Of a stretch of 52,661 nucleotides of DNA, positions 1-52,661 are shown one piece after another. Within the stretch, counting starts at the first letter, position 1. Every line of letters begins with the position of its first letter. Position numbers and translations under genes: made by a program. The DNA comes from a virus (Duplodnaviria > Caudoviricetes), in IMG/VR virus record IMGVR_UViG_3300009537_000014, positions 1 through 52,661 of that record. One strand, written 5' to 3'. Under the pieces are notes generated by a model. It made no database searches. It was not told the origin of the DNA and was given only the letters and a program-made list of their open reading frames with translations.

Positions 1-130
1 CACCTGGCATATATACGCTCCCGTAAGATCTTTTAGGTCTGTTAACAGGGAAAAAGGAGGTTTAGGCAAGCAAATCTACTATTAATTGCTACTACACCAA
101 CGCTCCAACGTTGGGTTAGTAATAAAATAC

Positions 131-159
131 TTGACAATTTCCGGTAAGTAGTGTATGGT
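131..159 (+). promoter_or_regulatory. sigma70-type promoter upstream of the late operon
   Basis: TTGACA (131-136), 17-nt spacer, TATGGT (154-159); AT-rich upstream. Confidence 0.65.
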
Positions 160-174
160 CATGTTTATCGAAAC

Positions 175-214
175 AAGGAATCCTTTGTAGGACCAAGGGA
201 TTCCTTTTCTTTTT
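175..214 (+). terminator. intrinsic terminator-like hairpin immediately before the terS start
   Basis: AAGGAATCCTTTG-TAGGAC-CAAGGGATTCCTT followed by TTCTTTTT, then ATG at 215. Confidence 0.65.
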
Positions 215-766
215 ATGGCTGAACTGAAACCGAAGCATTATAAAGCAATAGAATTATTCGAAGAGGGTATGCTTTCGATTAAGGAGATAGCGAAAGTATG
301 CGAGATTCCTCTTGAATCCATGTACGCTATGTTCGAGGGCGATCCTCACAAGGTTGGTGAGATCGCCCATTTGTTTAAATCAGAGATAGATAAGGTAACC
401 CAACGCTCCGCAGCAAAGATCCGCACGCTAACGAAAGACAACAAGAAGCTGACTCTCCTGATGTTGAATGACCGTCTTAAGGAACTACGAAGGCGGGAAG
501 AGGAACATAAGGGTTTGACAGAGAGAGAATCCAGCGAGCTAGTAAAGATTCTCAATAGTTTAGGTAAAATGACCCCATCAGTCGAGGTGGGGTCTTTTTC
601 TATATCAAAGGGATTATCGGAAAAGGAGATAGTGGATGAGTTCAAACGGCTCTCTGCCCTCGCAAGATTCGCACTTAACGGAGGATCAATTTCTCGCTTT
701 AACCCAAGAGGAACGAGAGAATTACCTTCGCCTCCTTCAGGAGGAGATTCAGTACAGGAAGAGTAA
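215..766 (+). CDS. terS: putative terminase small subunit
   Basis: N-terminal HTH-like segment (LSIKEIAKVCEIP), helical oligomerisation-like region, position directly upstream of TerL. Confidence 0.65.
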   Translation: MAELKPKHYKAIELFEEGMLSIKEIAKVCEIPLESMYAMFEGDPHKVGEIAHLFKSEIDKVTQRSAAKIRTLTKDNKKLTLLMLNDRLKELRRREEEHKGLTERESSELVKILNSLGKMTPSVEVGSFSISKGLSEKEIVDEFKRLSALARFALNGGSISRFNPRGTRELPSPPSGGDSVQEE

Positions 767-2150
767 GAAGATTCTGTACTACGAGCCTTACGATAAGCAG
801 CTTCAGTTCCATACGTCCCCAGCGACCACTAGAGCTATCTTTGGGGGAAATCGCTCTGGTAAGACAACAAGTGGCGGTATGGAACTGCTCTTTCATGTGA
901 CGGGTCTGTACCCCAAGTGGTATCCAGAGAAGAGCCGTCTGGAGCTTCCTGTCAAAGGCAGGATTATTGCAAAAGACTTCCAGAAGGGAGTCGGTGAAGT
1001 CATCATTCCATTTCTAGAAGAGTGGCTGGACATGTCACTCGTAGCAAAGAAGTACCGCAATCCTATCGGTATTCCTGTCAAGTGGACCTTACGTAATGGT
1101 TCCACATTCGACATTCTTACTCACGAACAGAACACGGAACAGTTTGAAGGTTGGCGTGGTCATGTGGCGTGGTTCGATGAACCACCTCCGAGAGATAAAT
1201 ACATAGCGACCCTTCGGGGCCTAGTAGACTATAAAGGGAGGTCTTGGCTCACTCTCACGCCCTTGACCCAGCCATGGATCTATGACGAGATCTATACGAA
1301 TAAAGATACGAAGAGAGTGTTCTGTGTTACTACAGACATCCGCAACAACCCCTACCTTACCGAAGATGCAATCAAAGAGTTTGAGAAGAGTCTTACGGAA
1401 GACGAGATAGAAGCTCGTGTGCATGGCAGGTTCCTGCATCTGTCTGGTCTTATCTACAAGGAGTTCGATCAGATGATCCATATCTGCGAACCTCCTCAAG
1501 TGAAGGAGACGTGGACCCGATACTTCTGTATCGATCCGCATCCCCGTACCCCTACTGCCTGCCTCTGGTTAGCCGTTGATCCTTATGATAACCATTGGGT
1601 TTACGACGAACTCTGGTTAAAAGATATGGACATCGAGCAGGTGGCTCATGCCATCCACGCTCAAGAGGGAAATCTCCCCCCTCAAGTCCGATTCATAGAC
1701 CCCGCTATGGACAAGGACAACGAGCTAGCCGGAGGCTTTAATACTAGAAAAGAGCTGATGAAGTATGGAGTGTTTTGTCAGCGGGCTAACATTGATCCAA
1801 ATCTCGGACTGAACCGTATTAAACAGGCACTGAAGCCTAAGTACATTCACAAGTATGGCACTGAAAGGCCTCAACTGCGTGTATCACGCAAGTGCGCACA
1901 GACGATCTACGAGTTTCAGCACTATGTCTGGGCTGATAGAAAGCATGCTGCGGGTATGACTGAGAAGAATGCTCCTAAGAAGGCGAACGATCACTTCATG
2001 GACTGTCTCAGATATATCTACAATTCTACGCCTAGGTTTATGGCTGCTGAGGAAGAAGATGATGAGCTGGTTTATGAAGGGGAATACACAAAATATCCAA
2101 CCAGGCGGACCCGCTCAGCATCTAGTTACCATAGCTTGGTTGAAAAATAG
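636..2150 (+). CDS. terL: terminase large subunit
   Basis: Walker A GGNRSGKT, Walker B AWFDEPP, motif III LTLTP, RNase H-like nuclease CIDPH and C-terminal DHFMDCLRY. Confidence 0.95.
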   Translation: MSSNGSLPSQDSHLTEDQFLALTQEERENYLRLLQEEIQYRKSKKILYYEPYDKQLQFHTSPATTRAIFGGNRSGKTTSGGMELLFHVTGLYPKWYPEKSRLELPVKGRIIAKDFQKGVGEVIIPFLEEWLDMSLVAKKYRNPIGIPVKWTLRNGSTFDILTHEQNTEQFEGWRGHVAWFDEPPPRDKYIATLRGLVDYKGRSWLTLTPLTQPWIYDEIYTNKDTKRVFCVTTDIRNNPYLTEDAIKEFEKSLTEDEIEARVHGRFLHLSGLIYKEFDQMIHICEPPQVKETWTRYFCIDPHPRTPTACLWLAVDPYDNHWVYDELWLKDMDIEQVAHAIHAQEGNLPPQVRFIDPAMDKDNELAGGFNTRKELMKYGVFCQRANIDPNLGLNRIKQALKPKYIHKYGTERPQLRVSRKCAQTIYEFQHYVWADRKHAAGMTEKNAPKKANDHFMDCLRYIYNSTPRFMAAEEEDDELVYEGEYTKYPTRRTRSASSYHSLVEK

Positions 2151-2160
2151 GGAGGAAGGA

Positions 2161-2460
2161 ATGAAGAAGGTAGCTGTGTTGGTTGCGTTGTTGTTTGTTC
2201 TGTGTCCGTTGGCTTATGCGGGGCATCATGGGTGTGATCCTGCTCCTAGCGTGACAAATACCACCATTGTTAATGAGATGCTGGACAGGGACAATCCTCT
2301 TGGGGTTGGAATGGATTTCGTCCTTTACAACTCTGAGATGTGGTGGCTTGATGAAGTAAACCTAGAAACTAGGTTTGATTTCGAGAATGACGAACAAGCG
2401 GTGTTCTGTGTCTTTAGAGTAGATACAGATAAGATCCGCAGAGAGCTGGTAGGCTGGTAA
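2161..2460 (+). CDS. secreted/membrane hypothetical protein
   Basis: RBS GGAGGAAGGA before ATG 2161; signal-peptide-like MKKVAVLVALLFVLCPLAYA. Confidence 0.6.
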   Translation: MKKVAVLVALLFVLCPLAYAGHHGCDPAPSVTNTTIVNEMLDRDNPLGVGMDFVLYNSEMWWLDEVNLETRFDFENDEQAVFCVFRVDTDKIRRELVGW

Positions 2461-2648
2461 TGGCTAAGAAATGGATACAGAAGGCAATAAAACGTCCGGG
2501 TGCATTACGCAAGCAAATGGGTGTGCGTCCTGGGCAGACCATCAGTGTCCATAGGCTTGAAGCAGCTTCTAAGAAGGGTGGCAAGCTAGGGGCTAGGGCC
2601 CGGCTTGCCATGACCCTTCGGAAGTTGAGGAAGAGAAAGAAGGGCTGA
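2460..2648 (+). CDS. small highly basic phage protein
   Basis: 62 aa, K/R-rich (KKWIQKAIKRPGALRKQMG); start/stop coupled to neighbours. Confidence 0.75.
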   Translation: MAKKWIQKAIKRPGALRKQMGVRPGQTISVHRLEAASKKGGKLGARARLAMTLRKLRKRKKG

Positions 2649-2809
2649 TGCCTAAGAACACGGCTGTGCATCGTATGTATGAGCATCTCTTGTCAGCGGG
2701 TTATGATGTAAAGTCTGCAGTTAGGATTGCCCAAGCTAAAACGGGGCTGGCTTTAAAGACTGGACAACCTCCGAGAGAGAGAAGATATGGCAAAAGAAAC
2801 AAGCGATAA
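2648..2809 (+). CDS. small basic hypothetical protein (53 aa, not in ORF track)
   Basis: TGATG overlap with previous gene; MPKNTAVHRMYEHLLSAGYDVKSAVRIAQAKTGLALKTG... Confidence 0.6.
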   Translation: MPKNTAVHRMYEHLLSAGYDVKSAVRIAQAKTGLALKTGQPPRERRYGKRNKR

Positions 2810-4544
2810 GAAAGATCCTTTTGTAGAACATGTAGTAACGGAGTTTGAGCGTTACGAGGGCTATCATACGGACCGCTTTGAGGAGGGCAAGAAGGTCATT
2901 GACCAGTGGAAGAACAAGCCTCCGAAGAGAGAGCAGGACTGGCAGAATGCTGTAGCTGTCCCTCTTATGGTTGAAGGGGAGCAAACAATAACCCCACGCT
3001 TGTTTACAGCATTGTTCCCCACTGATGCTCCTGTTGAGGTTCAAGTAGAGGGTGACGCTCCAGAAGAGCAGGGTGTCCGCATTAAGGGGATCATCCAGCA
3101 TCACTTCAGAGTGGCCGATGTCCAGGGAGAGTGTGTTCCTGCGTTGACTCAGAATACTCTCTTGGGTACCGGTTACCTGGAGGGCGGATCCTGGTATGTG
3201 CGCAAGGGTTATCAGACGGGTGTTGGTGACAACAGATACTGGGTTACCCTGGAGGCCAGGCCTGACTGCCGTTGGGTTAGTTTCTTTGAGATGTTCCCTC
3301 ATCCGGCTAAGAGGCGTATGGATGACGGCTTACCTCTCCTTCGTAGGCGGTTTATCGATGGGGAGGCTCTTAAGAGAATGGCGAACAACTCCAGGTTTGA
3401 TGCTCAAAGCTTAGCGGAAGCTTTAAAGACTTCTCCTCCGAAGGGTGGGGATACTGAGTATGATGAGAAGAAAGAGCGCTCTTACGAGGTTATAGATTAT
3501 TGGGGACCTTGGGACGAGCAGATCTATTCAGAGGGCAAGACAACGACACGACAGGCCGTTCCTTGGTGGGGGATCGTAGTGAACCGTAAGGTGAAGATAC
3601 GGTCTATGGCGAACCCCTATAATCACCAGATACCTCCTTTTGTTAAGATCAAGCTCTTTGAGGACCCTGACTCCTCTTGGTTTGGTGTTGGGATAGGTTC
3701 TATTGGTAAGGCAACGCAAGAACGGATCAACAAGATAGTAAACCAACGGCTGGACAACGTTGACTTGGTGTTGAACAAGCAAGGTTGTTACAACGGTAAT
3801 GACTCTCTTATCAATGTTAAGAAGCTTCAAGTATCTAAGCCTGGGTTGTGGCATAAGACTTCGGATACAGTAACGTCTCTTCGTTGGATGGATATGCCTG
3901 ACGTTACTGCTTCCTCGTACAAGGAAGAGGAGATAGCTAAGCAAGATTTCCGAGAGGCGACAGGTGCGATTGCAAACCTCATGCCTGAAGTGGGCTCAGA
4001 GCACCGTACAGCTATGGGCATACAACTCCTACAAGGAGCGGCGGGCATGAGGTTTCGCCCTGTATTGAGGAAGCTGGAGATAGACCTGATACAGCAACTA
4101 GCTATGTTCTTCTTCAGTAATCTCCGTCAGTTTATGACTGAGGCTCAATGGGTTCAGATTACTGGGAAGAATGGAGAGCTGCAACCTATCCAGATAACGC
4201 CTGAGCAGCTCCAGGCCAAGGTCTTCTTTATCCCAACGGGGGTGTCTGAGACCATGAACAAGGAGACGCAAGTGGGTCAACTGCTTAGGTTTAAGGAAAT
4301 TACTATGCAGGACCCAACGGTGAACCGTCAGGAGATCAATAAGCGTATTGCAGAGCTGATGGGTTTCAGAGATATTGCTAAACTTCTGACTCCTATCAAG
4401 ACTCCTATGGGTGGTTTGACTCCTGAGGAACAGCTTAGGATACAGCAGAGGCTGGGTGAGGGGGCTGATCCAGCTACAATCAAACGGGAGATGATGGGCG
4501 AGGTGCCTCAAGGCAACTTTGCTCAGAACGGGGGACAAAGATGA
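2787..4544 (+). CDS. portal protein
   Basis: 585 aa, follows TerL; portal-like segments (WFGVGIG...QERINKIVNQRLDN; TAMGIQLLQGAA). Confidence 0.85.
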   Translation: MAKETSDKKDPFVEHVVTEFERYEGYHTDRFEEGKKVIDQWKNKPPKREQDWQNAVAVPLMVEGEQTITPRLFTALFPTDAPVEVQVEGDAPEEQGVRIKGIIQHHFRVADVQGECVPALTQNTLLGTGYLEGGSWYVRKGYQTGVGDNRYWVTLEARPDCRWVSFFEMFPHPAKRRMDDGLPLLRRRFIDGEALKRMANNSRFDAQSLAEALKTSPPKGGDTEYDEKKERSYEVIDYWGPWDEQIYSEGKTTTRQAVPWWGIVVNRKVKIRSMANPYNHQIPPFVKIKLFEDPDSSWFGVGIGSIGKATQERINKIVNQRLDNVDLVLNKQGCYNGNDSLINVKKLQVSKPGLWHKTSDTVTSLRWMDMPDVTASSYKEEEIAKQDFREATGAIANLMPEVGSEHRTAMGIQLLQGAAGMRFRPVLRKLEIDLIQQLAMFFFSNLRQFMTEAQWVQITGKNGELQPIQITPEQLQAKVFFIPTGVSETMNKETQVGQLLRFKEITMQDPTVNRQEINKRIAELMGFRDIAKLLTPIKTPMGGLTPEEQLRIQQRLGEGADPATIKREMMGEVPQGNFAQNGGQR

Positions 4545-4777
4545 CAGAAGAGCAAGCGAGGGAGATAAGGAACTCAGACCACTGGGCCTGGGTTAAGGAT
4601 GAGCTGGATCTAAGGATTTCAGGATGTGTAAGCAGGCTCGTTCATGCGAAGTATAGCGAGCTTATAGATCTTCAGAGGAAGATCAAGTTGTACGAAGAGT
4701 TTAAAAAGCTGCCCGATGATGTGATTGATCGAGAAGCAGCACCCACGGTGCCGGACCAGCCGCAAATGGCCCGTTAA
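4541..4777 (+). CDS. hypothetical head-module protein
   Basis: ATGA overlap with portal; 78 aa, helical. Confidence 0.6.
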   Translation: MTEEQAREIRNSDHWAWVKDELDLRISGCVSRLVHAKYSELIDLQRKIKLYEEFKKLPDDVIDREAAPTVPDQPQMAR

Positions 4778-4793
4778 CAAAAGGAGAGGCTAA

Positions 4794-5519
4794 ATGCCAG
4801 ACCCAAAACCTGACGATGACAAGTCGAAAAAAGGTCAAAACGCTCCTGGTAGCGATAAATCAGGTACGCAACCTCCTGCGAGTGGAGGAGACGAACAGAA
4901 AACAGTACCGTTAGCTGCGTTGCACGAGGAACGGGAAAAGATAAAGGCTCTTAGAGACGAACTTAGTGCTCTTAAGAACGCCATGGCTACAGGAAGCGGC
5001 GACATTTATGGTCAGCCACCTCAGCCTGCTTATCCGCCTCAACAACCACAGCAACAGTATGGTGACATTCGTCAACAGATGGATGAGCTTTGGGAGACGA
5101 ATCCCAGGGCGGCTATGCAGACAGAGATCAACATGGCTCTGAACTGGTACGACAAAGTGAATACGCAGTTGGATATTCAGGAGGCTGACTTTGCTAGTAA
5201 GCATCAAGACTTCGATAAGTATCGTCCAGAAGTACGTCGATACTTACGGTCCTTGCCTATGAACCAAAGGAACAATCCTACGATTGTTCAAGCTGCATAT
5301 TTCTATGTCAAAGGTCAGAAGGTTGACGACCTAATCAACTTATCGAAAGAAGAGTTGATAGCCAAGATCAGGTCAGGAGAGACGGTACAGGGGTTGGAAG
5401 GTACGACCTCTGCGCCACCGGCTCCTCCCAGTGGTACTAAGCAGCCAACACCCGATCAGGTGAAGGTGGCTCAGGCCATGGGTATGAAGATCGATGATTA
5501 CATGGCTATGGTGAGATAA
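4794..5519 (+). CDS. capsid scaffolding protein
   Basis: Disordered N-terminus, VPLAALHEEREK coiled coil, C-terminal QVKVAQAMGMKIDDY; lies between portal and MCP; RBS AAGGAG. Confidence 0.75.
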   Translation: MPDPKPDDDKSKKGQNAPGSDKSGTQPPASGGDEQKTVPLAALHEEREKIKALRDELSALKNAMATGSGDIYGQPPQPAYPPQQPQQQYGDIRQQMDELWETNPRAAMQTEINMALNWYDKVNTQLDIQEADFASKHQDFDKYRPEVRRYLRSLPMNQRNNPTIVQAAYFYVKGQKVDDLINLSKEELIAKIRSGETVQGLEGTTSAPPAPPSGTKQPTPDQVKVAQAMGMKIDDYMAMVR

Positions 5520-5789
5520 ATGGGTATATTCCAAAAGGGATTAAACCCCGGTGCATATAGGGGCAAGCTGACTTGTCCTGTGTGTAACTCCGAGGCGGTT
5601 AGATTCGTTGAGAATCTTGCTGCGTTCAGGCAGCGTTACAGGTGTCGTAAGTGTGGACTACCGTTCCAGTACGATGTTAGTAATACTCCTGATCCTCGTG
5701 CGGTTATGACTCATCCGTATGCACCATTCAAGAAGAACAAGTGGCGTGACATTGTGGAACGCTACAATGGGAGGACAAAAAGGAGATAG
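5520..5789 (+). CDS. zinc-ribbon protein
   Basis: CPVC ... YRCRKC. Confidence 0.65.
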   Translation: MGIFQKGLNPGAYRGKLTCPVCNSEAVRFVENLAAFRQRYRCRKCGLPFQYDVSNTPDPRAVMTHPYAPFKKNKWRDIVERYNGRTKRR

Positions 5790-5793
5790 GATA

Positions 5794-6648
5794 ATGGAAT
5801 GGCATTATGACTTAACACAAGCGGAACCGATCATTCGTGATCTTCCTGTTGGTGGAGCGGTGGATATTCTTAAGGGGGCTGGGGTTGCTCGTATTGGAGC
5901 GATCTCAACTGCTTTGAACCACTTCTGTTATCAACTGGCAGATGAAGATACGTTGGATGATTTCATCGGAGTAGCCAATGAGTTTTATGATTACTCCGCA
6001 CATATCTCCAACACGGGTGCAAACGCAGCTACGGCAGCGGCAACCGGTGTGACAAACTACATCAAAGTGATTATTAACCCGATGGCAGTTTGGCTTACAG
6101 AGTATTCACAGCATGCAGATAATGATACTGTGAACACAGCTGCTGATTCGACCGGTAAGACTGTTACCGGGACTTTTACAAGTCCGGGTGACGACCAGGA
6201 GGGTAACTGGGTTTACATCACGAATGTTGGTTCGACAGTTGGTGGAGCAGGGAATCTGTTCCAGATTGGTGATATCAGTACGACTGTAGCGACTGCCTGT
6301 ACGAATCATGACGATTATCTGAAGGGCAACAATACAGCGGATACTTATATCCTGATCTACAATCCGTATACAGCACGAGTGGTTGGAGGCTCGATTGATC
6401 TCAGTGCAGCTTCAGGTGAAGAGTGCACGAAGATTATGGGTAATGACTTGGTTGGGACTGATACTGGAGCAGCGATTACGCTTCAGAATTATGTGACCGA
6501 TATGCATACACCCATGGAGCCTTTACGGGTTGAGAGGCATTCTGGAAGGAACTTCCATGCTGCGACTTGTAAGATATATGCTGATCTGTTTTTCACAGAT
6601 CATCTGTGTCTTGGTGCTTCGACAGCAGATGCCCCGCTTATCACGTAA
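5794..6648 (+). CDS. putative capsid decoration/minor capsid protein
   Basis: G/T/A-rich, beta-type composition, directly upstream of MCP; start taken at ATG 5794. Confidence 0.55.
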   Translation: MEWHYDLTQAEPIIRDLPVGGAVDILKGAGVARIGAISTALNHFCYQLADEDTLDDFIGVANEFYDYSAHISNTGANAATAAATGVTNYIKVIINPMAVWLTEYSQHADNDTVNTAADSTGKTVTGTFTSPGDDQEGNWVYITNVGSTVGGAGNLFQIGDISTTVATACTNHDDYLKGNNTADTYILIYNPYTARVVGGSIDLSAASGEECTKIMGNDLVGTDTGAAITLQNYVTDMHTPMEPLRVERHSGRNFHAATCKIYADLFFTDHLCLGASTADAPLIT

Positions 6649-6667
6649 TATGTAATGGAGGTATGAA

Positions 6668-7567
6668 ATGGGTGTTGTTTCTAGTGAGAGCTTCGGCTAC
6701 CTATTAGACCCTGGGTTGCGGAAGATCTTCATGGACGAATACAACCTGCCTGACGCAAAGATGGATCTGCTTTACGGCGTGGAGAGTTCCTCCAAGGCTG
6801 TAGAGTATGATTATGCTTTGGGTGGGATAGGTGACCTTGAGGAGTTCACAGGTACCATCGGGTACACGGACTTTGATGGTCAATACAGGGTCTCCTATAC
6901 CCACAAGGAGTGGGTAAGGGGTATTAAGGTTGAGCGTAAACTTGTGGACGATGACCAGTATTCGGTCATTAACAAGCGTCCGCAAACGTTGGCTCTTTCC
7001 GCTAAGAGGACGAGGGAAAAACATGCAGCCTCTGTCTTCAACAGTGCGTTCAATACGAGCGTGTTCACTGGTGGAGACACTTATGCGTTGTGTGCCTCGG
7101 CTCATACGTGGAATGGGACATCAACGACTCAGTCGAACAGTGGCTCGTCAGCCCTTTCTAGCTCTGCTCTTGCTACGGCAAGGCTGGCTATCAGGGACTT
7201 TACTGATGACACTGATAACTTGTTGAATGCTCGTGGTGACTTGCTGCTTGTTCCGCCTGAGTTGGAACAGACGGCGTATGAAATCACGCAGTCGCAGTTG
7301 AAACCCGGTACTGCTGACAACGACAAGAACTTCATCAACTCCTTGAACTACAAGGTAGTTGTGTGGGATTACTTGTCGGACACCAACAACTGGTTCCTTA
7401 TCGATAGCAAGTACGCTAAGTTGTTCTTGAAGTGGTTCAACAGAATCCCTCAAGAGTTCAACAAGGATAAGGATTTTGACACGTACTTGGCCAAGTGGTC
7501 TACCTACGGGAGATACTCTTATGGGTTCTCCTCGTGGACTTGGTGCTATGGCAGCAATGTGACCTAA
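6668..7567 (+). CDS. major capsid protein (HK97 fold, Mu gpT-like)
   Basis: 299 aa; LVDDDQY, LLLVPPELEQTA, NNWFL and terminal RYSYGFSSW motifs; strong RBS GGAGG. Confidence 0.85.
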   Translation: MGVVSSESFGYLLDPGLRKIFMDEYNLPDAKMDLLYGVESSSKAVEYDYALGGIGDLEEFTGTIGYTDFDGQYRVSYTHKEWVRGIKVERKLVDDDQYSVINKRPQTLALSAKRTREKHAASVFNSAFNTSVFTGGDTYALCASAHTWNGTSTTQSNSGSSALSSSALATARLAIRDFTDDTDNLLNARGDLLLVPPELEQTAYEITQSQLKPGTADNDKNFINSLNYKVVVWDYLSDTNNWFLIDSKYAKLFLKWFNRIPQEFNKDKDFDTYLAKWSTYGRYSYGFSSWTWCYGSNVT

Positions 7568-7580
7568 AGTAAACATTGAA

Positions 7581-7624
7581 TACGTATACCTTCTGTGTTA
7601 TGTTTGACGCAGGAGGTATACGTA
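7581..7624 (+). promoter_or_regulatory. 20-bp hairpin sequestering the HNH RBS
   Basis: TACGTATACCTTCTGTGTTA / TGACGCAGGAGGTATACGTA; GGAGG lies in the 3' arm, ATG at 7628. Confidence 0.75.
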
Positions 7625-7627
7625 CCA

Positions 7628-8059
7628 ATGAGAGCGATAATAGGAGTAGTTAATGGAAAGCGGCGTGCTGTTGTTCTCGAAGATCGTTTATGTGCCATTT
7701 GTGGGGAATCTTTTTCCCCCAAGAAGCAACTCTCTACCTGTTGCAGTTATAAGTGTTACAGGAAAGCAGAAAGTAAACGTTATTCAGAGAAGAACAAAGA
7801 GCGGGCTCGTAGATGGTATCAGGAACATCCTGAGCAAGCTTGTCGTTCCAGGCAGGCTTACAAGGATAGGATACGTCATGGTGGTAAGAAATCTGATCTC
7901 ATTAAAAAAAAAGGACTTGTTTGTTCCAAGTGTGGTGAAGTTGGCGACACAAGGAAGATCCAAGCTCATCACTTTAATGGATCTGGTAATCACCAAGATC
8001 AAGTTCTTCTTTGTTGGCACTGTCATGGAAAAGAGCATATGGCTGCGATTCATCCGTAA
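7628..8059 (+). CDS. HNH homing endonuclease
   Basis: CAICG..CCSYKC zinc finger; CSKCG...IQAHH..N...VLLCWHCHGKEH. Confidence 0.8.
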   Translation: MRAIIGVVNGKRRAVVLEDRLCAICGESFSPKKQLSTCCSYKCYRKAESKRYSEKNKERARRWYQEHPEQACRSRQAYKDRIRHGGKKSDLIKKKGLVCSKCGEVGDTRKIQAHHFNGSGNHQDQVLLCWHCHGKEHMAAIHP

Positions 8060-8066
8060 TGAGTTA

Positions 8067-8157
8067 GGTACGGGAGGTCGCCATCGGGTTGACCTCCCAT
8101 ACCGAACAGTGTTCCCATGATGCATCCGATGAGCGTTGATCCGAAAGGGATGGGGCA
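8067..8157 (+). ncRNA. candidate structured RNA with kissing loops
   Basis: GGTACGGGAGGTCG/TGACCTCCCATACC stem with loop CCATCGGGT complementary to loop ATCCGATG of GATGC/GCGTT stem; CC-GAAA-GG tetraloop. Confidence 0.5.
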
Positions 8158-8168
8158 AGGAGAGTAAA

Positions 8169-9092
8169 ATGACTACGTTTGGAGATATGGTCTATGCTTT
8201 AGGAGGAGTGCCTACCATTAGTGACGGGTTGATTCCTACTACGACTGGTAGTTACTTCTTTGTTGATTCAAGCTTAGGTAATGTTGCTTATAGTGGGAAA
8301 AAGCCGAATGATGCTTTGCCCACTATTGATGCTGCGGTTGGTAAGTGTACTGCTGATAAGGGTGACGTGATTGTAGTTATGCCCGGTCATGCTGAGAATC
8401 TTAGTGCTGCTACTTCGCTTGTTGCGGATGTGGCTGGCATTACGATTGTCGGTTTAGGTAACGGTGCGAACCGTCCTACGCTTACCATTACTGCTACGAC
8501 TGGTAAGGTTCATGTCAGTGCTGCTGAGATCACGATCAGGAACATCAGGATTCTTGCTGGTGTTGATGCGATTGTGGAAGCGATTGATGTGGATGCGGCT
8601 GACTGTACGATAAGGGACTGTGAGATCAACTATACCTCGACCTATGACATCTTAAAACATGTTGATGTGGCTGCTGGTATCAATGGTCTTCAGTTTATTA
8701 ACAACACAGTTATAGCTCGTGACGCTGCTGGTTCTGCGCAAGGTATCAATGTGGCTAATGGTGATAACATTACGATTGCCGATAACTACTTTTCTGGCGA
8801 TTGGAGTGATGCCATCATTGAGGATACAGATACCTCGACAACGGATGTCGCTAATAACTTAGTTATCTCAGGAAATATGCTGAGGAACTACGATACGACA
8901 GATACTGTTGCTGCCAATGTTATTTACTTGGCTAGGGCTTCTACTGGTATGATCAGGAACAACAGTCTAGCTTCGTTTAATGACAACTGTAGTCTTACGC
9001 TTGATCCTGGTTCTTGTATGTGTATTGAGAACTATGTGGTTACTGCGATAGACCAGACTGGTGCACTTGTGCCTGCAACGGCATCTACCTAA
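8169..9092 (+). CDS. right-handed parallel beta-helix virion protein
   Basis: YFFVDS..G..P..ALPTIDAAVGKCTADKGDVIVVMPGH cap motif followed by I-x-N/D-N beta-helix repeats. Confidence 0.75.
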   Translation: MTTFGDMVYALGGVPTISDGLIPTTTGSYFFVDSSLGNVAYSGKKPNDALPTIDAAVGKCTADKGDVIVVMPGHAENLSAATSLVADVAGITIVGLGNGANRPTLTITATTGKVHVSAAEITIRNIRILAGVDAIVEAIDVDAADCTIRDCEINYTSTYDILKHVDVAAGINGLQFINNTVIARDAAGSAQGINVANGDNITIADNYFSGDWSDAIIEDTDTSTTDVANNLVISGNMLRNYDTTDTVAANVIYLARASTGMIRNNSLASFNDNCSLTLDPGSCMCIENYVVTAIDQTGALVPATAST

Positions 9093-9098
9093 GGATAC

Positions 9099-9131
9099 CG
9101 GGGAGGGGTTAACAGCCTCTCCCCAATTCTT
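9099..9131 (+). terminator. probable intrinsic terminator/attenuator
   Basis: GGGGAGGGGTT-AAC-AGCCTCTCCCC followed by a weak T-rich tail. Confidence 0.5.
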
Positions 9132-9134
9132 GCT

Positions 9135-9788
9135 ATGTTAGATAAGATATATATTTTGGCAAAAGGGCCAAGTTGGTATCGATGTCCAGAGACAGTTCCG
9201 CCTAATACTGAGATCTGGGGATGTAACAGTACATATAAAGACCGCAAGCTTGATAAGTTGTTTATCATGCATGATATCAGGCTGGACATGATCTATGAGG
9301 ATGAGGATTTTGTGGAACATGTTAATGGGCTTGGCATCCCTGTTTACACAACTGGGCTATATAAAGTTCTTAAGAACAACAGATCCTTTCCAGTAGCGGA
9401 AGTGTACAACGAGTTTAGGATACCCTATCTACTCAATGTAATCTGTTACATGCTCGCTTATGCCATTACCCAGAAGCCCAAAGAGATAGAGCTATGTGGT
9501 GTGGACATGAGAGCTGGGGTAGAGTACATCGGGGAGAAGGGTTGCGTAGAGTTCTGGGTAGGTGTGGCTGTGGGCAGGGGTATTAAAGTTAACATACCTA
9601 ACGAGTCTATGGTCTGTAAGGACATCATGCCAAGGGATGTTAGAGCAAGAGATGGTGATACCCAGTTGATGTTTTATGGATACATGCATCGTACAAAGGA
9701 CAATGGTCTGGTGCAGCTTATTCCCAGAGGGGAACGTAAGTGTGCCAGCAAGTACAAGTTGGTTCCCGTAGGGGAAGAGGAGGAATAA
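9135..9788 (+). CDS. Rossmann-like protein, possibly sugar/glycosyl transferase-related
   Basis: IYILAKGPS, EIWGCN, YMLAYAI..KPKEIELCGVDM pattern resembling sialyltransferase/DUF115-like proteins. Confidence 0.45.
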   Translation: MLDKIYILAKGPSWYRCPETVPPNTEIWGCNSTYKDRKLDKLFIMHDIRLDMIYEDEDFVEHVNGLGIPVYTTGLYKVLKNNRSFPVAEVYNEFRIPYLLNVICYMLAYAITQKPKEIELCGVDMRAGVEYIGEKGCVEFWVGVAVGRGIKVNIPNESMVCKDIMPRDVRARDGDTQLMFYGYMHRTKDNGLVQLIPRGERKCASKYKLVPVGEEEE

Positions 9789-10111
9789 TGGCTGCTGCTG
9801 ACATAGATGTCTTAGAGTTTGGATTAAAGGTAGGCGGTACCGGTACTGACGAAACCGAGGTTTTTGCTGACAAGAGATACATCAAGATGCTGTGCTTTTC
9901 TGGGAACGCAGATAACGCTACTTGTGAACTTGCAACGAAAGATCCAAGCGGTGCTTATGTTGATGTTCATGCGCTGAAGTCTAGTGATACGAATGAGCTC
10001 AACGCTGCTTCCGGTAACTATATATGGTTTGGGGAAAGAGGGTCTCCGTTCGTAGGTTTAAAAGTTACTCTAAGCCATGCTAATGACAGACTTTATATTC
10101 ACTTCGCATAG
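9788..10111 (+). CDS. hypothetical virion protein
   Basis: TAATG coupling, RBS GAGGAGG; beta-rich. Confidence 0.6.
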   Translation: MAAADIDVLEFGLKVGGTGTDETEVFADKRYIKMLCFSGNADNATCELATKDPSGAYVDVHALKSSDTNELNAASGNYIWFGERGSPFVGLKVTLSHANDRLYIHFA

Positions 10112-10113
10112 CC

Positions 10114-10476
10114 ATGAGAGTTCTAGCCAGAGAGCCCCTCATGGTGGATGTGGCTGTAGGTCAAGCAGCCACCGTCTACAGTAATGTTACGGCCTTTGAC
10201 AGGGCTACAGGTGATTGCAGTATCTTCCTGTCGTCTACTGCTGGGGTCATTACCGTAACCCAACAGTGTTCCTTCAACCGGGAAGACTGGTACGATCCTA
10301 TTGACTCCTCTGGGAACAAGCTAGGCGAGGTGATCACAGCCCAAACTGTGACTACTGGTCTATGGATATCTTTCACTCCTGTCTTGGCTCCTTATTCCCG
10401 TTTCAAAGTGGTTGAGGCCAACTCTGCGCCTACAACCGTAACCCTCAGACTCATGTATCAGGAGCAACCTAGGTAA
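10114..10476 (+). CDS. hypothetical virion protein
   Basis: Tightly packed ORF, beta-sandwich-like composition. Confidence 0.6.
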   Translation: MRVLAREPLMVDVAVGQAATVYSNVTAFDRATGDCSIFLSSTAGVITVTQQCSFNREDWYDPIDSSGNKLGEVITAQTVTTGLWISFTPVLAPYSRFKVVEANSAPTTVTLRLMYQEQPR

Positions 10477-10964
10477 TGGGCTTCCAGCATAAGGCGAATG
10501 GCAAGGTAGAGGTCAGAAGGACGGAGCGTATCATTGATGTACCTAAGTTCAGGGAAGTAGAGGTCATCAAGCCTAAGATTGTTTATCGGGATGAGATCAT
10601 CGATAGACCTGTCTATAAGGACTACGAGGTTCTGAGACCTGTGTTCAAGGACGTAGAAGTCACCAGGGCGGTCATCAAAGAGGTCGAAGTGGTCGTAGAG
10701 GTCCCCAAGTATGTCGAGAAGGTTATCGAGGTTCCTAAGTACGTGGAGAGGGCCGTAGAGGTCCCACAGTACATTACAAAAGAGGTCTTAGTAGACAAGG
10801 TAACCGTTATTCCTAAGATCAAAGAGGTCCCAGTAGAGAAGGAGATTATCAAGCCTGTCTTTGTTGAGAGGGAGATTGTTGTGGATAAGCCTAAGTTTAG
10901 GGATAGGCATATTGATATTATTAAGCCCCATTATAAATGCCAGGGGTGTGGGATGGAGATCTAA
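10476..10964 (+). CDS. V/E/K/P repeat protein (alveolin/articulin-like repeats) with C-terminal CxxC
   Basis: About 10-aa repeats VEVPKYVEKV / IEVPKYVERA / VEVPQYITKE; terminal CQGC. Confidence 0.7.
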   Translation: MGFQHKANGKVEVRRTERIIDVPKFREVEVIKPKIVYRDEIIDRPVYKDYEVLRPVFKDVEVTRAVIKEVEVVVEVPKYVEKVIEVPKYVERAVEVPQYITKEVLVDKVTVIPKIKEVPVEKEIIKPVFVEREIVVDKPKFRDRHIDIIKPHYKCQGCGMEI

Positions 10965-11254
10965 TGCCGTTTTCAAGTAACCAACTTACACGTATTGCTG
11001 GTGGACCAGTAACTTACTATACTGAGTATACGACTACTAACGCATATGTTGAGAATGTATTCGGTGGTAACGTCAACTCTATCACTGTTACTAACGACTC
11101 GGCTACAGATCCAGTGCAAGTATCATGGGATGGGGCTACTTTAGAAGGTGAGATAAAGGCTGGTGAGAGCATGACGTTTAATGCGAAGACACAGACGAGT
11201 GTCTACATCAGTGCTACTACTGGTGGGGATAATGTGAGGATTTGGGGGTGGTAG
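10964..11254 (+). CDS. hypothetical virion protein
   Basis: TAATG coupling; small beta-sandwich-like ORF. Confidence 0.6.
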   Translation: MPFSSNQLTRIAGGPVTYYTEYTTTNAYVENVFGGNVNSITVTNDSATDPVQVSWDGATLEGEIKAGESMTFNAKTQTSVYISATTGGDNVRIWGW

Positions 11255-11266
11255 TAACTTGTTTAT

Positions 11267-11365
11267 TTATAAGGGTTTATGTGTCTTGACATGACACATC
11301 TTACAAATAGGGATATAGAACGCTGTAAGAGGCTTTTGAGTTTTGCAGGTTGTACATGTTTTCAT
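11267..11365 (-). pseudogene. truncated HNH-endonuclease-like zinc-finger remnant (32 aa)
   Basis: MKTCTTCKTQKPLTAFYIPICKMCH resembles the N-terminus of phage HNH endonucleases; no catalytic part. Confidence 0.5.
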
Positions 11366-11371
11366 GGCTTA

Positions 11372-11399
11372 AGTTTACCATATAATACAGTAATGTCAA
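11372..11399 (-). promoter_or_regulatory. antisense sigma70-type promoter
   Basis: Minus strand TTGACA-16 nt-TAAACT with TG extension, ending ~7 nt before ATG 11365. Confidence 0.55.
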
Positions 11400-11403
11400 G
11401 GGG

Positions 11404-12798
11404 TTGGTAATGAGAAACAAAAGTCATCTTGAGAAGCCAGTAGATCTTACCGAGACCATCGCCCTCACCGACCTCTCGGATGTTACCATCACCTCCGCCG
11501 TCCAGTATCAACACCTTGAACTAAATGGTTCTGGCGAGTGGGTCAACGTCACCAACATGAACCTCGGTACGGGGACTCTCACCGCCAACGCTTTCATCAT
11601 CGGGGCGTATACCCTCAACGTGAGTGAATGGCTTTACCTTGACGGGCAGAATCAGCATGTTAAGACTACATCAAGCCCATACTTTGTAGGCCTGACTCTC
11701 TCAGGCGACCTCGCCGTAAACGGAGGCGACCTTACTTCCACTTCGGCTACCTTCAACCTGCTCTCCACCGTCACCACTTTGAACATGGGCAACACCGCCG
11801 TCACTACCGCCAACATTGCCACGGGAGCCGTAACTTCCAACTTCGGTGCGGCTGGCGCTGTTAATATCGCTCCGACTGCCGCTGGTGATATAACCTGTTT
11901 TGGGACTACCGATGTTGGCGATACAACAGATGGTAAAAGTTTTTATGTTTACAGGAAAGCCGCTGAGGGAGATGGTTATATAAGACAGTATATAGACCAA
12001 TACGGACATTGTTACCTTCAGGGAGTTCCGTATCGTGCTGCATCTAATTTCATAATTGATTGCATAGGCGGTGGGGACTTAGAGTTACAGTATTTCGCTG
12101 GAGGCGATATTACACTCTTTGAGGCTTCAGCAAGTGGAGAGAATAGAAGCGTTAAACAGGCGGGCTACATTACTGCCGCTACTGATGAAGTAGAAGTCCA
12201 TTGGACGGTCAAGGACACAGATGACTACTACTGGCTTGAGAGGGAGACAGCGGATATTCTCGGCTTCAAGATTGACATGCCCCTCGACTTGATAGACAAC
12301 AACTTTACCACAACAGGTCAAGTCCAAGCCGAACACCTTTACTCGACAGATGACGCTGTGATAGACGGTGATTTAACCGTAAGCGGTGAGATGAAGGGTT
12401 CGAGAATAGTTTATAACTTTGGCTATACAGCAGGATTAAATGGGCCAAACACATTTGTTTTAGAGGTTGGCCCAAGAGTGAAAAGTGGTCTTGCGGCCTC
12501 TCAAGGTTATTTGATGCCAAGAGCAGGTAGTGTTGTCGGTATAGCCATTATATTAGATGTAAACGCTTCTGCTGGAGGCGATGTCGACTTTCTGGCAAGA
12601 ACAGATAATGATACCACATTATTTACAGAAACTATATCGGCTCCTGGTGTTGCAGATGGGCATAAACAATATAACACGTTTACAAGAGGAACTTACACTT
12701 TTAGTGCTGGAGAAGTTCTTCAAGTGAGAATGGATGTTGATGCTGGGGTTACAACCGATGATGTAATAGTAAGTTTAGAGGTTCAGTTTGATACATAA
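11404..12798 (+). CDS. tail fibre / receptor-binding protein
   Basis: LTDLSDVTIT..L..NGS.WVN fibre repeat, SSPYFVGLTLSG, G/T/A-rich, C-terminal beta-sandwich. Confidence 0.7.
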   Translation: MVMRNKSHLEKPVDLTETIALTDLSDVTITSAVQYQHLELNGSGEWVNVTNMNLGTGTLTANAFIIGAYTLNVSEWLYLDGQNQHVKTTSSPYFVGLTLSGDLAVNGGDLTSTSATFNLLSTVTTLNMGNTAVTTANIATGAVTSNFGAAGAVNIAPTAAGDITCFGTTDVGDTTDGKSFYVYRKAAEGDGYIRQYIDQYGHCYLQGVPYRAASNFIIDCIGGGDLELQYFAGGDITLFEASASGENRSVKQAGYITAATDEVEVHWTVKDTDDYYWLERETADILGFKIDMPLDLIDNNFTTTGQVQAEHLYSTDDAVIDGDLTVSGEMKGSRIVYNFGYTAGLNGPNTFVLEVGPRVKSGLAASQGYLMPRAGSVVGIAIILDVNASAGGDVDFLARTDNDTTLFTETISAPGVADGHKQYNTFTRGTYTFSAGEVLQVRMDVDAGVTTDDVIVSLEVQFDT

Positions 12799-13280
12799 TG
12801 TGGATAGACATAGATAAAACAGACACGGTTAATATCGCCCGCTTCGCAGACATCATGCGTAAGATGGGAAACTGGCACACAAGCCCTGCCGTAACCCCCG
12901 CTGTGGTACGGAGGGTTCAAAAGTTTATGCGTAAGACGAACCCGACAGCACTCAGGTATTATAATGACGGAACTATCGAAATGTTCATGATGTGGAAGTG
13001 GGCCGATGCAATTAGTATGTGGAACCTCTACGCATGGGGTTCCAACTCCGCAAACCACAGGAAGGTTGCCAAGGTGTTTACTGATGAGCTGGAGCGGTTC
13101 CTAAAGAGCAAAGGGGCTGACAGGTGCTATGCCTCAGTTCCGACATTTACCGATACAGACGCTATCGCTTCATGGGATGAATTCGACAAGCTCATGGACG
13201 TGGAGAGGAAGCCGGAGGGAAAGTCCACCTACTGGCTCATGCGTCTTGATAAACTGAAACCAACGGCGGTGATAAGATAA
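12798..13280 (+). CDS. hypothetical protein
   Basis: TAATG-coupled 160-aa ORF. Confidence 0.6.
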   Translation: MWIDIDKTDTVNIARFADIMRKMGNWHTSPAVTPAVVRRVQKFMRKTNPTALRYYNDGTIEMFMMWKWADAISMWNLYAWGSNSANHRKVAKVFTDELERFLKSKGADRCYASVPTFTDTDAIASWDEFDKLMDVERKPEGKSTYWLMRLDKLKPTAVIR

Positions 13281-13771
13281 TGGTGGGCCCAGTCGTATTC
13301 AAATCGGTTCCGATAAGTAACGCTACGACCAACTGGAGCGTCTACGACTATGGGCGTATTGATGAGGGTTTTACCTCTGGATATGGGGATACCTTTGAGA
13401 TTGTAGCCGATGACGGGGACGAGAATGAAACCCAGTCATATAACCATACCCCACCGCCCGCTGACCTTAACAACATAGACCAGATCGTATGGCATGTTAG
13501 GTCTGGGACTGATATTTGTTGTTGTTATGGCAATATATACGTAGATGGTGTGTGGCAAGCTCAAAAGTGGTTTATTGGTGGAAATACTGATCATGTACAA
13601 ACACTTACTGGGCCTTTTACCGATTTCTCAACATTCCAATGTAGGTTTGTTTCTGGGACTTTAGGAAAGGGTGACGAGAACCGCATAGACTATTCAACGA
13701 TCATCCTATATGGCTATGGCACAACTAACCTACAGGGTGGCAACCTACAAGGAGGCACGTTAGCAGGATGA
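13280..13771 (+). CDS. hypothetical virion/fibre-associated protein
   Basis: TAATG-coupled; beta-rich; C-terminal LQGG repeats. Confidence 0.55.
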   Translation: MVGPVVFKSVPISNATTNWSVYDYGRIDEGFTSGYGDTFEIVADDGDENETQSYNHTPPPADLNNIDQIVWHVRSGTDICCCYGNIYVDGVWQAQKWFIGGNTDHVQTLTGPFTDFSTFQCRFVSGTLGKGDENRIDYSTIILYGYGTTNLQGGNLQGGTLAG

Positions 13772-14376
13772 AGAAGATACTCTGCTTGACTCCGCTCTCT
13801 TGGGCCACCGTACCCGTCCACTACCACATAGCCATGCTTGAGATGAAAGACTATGGGATAGAGAAGGGGACATTCAACCTACGCTTCGCCTACTCTGACA
13901 ACGCCTTCCTCGACTACGCAAGAGACGAATTGGCTCAAGCGGCCCTTAAGACCGACATCGACTACTTCCTCTGGATTGACGCAGACCAAGTGTATCCGAG
14001 GAACACGCCTGAGATTCTCATGGCTCACGTGGACTCGGGCAAGCTCGTAGTAGGAGGCATCACCCCTCGCAGTGACAACGGTCTTCCCATGATACGCAAA
14101 CGCCTTGAGGACGGAACCTACTGCTACACCGACAAGGTTCCCAAGGGGCTATTCAAAGTGGACGCAATGGGCATGGGTGGGGTCATGACCCACCGCTCAG
14201 TATTTGAGAAGCTCAAGTACCCCTACTTCATGATGCGTCCTTTGAACGGGGGCTATCTCGCAGAGAGCCTGAGCTTCTTTGAGAGGTGTAACGAGGCAGG
14301 TATCGAGACTTGGTGCGACACCACGCTTCAATATGTCCACATGGAAATGAAACCAGTAAGGCTCAGAGGAGAATAA
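13768..14376 (+). CDS. GT-A fold glycosyltransferase-like protein
   Basis: ARDELAQAAL..DYFLWIDADQ (DxD), VDAMGMGGVMTHRSVFEK, ESLSFFERC..AG....CD. Confidence 0.75.
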   Translation: MKKILCLTPLSWATVPVHYHIAMLEMKDYGIEKGTFNLRFAYSDNAFLDYARDELAQAALKTDIDYFLWIDADQVYPRNTPEILMAHVDSGKLVVGGITPRSDNGLPMIRKRLEDGTYCYTDKVPKGLFKVDAMGMGGVMTHRSVFEKLKYPYFMMRPLNGGYLAESLSFFERCNEAGIETWCDTTLQYVHMEMKPVRLRGE

Positions 14377-14377
14377 G

Positions 14378-14527
14378 ATGACCATAATAGAGGCACTGAA
14401 CACGGTACGAAACATTTGTGATGCGGTGAGGCTTAACAAGCAGGAGCGGACTCAAGTTGACTTGGCACTCCAGACGATTGCCAATGCGTTGAAGCCCCCA
14501 CCGAAGGAAGAGAAGAAAGATGGCTGA
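14378..14527 (+). CDS. small hypothetical protein (49 aa, not in ORF track)
   Basis: RBS GAGGAG; MTIIEALNTVRNICDAVRLNKQERTQVDLALQTIANALK... Confidence 0.55.
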   Translation: MTIIEALNTVRNICDAVRLNKQERTQVDLALQTIANALKPPPKEEKKDG

Positions 14528-14765
14528 GATGAACGGAACATGGAAACTCGCCTTCTGGGTCATGACGCTCATGTGTTGCACATGGCTCATGGGGCTTACT
14601 TGGGGAGTCGTGGAGAACGACCGCCTTCGTGTGGAAGGCGACATGAACAACGCCAACGCCCGCATCAAAGCCTTAGAGCGTATTGTGGACAAGTTCGACG
14701 TGATTAAAGATGCGGTCTACAGTATTGACAGTAGGCTTGCACGGATAGAAGCAAAAATACAATAG
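14520..14765 (+). CDS. membrane protein with one TM helix plus coiled coil (holin/spanin-like?)
   Basis: WKLAFWVMTLMCCTWLMGLTWGVV then heptad-rich tail. Confidence 0.5.
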   Translation: MAEMNGTWKLAFWVMTLMCCTWLMGLTWGVVENDRLRVEGDMNNANARIKALERIVDKFDVIKDAVYSIDSRLARIEAKIQ

Positions 14766-14775
14766 GAGGCAGTTA

Positions 14776-15225
14776 ATGCGGGGAAATAAGAGAGATGATT
14801 ATGTAATGTCTCTTAGTGAACTTAAGGGGTTGGATGCCGAGCGAAAAGAGGCACAAGCTACCCTTAAGGCATTGGAGCAAGATAAGTATGGGGACGGTAC
14901 GCCAGGCGGAACGATTGATAGGGACAGGATACGGAAGGAGGTTAAGAGGTATGACGATATTATAGGCCGTCATACTCCTTCAAACATACGTGGGGTCAAG
15001 AAGGATAAGCTAGCCAAACGTGCTAGTGAGCTTAGAGAGCAGATAAAAGAAGGCATGCCGACTCGCAGTGAGATGAATGACCTTCGTAGATATCCTGGGG
15101 CTCCTATTAAGAATCTTGAGTGGGAGAAGAGAAACGCACAGAGGCTCCAGGAGTATAAGCAAACTATGAGGCGTTTGGAACCCAACGATCCATCGTCTGC
15201 GAGCGTAGAAAGGTTCAGGAGATAA
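14776..15225 (+). CDS. hypothetical basic helical protein
   Basis: RBS GGAGG; 149 aa. Confidence 0.65.
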   Translation: MRGNKRDDYVMSLSELKGLDAERKEAQATLKALEQDKYGDGTPGGTIDRDRIRKEVKRYDDIIGRHTPSNIRGVKKDKLAKRASELREQIKEGMPTRSEMNDLRRYPGAPIKNLEWEKRNAQRLQEYKQTMRRLEPNDPSSASVERFRR

Positions 15226-15572
15226 TGCACGACCCGTTTAAGAGAGCGCATACTACCGCTAGTAGAGGTTTTATAGATTCAAAGTCTGTGAGGTATGGGT
15301 GGAACGCTGAGCATACAAGTCTTAAAGACTCTCATTATGTTCGCTGTAGACGGTGTGGTTTTATGTGCAATACGGGCAGGGAAATAAGACCTGGTGAACG
15401 TTCTGGAGATGGTATCTCGATAACTGAGGATGCTTTTAGCACTTATAGCTTCTCCGGGTACTGGGGAGTAGACGCTTGGGGGAACGAGCTTTGGGGAGGA
15501 GAGAATATCCTGCGTGATGAACCAGTAGTAGGTAGTGGTTGTCCGCTATGTGGAGCCTATACATATGTTTAG
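15225..15572 (+). CDS. split zinc-ribbon protein (paralog 1)
   Basis: YVRCRRCGFMC ... GCPLCGAY. Confidence 0.65.
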   Translation: MHDPFKRAHTTASRGFIDSKSVRYGWNAEHTSLKDSHYVRCRRCGFMCNTGREIRPGERSGDGISITEDAFSTYSFSGYWGVDAWGNELWGGENILRDEPVVGSGCPLCGAYTYV

Positions 15573-15885
15573 ATCAGTGCATCCTATAACTCCTGGCCTG
15601 ACAAGCAAGAGGGTTTCTTCTGATGCGGTATTGTCTGGAGAGAACAGTGATCTTTTAAAGAAGGATCTCAGAGATAACCGTTTTGTTAGATGTAGTAAGT
15701 GTCACTTTATATGCCATCTGGACAGAGATATGAGGGCTCCTGATGGAAGCAAGGCAGAGGATGGGATCGATATAACTTCCAATACTTACTCGACTGTTGA
15801 TCCTAGCGGCGGGACTAGAGATCAAGCGGACCCAACGGTAACCAACGGCTGTCCTATGTGTGGGAGTTACATGTATGGGGACTAA
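15565..15885 (+). CDS. split zinc-ribbon protein (paralog 2)
   Basis: FVRCSKCHFIC ... GCPMCGSY. Confidence 0.65.
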   Translation: MFRSVHPITPGLTSKRVSSDAVLSGENSDLLKKDLRDNRFVRCSKCHFICHLDRDMRAPDGSKAEDGIDITSNTYSTVDPSGGTRDQADPTVTNGCPMCGSYMYGD

Positions 15886-16621
15886 TACTACTAACCTATC
15901 TTTATATAAGCCAACGCCTGGTACTGAGAAGAGTTGGGGCGAAGATATTAATACCAACTTTGACATCATTGATACCGAGGTAACAGCATTAAAGGCGCCT
16001 ACATACGTAGTCCAGACTGCTAGCGCAACTCTAGCCAACGAACAAGCGTTGGGTTCTCTCTCGTCGGGTATCGTTAAAGTTACTACAACTACAGGCGTAC
16101 TTAGTTCTGTAACAGCTCCTTCTGGTGCCGTTGTTGGTACTACTGACACGCAGACCCTTTCAGCGAAGACACTAACTAGCCCTGTCATCAATACAGGCGT
16201 GTCTGGAACCGCCTTCCTTGATGAAGATAATATGGCTTCTAATTCTGCTACGAAGCTTGCTTCTCAGCAGTCTATTAAGGCTTATGTTGATGACAAGACA
16301 GCGTATGCTTCCATAGCTTTAACTGATACAGCTACGATTGCTACGGATGCATCTCTCGGAGATTACTTTAGAGTTACCTTGGGTGGGAATCGCACTTTGG
16401 GGGAACCATCCAATCCCTCTGATGGTCAGCGAGTATTATGGGAGTTTATCCAAGATGGGAGTGGAAGTAGAACGATTACTTTGAATGCTATCTTTGCTCT
16501 TGGTACAGATATTTCTTCTGTGACTTTAACTACAACCCCTTCGAAGAGAGATTTTATGTATGCTGTATATAACTCGACAGCGGACAAGTGGTATGTCGTT
16601 GGGTTTGTGAAAGGGTACTGA
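15875..16621 (+). CDS. tail fibre protein
   Basis: TTNLSLYKP..SWGEDINTNFDIID anchor, VGTTDTQTLSAKTLTSP, SQQSIKAYVD, C-terminal QDGSGSRTIT domain. Confidence 0.75.
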   Translation: MGTNTTNLSLYKPTPGTEKSWGEDINTNFDIIDTEVTALKAPTYVVQTASATLANEQALGSLSSGIVKVTTTTGVLSSVTAPSGAVVGTTDTQTLSAKTLTSPVINTGVSGTAFLDEDNMASNSATKLASQQSIKAYVDDKTAYASIALTDTATIATDASLGDYFRVTLGGNRTLGEPSNPSDGQRVLWEFIQDGSGSRTITLNAIFALGTDISSVTLTTTPSKRDFMYAVYNSTADKWYVVGFVKGY

Positions 16622-17790
16622 TGGATTCTCCTTTGATTAGTATAGAGTCAACACCGCCGGCTTCTGGCGTTATAGAATATGCTCCTTTGATGTTTAACTA
16701 TAATGACCAGTGGCAAACGACTAGGAATGCTCGTACAGAGTCTGTAATGCCTGTAGGGGGAACAATAAAGTGGTGGAAAGCAAAACTTAGTTCTGCTCCT
16801 GGCTCTGGTGATTCTAGGACTTTTACTATAGTTAAGAATGGGGTTGAAACGAGTGCAACATTGACTTTATCTGGCTCTACAAGGGAAGCAAGGTGGACAG
16901 GTGAGATTTCGTTTTCATCTAATGACAAGCTTTGTGTAAAAGGGACAGCTTCTGGTACGCCATCGGCGACGAATATAAGGTGGTATATGTTGTTCGTTCA
17001 TTCTTCATATTCTGTGCTTATAGGAAACACGAAAGATGTCGTTCTTCCATTGGACAGGTATTTTGGTGTTCAAGGTACGTGTCAGGTTGAAACAGCGTCG
17101 TCTACAATGTGCGTGATTCCAACAAATATAACGTTGCAAAACTTACAGGTATATCTAGATACAGCTCCAGGTTCTAGCAAGTCTAGGACATTTACTTTGT
17201 GCAATAATGGAGTGGCTACAAGTTACCAGGTTACTATTTCTGATACTAATACTGAAGCGGAATATAATGCCACTACATTAAGCGTTTCTGCTGGAGATTA
17301 TTTAGAGTTTAAAGCTACGGCCACTGGTGTTGCTGCCAACTGTTATGTTAGTTGGGGTATGTCTTATGAGCCTAGCGTTGATGGAGAATCGGTATTGACG
17401 GCACCTGCTGAAGATGCCGTAAGCACTGTAGGAAAGAGATGTTTATTTGGTTGGGATACGTTTTCAAACTTTACTCCTAGTTATAGTTCTGTTCCATCGT
17501 GTGTGTTTAAGAAAATTTATGTATATACAGACACAGCTCCTGGGGCTGGAAAGAATTTCCTTTGCAGGTTAGAGCAATATACTACAAACACAATCGTTGA
17601 ATGTGATCTAGCGGATGTGAATACGTCTGCGAATGAAACGACCAAGGAGTTTGTTCCTATTTCTGAAGATTCATCGACATTGCATTTTGAAGTTGTTCCT
17701 TACAATACACCATCTCTGGGGCGAATGACTTTAGGTATTGTTTGCTACATGAACCCAACAAATAATGGCTTAATATTTCTTAAAAACTAG
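16621..17790 (+). CDS. virion protein with three tandem beta-sandwich repeats
   Basis: Repeated motif SAPGSGDSRTFT / TAPGSSKSRTFT / TAPGAGKN; AT-rich coding. Confidence 0.6.
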   Translation: MDSPLISIESTPPASGVIEYAPLMFNYNDQWQTTRNARTESVMPVGGTIKWWKAKLSSAPGSGDSRTFTIVKNGVETSATLTLSGSTREARWTGEISFSSNDKLCVKGTASGTPSATNIRWYMLFVHSSYSVLIGNTKDVVLPLDRYFGVQGTCQVETASSTMCVIPTNITLQNLQVYLDTAPGSSKSRTFTLCNNGVATSYQVTISDTNTEAEYNATTLSVSAGDYLEFKATATGVAANCYVSWGMSYEPSVDGESVLTAPAEDAVSTVGKRCLFGWDTFSNFTPSYSSVPSCVFKKIYVYTDTAPGAGKNFLCRLEQYTTNTIVECDLADVNTSANETTKEFVPISEDSSTLHFEVVPYNTPSLGRMTLGIVCYMNPTNNGLIFLKN

Positions 17791-17797
17791 GTGAAAA

Positions 17798-18463
17798 ATG
17801 AACAGACAAAATATAAGAGACCTGGCTAGGAAGAACCTAGGCGAGACTACCGCATCTTTCTGGACGAATGCTGAACTGAATACTTGGATCAATGATGCCG
17901 GTACTGATATCGCCTTTGAGACCAAGAGCATCCGTACCAACGGGTATATAACTACTGTGGAAGATCAAGAAGAATATTCTATATCTACAGATCTTGATTC
18001 TGCTCTTATAGCGGTAGCAGAGGTGTACTTCTATCAGAATGCTACAACGTGGAGAAGGCTTGAAGAAACTAATCGTGAGAGATTGAAGGTAGAGCATCCT
18101 GGTTGGATGTCTGCTGGATCTGGTGTTCCTACCCAGTATTACTGGTCTAGAGAGGAAGACTTGATAGGTGTATATGTTCCTCCTGATAGCACGAATGCTG
18201 GCACTGATTATATGAGGGTGTATTATTCTAAGGCTTTCACGGATCTGGCGTCAGATGCGGCTGTCCCCACATTACCAGAGTATCTCCATATGGCTATGGT
18301 GCATCATGTGACAGCGACCGGCTACCAGCAGAGAGGTTATGGAGACAAAGCAAACGACGCTTGGAGCAAGTATCATTCGAGGATAGCTGCTTACTACAAA
18401 GAACTTAAGCGTGAACGTGAGGATGAAGAGATTATAATGAAGCCAGAAAGGAATCTCTGGTAA
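17798..18463 (+). CDS. head-tail adaptor (podovirus tail tube A-like)
   Basis: FWTNAELNTWINDA, GVPTQYY, P.LPEYLH.AMV motifs; upstream of nozzle gene. Confidence 0.7.
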   Translation: MNRQNIRDLARKNLGETTASFWTNAELNTWINDAGTDIAFETKSIRTNGYITTVEDQEEYSISTDLDSALIAVAEVYFYQNATTWRRLEETNRERLKVEHPGWMSAGSGVPTQYYWSREEDLIGVYVPPDSTNAGTDYMRVYYSKAFTDLASDAAVPTLPEYLHMAMVHHVTATGYQQRGYGDKANDAWSKYHSRIAAYYKELKREREDEEIIMKPERNLW

Positions 18464-21400
18464 ATGGCAATCACAAGTCAGATCAAACAGTGGGTACTCA
18501 AAACGCTTCCGGGAATGAACAACAAGCTGGAAGATCTTGAACTTCAGAGCAAGTGGGTTGTTAAAGCCCAGAACTGCAGGTTTGAGGATGAGCCAGGTAC
18601 GGTTGTTAAGCGGGGTCCTTTGACCAAGTATAACACTACCGAGCTGACCACTAATGACTATGGTACAAGAGGTCTTTTCAGGTATTATCTTTCGAGCGGA
18701 GTTGCCGGTCAATCTGTTATCGTCCATGACAACGGTACTACAGATCAGAGGGTTTATAAGGGCGCTGATGCCGGAGGAGCTCCAACGCTTATAAGAACGT
18801 TGGGTTCGTCATCTGTAGGTAAACAGATGAGCTTTGAGGTATATAAAGATATTCTTATTGGGTCTAACGGATATGCGAATCCCTGGTGTTATGACGGCGC
18901 TGATGATGTGACATGGGAGCTTGGGTCATGTAAGGCTGTTCTTTCGGCTAATACAGGCACTGTATTAGAGGACTGTGAAGATGCGTGGAATGAACAGGTC
19001 ATTGGTAATGTAACTGCTTCGGCGGATAGTTCTGACAAACAGGTCGGATCTGCTTCTGCTAAGTTTGTCGTTGGTGCTGCGTTTGGTACTGGAGTTATTG
19101 GATCTGAGGTTATCAGCGAAGACTTCTCTGACATGAAGTACCTTCATGCTTGGGTCAAGTCATCTGTAGAGTTAGATGCTGGTGACTGGCAGATTGTTGT
19201 GGATGATACTGCTAACTGTGCTTCTCCTACACATACTATTGATATACCAGCCTTGGCTGCTGCAACATGGACCAGGATAGCTTTAGACATATCTGCTTGG
19301 ACAGAGGCGTCTGCGATCTCGATAGGTCTTAACCAGGCTGTAGACAAGGGTGCTATGAGCTTCTGGATCGATGATGTCAGAACTTCCCAGCTTGATAGTG
19401 CTGCATACTATTATGCCGTTGGGTTCTGTACTGAAGCCGCCGGAGCAGGAACCGAGTATCTCAATGGTGCTGTCAGCAATACAGTTACGACAACTGCCTC
19501 ATATACACAGGTGTCTCTCAGCCATATACCGTTGGGTGATACGACTATTCTCTCACGCAAGGTCTATAGAACTGAAGGCGGCGGGTCTACTCTTAAGCTT
19601 TTAGCTACTATTAACGACAACTCTACAACCACGTATACGGATGATATCTCTGATGCTTCTTTAGGTGCCACCATGGGAGCCGTTACGGATGATATGCCTG
19701 TAGGTAATCTCCTTAAGCTTCATCGTGACAGACTCTTTATATCAGGAGATCCGAGTCACCCTAACCGCATATACTACTCTGCTCCTTTGTTGCCTTGGTT
19801 CATTCTCCAGACAAACAATACAGACTATATGGATATAGCTCCTGATGATGGTGATGTCATCATGGGCATTCCTATCCAACTAGGGGCTATGGTTTGTATC
19901 AAGAAGAAGTCTATCAGGAAGCTCCACATAGCTTCTCCGGTGTCTGGTTACGATCCTGCCAACTGGTATGCGGACGATCCTATAGTCTTTGATGGCACTC
20001 CTGCCAGGTGGTCTATCGACCAGACGCCTTATGGGGTGATCTATCTAGGATGGGATCATTGGAAGGTGTTTGACGGTGCTACTTCCAAGGATATCATAGA
20101 TGAGTTCGATACAAGCGATATACTTCCTGCTGAGTATGACAACGTTGTAGTAAAGTACCTTACGTCAGGTATCCTTCTAGCGGCGTACGCTGATGCTACT
20201 ATAGCTTCTCAGAAGAACAACAGGCTTATGAGATACAATTTCAAGCGACAGGCGTTGTCTTACGATACCGTTAATGTAAACTGTATCTCTGAACATACAG
20301 GTGATTCTGAAGCAGGAGAGGTGCTGCTTGGTGCGAGTGACAAGGGATATGTTTATAAGACGGAGATTAACGATTATTGGTATGCGTTGGAAAACAAGAG
20401 TGACGTGGAGGGAGGCTCTTATACTGCGGATAAATCAGGGATACCTGATGGGATTTTTGTTGGCGGGACTGAGACTGCTCCATATATTGAGATGGGAGGG
20501 CTGTCATCTGCTTCTGACATACCAGACAATGTATGCATCTTGTGGGATGATCCAGATACTTCTCCTGATACTGGTACGTGGACAGAGCTTACAACAAAGG
20601 ACAATACTTTTATCAAGATTAAGGATGCTGCTTCCGGTACAACCGCTGCGACTACTCATTCTAATGGGACGGCTACCGTTATAAACTGGGTTGCCTTCAG
20701 GGTGTTTTATGCGGCTACGAGTGGCATTTCAGAACTTCCTACAGGTGCGATAGTCTTTTGGGATCAGGTGACTACACCGACGGGGTTTGTGGACGTTGGG
20801 TATAACGGGTATTACCTGAAGGTAAATTCAGATCTTACTTCACCAACTGGTCAGGATATTGTTAATGTGGATGATGATGAGCCTGGAGGCGCCTACATGG
20901 ATCAGAAGGTGTCTTTCAGGCTTATCAAGAAGGTTGGAGAGCAGGATACTTGGGATGCGGAGAGTCAGTATATCTATTGTCTTGTCTACGACTCAGGCGA
21001 CTCTTGGTCTGATTCTAATGGGTTTGCTGATGTGAGCTCTGCATATGAGGATCATTACCTGGCGGCCGGAGACGATGAGCCAACGGTGACTGATGGAGGT
21101 GACACTGCCGGTACTGTTGATCTGGTTAATATGGAGATTACTACCCATAGTTATAGCGGTGCTGGTGACGGTATCAAGTCTCATGATGGTGATGCTGATA
21201 CCTCAATGCAATCCGCAGGAGCTGGTGCCAGGACGGTTATTTCTACACACATGTTTAATCATGTCTATGATGTGGATTCTGTCCTTATTAAGGCTTCTGT
21301 TTCCGCCTCTGGTACTGGTACTAGCAGCCAGATAAAGACCCAATATACAACTGTTGAGAATCCTGGGTCAGGTGATTGGACAAGTTTTGCTGGTGGCGAC

Positions 21401-22312
21401 AAGAGTGGAGGCGGTTTGGCTGCTCTCGATACGACTTTGACAGCTCTTGGTATAACAGGTGTGTGGGGTGTAAGGGCTTGGACCTATGCCACATCAACCG
21501 ATGACAACACCTCTTGTGCTATCTATGAAATACAAGCGTGGGGTAACAATGGAGATTCTTGTACGTTCAAGCTAGCGAAGGCTGTCCTTGGGAAGATGGT
21601 TGACTACAATGACGGTATAACTAATACGTATACATCCGGCACTTGGACTTCTCCTTCTATGGAGATCAATACAAGTGCTCTTAAGAAGCTGTACTGGAAC
21701 GAATCTATAACGGATACGGTTAATGATGATGTAAAGCTATACGTTCGTCTTGGAGCAACGAAGGCGACTTGCGAGGCTGCTAGCTGGAGCGCTGCTTTCA
21801 CAGATCCTAATGGTTCTGACATTTCTGGAGAGACGGCTAACGTGTGGCTCCAGTATAAGATTGTTCTATCAGGGGATGACTCTACAGGAAGTAATCCTCG
21901 TGTATATTTTGTCAATGGTTACCTTGTTAGATTCAGCTATGAAAAGGGCGTTACGTACATTAGCGAAGAGTCATCTGGAGTTGAGTGGATATATGAGGTA
22001 GGTTTCAGAGATTTTGATGAGCCTATGGTTGATAAAATTATGAAGAAGTTGATTGCTGTATATCAGGCTGATGTTGATGCTACAGGTTCTCTTAAGATCT
22101 ACTGGAGGACGGATGTGGATGGCTATGATGAGTTTGATGACAACAAGGTCTTTACTATAGATCTAGGTGCGTATCCTAAGCGTTGGGAAGCGTTCTTCCC
22201 TTCTACCGCTACGGGTAGACAGTTGGATCTCAAGTTCTACAAGTATGATCTGGAAGAATTTAAACTGAAAGGGGCCAAGGGACTCTACACTCCTGAACCT
22301 ATACTAATTTAA
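18464..22312 (+). CDS. tail nozzle/stabilisation protein with inserted carbohydrate-binding-like domains
   Basis: GMNN..AQNCRF...KRG N-terminus, HRDRLFISG..PNRIYYS beta-propeller segments, C-terminal DFDEPMVDK..KKL. Confidence 0.65.
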   Translation: MAITSQIKQWVLKTLPGMNNKLEDLELQSKWVVKAQNCRFEDEPGTVVKRGPLTKYNTTELTTNDYGTRGLFRYYLSSGVAGQSVIVHDNGTTDQRVYKGADAGGAPTLIRTLGSSSVGKQMSFEVYKDILIGSNGYANPWCYDGADDVTWELGSCKAVLSANTGTVLEDCEDAWNEQVIGNVTASADSSDKQVGSASAKFVVGAAFGTGVIGSEVISEDFSDMKYLHAWVKSSVELDAGDWQIVVDDTANCASPTHTIDIPALAAATWTRIALDISAWTEASAISIGLNQAVDKGAMSFWIDDVRTSQLDSAAYYYAVGFCTEAAGAGTEYLNGAVSNTVTTTASYTQVSLSHIPLGDTTILSRKVYRTEGGGSTLKLLATINDNSTTTYTDDISDASLGATMGAVTDDMPVGNLLKLHRDRLFISGDPSHPNRIYYSAPLLPWFILQTNNTDYMDIAPDDGDVIMGIPIQLGAMVCIKKKSIRKLHIASPVSGYDPANWYADDPIVFDGTPARWSIDQTPYGVIYLGWDHWKVFDGATSKDIIDEFDTSDILPAEYDNVVVKYLTSGILLAAYADATIASQKNNRLMRYNFKRQALSYDTVNVNCISEHTGDSEAGEVLLGASDKGYVYKTEINDYWYALENKSDVEGGSYTADKSGIPDGIFVGGTETAPYIEMGGLSSASDIPDNVCILWDDPDTSPDTGTWTELTTKDNTFIKIKDAASGTTAATTHSNGTATVINWVAFRVFYAATSGISELPTGAIVFWDQVTTPTGFVDVGYNGYYLKVNSDLTSPTGQDIVNVDDDEPGGAYMDQKVSFRLIKKVGEQDTWDAESQYIYCLVYDSGDSWSDSNGFADVSSAYEDHYLAAGDDEPTVTDGGDTAGTVDLVNMEITTHSYSGAGDGIKSHDGDADTSMQSAGAGARTVISTHMFNHVYDVDSVLIKASVSASGTGTSSQIKTQYTTVENPGSGDWTSFAGGDKSGGGLAALDTTLTALGITGVWGVRAWTYATSTDDNTSCAIYEIQAWGNNGDSCTFKLAKAVLGKMVDYNDGITNTYTSGTWTSPSMEINTSALKKLYWNESITDTVNDDVKLYVRLGATKATCEAASWSAAFTDPNGSDISGETANVWLQYKIVLSGDDSTGSNPRVYFVNGYLVRFSYEKGVTYISEESSGVEWIYEVGFRDFDEPMVDKIMKKLIAVYQADVDATGSLKIYWRTDVDGYDEFDDNKVFTIDLGAYPKRWEAFFPSTATGRQLDLKFYKYDLEEFKLKGAKGLYTPEPILI

Positions 22313-22551
22313 TGCCTATAGATCATCCTGGTGACATAACAGACTTTAAAGAAGACAGCATTCCAAGGTTAAGGAATACTATTGATAATATTACGCAGCA
22401 GGCTGTTGGAGTCATCTATGTAGCGTCTGCTCCTACTGCTTCTCAAGTACCGTTGGGTAAAGTCGTTGTTTATGACGATGGAACCACACGTAGAATATAT
22501 GTAAGGACTGGTAAAGACGGTGTAGGTTACGCCGCATTGACAATGCTTTAA
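22312..22551 (+). CDS. hypothetical virion protein
   Basis: TAATG coupling, 79 aa. Confidence 0.6.
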   Translation: MPIDHPGDITDFKEDSIPRLRNTIDNITQQAVGVIYVASAPTASQVPLGKVVVYDDGTTRRIYVRTGKDGVGYAALTML

Positions 22552-22561
22552 GGAGGCTTTT

Positions 22562-23401
22562 ATGGACCCGATTTCGTTAGCTATGTTAGGGATGAGTATC
22601 TATGGGGCTACTCAAGGGGGTAAAGGGAAAGGTGGAAGCAGCGGGATTACTCCGTACCAGTTTGTACAGTACCCTGAGTATGGCTTTACTCAGCCCAGAC
22701 TGCAACAGACTTCTGACTTCTTGTCTCAGAACATTCAGAGGATGAGTGAGGGAAAGTATCCCGCTTACTATGAAGAGGCTTTACCTACTCTTAGGAAAGG
22801 TATGGCTGATCCTCTTAGAGAGACATACTTCGGTGGCCAAGGGATGCGAGGTCCTAGTGTGATGAGCCAGGTAAGATCTACCGGTGCAGCGTTGGGTACG
22901 GGTCCTAAAGCGACGTTGGCTAGAGAGAATAAAGCCTTGTATGACTATGGTACCAAGAGCCAAGAGATTGATCAGTATCTGACCAAGCTGGGTGTGGATA
23001 TCATGCAGAGGGATGCATACACATTTCCTGCGTTATCTATGCAGCTGCCTCGTGGTCCTGAAGGACAAGTGGTTGGTGGCCAGCCGTATAATGTCCCAGA
23101 CTATAGGGGTAATGCTATGAATTCTATCATGCAATCATTGGGTGGAATGGAGCCGGGTAGTTTAGGCAACCTTGATTGGCTTGGGAATTTGTTTCAGCAA
23201 CAGACAATGGCTGCACCATGGGAGAACTTCACTGGTGGCAGACCAGATTACTTTGATCCAGCTTTCCACGCTCCTGAGTTTGGTCCAGGTTCTTATGGTT
23301 TTAATCCTACCGGTGGGGATTGGTATGGAGATCGTATGAATCTTCTTACAAGCGCGCAAATAACAGGTAGAGATTATCCTGGGATAAGAGATTGGAGATA
23401 A
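22562..23401 (+). CDS. putative DNA ejection (internal virion) protein
   Basis: MDPISLAMLGMSIYGA G-rich N-terminus typical of ejection proteins; RBS AAGGAGG. Confidence 0.6.
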   Translation: MDPISLAMLGMSIYGATQGGKGKGGSSGITPYQFVQYPEYGFTQPRLQQTSDFLSQNIQRMSEGKYPAYYEEALPTLRKGMADPLRETYFGGQGMRGPSVMSQVRSTGAALGTGPKATLARENKALYDYGTKSQEIDQYLTKLGVDIMQRDAYTFPALSMQLPRGPEGQVVGGQPYNVPDYRGNAMNSIMQSLGGMEPGSLGNLDWLGNLFQQQTMAAPWENFTGGRPDYFDPAFHAPEFGPGSYGFNPTGGDWYGDRMNLLTSAQITGRDYPGIRDWR

Positions 23402-23411
23402 GGAGAATGTT

Positions 23412-24080
23412 ATGGCTAATGGAAAAGTAACAACTTATGAAGGTACCGGGCTAGAGATCCCAGGACCATCCGCATCAGAGCGAGGCTTCCAAGCGTTGGC
23501 TTCGGTGCTAGGTGGGATGTCTCAACGTCAGAAAGAGAGCCGGGCTCAAATGACAGCGGTGTTGCCTGCGCTTGTGGCAGCGAAGATGGTCAAGCCTTGG
23601 GAGTCATCCAAGGACGGAGAGAAGATGAGATTTGGTGGCAGAGACTGGGCTGTTACCGCTCCATCCGCTGACCTACAACAGATGCTTACGCAAGCTCATC
23701 TTGCTCAAGCTATGCAGAGCTTGACTGGTGTGCCTACCGAAAAGGAACGTTATGGTAAGGTTCTTGGTTTGTTAGGTGAGACGGCTTCTGCTGATCCTAT
23801 GGGTCGTGTGGAAGCGATGAGGGCTGGTGGAGAATCTGAGGAAGGACGGCAAGCAGCTCTGCTTAATTATTATTCTCAACTTGTTGGAGGCGCTTCTGCT
23901 ATGGAGAACATGGCTTATGGCTCTATGTACGGTCAGCAGGCTCCTCAAGTTCAAGGTGCTGATGTTGTTAGAGTATTCAACAAGAAGACTCAACAATACC
24001 TGACTCGCCCTAGAGCAGAATGGGAGGCATTTCAAGCTTCTGGATTACCTGAAGCTAAAGATTGGACGGAGATTAAATAA
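23412..24080 (+). CDS. putative DNA ejection protein
   Basis: A/G/Q-rich helical protein between the first ejection gene and the giant gene. Confidence 0.55.
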   Translation: MANGKVTTYEGTGLEIPGPSASERGFQALASVLGGMSQRQKESRAQMTAVLPALVAAKMVKPWESSKDGEKMRFGGRDWAVTAPSADLQQMLTQAHLAQAMQSLTGVPTEKERYGKVLGLLGETASADPMGRVEAMRAGGESEEGRQAALLNYYSQLVGGASAMENMAYGSMYGQQAPQVQGADVVRVFNKKTQQYLTRPRAEWEAFQASGLPEAKDWTEIK

Positions 24081-27000
24081 TGCCCTATGACTTCTCAGTG
24101 TATGGGACTAAGGCTCCTGCTAAAGCTCCAGGCAAGGCTAAGAAACCTGAGTACGACTTTTCTGCTTATCAAACCCAGCCCCCAATAGAACCTCCAGGGA
24201 CTGCTCAGGCTCCTAAGTTCGATTTCTCTGCATATAAAACTCCTGTGGCTCCAACCAATGGTAAGCCAACGGGTGCTAAGCCAACGTTTCCGGCAGAGCG
24301 TACCGGCACCGTCCGCCCTATACCTGAACCTCCTCCTTACTACCAACCAGATGATCCGCTTAAGAACGAGATAGCTTATGTAGGGTATGGCTTTGGCTCT
24401 GCTGTCGAGAGTGCGTTCAGGGGAGCCATATCTTCAGGGTTTGAGATGTCCAGGTATGGATATCAGAAGATAGAGCAAGTTCAGAACCCTTATGTGCGTA
24501 ACTTCTTAAAAACTATCTATAAAGCAACTCCCCTTGGGTTCCCGCAACCGGAACGCTTGGACAGTATCATTAAAACTTTAGATCCACTTAGCGGTCGCAC
24601 GCCATCTCTTATCCCAACATTTCAGGAGTCAGCTATGTATAAGGCGGCTGAGGCCAAGAAGCTTGGGCTGGGTATGCGTGTCTTAAGAGCCGGAGAGAAC
24701 GCCGCTATAGATGTGGCTGCTTTAATAGGCATGATATATGCGACTAAAGGGTTGGGGCTTCTTAGAGGGACCCCTCAGGCAGCTAAATTGGCTCAGATTG
24801 CCCGTCCAACAGTGGCTGGCAAGGGGATCATAGGACAGTTCATTAAGCGTCCCAAGATGATCACACTCTCTACCGGGGAGATGGTCATGCAGAGGGGTAG
24901 AGCCCACATGATTCCAGCTATCATGGGCAAGGGTGGAGAGGTTCTCAAAAGCGGTCACGCTGTCCGTCAAGCTATCATCAATAAGGAGATGTTCAAGCAG
25001 GCCCTCAATCTTGGTACCTTCATGGCTGTTACGCATTCGGGTACGCCTGAAGAGAGACTGAAGCAGGGCTTCTTTGGGTTTCTTTATGGAGCCACTCCTC
25101 CCGTTACAGGCATGGTTCTTGGAAAGCTAGGAGCTACCCTACCTAAGCTAGCTCCCGCTGTTGCCAACCGCATGGCGGCGTATCTTACGGATTTCACATT
25201 GAATACTGCTCTTACAACCCAGCTAGCATACAAACATATCCTAGAGCAGAGCAAGGGGCCTGACGGTAGCATCGATTGGAATGAGGCTATTACTCATATT
25301 GTTCCTCAAGTAATAACGGACATGGCCTTCTCTTTCCATACGAGGGCTTCTAGTAAAGCAGTCTTGGAAGCTTCTTATGAGAAGATGCTACAGAAGGATC
25401 CAAACCTGGCTAAGAAGTATCCTAACGCCGAAGCATGGGAGAAGGGCGAGATTGCCAGGATGGGTGAGATGGAGAAGCTTTCCAAGGTGCTTACGGAGAT
25501 GGCTGGCATCTCTGGTGAAGCTCCTGTGAGAGGCAAGGGAGGCTTTCAAGGAGAGGTAGCTGAGGGGAAGATAGGTCAGAAAGCTACTATCCGTATCATC
25601 GAGTCAGAGCCTACTCCAGGCGTTGAAAGGCTCAAGGTCCAAAGCAAGGCTGCTAAGAGAAAGGCCCTTAGAGCTGTCAAAGAGAAGGCTAAGCAACTGG
25701 AGATCCTGCTCCCTTCAGGCAGGAGAGCCCGCCTTGATATAGACCGTATGCCTGAGAGTGTAAGGTTGCAGATTGAGAAGGCTATGGCTGAGCCAGATCC
25801 TAACGCAGCAGTCAAACAGGTATACGAGTCTCTTAAAGACACTATTGTTTATATGGGTCGTGGTACCGTTCCGGGTCTTAAGAAGCCTGGTATCGCAGCC
25901 GAGGCTCGTGTGTGGATTGGTAGAGACATGCTGCTTGGTAAGCAGTCAACAGTGTCCATCACGGACTTACCGAAGCGACTGGATCTCCATGGGCGTACGC
26001 CGCTTGACCTTAACTACCGTGTGGAAGGTTATCCTAAAGCTGAAGGACTGGCTGAACTCCAGGTAAGGGTACAGGCTGAATATAAGAGGGCTCATAAGAA
26101 TTATCTAATCAAGGATGTTGTTACTCCTCAGAAGGCAGCGGAGGCTAAGGTTGATGTCTGGAGTCGTGAAGCTGCCAGTGGTGTGAAAGCTGAGAGCCCA
26201 CGGATCAAGAGTAAGATTTCTCCAGAGATTCTTGATTCTCTTCGCCGTGTCATAGCCACAGCCGGTTATGGTAAGGGAAGGACCTTCAAGATAGAGTTCT
26301 ATGAGGGTGAAACAGCTAAGGAAAAGTTTAATGACGGGATTTCCGCCCACACGTTCTTTGACGGAAAAACCCGCACTGTACGCATACATCGTGAGCTTGC
26401 GGAGGCTTTGTATGACGAGTATCACAGCGGTAAGAATCCTGGTGCGTTCCACCAGATAGGGAAAGAGTTCCCTCATCTCTTTAGGTTAAACAAAGAAGAA
26501 TTCATGAAGTTCGTTACGGCTCATGAGATTGTCCATGCGACTACAGGCTTGGATGCTGGTAAGGATGAACAACTGGTCAACATCCTTGCTTTAGAGATGG
26601 CAGGCAAGTACGACTATGCCAGCATGTTGGCCCTGAAATATCATGCTCAAGGTAAGTTCATAGACTACCGCCTGCCTCAAGAAGAGTTCCTGCGTTTAGC
26701 CAACCAACCTCTACATACAGGCGTCAGAGAACTGGATCGTATGATGGGATACAAAGACCCTTCCGGTATGGATTCTATAAGAACCGCTGATAAGAAGGAT
26801 GCGCTTGATGCCCTTGGAGGAACTGAGAAGATCACCATTAATGACTTCTTCCAGTCGAAGCTCAGGGAGGTTATTTATGATCGCATGGCTGCATCTGCTA
26901 CTCCTGAACAGATACTAGGTCTCTTTAAGAACAATGGAGTTAAAGATTCCGAGATAGAAGGCAACCAGCTTAGAGAGTTCATGGAGGGTAAGGGTAAGAT

Positions 27001-30000
27001 TAGCCGTGACGAACTCCTAGCATGGGTGGATGAGCAGTCTACCCGTCTGGATGTTCAGGAAGAAGCCGTATCTAGACCATCGGTTGTTCCTGAATTTGTT
27101 GTTTCCCAACCTAGACGTGGCTATGAAGAACTTGTCTATTGGATGCCTGGGATTAAAGAGGTCTCTTCTGATCGGATGCACTTTGGTGACATAGGTAAGA
27201 ATCGTACTATTGGTTGGCTCAGGAGCCAGTCCTTTGAAGCTTCTATCAAGGGAGAAACCCAACAAGTTAAGTTTATTGACGAGCTACAAAGCCAACGTAG
27301 CCAGATGATCCGTAGGATACGTAAAGGTTTGATTGAGAGTGTAACAGACGAGAAAGAGTTTAAGAAGCTTATTAATAAACTTAGGTTTCGAGTTGTTGAT
27401 CTAGGTGATCTTCCTGATGGTCGTGTAGATGTGGAGATAGCTGAGCAGCCGTTCGTATATTGGTTCGGTGAAATGGAGCCTGGTGAAGGAGGGATGCGTT
27501 TCGGGACGCACCCTGATGCGTATATGAGCCAGGAAGCTATAGATGATGCGAAAGCCGCAGGTTATACCTTTGAGGTGGAGCGTATAACGGATCAAGAGCA
27601 TCTGTTAACGTTTGCAGATGAGGTTTCTCATGCAGAGAGAGCTGCGTCAGAATACCAGCAGAGAGAGTCTTTATTAAAGTTTCCCTTCGAGAAGTCCTGG
27701 CAAGATCTTATATTGAAACGTTATGTTCATAAAGCCGTCATGGAAGGTGCGGATGTTATTGCTTGGACTCATCCTGAAGTGCAAGCTGATCGTGGCATGA
27801 AAGAGAATAAAGCGCAGACTATGTATGGTCAGATCATACCTCAGTTCTTCAAGAAGTATTTCAAGTTAGATGTAGAGCATGGGGACCCAGAGGGCTTTGG
27901 TTTCGGCAAGGAAAGGATTCTCAAAGATAGAGAAGGCGTAGAATTGCTTGCTGTTCCTGCGGACAACGTCCCCTATGTCCGCCTCACCCCAGCCATCAAA
28001 GACAAGATTTTACAGAACAAGCAATACTTCTTCTTCTCTGATCCTCCCGCCAAGGATACCCGCAAGGAACTCAACGATGTCTTGAGACAAAAGCTTAATG
28101 CTTCCTCTCCTGAGGGGCTTGATAGACGCTGGCTTTACCTTCCTGACGCTGAAGACTTTACTGTATATGGAAGATGGGCTCAGCATGTTCAAGGCTTGGG
28201 TATCAACGGTATGGACTATCAGTCTTGGAGAATGAGTATTGATAAATCAAAAGTCGTCTATATATTCGGCAAGCTTGAAGGGGAAGCCAAGCAGGTATAT
28301 GACTATGCTCGTAGACAGGGTAAGTATATAATCCTCAACCCAACGGTGAAGAAGGGTGTCGAGCTTCGAGAAGAAGCTAGTGATTTCTATGTCCATGGTG
28401 GATCTGAAGCTTGGCTGGAGAAAGTATTCACCATCCCTACCGACAAGCTTGATTATTATAATCCTGAGCATCAAAGGGCGTTTGATGACTTGATGAAGAA
28501 GAGCCCTCCAAATACCAGGGAGTGGGGACAAGCCCTGATCAGGCGAATGAGGGCAGACGTGGTAGAGGGTGAGCCTGGGTCTGATACCGAACCCTTGTCT
28601 CCTAAAGACAGGATTGATCAGGCATATGAAGATGCCATGGCCCAAGATGTTCCATCCGAGATGGCTAAACCTTTCGTTGATGCTATGTCAAGGTGGAATC
28701 AAATTCGTAGAGATGTTGCGAGGACCACTCCAAGGGAGCGTTTAGACGAAGAGCTTCTTAAGACAGACAATGAGAACTATAGAACGGTTGTTGATATCTT
28801 AGGGAAGTTTGGTTCTCAGTATCTTGGCATGTTTAAGGAGCCGAGAAGCTTGAAGGGCAAACGCCAGACTTATGGGCTTATCTACGAAGGTATGATGAAG
28901 CGCCTCCCAGAAGGCCGTCCAGAGATGCTTGAACACCAGTGGGGTGGGAACATATTTACCGCTAAGATTTTGGCCAGGAAATGGGGCGAGAGTCTACGTG
29001 CGGTCAGGAATGATCCTCAGTCAGTGAAGGATGTGGTGAACAAGGAATGGAACGGAAGGTTTCAAGTGCTGCTCGCCCAAGCCAAGCAGTTCAAGTCTCC
29101 ATTTATAAATGAGATCATAAACGAGAAGAACAACATCCTTGAGTCTATGGCTAGGGTAGACCAACAGCGGTTAAGGGATAGAGAGACCCTCGCTATTGAC
29201 CAGGAGCCGGATAAGATCGGTGGGCCTCCTATCAAAGCCAACGGTGCTACGAGTATCGAGGGGAGGCATCTTGGTTTCTTATTCAGCACTATTCTAAGAG
29301 GGCAGAAGTTCTTCGGTACATTCAACGAGGACAGGTATGTCCGTTGGGTTAAGAAAGTCGTCGGAGGAGACGAGAAGTTCAACAAGCTGTTCCCTCCGAT
29401 ACAGTATGTCGACCCTATTACCCGTGAACGTCTGGTTGGCGGGATCATGAATATCAAGAATGGGTCGGAGCTCTGCAACCTGATTGGCTATAGAGTACAG
29501 CATCTCATCATCGAGGAAGTTTGGAAACAGGTACAGAATGACGGGATGAAGGGTGGCCGTAGGGCAATGCAGGAGAGGCTGGATACTTATCTAGGCATCA
29601 TGTCTCGTGCCTTGCAAGAGCTTCAACATAAGCTTGGCACGCCTATCAACCAATACATACTTACGGAGATAGGAGCCGGTTACCGTTGGGGCAAGACTGC
29701 TGAAGAGAAGATGGAGAAGCAGGCTGTACTGGATGACTTCAGGAAGTATGCCATGAAGCTTGTTAAGGATGATGCGGGCAGGCAGCGCATAGAAACCTTG
29801 ATCCGCAGGATGGATGCCACTGATATCAGAATGCCTGAATTGTTCCTTAAGCTTCTCCCCCCTCACGTGAAGAACATCCTTACGTGGTACAGGGCTTCCA
29901 TCGAACGTCCTCTACTGGACAGGATGATAAGCTCCGGTCTGCTGGATAACGCTGTCCTTTATAAGAACGTCAAGATGGGATTCGGCCCCAGGTTCTGGGC

Positions 30001-32080
30001 TCCTCAAGAGTGGGAGAGAGGGTTTGGGAGGACGAGGGAAGCTCTTCTAAGCCAAGAGTTTCAATCTCAGAAGTTTAGAACCTTCAGCCACTTTGCCAAG
30101 TCTGTGAGAGAAAACTCCAAGCTACAGATGACCGATGACTTTGCCTGGAACATAGGTCATTACATTGCTGATGCTCAACACCGCATTCATGCTCAGTCGG
30201 GTCTCAATGCGATCAGGTTGATTGAGAACCCTAACAAGGTTGTGGCTACCGGCATGAAGAAGGGAGCTAAGTTAGAGAAGCTGTATCTTGTTGATTATGC
30301 CGAGAGGTATATGAACAAGTTTGAGGGTGATTCTAGACAGAAGCTATCTAAAGCTCGTGGGCTTCTGTCTGACAACGGTTACGCTCCAGTCAAGCGACAT
30401 TCAGGTCTAGCCAACAGAGCCAAGGGTGGTTTCTGGCAGCCGTATGCCCACAACAGTATCGCTAAGATCATAGATCAGATGTATCCAGATACCAAGCCTA
30501 CCAACTGGAAGTATTGGTTCCAGATGAACCAACTCCTCAAACGTGGTGTCATGTGGTCTCCGTATATGTGGATGGTGCAGATAGCGTCCTCACCTATGAT
30601 GTGGCTTAGTCCTGGCAAGACATGGAAGTACGGTATCAAGCCTCTGCTTACAGGTCATGTTCTTACGAAGGGTTTGAAGATTGGTGCTGACATGATGCAG
30701 GGTAAAGAGAATCCGTTTGAGGTATACGAGGCTGAGGGGATCGATGACCGCAAACTTCTTCTCTTTCAACGGTATGGCTTGCGTGGCTTTAGTCCAGAAG
30801 ATCTCTTAAATACTATGTTCGATACTGTCCGCAAAGAATGGTCTCATCCCAGGCAACGGTCTTTGCTAGAGGATATCAAGAAGACTTTTGGTATGAAAGG
30901 CGGCATAGACTCTTATGCTTTCGGTCATTACGTTTCACGGATCATGTACGAGTATGCGGATGCGTTGACTACGAAGATGATGAAGGCAGGTATGCCTATG
31001 GAGCTGGCAGCCAAGAGAGCCGTTGACTTTGCTAATGTAACGAGTGGTCTTATCAACCAGAACATCTATGGTGCTGAGAAGAGACTTCTTCAAGGTTTGC
31101 TTTTCGCTCGTGACTTTACGATGTCATTTGTAATGCAGACAACAGGAGCGTTGGGTTGGAAGCAGGAGTATTCTACCGAAGGCTGGAGGAGATGGACCAA
31201 CTCTGTCTTCCATGGGACTGTAAGCAAGGCAGACTTTGAAGCCCTCGTTCCTTATTATAGAGCACACTTGGGCAAGGTGTTCATGTGGAATTTCCTGTTG
31301 ATCAACCTGATACAGTATGGCTTGTCGTTCTTCAACAAGGACCAGGAAGAGAAAGGTATGTTTGCCTTTGAGAACGAGCCTGGAAGAAGGACTGACATCA
31401 AGCTTCCTTGGAAGGACAGGGATGGCAGGTGGATCTATATGAACCTTCTAGCGTTGAGAGAAGCTGACCAGGCATACGATGTTCTCTCTACGTTCCCTGG
31501 TTTCAAACAGTTGCTTGGAGGCAGAGGAGCGTTGGCTTGGGGCAGAGGCAAGTTTAATGCGGGCATCAATGTTCTCACAGGTCTTAAGAGCGGGTTTGAT
31601 TATGCTGGCAATCCTATAACAGGTGACCGGGATGTTGTTTCGGTAATCGAGTTTATCAGAGACTACTCTAAGTACACACTGAACTCAGCGTTACCTTCTG
31701 CCTTCAGAGGAGATCTTAAGAAGCCTGGAGGGGACTGGGGATTTCTAAGCAGTCAAGCTATAGGAACACCTCTTGTAAGGGGAAGGGTGCCTGCAGGCGG
31801 TGATATGAACAGAGCTATCACTATGCAGAGGGCTTATGCTAGAGAGCAGTATGACAGGCAAAGGACCAAGAACCTGGCTTATCCTATGTCTGGAGCTGAG
31901 CTTCTCAAGAAGATGAAGGACTCACCGAACCTTATGATCAATGATGAGGAGGTGCTTAGAAGACTGTTTCGAGAACATGGAGGTGCTTACTACCAGTATC
32001 TTATGGACAGGTATCCTTCGTACATCAGACAACAGCAAAGAAAAGCTTTACGCAGAAGGCGTAGACGAGGAGGAGAATAA
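24080..32080 (+). CDS. giant (2666 aa) internal virion / polyvalent ejection protein
   Basis: YDFSxY N-terminal repeats, zincin motif AHEIVH, polyvalent-protein-type block (FFQSKL...GVKDSEI...YEEL...FIDELQS...PFEKSW), hydrophobic C-terminal region. Confidence 0.75.
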   Translation: MPYDFSVYGTKAPAKAPGKAKKPEYDFSAYQTQPPIEPPGTAQAPKFDFSAYKTPVAPTNGKPTGAKPTFPAERTGTVRPIPEPPPYYQPDDPLKNEIAYVGYGFGSAVESAFRGAISSGFEMSRYGYQKIEQVQNPYVRNFLKTIYKATPLGFPQPERLDSIIKTLDPLSGRTPSLIPTFQESAMYKAAEAKKLGLGMRVLRAGENAAIDVAALIGMIYATKGLGLLRGTPQAAKLAQIARPTVAGKGIIGQFIKRPKMITLSTGEMVMQRGRAHMIPAIMGKGGEVLKSGHAVRQAIINKEMFKQALNLGTFMAVTHSGTPEERLKQGFFGFLYGATPPVTGMVLGKLGATLPKLAPAVANRMAAYLTDFTLNTALTTQLAYKHILEQSKGPDGSIDWNEAITHIVPQVITDMAFSFHTRASSKAVLEASYEKMLQKDPNLAKKYPNAEAWEKGEIARMGEMEKLSKVLTEMAGISGEAPVRGKGGFQGEVAEGKIGQKATIRIIESEPTPGVERLKVQSKAAKRKALRAVKEKAKQLEILLPSGRRARLDIDRMPESVRLQIEKAMAEPDPNAAVKQVYESLKDTIVYMGRGTVPGLKKPGIAAEARVWIGRDMLLGKQSTVSITDLPKRLDLHGRTPLDLNYRVEGYPKAEGLAELQVRVQAEYKRAHKNYLIKDVVTPQKAAEAKVDVWSREAASGVKAESPRIKSKISPEILDSLRRVIATAGYGKGRTFKIEFYEGETAKEKFNDGISAHTFFDGKTRTVRIHRELAEALYDEYHSGKNPGAFHQIGKEFPHLFRLNKEEFMKFVTAHEIVHATTGLDAGKDEQLVNILALEMAGKYDYASMLALKYHAQGKFIDYRLPQEEFLRLANQPLHTGVRELDRMMGYKDPSGMDSIRTADKKDALDALGGTEKITINDFFQSKLREVIYDRMAASATPEQILGLFKNNGVKDSEIEGNQLREFMEGKGKISRDELLAWVDEQSTRLDVQEEAVSRPSVVPEFVVSQPRRGYEELVYWMPGIKEVSSDRMHFGDIGKNRTIGWLRSQSFEASIKGETQQVKFIDELQSQRSQMIRRIRKGLIESVTDEKEFKKLINKLRFRVVDLGDLPDGRVDVEIAEQPFVYWFGEMEPGEGGMRFGTHPDAYMSQEAIDDAKAAGYTFEVERITDQEHLLTFADEVSHAERAASEYQQRESLLKFPFEKSWQDLILKRYVHKAVMEGADVIAWTHPEVQADRGMKENKAQTMYGQIIPQFFKKYFKLDVEHGDPEGFGFGKERILKDREGVELLAVPADNVPYVRLTPAIKDKILQNKQYFFFSDPPAKDTRKELNDVLRQKLNASSPEGLDRRWLYLPDAEDFTVYGRWAQHVQGLGINGMDYQSWRMSIDKSKVVYIFGKLEGEAKQVYDYARRQGKYIILNPTVKKGVELREEASDFYVHGGSEAWLEKVFTIPTDKLDYYNPEHQRAFDDLMKKSPPNTREWGQALIRRMRADVVEGEPGSDTEPLSPKDRIDQAYEDAMAQDVPSEMAKPFVDAMSRWNQIRRDVARTTPRERLDEELLKTDNENYRTVVDILGKFGSQYLGMFKEPRSLKGKRQTYGLIYEGMMKRLPEGRPEMLEHQWGGNIFTAKILARKWGESLRAVRNDPQSVKDVVNKEWNGRFQVLLAQAKQFKSPFINEIINEKNNILESMARVDQQRLRDRETLAIDQEPDKIGGPPIKANGATSIEGRHLGFLFSTILRGQKFFGTFNEDRYVRWVKKVVGGDEKFNKLFPPIQYVDPITRERLVGGIMNIKNGSELCNLIGYRVQHLIIEEVWKQVQNDGMKGGRRAMQERLDTYLGIMSRALQELQHKLGTPINQYILTEIGAGYRWGKTAEEKMEKQAVLDDFRKYAMKLVKDDAGRQRIETLIRRMDATDIRMPELFLKLLPPHVKNILTWYRASIERPLLDRMISSGLLDNAVLYKNVKMGFGPRFWAPQEWERGFGRTREALLSQEFQSQKFRTFSHFAKSVRENSKLQMTDDFAWNIGHYIADAQHRIHAQSGLNAIRLIENPNKVVATGMKKGAKLEKLYLVDYAERYMNKFEGDSRQKLSKARGLLSDNGYAPVKRHSGLANRAKGGFWQPYAHNSIAKIIDQMYPDTKPTNWKYWFQMNQLLKRGVMWSPYMWMVQIASSPMMWLSPGKTWKYGIKPLLTGHVLTKGLKIGADMMQGKENPFEVYEAEGIDDRKLLLFQRYGLRGFSPEDLLNTMFDTVRKEWSHPRQRSLLEDIKKTFGMKGGIDSYAFGHYVSRIMYEYADALTTKMMKAGMPMELAAKRAVDFANVTSGLINQNIYGAEKRLLQGLLFARDFTMSFVMQTTGALGWKQEYSTEGWRRWTNSVFHGTVSKADFEALVPYYRAHLGKVFMWNFLLINLIQYGLSFFNKDQEEKGMFAFENEPGRRTDIKLPWKDRDGRWIYMNLLALREADQAYDVLSTFPGFKQLLGGRGALAWGRGKFNAGINVLTGLKSGFDYAGNPITGDRDVVSVIEFIRDYSKYTLNSALPSAFRGDLKKPGGDWGFLSSQAIGTPLVRGRVPAGGDMNRAITMQRAYAREQYDRQRTKNLAYPMSGAELLKKMKDSPNLMINDEEVLRRLFREHGGAYYQYLMDRYPSYIRQQQRKALRRRRRRGGE

Positions 32081-32290
32081 GTGGAAGAGTTCATTCTGAC
32101 AGGAATACCGTGGCTGGATAAGGTCATGCCGATGCTGATCACTATCGTCGCCATCGGGTGGAGTATCGAGAAGATCTTGAGACTCATAGATACTCTGCTT
32201 CCGAAGGAAGTGACGATTGATAATGACATCGCAGAGTTCTTGGGTAGGATACTTAAGATGCTTGGTGGCATCATCAAAAAAAAAGAATAA
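32081..32290 (+). CDS. small membrane protein, holin candidate
   Basis: Hydrophobic helix, basic C-terminus, last gene of the late operon. Confidence 0.45.
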   Translation: MEEFILTGIPWLDKVMPMLITIVAIGWSIEKILRLIDTLLPKEVTIDNDIAEFLGRILKMLGGIIKKKE

Positions 32291-32295
32291 TCTTC

Positions 32296-32390
32296 TGGCT
32301 GGCATTCTGGATCACGGTTGGGAAGCACGTAAAGGTTACAAGAGAAGGGGGCTTGTTGGTGTTTTCCAGCCGTGAACCTATGTTCAGCCC
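32296..32390 (+). ncRNA. long stem-loop at the end of the late operon
   Basis: TCACGGTTGGGAAGCAC / GTGTTTTCCAGCCGTGA 17 bp with 3 G-U pairs; outer GGCTGG/TCAGCC; inner ACAAG/CTTGT. Confidence 0.45.
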
Positions 32391-32535
32391 TGAAGACTGT
32401 AGAGTTAACTATGGTGACAAACTGCAAGCATTGTTAGACAAGCATAAGATTGTACATAAGGACGAGCTGGTCAGAGATGAGGATGGTAAGTTTCGTACAT
32501 GGACCTATGAAGTCGGGGGCTAAAAAATAAAGTTC

Positions 32536-32564
32536 TTGACAGGTGTATGCTCCTGTAGTACCAT
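32536..32564 (+). promoter_or_regulatory. sigma70-type promoter of the middle block
   Basis: A-tract UP element, TTGACA (32536-32541), 17 nt, TACCAT (32559-32564). Confidence 0.7.
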
Positions 32565-32590
32565 GTGTACCATCGAAACAAAGGAGCCTT

Positions 32591-32845
32591 ATGAAGAAAG
32601 AGATGGAAGCATGTCCGCAGTTCATTAGTTGTTCCGCACCAGTTTGTCCGCTTTACATTTACCCATCCAAAGATTTCGAGACCCTACCTGGGGAACCTAC
32701 CTGTAAGATGAAGAAGAGTATCCGTATGAAACTAGGGAAAGATCTGCCCTTGAAGGGCATGACTGTCCGTGAGTACGGTCACTGGAAAGCCATGCAGGGG
32801 GTATACCGAGATAGGGAAGAGAGGGGTAAGGTTTTTTCCCCCTAG
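32591..32845 (+). CDS. Cys-motif hypothetical protein
   Basis: RBS AAGGAG; CPQFISCSAPVCPL...C. Confidence 0.6.
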   Translation: MKKEMEACPQFISCSAPVCPLYIYPSKDFETLPGEPTCKMKKSIRMKLGKDLPLKGMTVREYGHWKAMQGVYRDREERGKVFSP

Positions 32846-32897
32846 CTTGGAGGCATAAAACCCCCCTAAAACGGGGTGTCTAGAAAGGAATTAAGAC

Positions 32898-33197
32898 ATG
32901 AAAGACATAATCACTGGGGTAATGGTCATTGTCGTACTGGTAGCCGTTACCTTGCTAGCTAGCGACTGTATGAAGAAAGAGGAGACAGTATACCAGAAGG
33001 TCTGTGATGAGATGGTCTGCAAGCCCAACGAACTGAGAAGATACTGTGAGGCGTTCAATCTCGACCCAGAAGAGATTGCCATGTTTGAGGACACATGGGA
33101 TGCCTACGAGAAGTGGAACCGGGAGAGAGAGGCCAACGAGGAGGCTATGAAGCGTGCTGATACTCATACTGAGCTTGACACTGCTCAGCCCCTTTGA
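32898..33197 (+). CDS. membrane-anchored small protein (paralog 1)
   Basis: N-terminal TM helix; C-x4-C-P-L-R-YCE motif. Confidence 0.6.
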   Translation: MKDIITGVMVIVVLVAVTLLASDCMKKEETVYQKVCDEMVCKPNELRRYCEAFNLDPEEIAMFEDTWDAYEKWNREREANEEAMKRADTHTELDTAQPL

Positions 33198-33381
33198 AGG
33201 GAAGACTGACTACGAATGGATATGCGAGGAGCGGGGCTGTGACCCCGAGCTTCTTAGGGAATACTGCGAGGAGACACGCTTCAACCCACGTTATATCCAC
33301 CAGTCCGAGCTTCACTGGAGGGAGTTCTACGAGTGGAGGAGGGAGAGGATAATGGAGGAGATGATGGAGGAGAGTCGATGA
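33154..33381 (+). CDS. membrane-anchored small protein (paralog 2)
   Basis: Hydrophobic N-terminus; CEERGCDPELLREYCE. Confidence 0.55.
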   Translation: MLILILSLTLLSPFEGKTDYEWICEERGCDPELLREYCEETRFNPRYIHQSELHWREFYEWRRERIMEEMMEESR

Positions 33382-33599
33382 ATAAACTTGATAAGAAACT
33401 GAGGGATATCTTAGCAGATTATTGTCCTTCTGATTGTAACAATTGGATGAATCATACAGGAGCCATCCTCGCCATCAAGGCCGCTTTTCGAGATGTGATT
33501 CCAGAAAAATATGCTTATGAAAATGAAGACACTGTTAGGTTTGGCTACAACCGCTACCACGACAAACTCATAGCGATACTGGAGGGGAAGCATGACTAA
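33378..33599 (+). CDS. hypothetical protein
   Basis: ATGA overlap, RBS GGAGGAG. Confidence 0.55.
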   Translation: MNKLDKKLRDILADYCPSDCNNWMNHTGAILAIKAAFRDVIPEKYAYENEDTVRFGYNRYHDKLIAILEGKHD

Positions 33600-33792
33600 G
33601 CCGAGGAAGCCGAAGGCGGTGAGGGCGTGGATGTGGCGAGACAAACACGGAGAACACCATTTTACAAGAACACCTTGGTATAACGCCGATCTGATGGATT
33701 GGGATTTTGATGCGGTTGAGGTAGAGATTCCATTAAAGCCTATCCATCCGGTGAGGGAAAGGAAACGGGGGAAGTCGGAGGGGAAGGAGTGA
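33592..33792 (+). CDS. hypothetical protein
   Basis: RBS GGAGGGG, coupled ORF. Confidence 0.5.
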   Translation: MTKPRKPKAVRAWMWRDKHGEHHFTRTPWYNADLMDWDFDAVEVEIPLKPIHPVRERKRGKSEGKE

Positions 33793-34010
33793 TTTGTCCT
33801 ACTTGCCGTGAAGAAGGAAAGAAAAGCTATGTTTATAGTGTAGGAGCGACTACAACTTTGATGTATTGCCAACCCTACTATGACGAGGATGGTCAATATC
33901 ATCACCATGACAGTAACACCACGACTTACAGCTATCGTTGTTCCAATGGGCATGAGTGGAGGGAGAAAACCTCTGGGAGTTGTTGGTGTGGGTGGATGGC
34001 AAAGGAGTGA
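33789..34010 (+). CDS. zinc-binding hypothetical protein
   Basis: CPTC...HHHD...CSNGHEW...CWCG. Confidence 0.6.
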   Translation: MICPTCREEGKKSYVYSVGATTTLMYCQPYYDEDGQYHHHDSNTTTYSYRCSNGHEWREKTSGSCWCGWMAKE

Positions 34011-34176
34011 CAAGTTTGAGCGAGAGCGTTAAGTTTGGACATATTGCCGACAAGGAGGATGTCTAGTGTGGATACACTTACCGGATGGGGCTGGTATACG
34101 TCCGAGATGGTGCCACGACCTCTTTCCTACTTACAAACGCTACCAGCGGGTAGGATAGGCATGAGTTTGGAAAGAT

Positions 34177-34296
34177 TGCCGATGTGGTGGAATAGGTAGA
34201 CACGCTGAATATCTGATTGCAGGTCTCGCTGGGAGACAATACCGAGTCAGACGGTCTGGTCTCATATGAGGTGCAAATCTTCATCATCGGCAACCA
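34177..34296 (+). tRNA. non-canonical tRNA-like RNA (Leu-type D arm, enlarged central domain, encoded CCA)
   Basis: Acceptor (T)GCCGATG/CATCGGC(A), D arm GTGGAATAGGTAGACAC, T arm ATGAGG-TGCAAAT-CTTCAT, 3' ACCA; no canonical anticodon arm. Confidence 0.6.
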
Positions 34297-34599
34297 CTTT
34301 AGTCGAAGATGAGTCGGAGTAACAAAAGGAGGGTGGGATGAGCGAATGGACGATGGGCTTTGTTGTAGGGACTATCGTGGGGGCTGGTATGGTTATTCTG
34401 ATGGTGCAGTGGCTTGATTCATAAACCAACCGAGGACATGAGGGATGAACGTTGCACTTACAATAGGCATCTGTATCGGCATGATCTTATCACCAATCGT
34501 CTACGGCATCGTCCTGATATTGCGAGGTGAGCGAGGTTACCAACATGACCGATGAAGCGAGGGGGGAAACTATGAACGCTGATATGAAAGGAAAAGATA

Positions 34600-34824
34600 A
34601 TGGATACAAATACAGGCAAGGTATACAGCAGTTTAGAAGAAGCCGTAAAAGAGGCAGAGAACCCAAAAAGCGTTATCGAGTTCGATGAAGTTATGTTAGA
34701 AAGCAACAAATTGTTAATGGGCACTTTACGCTTTCTCATTAAAGACAACGCTTTTGATACGGAGTTTCTTTTAACAACGATAGTTGAGTATGTATGTAAC
34801 TCGGCAAGAGATAAGAAAGGATAA
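34600..34824 (+). CDS. hypothetical protein
   Basis: DTNTGKVYSSLEEA resembles a NUMOD1-like start. Confidence 0.45.
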   Translation: MDTNTGKVYSSLEEAVKEAENPKSVIEFDEVMLESNKLLMGTLRFLIKDNAFDTEFLLTTIVEYVCNSARDKKG

Positions 34825-34857
34825 GTCCACCCAACCAGACTGTATGCGAGGTGAGAA

Positions 34858-35100
34858 ATGAGCGAGAAGATGGATGACGCTGAGCGTAAAGCGAGGGAGA
34901 TAGTCAACAAGAATGAGCTTATCAAGGTGAAAGGCACTACCTACATAGTCAAGGATGCCATTGAAGCCGATATCGCCCAAGCCCTCCGCTCCGAATACGC
35001 CCGTGGAGTCAAGGACGGACAGAAGGCGGTTGCGGATGCTTTGAGCGTGGTACAGATGGCTTACTCGGATAAGAAACTGGGGGAGGTGGAAGGTGGATGA
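34858..35100 (+). CDS. hypothetical protein
   Basis: RBS GAGGTG; coupled to the next ORF. Confidence 0.55.
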   Translation: MSEKMDDAERKAREIVNKNELIKVKGTTYIVKDAIEADIAQALRSEYARGVKDGQKAVADALSVVQMAYSDKKLGEVEGG

Positions 35101-35644
35101 GGCGATGGAGAAAGCGATGGCAATAGTTTGCAAATACCTTAACTGCTCGGATTGTAATGATAATAAATATCCTGAATGTATGCTTTATGGTAGATGGAAA
35201 TGCGAAGGCAAATCTCTTGGTGACTCTATCTCTGCCACCCTCCGCTCCAAAGACAGGGAGAGGGTGCAAACTCAACTGGCTGAGAAGGAGAAGGAGATAG
35301 AAGATATCGAGAAAGCCAGACAAAGAGCTTGTAATGATGCGACAGGTTTAGCCGTTGAAGTTGACTCCCTCCGCACCCGAATCACCGAGTTGGAGGGGGA
35401 GATTCATTGGGTAACAGCAGGGTTGGCAAGAGAGGAACTCGCCCACAAAGACAAGCTGTTAGGGGTGGCGAAGGAGGCGTTAGAGCCATTTGCTCGTAAG
35501 TATGATGAATACGATGAACTTGTGCAAGAATGTCTTAAACGCCCAGAGCGAACAGCATGTGAGACTCTCACATTTACGCATACGAGAGACTTCTTTGCAA
35601 CAGCCAAACACGCACTCAACCAACTGGAGGGGAAAGATGGATGA
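35093..35644 (+). CDS. coiled-coil protein with N-terminal Cys cluster
   Basis: Cys-rich start, heptads, AKEALEPFA motif. Confidence 0.55.
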   Translation: MDEAMEKAMAIVCKYLNCSDCNDNKYPECMLYGRWKCEGKSLGDSISATLRSKDRERVQTQLAEKEKEIEDIEKARQRACNDATGLAVEVDSLRTRITELEGEIHWVTAGLAREELAHKDKLLGVAKEALEPFARKYDEYDELVQECLKRPERTACETLTFTHTRDFFATAKHALNQLEGKDG

Positions 35645-35972
35645 CGATGACTTGAAGGCTGAACTTGAACACGCCGACTACTGCTTTGATCGGGAGCGGG
35701 ATGAACTCGTTGACCGCATCCGTGAGCTTGAAGCGGAAGTGGAGAAGCAACGAGCCACCATCCAAGTTGCCGCTGATAAGTTGGCGATTGTTGGGGAGAC
35801 ACGAGGTGCCTTGTTTGCCACCCTCACTCTTGCGAAGGAGACTCTGGAGCCCTGTAGACGCTTTCTCCACGCTCATATTGAAGGTTCTTATACAGAGATT
35901 GATACTGCTGTATTGTATGACACTATTAAATCCGCCCTCGCCTCCATCAAGACGGCGTTGGGGGAGAAATGA
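35637..35972 (+). CDS. coiled-coil hypothetical protein
   Basis: RBS GGAGGGG; RIRELEAE and AKETLEP echo the previous gene. Confidence 0.55.
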   Translation: MDDDDLKAELEHADYCFDRERDELVDRIRELEAEVEKQRATIQVAADKLAIVGETRGALFATLTLAKETLEPCRRFLHAHIEGSYTEIDTAVLYDTIKSALASIKTALGEK

Positions 35973-36122
35973 AAGCAACACTATCGGGGAAATGGTCTGG
36001 GGATAAAGTGGTCGAGTTGGTAAACGCCTGTATGAAAACATACAAGAATGTGAAGGTGTATGCCACAATCAACATGTTTAAACCCGTCATCATTATTGAA
36101 GCTGAGGAGGAAAAGGACACCC

Positions 36123-36299
36123 ATGACCACTAAGGAAACCGTCAAAGACTTGATTATCAACGCCTTAGAAACAGATGGAGCACACCATAAACAATGGTAT
36201 CTGGAACGGATACTTGAGGCTCTTGGATTTGACCTCAAGACTGTGAAGGAAGAAGAAAACAAGAATGATTATGATTGGGAAGAAGGGATTGCTCCATGA
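36123..36299 (+). CDS. hypothetical phage protein
   Basis: DGAHHKQWYLERILEAL...WEEGIAP. Confidence 0.6.
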   Translation: MTTKETVKDLIINALETDGAHHKQWYLERILEALGFDLKTVKEEENKNDYDWEEGIAP

Positions 36300-36345
36300 C
36301 CACTAAGCCGAGTCTGGACATCCGAGCGAAACTGAAAGGGGAAGC

Positions 36346-37239
36346 ATGATTCTAAAGATCAGCCACAACTCAGCTAGCACCTATAGAGGCTGCCCTAAGA
36401 AGTATTATTGGTCTTATATACAGGGCTTGAAGCCTAAGAAGAAAGCTATCTCTCTTACTGTAGGAGGTATAGTACACGAAGGGTTTGATAAGTTCTACCA
36501 CGGGACATCTGATAACGATGTCCTTCTTCATATTCAGAAGAGGTTTGATGATGATATTGCGAAAGCGACCGTAGATGAACAAGAGGATCTACGGGTAGGC
36601 AAGTACATAGCCGAGGGTATGTGGATGTATTATCCTTGGAAGAACGTGAAGGAGTGGGATCAACATTTTCCAGAGAAGGAGTTTGATATACCGTTTCCGG
36701 GTCTTCGTGGAGTCAGGCTGGTAGGGAGGGTAGATGGTCTTGTTAAGAAGAATGGCAACTGGTGGGTCAGGGAGTTCAAGACTACTGGATTAACCCCACG
36801 GCAGTTTGAAGGGAGATGCAAGACCTCGGCTCAGGTTACAGGGTATGTATATGCTATGAGGGAGCTTGGGTATGCGGTTCAAGGGGTGCTGTTTGATGCG
36901 ATCAAGAAGCCTCTGTTACGTAAGCGTAAGACCGATACCGTAGACGACTACGGCAAGCGGATCATAGAGGACTACAAGGCAGATGCATCCTTACCAGAGA
37001 AGGATAGGAAGTGTTACTCAAGACCCACGTCTTACCGTAAAGACTCTGATCTCAGGTTGTTTCATGACGACATGGCTGAGATGGTCAGGGATATACGCAG
37101 GCGTAGACGGTCTAATGTTTGGTGGAGGAACCAGGACTACTGCTGGTCGTTCAACAGCGAGTGTCCTTACGAGAAGATATGCTTCATGGATAGCCCTGAC
37201 CCGCTAACTATGCAGGTATACTTCGATAAGAAACAATAG
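36346..37239 (+). CDS. PD-(D/E)XK exonuclease, Cas4/RecB-like
   Basis: SHNS..TYRGCPKKYY, G..VHE, GRVDGL...EFKT, QVTGY, C-terminal C..C..C cluster. Confidence 0.85.
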   Translation: MILKISHNSASTYRGCPKKYYWSYIQGLKPKKKAISLTVGGIVHEGFDKFYHGTSDNDVLLHIQKRFDDDIAKATVDEQEDLRVGKYIAEGMWMYYPWKNVKEWDQHFPEKEFDIPFPGLRGVRLVGRVDGLVKKNGNWWVREFKTTGLTPRQFEGRCKTSAQVTGYVYAMRELGYAVQGVLFDAIKKPLLRKRKTDTVDDYGKRIIEDYKADASLPEKDRKCYSRPTSYRKDSDLRLFHDDMAEMVRDIRRRRRSNVWWRNQDYCWSFNSECPYEKICFMDSPDPLTMQVYFDKKQ

Positions 37240-37366
37240 GAGGAGATATGGCAGACGTGAATTGGATCATGGTTATACCTATGATCTTTAACTTGTTCTT
37301 AGGACCGGCAGGTATATTGATATCCTTGTCCTATGTACTGTGGCTCGTAGTTGCGAGGATGATAGG

Positions 37367-37531
37367 ATGAAGATCAACGACTTCGCAAAAGAAGTAACCT
37401 TGTCAGTAGGAAGGCGTAGGAAGATTAGAGAAGTGAATATCTGCCAGGTGCTTGAGATATTCAGAGACATGAACATACGTACCAAGGGTGCGTTGTATGG
37501 AATCATACGAATGTATAGGGGGAGGAAGTAA
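37367..37531 (+). CDS. small basic hypothetical protein
   Basis: MKINDFAKEVTL..G...EVNICQV. Confidence 0.45.
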   Translation: MKINDFAKEVTLSVGRRRKIREVNICQVLEIFRDMNIRTKGALYGIIRMYRGRK

Positions 37532-37773
37532 TGCCAAGAGGAAAGAAGGAAGAAGAAATGAAGGAAGATTATAGTGAGCATATGGAGAAGGCGGTTCCTA
37601 GAGCCAACCCAATGCTAGAGACTATCATTGAACACCAGTGTAAGACCCTAGACAAGCTAGACAAGCTGATGGAGAAGACCGATGCGTGTCTGGATGCGAG
37701 TAAGGAGCTTGTGAAGGCTGTGGGTAAAGCGACTGAAGAGATGGGATTGAAGAGAAAGGCAGGTAGCTTTTAA
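37531..37773 (+). CDS. hypothetical protein
   Basis: TAATG coupling at both ends. Confidence 0.6.
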   Translation: MPRGKKEEEMKEDYSEHMEKAVPRANPMLETIIEHQCKTLDKLDKLMEKTDACLDASKELVKAVGKATEEMGLKRKAGSF

Positions 37774-38540
37774 TGGACTTCACCAAGGTAGGTAACAAGA
37801 TAGATAGGGGTATAGCTATCTTAGTTTACTCTGACCCTGGGAAGGGAAAGACCACATGTTCAGCCACCCTGCCACCCGGAGAGACCTTGTTCGTGAACGT
37901 TGAGGCCGGACTTGGCCCTCTCCTTGGGACTGGGCATGTGGTATTTCCTGCCGTTGGGTACGATCCTGATTGGTTAGTGGACGTTGATAAGCTATACGAG
38001 ATCCTGCGGACTACCGAGCATCCTTTTAAGTATGTGGTCTTTGATAACATCTCTGAGTATGAGCAGAAGGTTATCCTAGGGCTTACAGAAAAGAGGGGCA
38101 AGGAAACCCCTGAGCTGAGAGAGTATGGTGACTCGTCTTATAGAGTACGGGAGATTATAAGACTATATAGAGACCTCGTACTTAAAGGCATCACTGTTGT
38201 CTTCAATGCATGGGAGTTTCCCCTGGACATCAAGAACGATCAGGGAGGGATTATTACCAAGACCTTCCCTAAGCTAGGCAAGAAGATAGCCCCTGAGATA
38301 TGTGGGATCGTTGATGTGGTAGCCAGGCTGGAAGTACACGAGAAGAGTGGCAGGCGTTGGCTTAGGCTTGGGCCATCGGATCAGTACATTACGAAGACCC
38401 AGTTCAAAGGGCTAGAGAGTGGGGAGCCTGCGGACATGCCTGCGCTCTTAGAGAAGATATACTCGTACGACTACGGGGATGCATTAGAAGAGACGGTAGA
38501 GGCAGAGGTAGGTAAGCTGAAAGGAGGAAAGAAAAAGTGA
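37773..38540 (+). CDS. Sak4-like AAA ATPase / single-strand annealing protein
   Basis: ILVYSDPGKGKTT, VVFDNISE; lies between nuclease and SSB genes. Confidence 0.8.
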   Translation: MDFTKVGNKIDRGIAILVYSDPGKGKTTCSATLPPGETLFVNVEAGLGPLLGTGHVVFPAVGYDPDWLVDVDKLYEILRTTEHPFKYVVFDNISEYEQKVILGLTEKRGKETPELREYGDSSYRVREIIRLYRDLVLKGITVVFNAWEFPLDIKNDQGGIITKTFPKLGKKIAPEICGIVDVVARLEVHEKSGRRWLRLGPSDQYITKTQFKGLESGEPADMPALLEKIYSYDYGDALEETVEAEVGKLKGGKKK

Positions 38541-38731
38541 GTCTAGACTACCAACTTACACATCCTTTAAGGAGCAGTATGTGTCTAGCTTCAGTTCTTA
38601 GACCGCTCATTAAGTATGATGAGCCTTATAAGATAAAGAAAGATAAGTTCGGTAACTATACAGTATGGACATCGGGGAATCATAGGATAAAAGAAACACC
38701 AAGAGGGAGGAAGAAGGTATGGCAGTCATAG
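38537..38731 (+). CDS. hypothetical protein
   Basis: GTGA overlap, RBS GGAGG. Confidence 0.5.
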   Translation: MSLDYQLTHPLRSSMCLASVLRPLIKYDEPYKIKKDKFGNYTVWTSGNHRIKETPRGRKKVWQS

Positions 38732-39171
38732 ATTGGGAGAAGGAAGGTAAGAGTAAGTATGATACGTATCCTACTGGTACGTATAAGGTAGAGATAACGG
38801 GGTGGGAAAAGACGGTGGCTCAGAACGAGAAGAAGACACCACAGGTACGGTGGTTTGGGGAGATTAAGGAACCTGCACAGTACAAGGGCAAGTCTATAGT
38901 GGACCACACGGCTCTTACTGAGAAGGCTTTATGGCGTATAGCAACGCTTGTAAAGGCAGCAGGGATTGACCTGAGTGTGTTACCTAAGATGGATACAGAG
39001 TCTCCTATGTTTAAGAACCTGTTGGATAAGGTGGTGCATAGGCGTATGTATTGGTTGGTGCAGTATGATGAACAGTATAAGAACAACAAGGTTGAGGATT
39101 ATATCCCTGATGAGGATCAGCCGAAGTTGTCAGCGGAGGTGGATGCAGACGATCCTTCGTGTCCGTTCTGA
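38719..39171 (+). CDS. single-stranded DNA-binding protein (DUF669-like)
   Basis: YDTYPTGTYKVEI, ALWRI..LVKAAG, acidic tail ending DDPSCPF. Confidence 0.75.
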   Translation: MAVIDWEKEGKSKYDTYPTGTYKVEITGWEKTVAQNEKKTPQVRWFGEIKEPAQYKGKSIVDHTALTEKALWRIATLVKAAGIDLSVLPKMDTESPMFKNLLDKVVHRRMYWLVQYDEQYKNNKVEDYIPDEDQPKLSAEVDADDPSCPF

Positions 39172-39189
39172 GTAAGTAGGAATAGAAAG

Positions 39190-39417
39190 TCGGGATAGTA
39201 TCGGGATAGTATCGGGACAGTGTCATGCAGGGATTTTACAAAGAAAGAAAAGAAAGTAACAAAGAAAAGAAAGAAAGCATCGAGGAGGCTACTTTCTTTT
39301 ATCTACTATGTTAGCATACATGCTATACATATATACATGTATGCTTACTAGTAGTATGTACTGTGGATAACCTGTTTGACCAACAATACAACTACTTTGT
39401 GGATAAGTTGTGGATAA
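39190..39417 (+). promoter_or_regulatory. replication origin: 11-bp iterons, A-tract, AT-rich palindrome, three DnaA boxes
   Basis: TCGGGATAGTA x2 + TCGGGACAGTG; AGCATACATG..CATGTATGCT; TGTGGATAA at 39362, 39398, 39409. Confidence 0.75.
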
Positions 39418-39420
39418 CCT

Positions 39421-40071
39421 GTGAAGTACTTCAAACATGATGTTGGGGCGCAGAGAGACTTAAAACTTAGATTAGTTCTTAGGGAGTTTGGGCCAGAAGG
39501 TGTAGGTATATACTGGATGTTGGTTGAAATGTTGGCAGATGAAAGATTACTCTCTATTAACATGAAGAAGATGCCAGTAGAGATGATGGCAGACGAGCTG
39601 AGGATTACTGCGGAGCGGTTGAGGACGGTGTTACACTATATGCTTGAGATAAATTTGTTCTCCAAAGACTCTTGGGAGAATGATGTTTTATACTCGCCTG
39701 CCTTAGAGACTAGGGTTGATGAGTATACCCAGAGGACTATAAAGAAAAAGGGTGGGAGTGTTCCGCCTCAAGAGTTGCCAGTAGTACATGAGTTTATAGA
39801 GTATTGGAATAAGAGCGGGATGCTAGGAATAAGCAAGATTACCCCCGAGAGAAGGGCAAAGCTACTGACTAGGCTCAAGTCTGAGCACTTCAGAGATACT
39901 TGGAGGACAGCTGTAGACCGCTTGAGTAAATCATCGTGGATGAATGGTAGGAACGAGAAGGGTTTTAGGGTTTCAGTGGAGTGGTTTATTAATAATGATA
40001 CTAACTATGTGAAAGCTTTGGAGGGTAAGTACGATGACCGAACCAAAGAAGACAGATTCAGCAAGTATTAA
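39421..40071 (+). CDS. replication initiator (DUF4373/Lin1244-like N-terminal domain)
   Basis: YFKHD...D.KL...FGPEGVGIYWMLVEML; C-terminal WN...WMNGRN..GF....W....NY.KALEGKY. Confidence 0.8.
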   Translation: MKYFKHDVGAQRDLKLRLVLREFGPEGVGIYWMLVEMLADERLLSINMKKMPVEMMADELRITAERLRTVLHYMLEINLFSKDSWENDVLYSPALETRVDEYTQRTIKKKGGSVPPQELPVVHEFIEYWNKSGMLGISKITPERRAKLLTRLKSEHFRDTWRTAVDRLSKSSWMNGRNEKGFRVSVEWFINNDTNYVKALEGKYDDRTKEDRFSKY

Positions 40072-40184
40072 CCCTCAGTGGAAAGGTCATACGCTAGCCT
40101 CGCATGGGGTGCAGGTTAGCAAGAAGCGGTACAGGTACAAGATCGTAGGAGGGAAGTTGATAGAGGAAGACCTAATCACTGGGG

Positions 40185-40709
40185 TTGTCAGACCGTACAG
40201 GGAGCATACAAGTGGAGATAAACTGGGCAGCTGAGGGGGTAGATACTAGAGTTGTAAAGAGGTGTGGTGAGTTGAGGAAGGCTGAGCTTAAACCAGAGCT
40301 GTTGGAGTTGGAGCTGGCTAGGTTGTCGTTGGAGTTCTTGGAGGAGTTCCACTATGAAGAGCCTCCCGATGTCCCTAAGACATTGGAGCAATTCCATAGG
40401 GACAAGGACTCGGATGAGTGGTACAAGAAGACACCGCAGGAGAAGACGGATATAATCAAGCGTATCTTCGATAAGCAGGTTGTCAAAGACTACTTCGAGA
40501 AGTGTGGGCATGTAGCGGCCAGGAATCTATCCAACGTTAAAGCGTTGGAGGGGTTCATCTTTAGTTTTATGAAGGCAGAGGACAAGGTTAGTGGTATGAA
40601 GGTGTGGAAGGTGTACCAAGAGTACCCAAACGTCTTATCGTATACGGGGGAGAAGGTTGTCTGGAGGAAGATACGTGACTTTCGCAAGAGGCTTCAGCAA
40701 AGAGGTTAA
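40185..40709 (+). CDS. hypothetical protein (start uncertain)
   Basis: 174-aa ORF downstream of the initiator. Confidence 0.5.
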   Translation: MSDRTGSIQVEINWAAEGVDTRVVKRCGELRKAELKPELLELELARLSLEFLEEFHYEEPPDVPKTLEQFHRDKDSDEWYKKTPQEKTDIIKRIFDKQVVKDYFEKCGHVAARNLSNVKALEGFIFSFMKAEDKVSGMKVWKVYQEYPNVLSYTGEKVVWRKIRDFRKRLQQRG

Positions 40710-40986
40710 GGAGGAGATATATGAAGCGCAGTCTGGTGTGTGCGGTACTAGCGGTTGTCTCAATGGCGTTACTGACTATCATCATAAGCTTGCCAATACC
40801 AAAGGGAATAGACGATTATATCCGTATCTCATTGGGTCTGTTTTTAATTGCGTTGGCTTGTGTAGGTCTTGCCATACTAATCTTAGTCACTTGCATCGAG
40901 TGTCTCCATCGCTCGCAAATGTATACGAACATGCGCTTGAATCCGCCTCCGCAGTCTCAACTTGCTACTCCCGTGTCAGCAGCTAG
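40675..40986 (+). CDS. HNH-like nuclease
   Basis: GVCGTSGC...DYHH...NCVGLCRSCH. Confidence 0.65.
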   Translation: MTFARGFSKEVKEEIYEAQSGVCGTSGCLNGVTDYHHKLANTKGNRRLYPYLIGSVFNCVGLCRSCHTNLSHLHRVSPSLANVYEHALESASAVSTCYSRVSS

Positions 40987-41008
40987 TCTTCAAAGTCTTC
41001 AAGGCTTG

Positions 41009-41158
41009 ATGCCTATGCAGCCGACCAGTAGGGTTTATTTAGAGATGTTGGAGAAACTTAAGAGTCCTGAAGCGAAGAAAGCTAAGACAGAAGACCCGTT
41101 AAGAGAGGCTATAGAAAAAGCAGTAGAGGAGAATACAAATGGCTACAACCACAGGTAA
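41009..41158 (+). CDS. small protein with shared C-terminal helix (start uncertain)
   Basis: 3' part of ORF 40721-41158; ends DPLREAIEKAVEE. Confidence 0.45.
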   Translation: MPMQPTSRVYLEMLEKLKSPEAKKAKTEDPLREAIEKAVEENTNGYNHR

Positions 41159-41366
41159 TTGTAGTTGGTACTATCTTGATCCAGCTCAGATGGATATACC
41201 AGGTGCGTTATGGATAGCAAATGGGACGACAACGACTGGAACATGGACGACAGGGCAGGCACAACAGATGTCTGATATACCTGGTATGCAGCAGTACGCA
41301 CCTGATACCCGTGATGAACTGCAACGTACCATAGATGAGGAGGTTAAGAAGCTTAATGGCACATAA
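41139..41366 (+). CDS. small protein with shared C-terminal helix
   Basis: RBS GAGGAG; ends DELQRTIDEEVKKL. Confidence 0.55.
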   Translation: MATTTGNCSWYYLDPAQMDIPGALWIANGTTTTGTWTTGQAQQMSDIPGMQQYAPDTRDELQRTIDEEVKKLNGT

Positions 41367-41544
41367 TAATGCGAAGCCTTATAGACATAAGACTTACAGC
41401 CAGGGGTTTACTATTAGTAAAGAGCTTATCGCTGAGACTCCTGGGTGGAGAAAGAAGAAGACAAAGGAATTTATCAAGAAGCACCCTAAGCCTATGGACC
41501 CGGTACGGGAAGCTATCGAGAGAGAGGTTAAACTACTACGATGA
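41356..41544 (+). CDS. small basic protein with shared C-terminal helix
   Basis: Ends DPVREAIEREVKLLR. Confidence 0.55.
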   Translation: MAHNNAKPYRHKTYSQGFTISKELIAETPGWRKKKTKEFIKKHPKPMDPVREAIEREVKLLR

Positions 41545-41984
41545 GTACATCATGGAAGGAGGCGGAGCGAGAGGTGGCAGACTTCTTTGGAGGGACTCGC
41601 AGGGTGCGTATCTCCTACAGCGAGGAGATAGGAGACATTATACATCCTCGTCTGTCTATTGAGGTTAAGTATGGGAAGTGTATACCCAAGTACCTGCGGG
41701 TAAAGGACCCAACGGTTCTATCTACTGGAGATGACAAGCTTTACTACCTGATTCCATCTATGGAGCTGGACAGGTTGGGGATAATTGAGCCTTCATGTAA
41801 CAAGTTGGCGGGGCTTGCTTACAGGATAATGCAGAAGAAGAAGTGCGTGTTTTTAGATAAGGCTATGAAGCAGGCGACGAGATATAACCCAACGCTTATA
41901 CCGTTGGTTTGTGTTAAGGCCAAGGGTATGAAAGGGTTTGTAGCTATATGGGGGGAGGATTACAGTGGAACTATTGACAGTTAA
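41541..41984 (+). CDS. PD-(D/E)XK nuclease, Holliday junction resolvase-like
   Basis: SWKEAEREVADFFGG.R....GDI...SIEVKY. Confidence 0.7.
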   Translation: MSTSWKEAEREVADFFGGTRRVRISYSEEIGDIIHPRLSIEVKYGKCIPKYLRVKDPTVLSTGDDKLYYLIPSMELDRLGIIEPSCNKLAGLAYRIMQKKKCVFLDKAMKQATRYNPTLIPLVCVKAKGMKGFVAIWGEDYSGTIDS

Positions 41985-42129
41985 ACAGTTTGCAGAGTGG
42001 GTTAGGTTAAACCCTGTGACTGTATATAGATTGGTTAAAGACAACAAGATACCATATACAAAAGTGGGTGGTCAGATACGTATCATTATGGATCTAGTGG
42101 AGGAGCAATGGCTAGCCCACTGGAGGTGA
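41965..42129 (+). CDS. excisionase-like HTH DNA-binding protein (54 aa, not in ORF track)
   Basis: LLTVKQFAEWVRLNPVTVYRLVKDNKIPYTKVGGQIRI; RBS GGAGG. Confidence 0.75.
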   Translation: MELLTVKQFAEWVRLNPVTVYRLVKDNKIPYTKVGGQIRIIMDLVEEQWLAHWR

Positions 42130-42133
42130 AGAA

Positions 42134-42325
42134 ATGGTCCGCAATAAGTCTGTGGAAATGTATTACTGCGTCAACCCCACGCACCCTACAACATATGTCT
42201 TTGCTGGGAAGACTTGTCCGGTGTGTAACTGGAAGGGCGAGAAGGATAGGAGAGTAGATGGACATTCAGATAACGTTAACGTACAAAGGCGGAAGAAAAC
42301 ATCTGATGAGAGTGTATCGAGCTGA
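42134..42325 (+). CDS. small zinc-ribbon protein
   Basis: YYC...H ... CPVC; RBS GGAGGTG. Confidence 0.5.
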   Translation: MVRNKSVEMYYCVNPTHPTTYVFAGKTCPVCNWKGEKDRRVDGHSDNVNVQRRKKTSDESVSS

Positions 42326-42588
42326 CGAATGGGGTATGAGGAGGGCCTGCCGTTGGCTTGTGTGCATGTTCAGGAAAGTTCAGGCTCAAGAGGTTGTGGA
42401 TGCCGCTGAGAAGATCAAGGATGGTGAGGAATGACAATACTAACTTGGATAGTTGGGACAGGTATCATAATAACTATAGGTATTCTTATTATGGGTGGCC
42501 TATATATACTTGGGTTAAGAGAGATTTATCAAAGTAAACGGAGTATCTTTAACAAGAAGACAAGAGACAAGATTGCGAGGAAGGTTAA

Positions 42589-43101
42589 ATGAACAAAGAA
42601 GAGCTAGCCGTTGGGTTCATCATCGCGGGAGCCTGGATTGTGTTTTTAAAGGCTTGGTTATACTTAGCCTTTCCATTGGTTGCTTTCTTGTGGGCTCTAG
42701 GTGGTTCTGAGGACAAGAGTTACAGACGGTATGGTGTGCCGGGTGTATTAATAGGTTGTATACTACTAGCTGGAGGTTGGAATACCTGGCTACTGGCATC
42801 AGCCGTTGGGTTAATCGCAGTGCTCTCTATGGGTTACGGGATCCCAACATGGGATCAGAACAACGTTAACATAGATGAAGGTAGCTTCTTAGGTCGTATA
42901 TGTTACAAGCTGGTGGGTGGTAAACCTGCTTACTGGGATACGAATTCACAAGAGAAGGCAACAATGTTATGTCGTGGGTTCGTTGGAGCCCTGATAGCGT
43001 TGGCGTTGGTACCTCTAGCATGGGTCAGCCTCGGTGGTTGGATATTCGGGGCGATTACATGCGCCATCGGTTATCCGCTCGTGGTGAAGATCGTTGAGTG
43101 A
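42589..43101 (+). CDS. polytopic membrane protein
   Basis: About 5 hydrophobic helices. Confidence 0.7.
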   Translation: MNKEELAVGFIIAGAWIVFLKAWLYLAFPLVAFLWALGGSEDKSYRRYGVPGVLIGCILLAGGWNTWLLASAVGLIAVLSMGYGIPTWDQNNVNIDEGSFLGRICYKLVGGKPAYWDTNSQEKATMLCRGFVGALIALALVPLAWVSLGGWIFGAITCAIGYPLVVKIVE

Positions 43102-43291
43102 ACGCAATCGTAAGCTTATAGAAGGTGATGGGTGGATGAGTATCTTCATAAGTGGAGACCATGTCTACCAAGACGGTAGGAAGGTAGACTGTCTCAACTT
43201 TGAAGGTGTTCTCTATGATGTGGGTGACCGACCTAAGGATGTGGAGCTACATTTGAGGAAGAGAGGTAGGAAGGCTAGGTCATGGGACTAA
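43094..43291 (+). CDS. hypothetical protein
   Basis: Last + strand ORF before the terminator. Confidence 0.5.
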   Translation: MSERNRKLIEGDGWMSIFISGDHVYQDGRKVDCLNFEGVLYDVGDRPKDVELHLRKRGRKARSWD

Positions 43292-43350
43292 AAAAGGGGG
43301 AGAACCTACCGGGAATCCCGGTAATTCCCCCCCCCTCCTCTTTTCTTTTG
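43290..43350. terminator. bidirectional terminator between convergent blocks
   Basis: AAAAAA-GGGGGAGAA..TACCGGG-AAT-CCCGGTA.TTCCCCCC..TTTTCTTTT. Confidence 0.75.
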
Positions 43351-43362
43351 AGTTAATAGAAC

Positions 43363-43566
43363 TTAGAGGCTCTTTAACTCTTGCTTCAACTTGGCGATCT
43401 TCTTCTTAATGATCGTTGCCTTTCGACAGCTCTCAGTAGGCCTAAGAACAAGCCTCTTTTTCTCTCTCCAGATAGGGACTTCTCTTCCCTTGTAGAGATT
43501 AGTGATCTGCCTCTTCGATAGATAGAGAACCCCGTCCTCTATTACCATGCGACCCATGTGCATCAC
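43363..43566 (-). CDS. basic hypothetical protein
   Basis: RBS GGAGGTG; coupled ORF. Confidence 0.55.
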   Translation of the reverse strand: MMHMGRMVIEDGVLYLSKRQITNLYKGREVPIWREKKRLVLRPTESCRKATIIKKKIAKLKQELKSL

Positions 43567-43820
43567 CTCCCTTGTTTAGATTTTTCTCTTGCAATACGTC
43601 TTAATTTATTTCTGGTTGTTCGCTCTCTCTGTCTGGCGTACTTACCAGACTTCTTATTACGAGCAAGCGTTTCATCTTCTTTGAACCTTTGCTCATTGGA
43701 GCACCTTCTTAACCTTATGAAGGAATATAAGTGTTGGAATGGCGAATGTAACCGCAAAGAAGTGAACTCCCGGTTCCACTCTTTCAACCAAACACATGTA
43801 TGAGTTGGATATTGCTCCAA
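43563..43820 (-). CDS. basic hypothetical protein (start uncertain)
   Basis: Packed ORF on the - strand. Confidence 0.4.
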   Translation of the reverse strand: MEQYPTHTCVWLKEWNREFTSLRLHSPFQHLYSFIRLRRCSNEQRFKEDETLARNKKSGKYARQRERTTRNKLRRIAREKSKQGR

Positions 43821-43859
43821 TGTACAACCAGACTATCGAGTACCACCATAGGAACTTCA

Positions 43860-44093
43860 TTATCTACCTCCTTTCAGGTATTGGATTTCCTCTTCTACTA
43901 CTCTTTTTAACGGGTCGATGAAGTATAATTCCCACTCAGCTTGTCTTTCCCAACGGTTCTTTTTTAGTACGAAGCCTTCGTTCGCAGACATGAAGCCGCA
44001 TTTATCGTATTCCTGCATACCAGGAACCGACTTGACTGTATCTGCTTGACGGTGGTCGTTTTTCAATCGAACATGGTCTCCAGCTTTAAACAA
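43860..44093 (-). CDS. SH3/KOW-like small protein with shared C-terminal helix
   Basis: Probable TTG start after GGAGG; FKAGDHVRL; ends DPLKRVVEEEIQYL. Confidence 0.55.
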   Translation of the reverse strand: MFKAGDHVRLKNDHRQADTVKSVPGMQEYDKCGFMSANEGFVLKKNRWERQAEWELYFIDPLKRVVEEEIQYLKGGR

Positions 44094-44742
44094 GCTTGAT
44101 CCTCCCTGTTGCCTTGGGCTTGGGCATTGGTACGTCATCTGGCTTACCTTCTTGTAGGTGCTGAAAGGCTTTCTCTTCTTTAAATACACCGATCTCTAGC
44201 CCCCATTTACCATTGATCTCAACGGCTCTGACATAACCGTCACTGGCTACGAACCCTCTACTTGCAGGGCAGAACTCACCTCTTGCAACCTGCTTGGTCT
44301 GGCGTAGATAATCCCATAGCTTATACATCTGGGATTGGTTACGCTTGACCGCTCTCTGCCTGTCGATGTCCTTCTTCATCCCATCATCATCCGCATAGAC
44401 TTCATAATATGCAGAGATAATATAGTTATCCGTATAGTTGGCTTCAGGCTGGTAGCCTTCTATCGTGAACTGTTTGGTCTGACTCAGCTCGGATACCTCT
44501 TGATCTCCTGCGAAGAATGACAACTCATCCTTCCCATACTGCTGTCCTTGGTCATCTACCCACGCTTTCTGGGTAGACCCCTGACCCAACACCTTGCCTT
44601 GATACAGAGTCTTGTACTTGACCTCCGTACCAGTCGAAGTCTTGGCTACGATCTCTGGCTTCTTTGCCTTGGCGAGATTGTCATATCTGGCATTGAAACC
44701 AATGTCACTTCCGTTTGTTATGTTTAGCTTGTAGCTTGACAC
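44086..44742 (-). CDS. divergent Ku-like DNA end-binding protein
   Basis: GTG start after GGAGG; TKQFTIEGY..E.NY...IISAYYEV.AD and MYKLWDYLRQTKQVARGEF resemble the bacterial Ku core. Confidence 0.5.
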   Translation of the reverse strand: MSSYKLNITNGSDIGFNARYDNLAKAKKPEIVAKTSTGTEVKYKTLYQGKVLGQGSTQKAWVDDQGQQYGKDELSFFAGDQEVSELSQTKQFTIEGYQPEANYTDNYIISAYYEVYADDDGMKKDIDRQRAVKRNQSQMYKLWDYLRQTKQVARGEFCPASRGFVASDGYVRAVEINGKWGLEIGVFKEEKAFQHLQEGKPDDVPMPKPKATGRIKLV

Positions 44743-45103
44743 GTTTCCTCCTTGCTCTTCCGAATTGTTTCGGGTTGATCTCAAAGATATAGTGCCCACC
44801 ACGCCTTGATTGTTCCCAACAGAATATCCAGAAGAACGTCCTTTCGAGTTCTGCAATCTGTTCCTCGTGACCAGACCATCCTCCTGTACTGTAATACAAC
44901 TTCACCACAATTCTATCAAAGTCATCACAGTGAAGCGCATAATCGAAACCGAAGAAACTTCCCCATCGGTGGTTATCCTCAAGGATATTAAGAAGTCTCT
45001 TTAGATTCTTGAGCGACATGTGGAACTTGGGACCTCCGATACGCCACTTTCTTATCTCTCTGAGACATTCTGCTGTTGGATATCCATCACTTCTCTTTTT
45101 CAT
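44705..45103 (-). CDS. conserved-looking phage hypothetical protein
   Basis: DGYPT..CL..I..W ... STGGWSGHEE.I..L....FW..CWEQSRRGGHYIFE; RBS GGAGGAG. Confidence 0.65.
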   Translation of the reverse strand: MKKRSDGYPTAECLREIRKWRIGGPKFHMSLKNLKRLLNILEDNHRWGSFFGFDYALHCDDFDRIVVKLYYSTGGWSGHEEQIAELERTFFWIFCWEQSRRGGHYIFEINPKQFGRARRKRVKLQAKHNKRK

Positions 45104-45119
45104 GCTTCTCCTCCTTCGC

Positions 45120-45300
45120 TACTGCATGCACCCTCTGGCCCACTCACTGGTCCACTCGTGCTTGCTTCTACGCAAGCACTCGCCACCCACATCAAGCGGT
45201 GTGGGTTGTCTGCTCGCATGGCACATCTCCATGCCATGCTCGCCCGTTCGCTCGCCAACGGGTGCACCGCATCCGCTCAGTCGTCCAAGCATGTCATGTG
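45120..45300 (-). other. GC-rich intergenic multi-hairpin element
   Basis: At least four hairpins, two flanked by tandem GA/GA mismatches. Confidence 0.5.
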
Positions 45301-45313
45301 AGGACATGAGACA

Positions 45314-46822
45314 TTAATCCTCAAGGGTTACCATAATAGCCTCCAATAAGATCTGGTCAGCAGTCTCTTTAGCCAGGATGTTCATGTCTCCACAGATTTC
45401 AGTAACGAATGTCCCAGTTACTTCTGCTCCTACTCCTACGACCATTACTCTTACATCGTGACCATGCTTGATGATTCTGTCTTGTACCGCTTCTACTTCT
45501 CTCTTATGTACATCTCCATCAGTGAATACGATAACGATCCTCTTGCCATCTAGTTCTGGATCATTAACAAGCTCATCATGCACTACAGCAAACGCGCTTT
45601 CTAGATTGGTTCCTCCTGATGTCCTGAGATACTCCTTCTCCCAGTTCTCTTTGCTTAATGGATGATAGTTTCCAGTAAAGCCAGCGATAGACCAGTCTAC
45701 GCTTAGTCCTTCCAACTGTTCTAACTCTGCGAGGATCTTAACAAGCTCCTTGGCGCATCCACATACTGCACTTTTCCTGCTCTTACCATCCAGAAGAGCT
45801 GTGTCCATTGATCCTGAGCCATCTAACAAGAGCTTGATTCTGCTCTTCTTCTTACGGATTATTTGTTCTTCATGGAACAGCTCGTCTATATCACCTGTCA
45901 GATATGCTGGAAGATTATCCGTGTTGAGATCTTCTCCCATTGGGATGCGTCTGACCTCTTTGATATTGAGCATTGCTTTGAATCTCTCTCTGGTAAGCTC
46001 CTGCAGGGCTACCTCTCCCATCTCAGCGTTACCGACCGTTGTTCCCTCTCCTGGTTTGAGCCCAAACACTTGCTTTGCGTTTGGTTTAAGATCGCTTAGA
46101 TCTGTGGTACCGAGGGTCCCCTTGCCTCCACACACCTTACAGGAGGTGCCGTTGGTGTCTTTGCCTGTACCATTACAGGCTGGACAGGGGTGTGCATCCC
46201 CTCCCGTGGCAGACAAGGGGACTTTCGGCAACTTATCTAGGCCAAAGATCTTCATTAATTCTTCAATCTTATCTTTCAAGCCACCCCAGTTTTCCATCTC
46301 AATATCATCGATTGCCATCTCTACTTTGTGGTGGATGTTGTGCTTATCTGCGAACTCTTCTGCCTCCCTGTCCTTGATGTGACCTTCTCTTAACCCTTCA
46401 AGTTCATAGATTGTATTGACGAGCACCTTCTTGTGGAGAGGGACTTCCTCCATCTTAACTTTCTTTCGATGCTCTACATCATAGGCTACGCCACGCTTAT
46501 AGAACTCGTGGATATTGGGCAACAGTTGGAAGTTATGCCTATCGATTCTTACGTCTTCGATGGCATTCAGTACACCATGCGCTATCTGGTTATCTTGAGT
46601 AACCTCTTTGACAGGGATGCCTCCCGTATACCTTACATGCCCTGCTTCATGCATGAGATGTGACAGGCTGGCAAACGCATCCTTCTCTTCTACATTGCTG
46701 GGTAAGATAATGTGCTTGGTCTGCATGTCCACGCATGGGGTGACATCTGGTTTGAACTCAACCGTCACCCCTGTCGTTCTTCCAATCCACTTGGCTAGGA
46801 TCTCGTATGTTTTGGCATTCAC
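45314..46822 (-). CDS. vWA-domain protein with N-terminal metallopeptidase-like domain (CobT-like MoxR partner)
   Basis: HEAGH and LNAIEDVRID; CPACNGTG/CKVCGGKG zinc finger; MIDAS LLDGSGSM, GGTNL, VFTDG. Confidence 0.85.
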   Translation of the reverse strand: MNAKTYEILAKWIGRTTGVTVEFKPDVTPCVDMQTKHIILPSNVEEKDAFASLSHLMHEAGHVRYTGGIPVKEVTQDNQIAHGVLNAIEDVRIDRHNFQLLPNIHEFYKRGVAYDVEHRKKVKMEEVPLHKKVLVNTIYELEGLREGHIKDREAEEFADKHNIHHKVEMAIDDIEMENWGGLKDKIEELMKIFGLDKLPKVPLSATGGDAHPCPACNGTGKDTNGTSCKVCGGKGTLGTTDLSDLKPNAKQVFGLKPGEGTTVGNAEMGEVALQELTRERFKAMLNIKEVRRIPMGEDLNTDNLPAYLTGDIDELFHEEQIIRKKKSRIKLLLDGSGSMDTALLDGKSRKSAVCGCAKELVKILAELEQLEGLSVDWSIAGFTGNYHPLSKENWEKEYLRTSGGTNLESAFAVVHDELVNDPELDGKRIVIVFTDGDVHKREVEAVQDRIIKHGHDVRVMVVGVGAEVTGTFVTEICGDMNILAKETADQILLEAIMVTLED

Positions 46823-47079
46823 TTGCTACCATTCTCCTGCGGTTGGACTGCCCATTCATAATAGGTAATGCCCTTCCAAGGCTTACCGTTCTTGAACCCT
46901 TTGTGTACACTGATGTTCCCGCCTGGTGCAGGGATATCAATAGCCATCCTGGTCTTGCCCTCTTCGAGCCATGTTAAGAACTTGTCCCTCTCGATGTTGA
47001 TACGGAACACGTCCTTGTTCTTCTTGGTTGTGGTAAGGAATGCCCTCGGCATCCTCGGTCTTGCATATTGCTGACTCAT
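46819..47079 (-). CDS. hypothetical basic protein
   Basis: RBS AGGGAG; lies between MoxR and vWA genes. Confidence 0.6.
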   Translation of the reverse strand: MSQQYARPRMPRAFLTTTKKNKDVFRINIERDKFLTWLEEGKTRMAIDIPAPGGNISVHKGFKNGKPWKGITYYEWAVQPQENGSK

Positions 47080-47091
47080 ATATCTCCCTTT

Positions 47092-48213
47092 CTAAGTCAT
47101 TAACTCTTTCCAAATCGCCTGCGCAATCCTAAGGAAACTCTCCTTAGCTTTGGGTTGGGATACAGCTTCAAGGATACTAGACAAGCCATCCTCTAGGGCA
47201 TCTTTCAGTGGCAACCCTGCCACCCACAAGTCGATCACGTTGTTTAACTGCCTGATTGATATATCTATCGGTAACTGTACTCTGTCGATGGTCTCGATGA
47301 TGGAGAAATAATACTTGGAAAACTTCTCGCTATCATCCTCAGCTATCTCTGGGTACCTGGCTTTGATTGCTCTCTTGATCTGAGGCTTTGTGAACTCAGG
47401 ATAAGTGAGATAAGTACATCGTCCTAGGAAATTACTAGGCTTGACCACGCCACCGATATACTTGGCACTCTTTGGATTCTGAGCGAACCCGATCCTGCAA
47501 TCAATGTGTAGCTGATAGACCTTTCCATTTCCGTTGTTAGCGTCCTTGATATACAGCTCTCTATTCTGCAAGAGGGCATGGAAATCAAATGTGTTCGCAT
47601 TACTGACAGCATTGATCTCATCGAACAGGATGACAGACGGACATTGGGTTGCCTTTACGAACAACGCTTCTTGGAACACAACGCTTCCATTGATGATGGT
47701 CTTGTCACCATACAGTTTGGTCAACCTGAAGTCTTCATATCCAGAGAACAAGAAGAATGGAAGCTGATTCTTATACGCATAATACATATGGCTCCAAGTC
47801 TTCCCGGTCCCTTGCTTTCCTTGGGTTAGCGGATATTTGCCTATGTTGTATGCGACAGCCAGCCTCTTATCGATATCTCTTTCGATATAGTTATCGAACT
47901 CCTCCTTCTTTGGGATATACGTCTTCATGTCTTCTGGGATCTCAAACTGCTTGGAGGCTGAACTTTCATTGATGTTGGCTCTTGTAGTTTGAGACTCTTC
48001 TGATTTCTCGGTTGGTTTACCTCCCCCGACTGTGGCTCCGCTCAATGGATCTCCCATTTCTAGGAACCTCCCTCTTATTGTAGATTCATCGAGATCAATG
48101 TTATGTCTCTTCTTGACCTCTTCTTTGATCATCCAAGCTCTGACTTGCTTGGAATCTTTCTTGAGGAACTCTCTGATCTCTCTCAGTTCTTCGTTGCTTA
48201 CCGCACTCTTCAT
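47092..48213 (-). CDS. MoxR/CbbQ/CobS-family AAA+ ATPase with N-terminal HTH-like domain
   Basis: Walker A GKQGTGKT, Walker B ILFDEIN, AQNP, SIRQL; start after AAGGAGGTG. Confidence 0.85.
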   Translation of the reverse strand: MKSAVSNEELREIREFLKKDSKQVRAWMIKEEVKKRHNIDLDESTIRGRFLEMGDPLSGATVGGGKPTEKSEESQTTRANINESSASKQFEIPEDMKTYIPKKEEFDNYIERDIDKRLAVAYNIGKYPLTQGKQGTGKTWSHMYYAYKNQLPFFLFSGYEDFRLTKLYGDKTIINGSVVFQEALFVKATQCPSVILFDEINAVSNANTFDFHALLQNRELYIKDANNGNGKVYQLHIDCRIGFAQNPKSAKYIGGVVKPSNFLGRCTYLTYPEFTKPQIKRAIKARYPEIAEDDSEKFSKYYFSIIETIDRVQLPIDISIRQLNNVIDLWVAGLPLKDALEDGLSSILEAVSQPKAKESFLRIAQAIWKELMT

Positions 48214-48323
48214 TACACCTCCTTGTTCGTTGAATATCTCATTGCATCTAAGACATAGTTCTCCGCTTCGAGTACAGGTGCTATATCCATCTCCATTGTA
48301 GTAAGGCTTACCTGCACAAATCG

Positions 48324-49100
48324 TCATGCTTTTCCCCGATATACTGGATGCCTTAGACCACCTTGAGACATGAATCCTTGGTGTTCGATCTTCACCCTCA
48401 TTCCTATCTTCAGATGGATCTTGTCCTTGTTGCAGACCTTGACTCCTACGGCCTTTCCTGTCGAGCCGGGACCAAACGGAACGAACACTTCTATCCTTTC
48501 TTTCGTTGGATCAATGTTCCATACTTGATACACATTCTCATCCTTCTTCTTGAGCTTGACCCAATGGCAAGGACCGTACTGGAGATGAGAGTCTAGAGAC
48601 TTGACTACTGTGCCTTCATAACCTTGGTTACAAGCCTTCTTGAAGTGACCTAGAGCTTCTGCTTTTGATCTAACAACCTTTCCTATCGATGATATTGGGA
48701 ACTCACGACGCATGATTTCAAGCCTCGTGATCAACGGTTCACGCTTAAGAGATATGCCGTTAAGCGTTTCAATATCGAATGGAACGAACTTTAATGCGTC
48801 TGAATGTTTGTTCTTTAGAAGCTCGGTTAACTCACCTGTAAGACCGTTATAGTAGATTAGTTCTCCTAGTATCACATACCTAAGGTGAGAAGATTCGTTA
48901 AACAGCCATCGTGTAAGCTCGAAGTCTTCTCTCTTCTTACCATACTTGTTGAGAAGATATGGTTTCTCACCCCACGGCTTGATGAGCTGGTTATACTCCC
49001 CATCAAACTTAGGCTCCGCCCATGCTGGATAATGTAGACTATCCAGATTTCCCCTCAGCTCGGGGAACTGTGCCTTCTGGTTCGTGTTCGTAATCTTCAT
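48324..49100 (-). CDS. minimal ATP-dependent DNA ligase
   Basis: Motif I EPKFDG, III GEL, IIIa PFDI, IV GYEGTVVK, V WVKLK, VI LRHPVY. Confidence 0.9.
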   Translation of the reverse strand: MKITNTNQKAQFPELRGNLDSLHYPAWAEPKFDGEYNQLIKPWGEKPYLLNKYGKKREDFELTRWLFNESSHLRYVILGELIYYNGLTGELTELLKNKHSDALKFVPFDIETLNGISLKREPLITRLEIMRREFPISSIGKVVRSKAEALGHFKKACNQGYEGTVVKSLDSHLQYGPCHWVKLKKKDENVYQVWNIDPTKERIEVFVPFGPGSTGKAVGVKVCNKDKIHLKIGMRVKIEHQGFMSQGGLRHPVYRGKA

Positions 49101-49215
49101 CTTCTTCTCTTTCCGGGTCTAATTCCCTGAAACATCTACCGCACCATTGAAAATACTCTTCTTCAAAGTAATCATACATGATCTCGTTGCTACCGCAGTG
49201 TGGACATTCCATAGA

Positions 49216-49500
49216 TTACTTCCCTCCTAGTTCTAGGCAGACATATTTAATGACCTCTTCTAATGTCATGTTTGTCATATCTGGGCTGTTGATTCTTACA
49301 AACATTTTTCTATTGAAGTTGATGCTGTATTTATTGTCTTCTGGATGGATGTTCATGCCTCGGTTGAGTTTATCAGCTTCTTCTTCGGTTAGCCTGAAGC
49401 GAACCCCTACAACGTGTTTCCCATTATGCCAATGCCTAATTTCTGGCCCATCGCACACTTCTAAAACATCGCCTTTGTGGAAGAGTATATCTTTATTCAT
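49216..49500 (-). CDS. small beta-barrel-like protein with shared C-terminal helix
   Basis: FHKGDVLEV; ends TLEEVIKYVCLEL. Confidence 0.55.
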   Translation of the reverse strand: MNKDILFHKGDVLEVCDGPEIRHWHNGKHVVGVRFRLTEEEADKLNRGMNIHPEDNKYSINFNRKMFVRINSPDMTNMTLEEVIKYVCLELGGK

Positions 49501-49790
49501 TGCTTAAGCATTATCTTTAGATTTATACAGACGGAGTCGATAACTGCCTCTATTGACGTTGGTTCATCATGGTATATATACAAATCAATACATCCTTGGG
49601 CACCCATTCTATAAATGTTCTCATAACCATCAGACCAACGAACTCTTACCCATCCCTCTGTGAGCTCTCCCTCTTTTTCTGGTAATGGAACGATGATGCC
49701 TTTTCCCTGACTATCTTGGTCACCCCATATCCAGTTAGGGCCTCTTGATACGACTTTGCCTATAAGCTTGTTAAGGTCTTCCCGTTTCAC
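49497..49790 (-). CDS. MIB/HERC2-domain protein
   Basis: VSRGPNWIWGDQD..G.G...GWVRVRWSDG..N.YRMGAQG..DL. Confidence 0.75.
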   Translation of the reverse strand: MKREDLNKLIGKVVSRGPNWIWGDQDSQGKGIIVPLPEKEGELTEGWVRVRWSDGYENIYRMGAQGCIDLYIYHDEPTSIEAVIDSVCINLKIMLKQ

Positions 49791-50070
49791 GTATCCATTC
49801 CTCTCTTAAGTACATACCGTAGGCGATGTCATAATCCGTATCCTCTGAGAGCCAACGGTTGATCGTGTCCACACATTCGTCTGGTTCTTCTACTTGATAT
49901 ATCCCCCGGAGTAGTTGCCATTGCTCATAGACCATCTTGGGGTTGAAGAGGACATCTTTCTCACTGGGATGCTGGAAATGGTCAAGCTTAACAAACTCCT
50001 TCAGCTTGCGATCTCCTTCATCCTCGCAATACTGCTCGAATGCCAACTCTTGTTCCGGTTCAAGGCTCAT
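49771..50070 (-). CDS. acidic hypothetical protein
   Basis: ATGA overlap with upstream gene; RBS AAGGAG. Confidence 0.55.
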   Translation of the reverse strand: MSLEPEQELAFEQYCEDEGDRKLKEFVKLDHFQHPSEKDVLFNPKMVYEQWQLLRGIYQVEEPDECVDTINRWLSEDTDYDIAYGMYLREEWIRETGRP

Positions 50071-50297
50071 TGTTGCCACTCCTTCTCCATGCGGATGATG
50101 TCTTCCTGCGTTAACGGTTTGCCAAAGATGCTGTCTTGACATGCTTGGCACATTCCTGACATCTCATGCTCTCTTATAGAAAGTGGGTCTCTTAGCTTCT
50201 CCACTTCTACATATTCAAAGCAACTCGGACATCTTCCTTCTTCCACGAACTTGGTGAATCCTTCAAGACCCAGTTGTTTCATTAGCTCGACGTTCAT
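50067..50297 (-). CDS. zinc-binding hypothetical protein
   Basis: CPSC ... SGMCQACQDSIF. Confidence 0.65.
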   Translation of the reverse strand: MNVELMKQLGLEGFTKFVEEGRCPSCFEYVEVEKLRDPLSIREHEMSGMCQACQDSIFGKPLTQEDIIRMEKEWQQ

Positions 50298-50557
50298 TGT
50301 GGCCCCCTTAGTTTTTCTACTTCTTTATTTATAACATGAGCGAGTTCATACTCCTCACCAGCCGCTATAAGGGTTAGGTTAGATTCATGTACGTATGAGT
50401 TGATTCCGTCAGACCAGATTATCTCCCAATCAAACTCTGTGTAATTTAGTAATTTACTTTTTACTATCGCCGCCTGCCCTTGATGAGCTATATAGTCGCC
50501 CCAGTGGTAATAACGAAGAAGCTTAACGGTATCACCCACATTGAATTTAGTCATCAT
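50294..50557 (-). CDS. SH3/KOW-like small protein with shared C-terminal helix
   Basis: KFNVGDTVKL; ends YELAHVINKEVEKL. Confidence 0.6.
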   Translation of the reverse strand: MMTKFNVGDTVKLLRYYHWGDYIAHQGQAAIVKSKLLNYTEFDWEIIWSDGINSYVHESNLTLIAAGEEYELAHVINKEVEKLRGPQ

Positions 50558-50743
50558 AGCTCCTTGACTTGAACGTTCCCGAACTTCTCAAGCCATCTGA
50601 TGAGACGGTTGATATGTTGAGCTCTGAAGACCTTGAAGATTGGGGCTGTATTTGTGATGACACCTCTTAAGTCTGTGAAGACGGCTCCAGTCATCTTCTT
50701 GCTTGATACCCAATAGAAATGCTCATAGAGTAGAGTTTTCATG
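50554..50743 (-). CDS. hypothetical protein (start approximate)
   Basis: RBS GAGG before MKTLLYEHF; ITNTAPIFKVF. Confidence 0.5.
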
Positions 50744-50806
50744 GTGACCTCATTCTTAAGCGAGTACGCCTGCCTCACAGCGAAGCGGGGCAGGCGCACG
50801 GAGCTA

Positions 50807-51001
50807 TTATTCTGCTGGACGATATGCGTTGATATCGTCCATATAACTTTGACCGTAGTATGTTCGATTCGGTGTGAAATCATGGTCTTTCTTATGACCA
50901 GTTCCGAATGAACACCAACATCCGTTGACGCACATCATCATTACGAGCATCCACAGAGTAAGCGAGATCGCAACGATGCTTGCTTTTAGCGTGTTTCTCA
51001 T
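50807..51001 (-). CDS. small membrane/lipoprotein-like protein
   Basis: RBS AAGGAGG; hydrophobic N-terminus followed by Cys. Confidence 0.55.
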   Translation of the reverse strand: MRNTLKASIVAISLTLWMLVMMMCVNGCWCSFGTGHKKDHDFTPNRTYYGQSYMDDINAYRPAE

Positions 51002-51039
51002 GGCTACATCCTCCTTGTTTTACGTTTGCCATGCTGTTG

Positions 51040-51315
51040 TTAGACCAAATCCTTTACTTGATCACAAGTAAGAGACGGGTCTAATATCTTGGCCAGCTTA
51101 TTAGCCAGCATATTGATTTCAATGGGTTCTGGCATTCTGTTCAGCAACAGCTTCTCTGTCATCATGAGCATGATGCTTGCGACACGAGCACAACCAGCTT
51201 CACTCTCACAACCTTTGCAGTTCTCGTGAGAGCTTCTGTATAGCTCACAGTATTTAGAGCCTTGATATACAGCGAAGCCTGCTATCTTGACGAGATCAAT
51301 CGTGTTGTCTTTCAT
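51040..51315 (-). CDS. Cys-rich hypothetical protein
   Basis: CELY....CKGCESEAGC. Confidence 0.55.
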   Translation of the reverse strand: MKDNTIDLVKIAGFAVYQGSKYCELYRSSHENCKGCESEAGCARVASIMLMMTEKLLLNRMPEPIEINMLANKLAKILDPSLTCDQVKDLV

Positions 51316-51496
51316 GTCTCTTTCTCCTGTCTATTTCAACTTCTGTGTTAACGATGTCATCAACTATCGAGCGGATCATGTCTCTATCTTCTTGTATTTT
51401 CACAATGTATCTTCGATCAAGCATGTCATAGAGGTTGTCTCTCTCTTTGTAGAGCTGATCGATGCTGGCATTGGTTAGCCATGTGTCTCTGTCCAC
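51296..51496 (-). CDS. hypothetical protein
   Basis: RBS AAGGAG before GTG. Confidence 0.55.
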   Translation of the reverse strand: MDRDTWLTNASIDQLYKERDNLYDMLDRRYIVKIQEDRDMIRSIVDDIVNTEVEIDRRKRHERQHD

Positions 51497-51574
51497 GATT
51501 AATGCTCCTTTTTAAAAATGGTGGACACGGCAGAGTTTCGTATGATGAGACTCTAGTCTCAATCCTACCGTTGG

Positions 51575-51868
51575 TTACTCTGCTACGGTATCCTCGTGTC
51601 TATGATTCTTAATAACTTTGACGAGAGAATGATTGTCATTCCATTCATCGTCAAATTCTTCTGCATGATCTTCTTGAAACTGTTCAAAGCTACGCTTCTT
51701 AGTTACTTCAGGTGCTCCCTTGTCATAAACAATATTAATGAAGTCTTGATGTCCTTGCTCAACATCAATATCAGCTCTTGGCTCATCCCATCTCGCAATA
51801 CATCCATCAGCCGTAAGCTTATAGCTACCAGACTCTTCATCGAATGCGAATCTATCTTTGCGATTCAT
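51575..51868 (-). CDS. acidic hypothetical protein
   Basis: RBS GGAGGTG; D/E-rich. Confidence 0.6.
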   Translation of the reverse strand: MNRKDRFAFDEESGSYKLTADGCIARWDEPRADIDVEQGHQDFINIVYDKGAPEVTKKRSFEQFQEDHAEEFDDEWNDNHSLVKVIKNHRHEDTVAE

Positions 51869-51897
51869 CGGTTAGCACCTCCGATATTAATATTAAT

Positions 51898-51934
51898 CAA
51901 AATATAGGGGGCTTATTCAGCCCCCTATACTTTT
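51898..51934. terminator. bidirectional intrinsic terminator
   Basis: TATAGGGGGCT-TATTC-AGCCCCCTATA with T-tracts on both strands; directly after the stop of the 78-aa gene. Confidence 0.75.
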
Positions 51935-52586
51935 ATTGCTGTTTCGCCTTACGGACATCGACCAATCGAACTCCGCACTCAAGGGCGAGATCGGCAACAG
52001 TGGAATCCCACTGATCAACCTTTTTGGTCTTGTCAAAGGTCGTCAAGGAATATTCGTCACCACTCTGTTTCTTGATTCCCCGAATCACAACAAGATTATC
52101 GAGGAGCGACGTCACACGAGCGAGGTGCTTTTCCAATTCCTCGACTCGGTCTTGCAGTTCATGTGCCATGGGGCACCTCCTTTGTTTGACCAAGGCTCGC
52201 AAGTGCCAGCAAATGCGAAAGCTCCGAGGGACGAGGACAAGCGAGTCTGCGAGACTTGCCGACAAAAAAGCGAGATCTAGAGCTTTTTTGGCGGGCGACA
52301 GCATTTGCGGGACACGCAGTCGAGCCCAAACAAAGGAGGGGACACATGGACACATGAGATGCAAGAACGAGGCGAGCTATTGAAAAGCACCGAAGACTCG
52401 TGTGACGGCGAGCCTCCTATCTTGTATCTCTATAAGGGGAATCATATAAGAGTGGTGACTATTCATTGAGATACTTAATGAGACCAAAAAGTATAAGTGG
52501 GATTCCTATACCGATCTCGTATAAGTGCGGAGCTATTGGATGATAGAGATTAGGCGAAACAGTATAAAGTATGGGGCTGAATGAGT
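51911..52586. repeat. about 680-nt imperfect inverted repeat (rod-like fold-back)
   Basis: More than 15 co-linear complementary blocks between 51911-52216 and 52301-52586, e.g. CCTCCTTTGTTTG 52176-52188 / CAAACAAAGGAGG 52327-52339. Confidence 0.9.
51933..52169 (-). CDS. 78-aa hypothetical protein embedded in the fold-back element
   Basis: RBS AAGGAGG then ATG at 52169; N-terminal coiled coil (LQDRVEELEKHLARV). Confidence 0.7.
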   Translation of the reverse strand: MAHELQDRVEELEKHLARVTSLLDNLVVIRGIKKQSGDEYSLTTFDKTKKVDQWDSTVADLALECGVRLVDVRKAKQQ

Positions 52587-52597
52587 CTCCTTATTGG

Positions 52598-52603
52598 ATT
52601 ATA
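52598..52603 (-). promoter_or_regulatory. candidate -10 box for the leftward transcript
   Basis: Minus-strand TATAAT in an AT-rich patch; no good -35. Confidence 0.4.
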
Positions 52604-52661
52604 TATTTATACTCTAAGCTCCCCACCGAGCCCACCTTCTGCTTCGTCGCGGACGTGCCCG

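What the first reader, a model, noticed from the sequence alone, without database searches (positions are those of the whole stretch)
51903..52603. Giant fold-back element: a non-coding arm complementary to an entire gene, its RBS and its terminator
Seen: 52301-52586 is complementary, block by block and co-linearly, to 51911-52216. Blocks: ATTCAGCCCC 51915/52573; CTGTTTCGCCT 51939/52552; CTCCGCACT 51971/52524; CGAGATCGG 51986/52511; GGAATCCCACT 52002/52496; CTTTTTGGTCT 52020/52481; GTCACCACTCT 52056/52449; TGATTCCCC 52073/52436; GTCACACGAG 52111/52397; CCTCCTTTGTTTG 52176/52327; GGCTCG 52194/52321; GCAAATGC 52209/52301. A branched apex closes it (CAAAAAAGC/GCTTTTTTG, 52263-52290). The left arm is exactly the 78-aa ORF (52169-51933, - strand) with its SD and terminator. 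A minus-strand TATAAT (52603-52598) would start transcription just outside the right arm. Inference: a ~690-nt RNA folding end to end into a rod, reminiscent of viroid-like rods, in which the 5' leader masks its own mRNA. It sits at the head of the early operon. I know no described phage system with this design. It could be a cis-antisense switch, a silenced toxin/regulator module, a dsRNA decoy or a DNA cruciform/ssDNA structure. Wobble pairs do not clearly favour one strand.
Basis: partly seen in the sequence, partly recalled or inferred. Interest (0 to 1): 0.95.

Follow-up and report, generated by a model that had tools for sequence, protein, structure and literature searches.

The report
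Gene-length fold-back at phage genome end
The first gene at one end of an uncultured phage's DNA is preceded by a scrambled mirror-image copy of itself, so its message could fold back on itself along its whole length; two distant relatives have the same layout around other genes, which hints at a control device, but its function is untested.

Summary
Window 51885-52611 is one imperfect inverted repeat: 68% identity over 771 columns, E 3.5e-36. It is the only large one in the 52.7-kb phage record. Either strand folds into a rod far below shuffled controls (z -22 and -26). One arm is a 78-aa orphan gene with its ribosome-binding site (SD) and terminator. The other arm is a non-coding inverted copy of that cassette, about 50 nt from the contig end, which lies at or near a fixed genome terminus.

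New here: two distant relatives, the L081 phage and L125, carry the same architecture at the same place around other genes. That makes 3 of 14 right ends with it. No other inverted repeat of 100 columns or more occurs in 1.17 Mb of relatives' DNA.

Mismatches cluster in all three elements, leaving perfect 9-14-nt blocks. No strand-specific wobble signal, promoter, transcript or covariation could be shown.

- **Best reading (about 0.4):** a cis antisense leader that masks the first gene's mRNA and competes with its terminator.
- **Main rival (about 0.33):** a non-adaptive quasi-palindrome.
- **Novelty:** a new variant of fold-back translational control.
- **Interest:** 0.66.

The scan has noted other fold-back RNAs and terminal DNA folds in unrelated phages, but not this element.

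The parts
51899..51933 (-). Intrinsic terminator of the 78-aa gene: 15-pair stem followed by a T run. The scan also calls it on the plus strand. It forms the outermost part of the gene-side arm.
   Evidence: Terminator scan. The hairpin alone folds at -24.7 kcal/mol.
51933..52169 (-). 78-aa ORF with no detectable homologue (orphan), stop codon included. It is hydrophilic (pI 6.1, GRAVY -0.5) and predicted as helix-loop-helix at low confidence.
52170..52258 (-). 5' untranslated region of the gene. The SD AAAGGAGGTG lies within the 13-nt perfect block 52176-52188. The region is G+C-rich and no promoter-like site was found in it.
52259..52294 (.). Apex hairpin: 13-nt arms, 92% complementary, 10-nt loop. 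It is the centre of symmetry of the whole fold-back.
   Evidence: the repeat finder pair I15; fold.
52295..52611 (.). Upstream arm: a non-coding, inverted, degenerate copy of the 5'UTR, SD, ORF and terminator. It is 71% identical to the gene arm and 22 nt shorter, and has no long ORF. The copied SD is followed by a 3-codon ORF.
52431..52525 (+). Cluster of four TATAAG motifs, plus TATACC and TATAAA nearby. In four places a bare TATA replaces 6-7 nt of the gene copy, giving asymmetric internal loops.
   Evidence: This motif is not seen in the L081 or L125 rods.
52598..52603 (-). TATAAT on the minus strand, just outside the arm. It is a candidate -10 element without a recognisable -35.
   Evidence: One search confirms its presence. 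The promoter scan did not call it.
52612..52661 (.). Terminal ~50 nt between the arm and the contig end. Comparison with relatives' conserved ends places the contig end at or near the physical right terminus.

Best explanation
The element is an inverted duplication of the whole first gene cassette (5'UTR, SD, 78-aa ORF and terminator) of the operon that starts at the right genome end. The copy is kept as a non-coding arm between the terminus and the gene.

No promoter-like or terminator-like signal separates the arm from the gene. Transcription entering from the terminus side would therefore give an mRNA whose ~300-nt leader is antisense to the rest of the molecule. This RNA would zip from the apex outwards into a rod of 9-13-bp helices broken by internal loops.

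Three consequences are inferred:
1. The SD and AUG are masked.
2. The long duplex, with its broken helices, shapes stability or RNase processing.
3. The 5' end of the leader competes with the 5' arm of the terminator, so leader-bearing transcripts could read on into the operon.

Shown: the structure, its position, its recurrence at the same place in two other phages, and the non-random clustering of mismatches.

Inferred: that the arm is transcribed with the gene, and every functional consequence.
For: 1. The fold-back is real and extreme.

2. It covers one transcription unit, from the 5'UTR to within about 10-20 nt of the terminator's T run. The L081 element does the same.

3. The position is specific. 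In a uniform test of the first 900 nt (708 for L034) of 14 right ends, giant inverted repeats occur in the window (z 55), L081 (z 25) and L125 (z 7.5). The 11 others have only small hairpins or nothing. In 157 relatives' loci (1,170,026 bases) the only inverted repeats of 100 or more columns are these same two elements. The window itself has no other.

4. The three carriers are not sister lineages on a MoxR-like protein tree; L081 pairs with the arm-less L066 at support 96/93. Their first genes are not detectably related (hhalign probability 0.13%). Yet each arm matches its own gene at 60-71% identity.

5. DNA was added. The first SD-led ORF starts 493, 427 and 461 nt from the end in carriers, against about 95-354 nt in the 11 non-carriers (G001's roughly 95 nt was read by eye).

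6. Mismatches cluster. Perfect runs of 9 or more:
- Window: 11 against 4.3 +/- 1.5 in column shuffles (0 of 20,000 reach it).
- L081: 6 against 1.9 (P 0.0012).
- L125: 5 against 1.0 (P 0.0008).

7. No sigma70-like promoter or strong terminator lies between the arm and the gene.

8. The longest perfect block is the SD. The unpaired probability of the SD-AUG stretch falls from 0.55 in a transcript starting at 52258 to 0.18 in one starting at 52597.

9. The duplex of leader 5' end with terminator is -29.8 kcal/mol, against -24.7 for the terminator hairpin alone.

10. Relative L065 has a small 5'UTR hairpin whose 5' arm pairs with the SD of its first gene.
Against: - No transcript evidence of any kind.
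- No convincing promoter upstream of the arm.
- In L081 and L125 I read -10-like elements between apex and SD (TGATATAAG; TAAATAAT) off the sequence. The scans did not call them. If real, they would give mRNAs that lack the arm.
- No RNA-specific signature. Wobble-compatible mismatches total 29 on the sense strand against 28 on the antisense strand over the three elements. Transitions are only about one third of mismatches (22:44, 18:34, 17:34; window counts summed, the others).
- 11 of 14 relatives lack the arm, including L075, which has a homologue of the L081 gene. The device is therefore dispensable.
- A neutral simulation with indels reached the window's block count in 5.3% of 300 runs, and at a higher mean identity (0.77 against 0.71).
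- An mRNA masked over its whole length has no obvious route to activation.
Confidence: 0.4

Rival explanations
1. Non-adaptive quasi-palindrome. A 5'UTR hairpin, as seen in several relatives, seeded one or more replication template-switch or fold-back events that copied the adjacent gene cassette in inverted orientation into the largest non-essential non-coding tract of the genome. Occasional arm-to-arm template switching keeps patches identical while the non-coding arm decays with a deletion bias. Any RNA fold is a by-product.
For: - The upstream arm has no ORF and mismatches are not biased to third codon positions (23/74, 11/70, 12/70).
- The upstream arm carries most of the gap columns: 27 against 5, 41 against 10, and 27 against 17. 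This is what deletion-biased decay of a non-coding copy would give.
- No wobble asymmetry.
- The element is sporadic, in 3 of 14 right ends, and scattered on the tree.
- Small hairpins sit at the same place in G002 and L065.
- Two abstracts seen in a search listing say that polymerase template switching between imperfect inverted-repeat arms homogenises them and can expand them (PMC8604942, PMC13100816, listing only).
Against: - Terminator and other hairpins are found all over these genomes, yet none grew to 100 columns or more in 1.17 Mb.
- 250-340 nt of added non-coding DNA has persisted through 30-40% divergence, three times, in compact phage genomes.
- In both full-length cases the repeat ends at the boundary of the transcription unit.
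- Mismatch clustering exceeds column shuffles in all three elements.
Confidence: 0.33
2. DNA-level element of the genome terminus. The fold-back forms a hairpin or cruciform in single-stranded or supercoiled DNA next to the right end. It would serve end protection, concatemer processing, packaging termination or priming, as proposed for inverted repeats near the ends of T7-like and other phages (recalled; also earlier notes of this scan).
For: - It lies 50-175 nt from a fixed terminus in all three phages.
- Both strands fold equally well and there is no strand-specific wobble signal.
- Earlier scan notes e1-163222 and e1-298573 describe conserved folds beside phage ends. These are leads only and were not tested here.
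Against: - A cis element needed for replication or packaging should be conserved across the group. Here 11 of 14 right ends lack it.
- Its sequence is gene-specific rather than shared. The arms, apex and terminal 50 nt find nothing in relatives (best blastn E 0.085; no tblastx hit).
- Its boundaries follow a gene cassette rather than the terminus.
- The left ends, and the right ends of non-carriers, package without it.
Confidence: 0.12
3. Separate trans-acting antisense RNA, or a type I toxin-antitoxin-like pair. The upstream arm would be its own small transcription unit on the gene's strand, and its RNA would pair with the 78-aa mRNA to silence a harmful early protein.
For: Extensive complementarity that includes the SD and AUG. 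AT-rich -10-like elements within the distal arm.
Against: - No terminator separates the arm from the gene. The apex stem is A/U-rich and the scan did not call it.
- The protein is hydrophilic and unlike the small membrane toxins (the family traits are recalled).
- It has no family match at threshold and no PHROG match.
- Nothing indicates toxicity.
Confidence: 0.08
4. Assembly artefact: a fold-back chimera at a contig end.
For: It lies within about 50 nt of the contig end. No reads could be inspected.
Against: - The arms differ at about 29% of columns and by many indels. Chimeric fold-backs are exact copies.
- The contig continues past the arm into sequence that fits the group's terminus region.
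- The analogous L081 element is 100% identical over 7,073 nt in contigs of two metagenome data sets and in the IMG/VR record.
Confidence: 0.02

Closest known systems
hok mRNA fold-back inhibition (hok/Sok type I toxin-antitoxin; recalled, not read here)
   Same: The 5' end of a full-length mRNA pairs with its own 3' end. This closes the molecule and keeps the ribosome-binding region inaccessible until the RNA is processed.
   Different: In hok only short end segments pair, the protein is a small membrane toxin, and a separate antisense RNA (Sok) exists. Here a ~300-nt leader is antisense to the whole cassette, the protein is hydrophilic, and no second RNA gene or toxicity is evident.
IS10/IS50-type fold-back inhibition of read-through transcripts, and phage T4 e/soc/49 hairpins with alternative promoters (recalled)
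   Same: A sequence upstream of the start site is complementary to the ribosome-binding site. Only transcripts that start far upstream are silenced, while transcripts that start inside the hairpin are translated.
   Different: Those hairpins span tens of nucleotides around the start site. Here the arms span an entire gene and its terminator and derive from a duplication of the gene. The alternative start sites are only suspected.
Quasipalindrome template-switch homogenisation and expansion of inverted repeats (PMC8604942, PMC13100816, PMC7202029: abstract starts seen in the listing)
   Same: Imperfect inverted repeats whose arms are kept alike, and can grow, by polymerase template switching. 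This gives a ready origin for the element and for its patchy identity.
   Different: As far as I recall, the described cases are short (tens of nt). A 300-nt arm that copies a whole gene, recurring at one genomic position in a phage group, is not part of that literature as far as my four searches reached.
Inverted repeats beside phage genome ends (T7 right-end hairpin in concatemer processing, recalled; scan notes e1-163222, e1-298573, e1-6108887)
   Same: A fold-back-prone DNA segment within a few hundred bases of a physical terminus.
   Different: Those elements are conserved across their phage groups and are not copies of a neighbouring gene. This one is sporadic (3 of 14) and gene-derived.
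cabRNA, the structured phage RNA sensed by a CBASS cyclase (PMC10686824; abstract start seen in the listing)
   Same: A structured RNA made by a tailed phage, which matters for how the host responds to infection.
   Different: cabRNA comes from the terminase genes of staphylococcal phages and, as far as I recall, is not an inverted gene duplication. No defence link was tested here.

Membership tests
Type I toxin-antitoxin with fold-back-inhibited mRNA (hok/Sok-like) | Small, usually hydrophobic, toxic peptide | tested here: not met
   The 78-aa protein has GRAVY -0.5 and pI 6.1. It has no family match at threshold. Toxicity was not testable.
Type I toxin-antitoxin with fold-back-inhibited mRNA (hok/Sok-like) | Separate antisense RNA gene with its own promoter and terminator | tested here: not met
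   No promoter-terminator pair bounds the arm or any sub-part of it.
Type I toxin-antitoxin with fold-back-inhibited mRNA (hok/Sok-like) | 5'-3' pairing that closes the full-length mRNA | tested here: met
   In the predicted fold the outermost helices join 52573-52600 to 51895-51924. The transcript ends are assumed, not mapped.
Fold-back occlusion of a ribosome-binding site in long transcripts (IS10 / T4 e, soc, 49 type) | Upstream sequence complementary to the SD and start codon | tested here: met
   A 13-bp perfect helix lies over the SD and a 5-bp helix over the AUG. Unpaired probability is 0.18 against 0.55 without the arm.
Fold-back occlusion of a ribosome-binding site in long transcripts (IS10 / T4 e, soc, 49 type) | Two classes of transcript: a long silent one and a short active one that starts inside the hairpin | tested here: inconclusive
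   No promoter was called in the window apex. I read -10-like elements between apex and SD in L081 and L125 off, but the scans did not call them. No RNA data.
Quasipalindrome maintained by template switching | Imperfect inverted repeat with patches of perfect identity | tested here: met
   Window: 11 perfect runs of 9-13 nt at 71% overall identity. Similar patterns in L081 and L125.
Quasipalindrome maintained by template switching | Observed conversion events between the arms in close variants | not testable with these tools
   No close variants exist in the collections. The only repeats of an element are letter-identical copies.
Conserved terminal DNA fold (T7-type end-processing hairpin) | Conserved in position and sequence across the phage group | tested here: not met
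   Present in 3 of 14 right ends. The arms have no similarity to relatives.
Any curated RNA family (Rfam 15) | Covariance-model match | tested here: not met
   0 matches at E up to 1 on 51500-52661, both strands.
Coding paralogue pair (divergent gene duplicate) | Second copy keeps an ORF, and differences are biased to synonymous sites | tested here: not met
   The copy has only a 3-codon ORF after its SD. Mismatches by codon position are 23, 11 and 12.

The most novel reading that the evidence does not exclude
A selected, gene-length self-antisense leader. In a clade of uncultured phages with fixed genome ends, the first gene to be transcribed from the right end is sometimes equipped with a full-length inverted copy of itself. 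Its mRNA is then born as a closed, viroid-shaped rod with periodically broken helices. The rod would act as a timing or anti-termination switch, or as an RNase- or defence-directed decoy. The arm is kept complementary to whatever gene sits there, either by repeated origin or by concerted evolution.
Probability: 0.3. Interest if true: 0.85.

Novelty: new variant of a known kind. Interest (0 to 1): 0.66.

Why it matters
If the arm is co-transcribed, this would be the most extreme natural case of an mRNA masked by its own leader: an entire gene plus its terminator paired to an upstream antisense copy. It occurs in three phage lineages, around genes with no detectable similarity.

It would extend fold-back control of translation and termination from tens of nucleotides to whole genes. 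It would also give a tractable model for how long, imperfect double-stranded RNA is tolerated, processed or sensed in bacteria.

If it is non-adaptive, it is still a clean natural example of recurrent, position-specific growth of a palindrome next to a phage genome end. That bears on how new non-coding RNA structures and gene duplicates arise in viruses.

Either way the three elements and eleven negative relatives give a defined comparative set for experiments.

Tried and rejected
**Searches for homologues of the 78-aa protein**
- IMG/VR pattern scan: none.
- Word-indexed search of 5.8 billion proteins: only the protein itself among 2 candidates.
- HMMER over 1.84 billion representatives: the protein itself plus 4 long proteins (637-6683 aa) hit in 5-19 stretches each, which I read as compositional or coiled-coil matches.
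- Pfam: only sub-threshold hits, TelK_muzzle at 17.1 bits against a cut-off of 27, and MobI. I do not read these as protelomerase or relaxase.
- PHROGs: none.
- Five near-complete relatives: 0 of 5 have a match at E up to 10.
- blastn and tblastx of the arms, apex and terminal 50 nt against all 157 loci: chance-level only.

Covariation could therefore not be tested for the window's element.

**Other searches that found nothing**
- DNA search of the phage collection: no match.
- Small terminase and the 97-aa neighbour as queries: no loci.
- Sequencing runs: none was listed and no RNA holder was listed.

**Structure**
The AlphaFold2 single-sequence model has mean pLDDT 58.5. That is too weak for a fold search, and none was run.

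**Promoters**
- One weak minus-strand site inside the arm, 52568-52540, 9 of 12 matches. In total 1 site was found against 2.0 expected.
- None in L081.
- One on the wrong strand in L125.
- The exact pattern TTGACA-N16-18-TANNNT occurs 4 times in the window. The only one near an end is at 131-159 on the plus strand.

**Isolated single mismatches**
5 transitions against 8 transversions over the three elements. This is too few to interpret.

**The TATAAG cluster**
- Considered as promoter -10 boxes, but it lies on the wrong strand for the gene, has no -35 and no TGn.
- Considered as iterons or protein-binding sites.
- Unresolved, and absent from the L081 and L125 rods.

**Other readings rejected**
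- Diversity-generating retroelement: the repeat is inverted, the differences include indels and are not limited to adenines, and I saw no reverse transcriptase.
- Inverton: no invertase was noted nearby.
- Hairpin telomere: the arms are imperfect and the contig continues past them.

**Homology of the three carriers' first genes**
An eye-level KKSG-like motif appears in the alignment, but hhalign gives a probability of only 0.13%.

**Literature**
Four searches found no description of a gene-length upstream antisense arm in a phage. That is a narrow search of open-access text, not proof of absence. The papers were seen only as search listings with the starts of their abstracts. No supplements were opened.
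Full report
**What the window is.** The window is a complete IMG/VR virus record of 52,661 nt, classed linear and 100% complete by CheckV. Terminase, portal and structural genes run rightwards from position 215. A block of small genes, plus ligase, AAA+ and vWA genes, runs leftwards from the right end. Its large terminase is under 30% identical to that of any deposited phage. IMG/VR holds 56 loci with relatives at 35-78% identity.

**Fixed genome ends.** Many of those contigs begin at the same place as the window, about 570-700 nt upstream of the terminase gene. They start with a shared sequence of the type CACC..CATATATA..CCCCC. Three of the four relatives' contigs that stop at a right end stop at GTGAC, and junction-spanning contigs show GTGAC followed by C(A/C)CC. 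The group therefore has fixed genome ends. The window's right end lies at or within a few tens of bases of the physical terminus. The finding sits 50 nt inside it.

**The observation.** A self-against-reverse-complement blastn of the whole window returns a single large hit: 51885-52611, 771 columns, 68% identity, E 3.5e-36. The only other hit is the terminator palindrome. Folded as RNA, the minus strand gives -335.8 kcal/mol (z -21.8) and the plus strand -359.6 kcal/mol (z -25.6) against dinucleotide shuffles. Each fold has about 250 rod base pairs, and the perfect Watson-Crick blocks never exceed 13 nt.

**The two arms.**
- The gene arm is a 78-aa ORF with a strong SD and a 15-pair terminator.
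- The other arm is a copy of 5'UTR, SD, ORF and terminator in inverted orientation.
- The copy is 71% identical over 327 columns and 22 nt shorter. It has no ORF beyond three codons after the copied SD.
- Differences are not concentrated at third codon positions (23, 11 and 12 mismatches at positions 1, 2 and 3), so the copy did not evolve as a coding paralogue.

**Is it more than a decaying duplicate?**
- Mismatches are clustered. There are 11 perfect runs of 9-13 nt against 4.3 +/- 1.5 in column shuffles, and 0 of 20,000 shuffles reach 11.
- A crude neutral simulation with indels reached 11 in 5.3% of 300 runs, at a more favourable mean identity of 0.77.
- Transitions are only a third of the mismatches (22 of 66, summed).
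- Wobble-compatible mismatches are equal for the two strands, 11 against 11. Nothing therefore marks one strand as the selected RNA.
- In the distal half of the copy, four segments of 6-7 nt are each replaced by TATA. This gives a cluster of four TATAAG within 90 nt, where the whole plus strand has 27 and no other 200-nt bin has more than 3, counting both strands. I could not explain this motif.

**The protein.** It has no homologue in any search, no family at threshold, and only a low-confidence helix-loop-helix model. No Rfam family matches the region.

**Relatives.** I collected right ends of related phages through the terminase and through a conserved MoxR-like gene 4-5 kb from the end. 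Two further elements of the same design turned up.

*The L081 phage.*
- Its sequence is the same in loci L030, L081, L116 and L117: identical over 7,073 nt in contigs of two metagenome data sets and in the IMG/VR record.
- Its inverted repeat spans 560 columns at 66% identity (E 2.7e-13) and starts 100 nt after the end junction.
- The downstream arm is a 55-aa ORF with SD and terminator. The upstream arm is its non-coding inverted copy, and the apex is G+C-rich.
- It folds at z -11.3.

*L125.*
- Arms of about 175 nt pair the 5'UTR, the SD and roughly the first 20 codons of an 83-aa first gene with upstream non-coding DNA. The element starts 175 nt after the junction.
- It folds at z -7.4.

Both show the same excess of perfect 9-14-nt blocks (6 against 1.9, P 0.0012; 5 against 1.0, P 0.0008) and the same transition-to-transversion ratio of about 1:2.

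**How specific is the position?** In a uniform test of the first 900 nt (708 for L034) of 14 right ends, the three carriers score z 55, 25 and 7.5. The other 11 have only small hairpins or nothing. As a control, 157 loci totalling 1.17 Mb contain no other inverted repeat of 100 or more columns.

**Gains, losses and added DNA.**
- The carriers are scattered on a MoxR-like protein tree. L081 is sister to an arm-less phage at support 96/93.
- The window's protein is not detectably related to the first genes of five relatives, L081 and L125 among them (hhalign probability 0.13%).
- The L081 gene has a homologue in L075 that lacks an arm.
- Carriers have 427-493 nt between the end and the first gene, against about 95-354 nt in non-carriers. 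So DNA was added rather than overwritten.

**Interpretation.** The recurrence at one position, around genes with no detectable similarity, with each arm matching its own gene, means one of two things. Either there is a position-specific selective benefit, or a position-specific mutational process with long retention.

I favour a cis-acting RNA role at 0.4, for these reasons:
- The repeat spans one transcription unit in both full-length cases.
- No promoter or terminator signal separates arm and gene in the window.
- The SD lies in the longest perfect helix, and its accessibility drops from 0.55 to 0.18 when the arm is present.
- The leader's 5' end can out-compete the terminator hairpin on energy (-29.8 against -24.7 kcal/mol). 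That offers a route to leader-dependent read-through into the operon.
- A relative, L065, has a small anti-SD hairpin in the same place.

Broken helices of about one turn fit what I recall of antisense RNAs that avoid RNase III. That point is recalled, not tested.

Against this reading:
- There is no transcript or promoter evidence and no wobble asymmetry.
- The arm is dispensable in 11 of 14 relatives.
- I read possible -10 elements between apex and SD in L081 and L125, though the scans did not call them.

**Rivals.**
- Non-adaptive quasi-palindrome, 0.33. A 5'UTR hairpin seeds an inverted duplication, and template switching maintains it in patches. Abstracts seen in the listing describe such homogenisation and expansion. 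It explains the decay features and the sporadic distribution. It explains less well the exclusive position and the long retention.
- DNA-level terminal function, 0.12. It fits the location, but not the sporadic distribution or the gene-derived sequence.
- Separate antisense RNA or toxin-antitoxin reading, 0.08.
- Assembly artefact, 0.02.

**Comparison with known systems.** The element works most like two things: fold-back inhibition in hok mRNA, and fold-back occlusion of start sites in IS10 read-through transcripts and T4 early transcripts (all recalled). It fails the membership tests for a type I toxin-antitoxin system, a conserved terminal DNA fold, any Rfam family and a coding paralogue pair.

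Four literature searches (listings and abstract starts only) found no description of a gene-length upstream antisense arm in a phage. Earlier notes of this scan describe gene-enclosing stems and terminal folds in unrelated phages, but nothing like this element. No look-alike of this stretch was on record.

**Verdict.** I class it as a new variant of a known kind, interest 0.66.

Noticed in passing
window 1-30 and 52612-52661; left ends of L004-L041; junctions in L008, L011, L010/L073, L030/L081, L031, L034, L075, L125: The phage group has fixed genome ends. Independent contigs start with CACC..CATATATA..CCCCC, three of four contigs that stop at a right end stop at GTGAC, and junction-spanning contigs show the two joined. 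This suggests cohesive or otherwise defined termini. The window's last bases differ slightly from the GTGAC type.
   Followed up: partly
window 95-119; L075 4480-4500; L081 6043-6060; L125 5738-5870; G005 right end (L063): A CGTTGG / CCAACG motif is repeated two to four times within about 200 nt of the genome ends, on either side of the junction depending on the phage. These may be terminase or regulator binding sites.
   Followed up: no
window 131-159 (+): A canonical sigma70-type promoter, TTGACA-17-TATGGT, points at the small terminase gene. Similar TTGACA promoters sit in most relatives' left ends. No comparable promoter was found for the leftward right-end operon in the window, L081 or L125.
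   Followed up: partly
L154-L157, L159 (genome contigs): Five of seven hits of the MoxR-like gene in species-representative genomes lie on contigs binned into Candidatus Omnitrophota MAGs, and one lies in a Microgenomates MAG. This is a possible host clue, or a binning artefact.
   Followed up: no
L065 39-117: The first gene of this relative has a 5'UTR hairpin with a 14-bp stem. Its 5' flank, CACCTC, pairs with the gene's SD, making it a miniature of the window's design.
   Followed up: partly
window 52431-52525: Four TATAAG motifs lie within 90 nt, each arising where a bare TATA replaces 6-7 nt of the gene copy. This is unexplained and is not seen in the other two fold-backs.
   Followed up: partly
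window 51933-52364 (-): The reading frame of the 78-aa gene stays open upstream to a TTG at 52364 (143 aa), running through the apex into the upstream arm. It is probably not used, since the SD precedes the ATG at 52169.
   Followed up: no
L125 (contig of 136,119 nt): The L125 phage region, including an end-junction motif, lies inside a 136-kb metagenome contig. That is more than twice the usual genome length of the group. It could be a concatemer assembly, a larger relative or a prophage-like state; this was not examined.
   Followed up: no
window 44086-49100 (-): Pfam supports an ATP-dependent ligase domain (48324-49100), an AAA_5 MoxR-like ATPase (47092-48327) and a vWA protein (45314-46822).
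   Followed up: partly

What the first reader, a model, noticed from the sequence alone, without database searches (positions are those of the whole stretch)
52377..52566. Periodic TATA/CTAT spacers punctuate the antisense arm about every 14 nt
Seen: the unpaired spacers of the right arm are not random decay. TATA recurs at 52431, 52445, 52492, 52507, 52520 and 52563, and CTAT at 52377, 52417, 52459 and 52533. Several of the 4-nt TATA spacers face 6-7 nt of coding sequence (CAAGGG, CAACAGT, GATCAAC, GTTTCT) between perfect 9-11 bp helices. Inference: an array of repeated asymmetric internal loops under selection. They could be binding sites for a protein (perhaps the encoded 78-aa protein, giving autoregulation), guide-like pockets exposing target bases for cleavage or editing, or a way to keep helices under one turn to escape RNase III or dsRNA sensing.
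Basis: partly seen in the sequence, partly recalled or inferred. Interest (0 to 1): 0.85.

Follow-up and report, generated by a model that had tools for sequence, protein, structure and literature searches.

The report
Mirror-copy leader with TATA loops
The TATA spacers are real breaks in a long imperfect hairpin that a phage builds from its first early gene and a degraded mirror copy of it, but a related phage has the same hairpin without TATA, so the regular breaks seem to matter more than the letters.

Summary
Four clean 4-nt loops are all TATA, each opposite 6-7 coding nt and set between perfect 9-11-nt blocks. A neutral decay model gave four TATA loops in 0 of 1000 runs. The "every 14 nt" spacing holds only in two short runs; a global phase test is weak.

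The loops lie in a ~725-nt imperfect palindrome (51885-52611). It is made of the first early gene cassette (SD, orphan 78-aa ORF, terminator; minus strand) and a non-coding mirror copy upstream, about 50 nt from the end of a complete linear viral record.

A fold-back artefact is unlikely. One of the 9 related IMG/VR phage contigs (L011) has the same construction at the same position, inside its contig and around an unrelated 55-aa gene. Identity is again ~67%, substitutions are transversion-rich, the pattern is blocky and helices are at most 12 bp. L011 has no TATA loops.

The best reading is a cis fold-back leader interrupted about once per helical turn, with TATA as a lineage-specific filler. 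Sequence-specific binding and guide pockets have no support. No orthologue, read set or RNA data could be obtained.

The parts
51899..51933 (-). Intrinsic-terminator hairpin of the 78-aa cassette. It belongs to the left (coding) arm, and a degraded copy of it lies at 52566-52591 in the right arm.
   Evidence: Terminator-like site with 15 pairs and a T-rich tail; pairing to the right arm (I4).
51933..52169 (-). Orphan 78-aa ORF (stop codon included). It is the first gene of the leftward early block and the coding arm of the fold-back.
   Evidence: ORF and translation within the 143-aa frame. AGGAGG lies 7 nt before the ATG. In the 5.8-billion-protein search it found only itself. In the 1.84-billion representatives it found only repetitive giant proteins.
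52176..52188 (-). Shine-Dalgarno region of the 78-aa gene. It forms the longest perfect block (13 bp), pairing with 52327-52339.
52189..52326 (.). GC-rich centre of the palindrome (GC 0.57). It has an apical hairpin, 52263-52271 / 52282-52290, with a 10-nt loop. The left side carries about 36 nt that the right side lacks.
   Evidence: (I13).
52327..52608 (-). Non-coding right arm: a degraded mirror copy of SD + ORF + terminator. On the minus-strand transcript it would be a 5' leader antisense to the gene. It begins with the anti-SD block 52327-52339.
   Evidence: Block chain. About 0.65-0.74 identity throughout, with 10 transitions against 27 transversions. The frame matching the gene runs into a stop, so it is not a coding paralogue (ORF 52305..52469). 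Palindrome score 394 against a shuffle maximum of 54.
52445..52448 (.). TATA loop facing GTTTCT (52067-52072).
   Evidence: It stays a 4x6 internal loop in the MFE of both strands.
52492..52495 (.). TATA loop facing GATCAAC (52013-52019).
   Evidence: In the sense-RNA MFE 2 of its 4 nt pair.
52507..52510 (.). TATA loop facing CAACAGT (51995-52001).
52520..52523 (.). TATA loop facing CAAGGG (51980-51985).
52563..52565 (.). TAT loop (part of the TATA at 52563) facing 5 nt around the stop codon.
52367..52551 (.). Span that holds the larger, partly matching loops with the CTAT sites and the TATA at 52431. The loops are 52367-52381, 52408-52418, 52426-52435, 52460-52480 and 52533-52551.
52609..52661 (.). 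Unique GC-rich tail (GC 0.64) between the fold-back and the end of the record. It is probably next to the genome terminus.
   Evidence: No similarity to the left side (384 of 1000 shuffles score as well). GC. 53 of 80 related contigs end 326-994 nt upstream of TerL (my count of the table).

Best explanation
The TATA/CTAT spacers are the mismatch islands of a real imperfect palindrome of about 725 nt (51885-52611). One arm is the first early gene cassette on the minus strand: SD, 78-aa ORF and terminator. The other arm is a degraded, non-coding mirror copy of that whole cassette. It lies immediately upstream, about 50 nt from the right end of the linear genome.

On a minus-strand early transcript the mirror copy would be a 5' leader. 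It would zip onto the SD (13 perfect bp) and the whole ORF, giving a rod of 7-13-bp helices.

What is constrained is the interruption of the duplex about once per helical turn, not the letters TATA. The A/T-rich 4-nt fillers are this lineage's way of breaking the helix.

Inferred purpose: mask or time translation of the first early gene, in the manner of RBS-sequestering leaders. At the same time the RNA is kept below the helix length that RNase III prefers, and/or the DNA palindrome is kept from recombining or being cleaved.

Shown: the sequence anatomy, its non-randomness, and its recurrence in a second phage. Inferred: transcription of the leader, and any effect on translation, RNase III or DNA stability.
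For: (1) Anatomy. Perfect blocks of 13, 7, 7, 10, 11, 7, 9, 11, 11, 11, 9, 9, 11, 7 and 10 nt are separated by asymmetric loops. The mirror copy includes degraded copies of the SD, start codon and terminator.

(2) Not chance and not simple decay. Four TATA loops appeared in 0 of 1000 neutral simulations, and 11 or more blocks of at least 9 nt in 7 of 1000. The random-scatter probability is 0.0011. Substitutions are 10 transitions against 27 transversions.

(3) Recurrence. Early-end DNA is held for 9 IMG/VR relatives. One of them, L011, has a 518-nt fold-back at 7090-7607, scoring 236 against a shuffle maximum of 39. It starts 255 nt from the terS start, against at least 267 nt in the window. 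It lies inside its contig, between terS and the early genes. It surrounds an unrelated 55-aa ORF with its own SD and terminator. There is no DNA similarity to the window. Identity is 0.67, substitutions are 7 transitions against 24 transversions, and the non-coding arm is shorter and A-rich at unmatched sites. It also has an excess of blocks of at least 9 nt (P = 0.00175).

(4) Helix lengths. The sense-RNA MFE has helices of at most 13 bp in the window and at most 12 bp in L011. Both RNAs fold as rods (z = -17 and -13).

(5) Literature, from passages only. E. coli RNase III substrates typically span two helical turns, about 11 bp is the minimum for appreciable reactivity, and internal loops restrict or block cleavage (PMC1540722). 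T4 gene e and I-TevI are silenced on long transcripts by a 5' arm that sequesters the RBS (PMC3014915, section 29).

(6) The record is of high quality. About 95% of it is coding and ORFs of 2666 aa and 1282 aa are intact. TerL has both of its domains.
Against: There is only one sequence of each fold-back. No orthologue exists, so neither covariation nor loop conservation could be tested.

No reads or RNA data are available, so transcription of the leader is assumed. Only one weak sigma-70-like site lies on the minus strand of the arm (52568-52540), fewer than the 2.2 expected from shuffles. None was found in L011.

Eight of the 9 relatives lack a large fold-back, so it is dispensable.

This explanation does not account for four identical TATA loops. 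L011 is an analogue, so its lack of TATA does not exclude a TATA-specific role here.

On the plus strand the rod has helices of 19 and 14 bp. RNase III can use coaxially stacked short helices (PMC1540722), so short helices alone do not guarantee escape.

'Maximum block no longer than 13' is not significant by itself (P = 0.20 for the window and 0.79 for L011).
Confidence: 0.45

Rival explanations
1. Sequence-specific sites. The repeated UAUA / TATA(AG) loops are binding sites for a protein, perhaps the 78-aa product, or are pockets that expose the opposite bases. The motif itself would be under selection.
For: Four of the four clean 4-nt loops are TATA, and TATAAG occurs 4 times here out of 27 in 52.6 kb. 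Neutral decay with A/T bias never reproduces this (0 of 1000). Five of seven outer blocks begin with AG, so the repeated unit may be TATAAG. The ESM Atlas's own low-confidence model of the 78-aa protein has KH-like neighbours at TM 0.44-0.49. This is a lead only.
Against: The only other fold-back of this kind has no TATA loop and no repeated loop motif. Phase coherence is weak. The protein has no Pfam or PHROG family above threshold, no relatives and an AF2 pLDDT of 58.5 with only two helices. I saw no GXXG motif in its sequence (the motif is recalled KH knowledge). All Atlas TM scores are below 0.5. The CTAT sites are varied remnants inside larger loops.
Confidence: 0.12
2. Assembly or sequencing artefact. 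The last ~385 nt would be a noisy mirror re-reading of the contig end (a fold-back read or chimera), not phage DNA.
For: The arm lies within 55-380 nt of the end of the record. No independent copy of this sequence could be found. Earlier follow-ups of this scan judged some imperfect end palindromes to be long-read fold-backs (e1-791015, e1-3939120). Identical TATA fillers look unnatural.
Against: The mirror similarity stops at about 52608. It is followed by 53 nt of unrelated GC-rich sequence instead of running off the end. The differences are blocky and rich in transversions. By contrast, fold-back reads are described as near-perfect palindromes (PMC12870357, passages). The rest of the record shows no frameshift noise. 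L011 has the same architecture inside a contig, with normal genes on both sides. 53 of 80 related contigs end at this same junction, which points to a true genome end rather than a local accident (my count).
Confidence: 0.1
3. DNA-level role. The structure acts as DNA next to the genome terminus, for instance in packaging, termination, end protection or replication priming. The interruptions would keep perfect homology too short for recombination between the arms or for hairpin cleavage.
For: Both fold-backs lie about 255-267 nt from terS, at the junction where most related contigs end. Perfect Watson-Crick blocks are at most 13 nt in both. There are few G.U-type differences: 10 of 37 substitutions in the window and 7 of 31 in L011 are transitions. 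That suits a constraint on DNA identity as well as one on RNA.
Against: Arms of 67-70% identity will not extrude as a cruciform in duplex DNA (general knowledge, recalled). Eight of the 9 relatives share the same terminase and the same junction but lack the fold-back, so it is not part of the conserved packaging signal. The copy covers exactly an expression cassette from SD to terminator, which fits an RNA-level logic.
Confidence: 0.13
4. No function. An inverted duplication arose at a recombination-prone genome end and is decaying. Clustered multi-nucleotide indels and a deletion bias in the non-coding arm give the blocky look, and TA slippage gives TATA.
For: Only 2 of the 10 genomes compared carry the fold-back. 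The non-coding arm is the shorter one in the outer loops of both fold-backs. Unmatched non-coding bases are A/T-rich: 36 of 48 in the window and 38 of 53 in L011.
Against: Two independent fold-backs have almost the same identity (0.70 and 0.67). Both have the same transversion excess and the same excess of 9-13-nt blocks. No block exceeds 13 nt. TATA cannot be derived from the facing 6-7-mers by deletion alone. The independent-site neutral model fails. A multi-nucleotide-event model was not simulated.
Confidence: 0.15

Closest known systems
RBS-sequestering 5' leaders of phage T4 (gene e lysozyme, I-TevI, soc/49 type) and 'fold-back inhibition' of hok and IS10 mRNAs
   Same: An upstream segment of the same transcript pairs with the SD and start region and silences translation. 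The best block here is the 13-bp SD/anti-SD pair. T4 case: PMC3014915 section 29, passages. The hok and IS10 cases are recalled.
   Different: The known cases use a short hairpin of about 10-30 nt around the RBS. Here the leader mirrors the whole cassette, about 280 nt including ORF and terminator. No internal promoter that would give an unmasked transcript was found.
T7-type RNase III processing signals, and the RNase III reactivity rules
   Same: About one-turn helices are separated by asymmetric internal loops. Internal loops restrict cleavage to one strand or block it. About 11 bp is the minimum for reactivity and two turns are typical (PMC1540722, passages).
   Different: Those are single hairpins of about 20 bp with defined proximal and distal boxes. 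Here there are about 15 consecutive units in one rod. The boxes were not examined and cleavage is untested.
Rod-like self-complementary coding RNAs (hepatitis delta virus, Obelisks) and young plant MIRNA genes born by inverted duplication of their target (recalled, no call)
   Same: One arm codes. The other arm is its imperfect complement, with regular interruptions, and an inverted duplication of the target gene serves as a source of antisense.
   Different: This one is part of a 52.6-kb dsDNA tailed-phage genome with ordinary bacterial SD and terminator signals. It is not a replicon and not a eukaryotic small-RNA gene.
Fold-back (inverted-duplication) artefacts of long-read sequencing and MDA chimeras
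   Same: An inverted copy lies next to a contig end.
   Different: Those artefacts are near-perfect and run to the end of the read (PMC12870357, passages). This copy is 70% identical and blocky, stops 53 nt before the end, and has an internal counterpart in another phage.

Membership tests
RBS-sequestering fold-back leader (T4 gene e / I-TevI type) | A 5' segment of the same transcript pairs with the SD or start codon. | tested here: met
   In silico only. 52327-52339 pairs perfectly with 52176-52188 (13 bp), and 52345-52349 pairs with the start codon region. In L011 the SD is only partly paired.
RBS-sequestering fold-back leader (T4 gene e / I-TevI type) | A second promoter lies inside or after the 5' arm, so that short transcripts escape masking. 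| tested here: inconclusive
   The consensus scan finds one weak minus-strand site at 52568-52540 and none between the arm and the SD. It finds none in L011. Phage-specific promoters are not covered by the scan.
RBS-sequestering fold-back leader (T4 gene e / I-TevI type) | Translation is repressed on the long transcript. | not testable with these tools
   No RNA data; no run was listed.
RNase III processing signal (T7 R1.1 type) | Two stacked helices of about one turn each flank an asymmetric internal loop. | tested here: met
   Predicted structure only. Examples: 11 bp / 4x6 loop / 9 bp, and 11 bp / 2x5 loop / 11 bp.
RNase III processing signal (T7 R1.1 type) | Proximal and distal box base-pair determinants are present, and the site is actually cleaved. 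| not tested
   The boxes described in PMC1540722 were not scored, and cleavage needs an assay.
Repeated protein-binding sites (iteron or RNA operator array) | The same motif recurs at each site. | tested here: met
   TATA fills 4 of the 4 clean loops and TATAAG occurs 4 times. The CTAT sites are varied.
Repeated protein-binding sites (iteron or RNA operator array) | The sites keep a constant phase or spacing. | tested here: inconclusive
   Spacings range from 13 to 32 nt. In the Rayleigh test, random placements reach the observed value in 620 of 5000 (TATA) and 1348 of 5000 (TAT) trials.
Repeated protein-binding sites (iteron or RNA operator array) | The motif is conserved in relatives that keep the structure. 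| tested here: not met
   The L011 fold-back has no TATA loop and 1 TATA in its 200-nt non-coding arm. It is an analogue, because no orthologue exists.
Long-read fold-back assembly artefact | The mirror copy runs to the contig end and is near-perfect or randomly noisy. | tested here: not met
   The last 53 nt are unrelated to the left side. The pattern is blocky and transversion-rich.
Long-read fold-back assembly artefact | The copy is absent from independent reads or assemblies of the same genome. | not testable with these tools
   No run was listed.
KH-domain RNA binder (for the 78-aa protein) | A GXXG loop and a confident KH fold. | tested here: not met
   No GXXG in the sequence (the motif is recalled). 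Atlas TM scores are 0.44-0.49 on a model with pLDDT 0.55. The AF2 model has two helices and pLDDT 58.5. No Pfam KH hit.

The most novel reading that the evidence does not exclude
Some tailed phages carry, at the genome end, a 'self-antisense' first early gene. The whole cassette (SD, ORF, terminator) would be mirrored upstream as a built-in antisense leader, broken once per helical turn. The message would then be a rod that masks its own RBS, yet is neither an RNase III substrate nor a recombining DNA palindrome. The construction would have arisen at least twice around unrelated genes. In this lineage the breaks would also have been recruited as UAUA sites for a factor.
Probability: 0.25. Interest if true: 0.7.

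Novelty: new variant of a known kind. Interest (0 to 1): 0.5.

Why it matters
If real and functional, this is a gene-control design not described for phages in the papers I found (searches listed none). It would be a full-length, cis-encoded antisense copy of the first injected gene, with helix lengths tuned to about one turn.

It would give a natural test case for how long an RNA or DNA duplex a bacterium tolerates. It would also show how inverted duplications at genome ends become regulators.

For annotation, it shows that an imperfect palindrome at the end of a viral contig is not automatically an assembly artefact. For the finding as given, the practical message is narrower: the regular interruptions are the shared feature, and the TATA letters are so far private to one genome.

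Tried and rejected
Relatives of the element itself:
- The 78-aa protein found only itself among 5.8 billion proteins.
- Among 1.84 billion representatives it hit only repetitive giant proteins.
- It found nothing in viral contigs or metagenome contigs.
- Its neighbour genes found nothing by single-protein scans.
- blastn of the last 1.9 kb against phage records gave no match.
- Exact or gapped DNA patterns from the right arm and the tail found nothing in viral, metagenome or genome contigs.
- The L011 55-aa protein found only its own contig.
- A second MoxR-based scan returned the same 9 contigs.

Sequencing runs: none was listed, and no RNA holder was listed.

Rejected ideas:
- Hairpin telomere or protelomerase. 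The TelK_muzzle hit has E = 0.006, below the cut-off. The 40 largest ORFs include no protelomerase, protein-primed polymerase, integrase or transposase.
- Terminal repeat between the two contig ends: none.
- Known RNA family: none. The 3 Rfam matches have E of 1.2 or more and fall far below gathering scores.
- A cluster of promoters: not supported.
- TATA motifs pairing with each other to present the blocks as hairpin loops. The leader folded alone is not unusually structured (z = -1.1), and only 8 of 30 UAUA nucleotides pair with another UAUA.
- A coding paralogue in the right arm: the matching frame runs into a stop after 54 codons.
- DGR or retron: no reverse transcriptase among the Pfam hits.

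Other points:
- Fold search was not run, because the AF2 model is of low confidence.
- Other fold-backs: none elsewhere in the window, none in 8 of the 9 IMG/VR relatives (L004 has only a small one, score 64), none in the 21 other TerL-upstream regions, and none in 5 MAG loci.
- Supplements of the three papers were not opened. They could hold read-level detail on fold-back artefacts.
Full report
WHAT THE WINDOW IS. The window is a whole IMG/VR virus record of 52,661 nt. It is classed as linear and CheckV estimates it as 100% complete. It is a tailed phage with terS and TerL at the left end, and its TerL is only 29% identical to any deposited phage. Pfam hits on the 40 largest ORFs include portal, capsid, PD-(D/E)XK nuclease, AAA_24, ATP-dependent ligase, MoxR-type AAA and vWA. 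About 95% of the record is coding, with intact ORFs of 2666 aa and 1282 aa and a two-domain TerL. The consensus is therefore of good quality. From about 43 kb to 52.2 kb the genes run leftwards. The finding lies in the last 300 nt.

THE OBSERVATION. Two further CTAT sites overlap TATA sites. Chaining exact complementary blocks between the two sides of position ~52276 gives perfect blocks of 13, 7, 7, 10, 11, 7, 9, 11, 11, 11, 9, 9, 11, 7 and 10 nt. Four loops on the right arm are exactly TATA. They face 6, 7, 7 and 6 nt of the 78-aa ORF, as stated. The CTAT sites sit in larger loops of 11-21 nt that still contain 3-5-nt matches.

The segment holds 6 TATA against a genome average of 1.0 per 190 nt. 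The richest 190-nt stretch of the whole genome is here, with 9. Against dinucleotide shuffles of the segment itself the count alone is unremarkable (70 of 2000 shuffles reach 6). The strong signal is where the motif sits. I evolved a perfect mirror copy by independent substitutions and indels to the observed identity, drawing new bases from the observed A/T-rich composition. This gave four TATA loops in 0 of 1000 runs, 8 or more TATA in 0 of 1000, and 11 or more blocks of at least 9 nt in 7 of 1000.

The 'period of 14' is local. Loop spacings are 25, 16, 18, 19, 15, 32, 15, 13, 13 and 30 nt. Phase coherence over periods 8-25 nt is not significant for TATA (620 of 5000 random placements do as well) or for TAT (1348 of 5000). 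It reaches 44 of 5000 only for a combined motif that counts overlapping sites twice.

WHAT THE SPACERS BELONG TO. The region 51885-52611 is one imperfect palindrome. Its self-complement alignment scores 394 against a shuffle maximum of 54, with identity 0.70 (68% identity, E = 1.8e-36). The parts are:
- The left arm is a complete expression cassette on the minus strand: an AGGAGG SD, a 78-aa ORF (52169 to 51936) and a 15-pair intrinsic terminator.
- The right arm is a mirror copy of all three elements. It cannot code: the frame that matches the gene runs into a stop after 54 codons, and the loops differ in length by 2-3 nt.
- The centre (52189-52326) is GC-rich (0.57) and has an apical 9-bp hairpin.
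- The similarity stops at about 52608. The last 53 nt are GC-rich (0.64) and unrelated to the left side (384 of 1000 shuffles align as well).

Identity is flat at 0.65-0.74 along the arm. Substitutions are 10 transitions against 27 transversions. Unmatched right-arm bases are A/T in 36 of 48 cases, whereas the facing coding bases are evenly composed. No other large fold-back exists in the window. The two contig ends share no repeat.

IS IT AN ARTEFACT? This was my leading worry, for three reasons. The arm is next to a contig end. No sequencing run could be listed. Earlier follow-ups of this scan had judged some noisy end palindromes to be long-read fold-backs.

The evidence went the other way:
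- The mirror copy does not run to the end of the record.
- The differences are blocky and rich in transversions. Fold-back reads are described as near-perfect palindromes (PMC12870357, passages).
- The rest of the record is clean.

Most important, relatives could be reached through the conserved MoxR ATPase. It has 253 homologues, many on ~50-kb contigs. An alignment of them brought in 9 IMG/VR contigs. In 6 of these the contig ends 2.1-3.9 kb upstream of the ligase, just as in the window. In the other 3 (L003, L005, L011) the contig runs through a junction: terS and TerL on one strand, a short spacer, then early genes on the other strand. A TerL-based scan gave 80 loci. By my count of its table, 53 have the contig end 326-994 nt upstream of TerL (636 nt in the window), 10 start inside TerL and 17 extend further. 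So this phage family has a fixed genome end at this junction, and the window ends there for that reason.

A SECOND, INDEPENDENT FOLD-BACK. I scanned the early side of all 9 relatives for self-complementarity. L011 has a 518-nt imperfect palindrome at 7090-7607, scoring 236 against a shuffle maximum of 39, with identity 0.67. L004 has a small one (score 64). The other seven have nothing above their shuffles.

The L011 structure lies inside its contig. It starts 255 nt from the terS start codon; in the window the distance is at least 267 nt (214 + 53). Its coding arm is a different cassette: SD, a 55-aa ORF (7417..7584) and a terminator. The two proteins share no similarity. The two loci share no significant DNA similarity.

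The construction is nevertheless the same:
- The non-coding mirror copy lies upstream of the gene and includes a degraded terminator copy.
- Perfect blocks are 8, 5, 11, 10, 6, 7, 6, 7, 10, 6, 13, 12, 5 and 9 nt.
- Substitutions are 7 transitions against 24 transversions, and 27 of 53 unmatched non-coding bases are A.
- The non-coding arm is shorter (200 nt against 231 nt).
- Blocks of at least 9 nt are in excess over randomly scattered mismatches (P = 0.00175, against 0.0011 in the window).

The sense RNAs fold as rods (z = -17.1 in the window; z = -13.0 in L011). Their longest uninterrupted helices are 13 bp and 12 bp.

L011 has no TATA loop and one TATA in its non-coding arm. No further case was found in the other 21 TerL-upstream regions (L045 is the L011 contig) or in 5 MAG loci.

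HOW IT MOST LIKELY WORKS. The following are shown:
- A real DNA palindrome, built from the first early cassette and its degraded mirror copy.
- A non-random pattern of about one-turn perfect blocks separated by asymmetric loops.
- Recurrence of that pattern, without TATA, in a second phage.

The rest is inferred. The early leftward transcript probably starts at or outside the outer part of the arm. Only one weak sigma-70-like site lies there, at 52568-52540. The leader would then pair with the SD, which is the longest block at 13 bp, and with the ORF.

This resembles the T4 gene e and I-TevI leaders. There, long transcripts are translationally silent because a 5' arm sequesters the RBS (PMC3014915, section 29).

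[quoted passage not shown] Internal loops are known to restrict or uncouple cleavage (PMC1540722). The same interruptions would also keep perfect DNA homology between the arms short. The data cannot separate the RNA-level and DNA-level readings. On the non-sense strand the RNA has helices of 19 and 14 bp, which slightly favours the sense transcript as the relevant molecule.

WHAT REMAINS UNEXPLAINED. Four identical TATA loops, with AG starting 5 of the 7 outer blocks, are not produced by my neutral model. They are also not required by the 'helix-breaking' explanation. They may be a mutational quirk, such as A/T-biased replacement or TA slippage. They may instead be a lineage-specific recruitment of the loops as sites for a factor.

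The encoded 78-aa protein offers no help:
- No family above threshold and no relatives.
- An AF2 model of two helices at pLDDT 58.5.
- KH-like structural neighbours only at TM below 0.5, on a model with pLDDT 0.55.
- No GXXG motif.

The idea that the self-complementary TATA motifs pair with one another to display the blocks in hairpin loops found no support (z = -1.1).

VERDICT.
- The periodicity is overstated.
- The interpretation 'array of asymmetric internal loops under selection' is partly supported.
- 'TATA as a conserved binding site' is not supported by the only comparable structure.
- The artefact reading is unlikely (about 0.1).

The same mirror-copy leader occurs twice, around unrelated first early genes, at the same genome end in one phage family. 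I rate it as a new variant of known fold-back control, with interest 0.5. The rating is limited by there being two instances, no orthologues, no reads and no RNA evidence. This scan had not noted this sequence on other DNA.

Noticed in passing
L011:7090-7607 (IMG/VR contig of 17,845 nt): A second fold-back of the same design. A degraded mirror copy of an SD + 55-aa ORF + terminator cassette lies upstream of that cassette, 255 nt from terS and inside the contig.
   Followed up: yes
window 1-214 and 52609-52661; loci L012-L091: 53 of 80 related contigs end 326-994 nt upstream of TerL, and 6 of 9 end 2.1-3.9 kb upstream of the ligase. The family therefore seems to have a fixed genome terminus in the terS / early-gene spacer, with GC-rich sequence next to it. 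The terminus type (cos or short repeat) was not determined.
   Followed up: partly
L092-L097 (GTDB MAG contigs): Five of the seven MoxR-bearing relatives in the genome collection sit in MAGs labelled Candidatus Omnitrophota. This is either a hint at the host group or a binning effect.
   Followed up: no
L004:53-107: In another relative, a perfect 15-bp hairpin sits immediately before the SD of the first early gene, at the contig end. A further SD/anti-SD-like inverted pair lies at 164-178 / 251-265.
   Followed up: no
window 52263-52290: The apex of the palindrome is a 9-bp A/T-tract hairpin. Its 10-nt loop contains overlapping AGATCT and TCTAGA hexamers. The left side of the centre carries about 36 nt that are absent on the right.
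   Followed up: no
window 175-206: A hairpin lies just upstream of terS (13-nt arms, 92% complementary). Its GGAATCC / GGGATTCC core also occurs in both arms of the fold-back (52002-52012 / 52496-52506). This may be chance.
   Followed up: no
window 51936-52169 (-): The 78-aa protein has a sub-threshold Pfam hit to the protelomerase muzzle domain (E = 0.006, 17 bits against a cut-off of 27). It also has KH/NusA-like structural neighbours at TM 0.44-0.49. Both are too weak to use.
   Followed up: partly
   Followed up: partly
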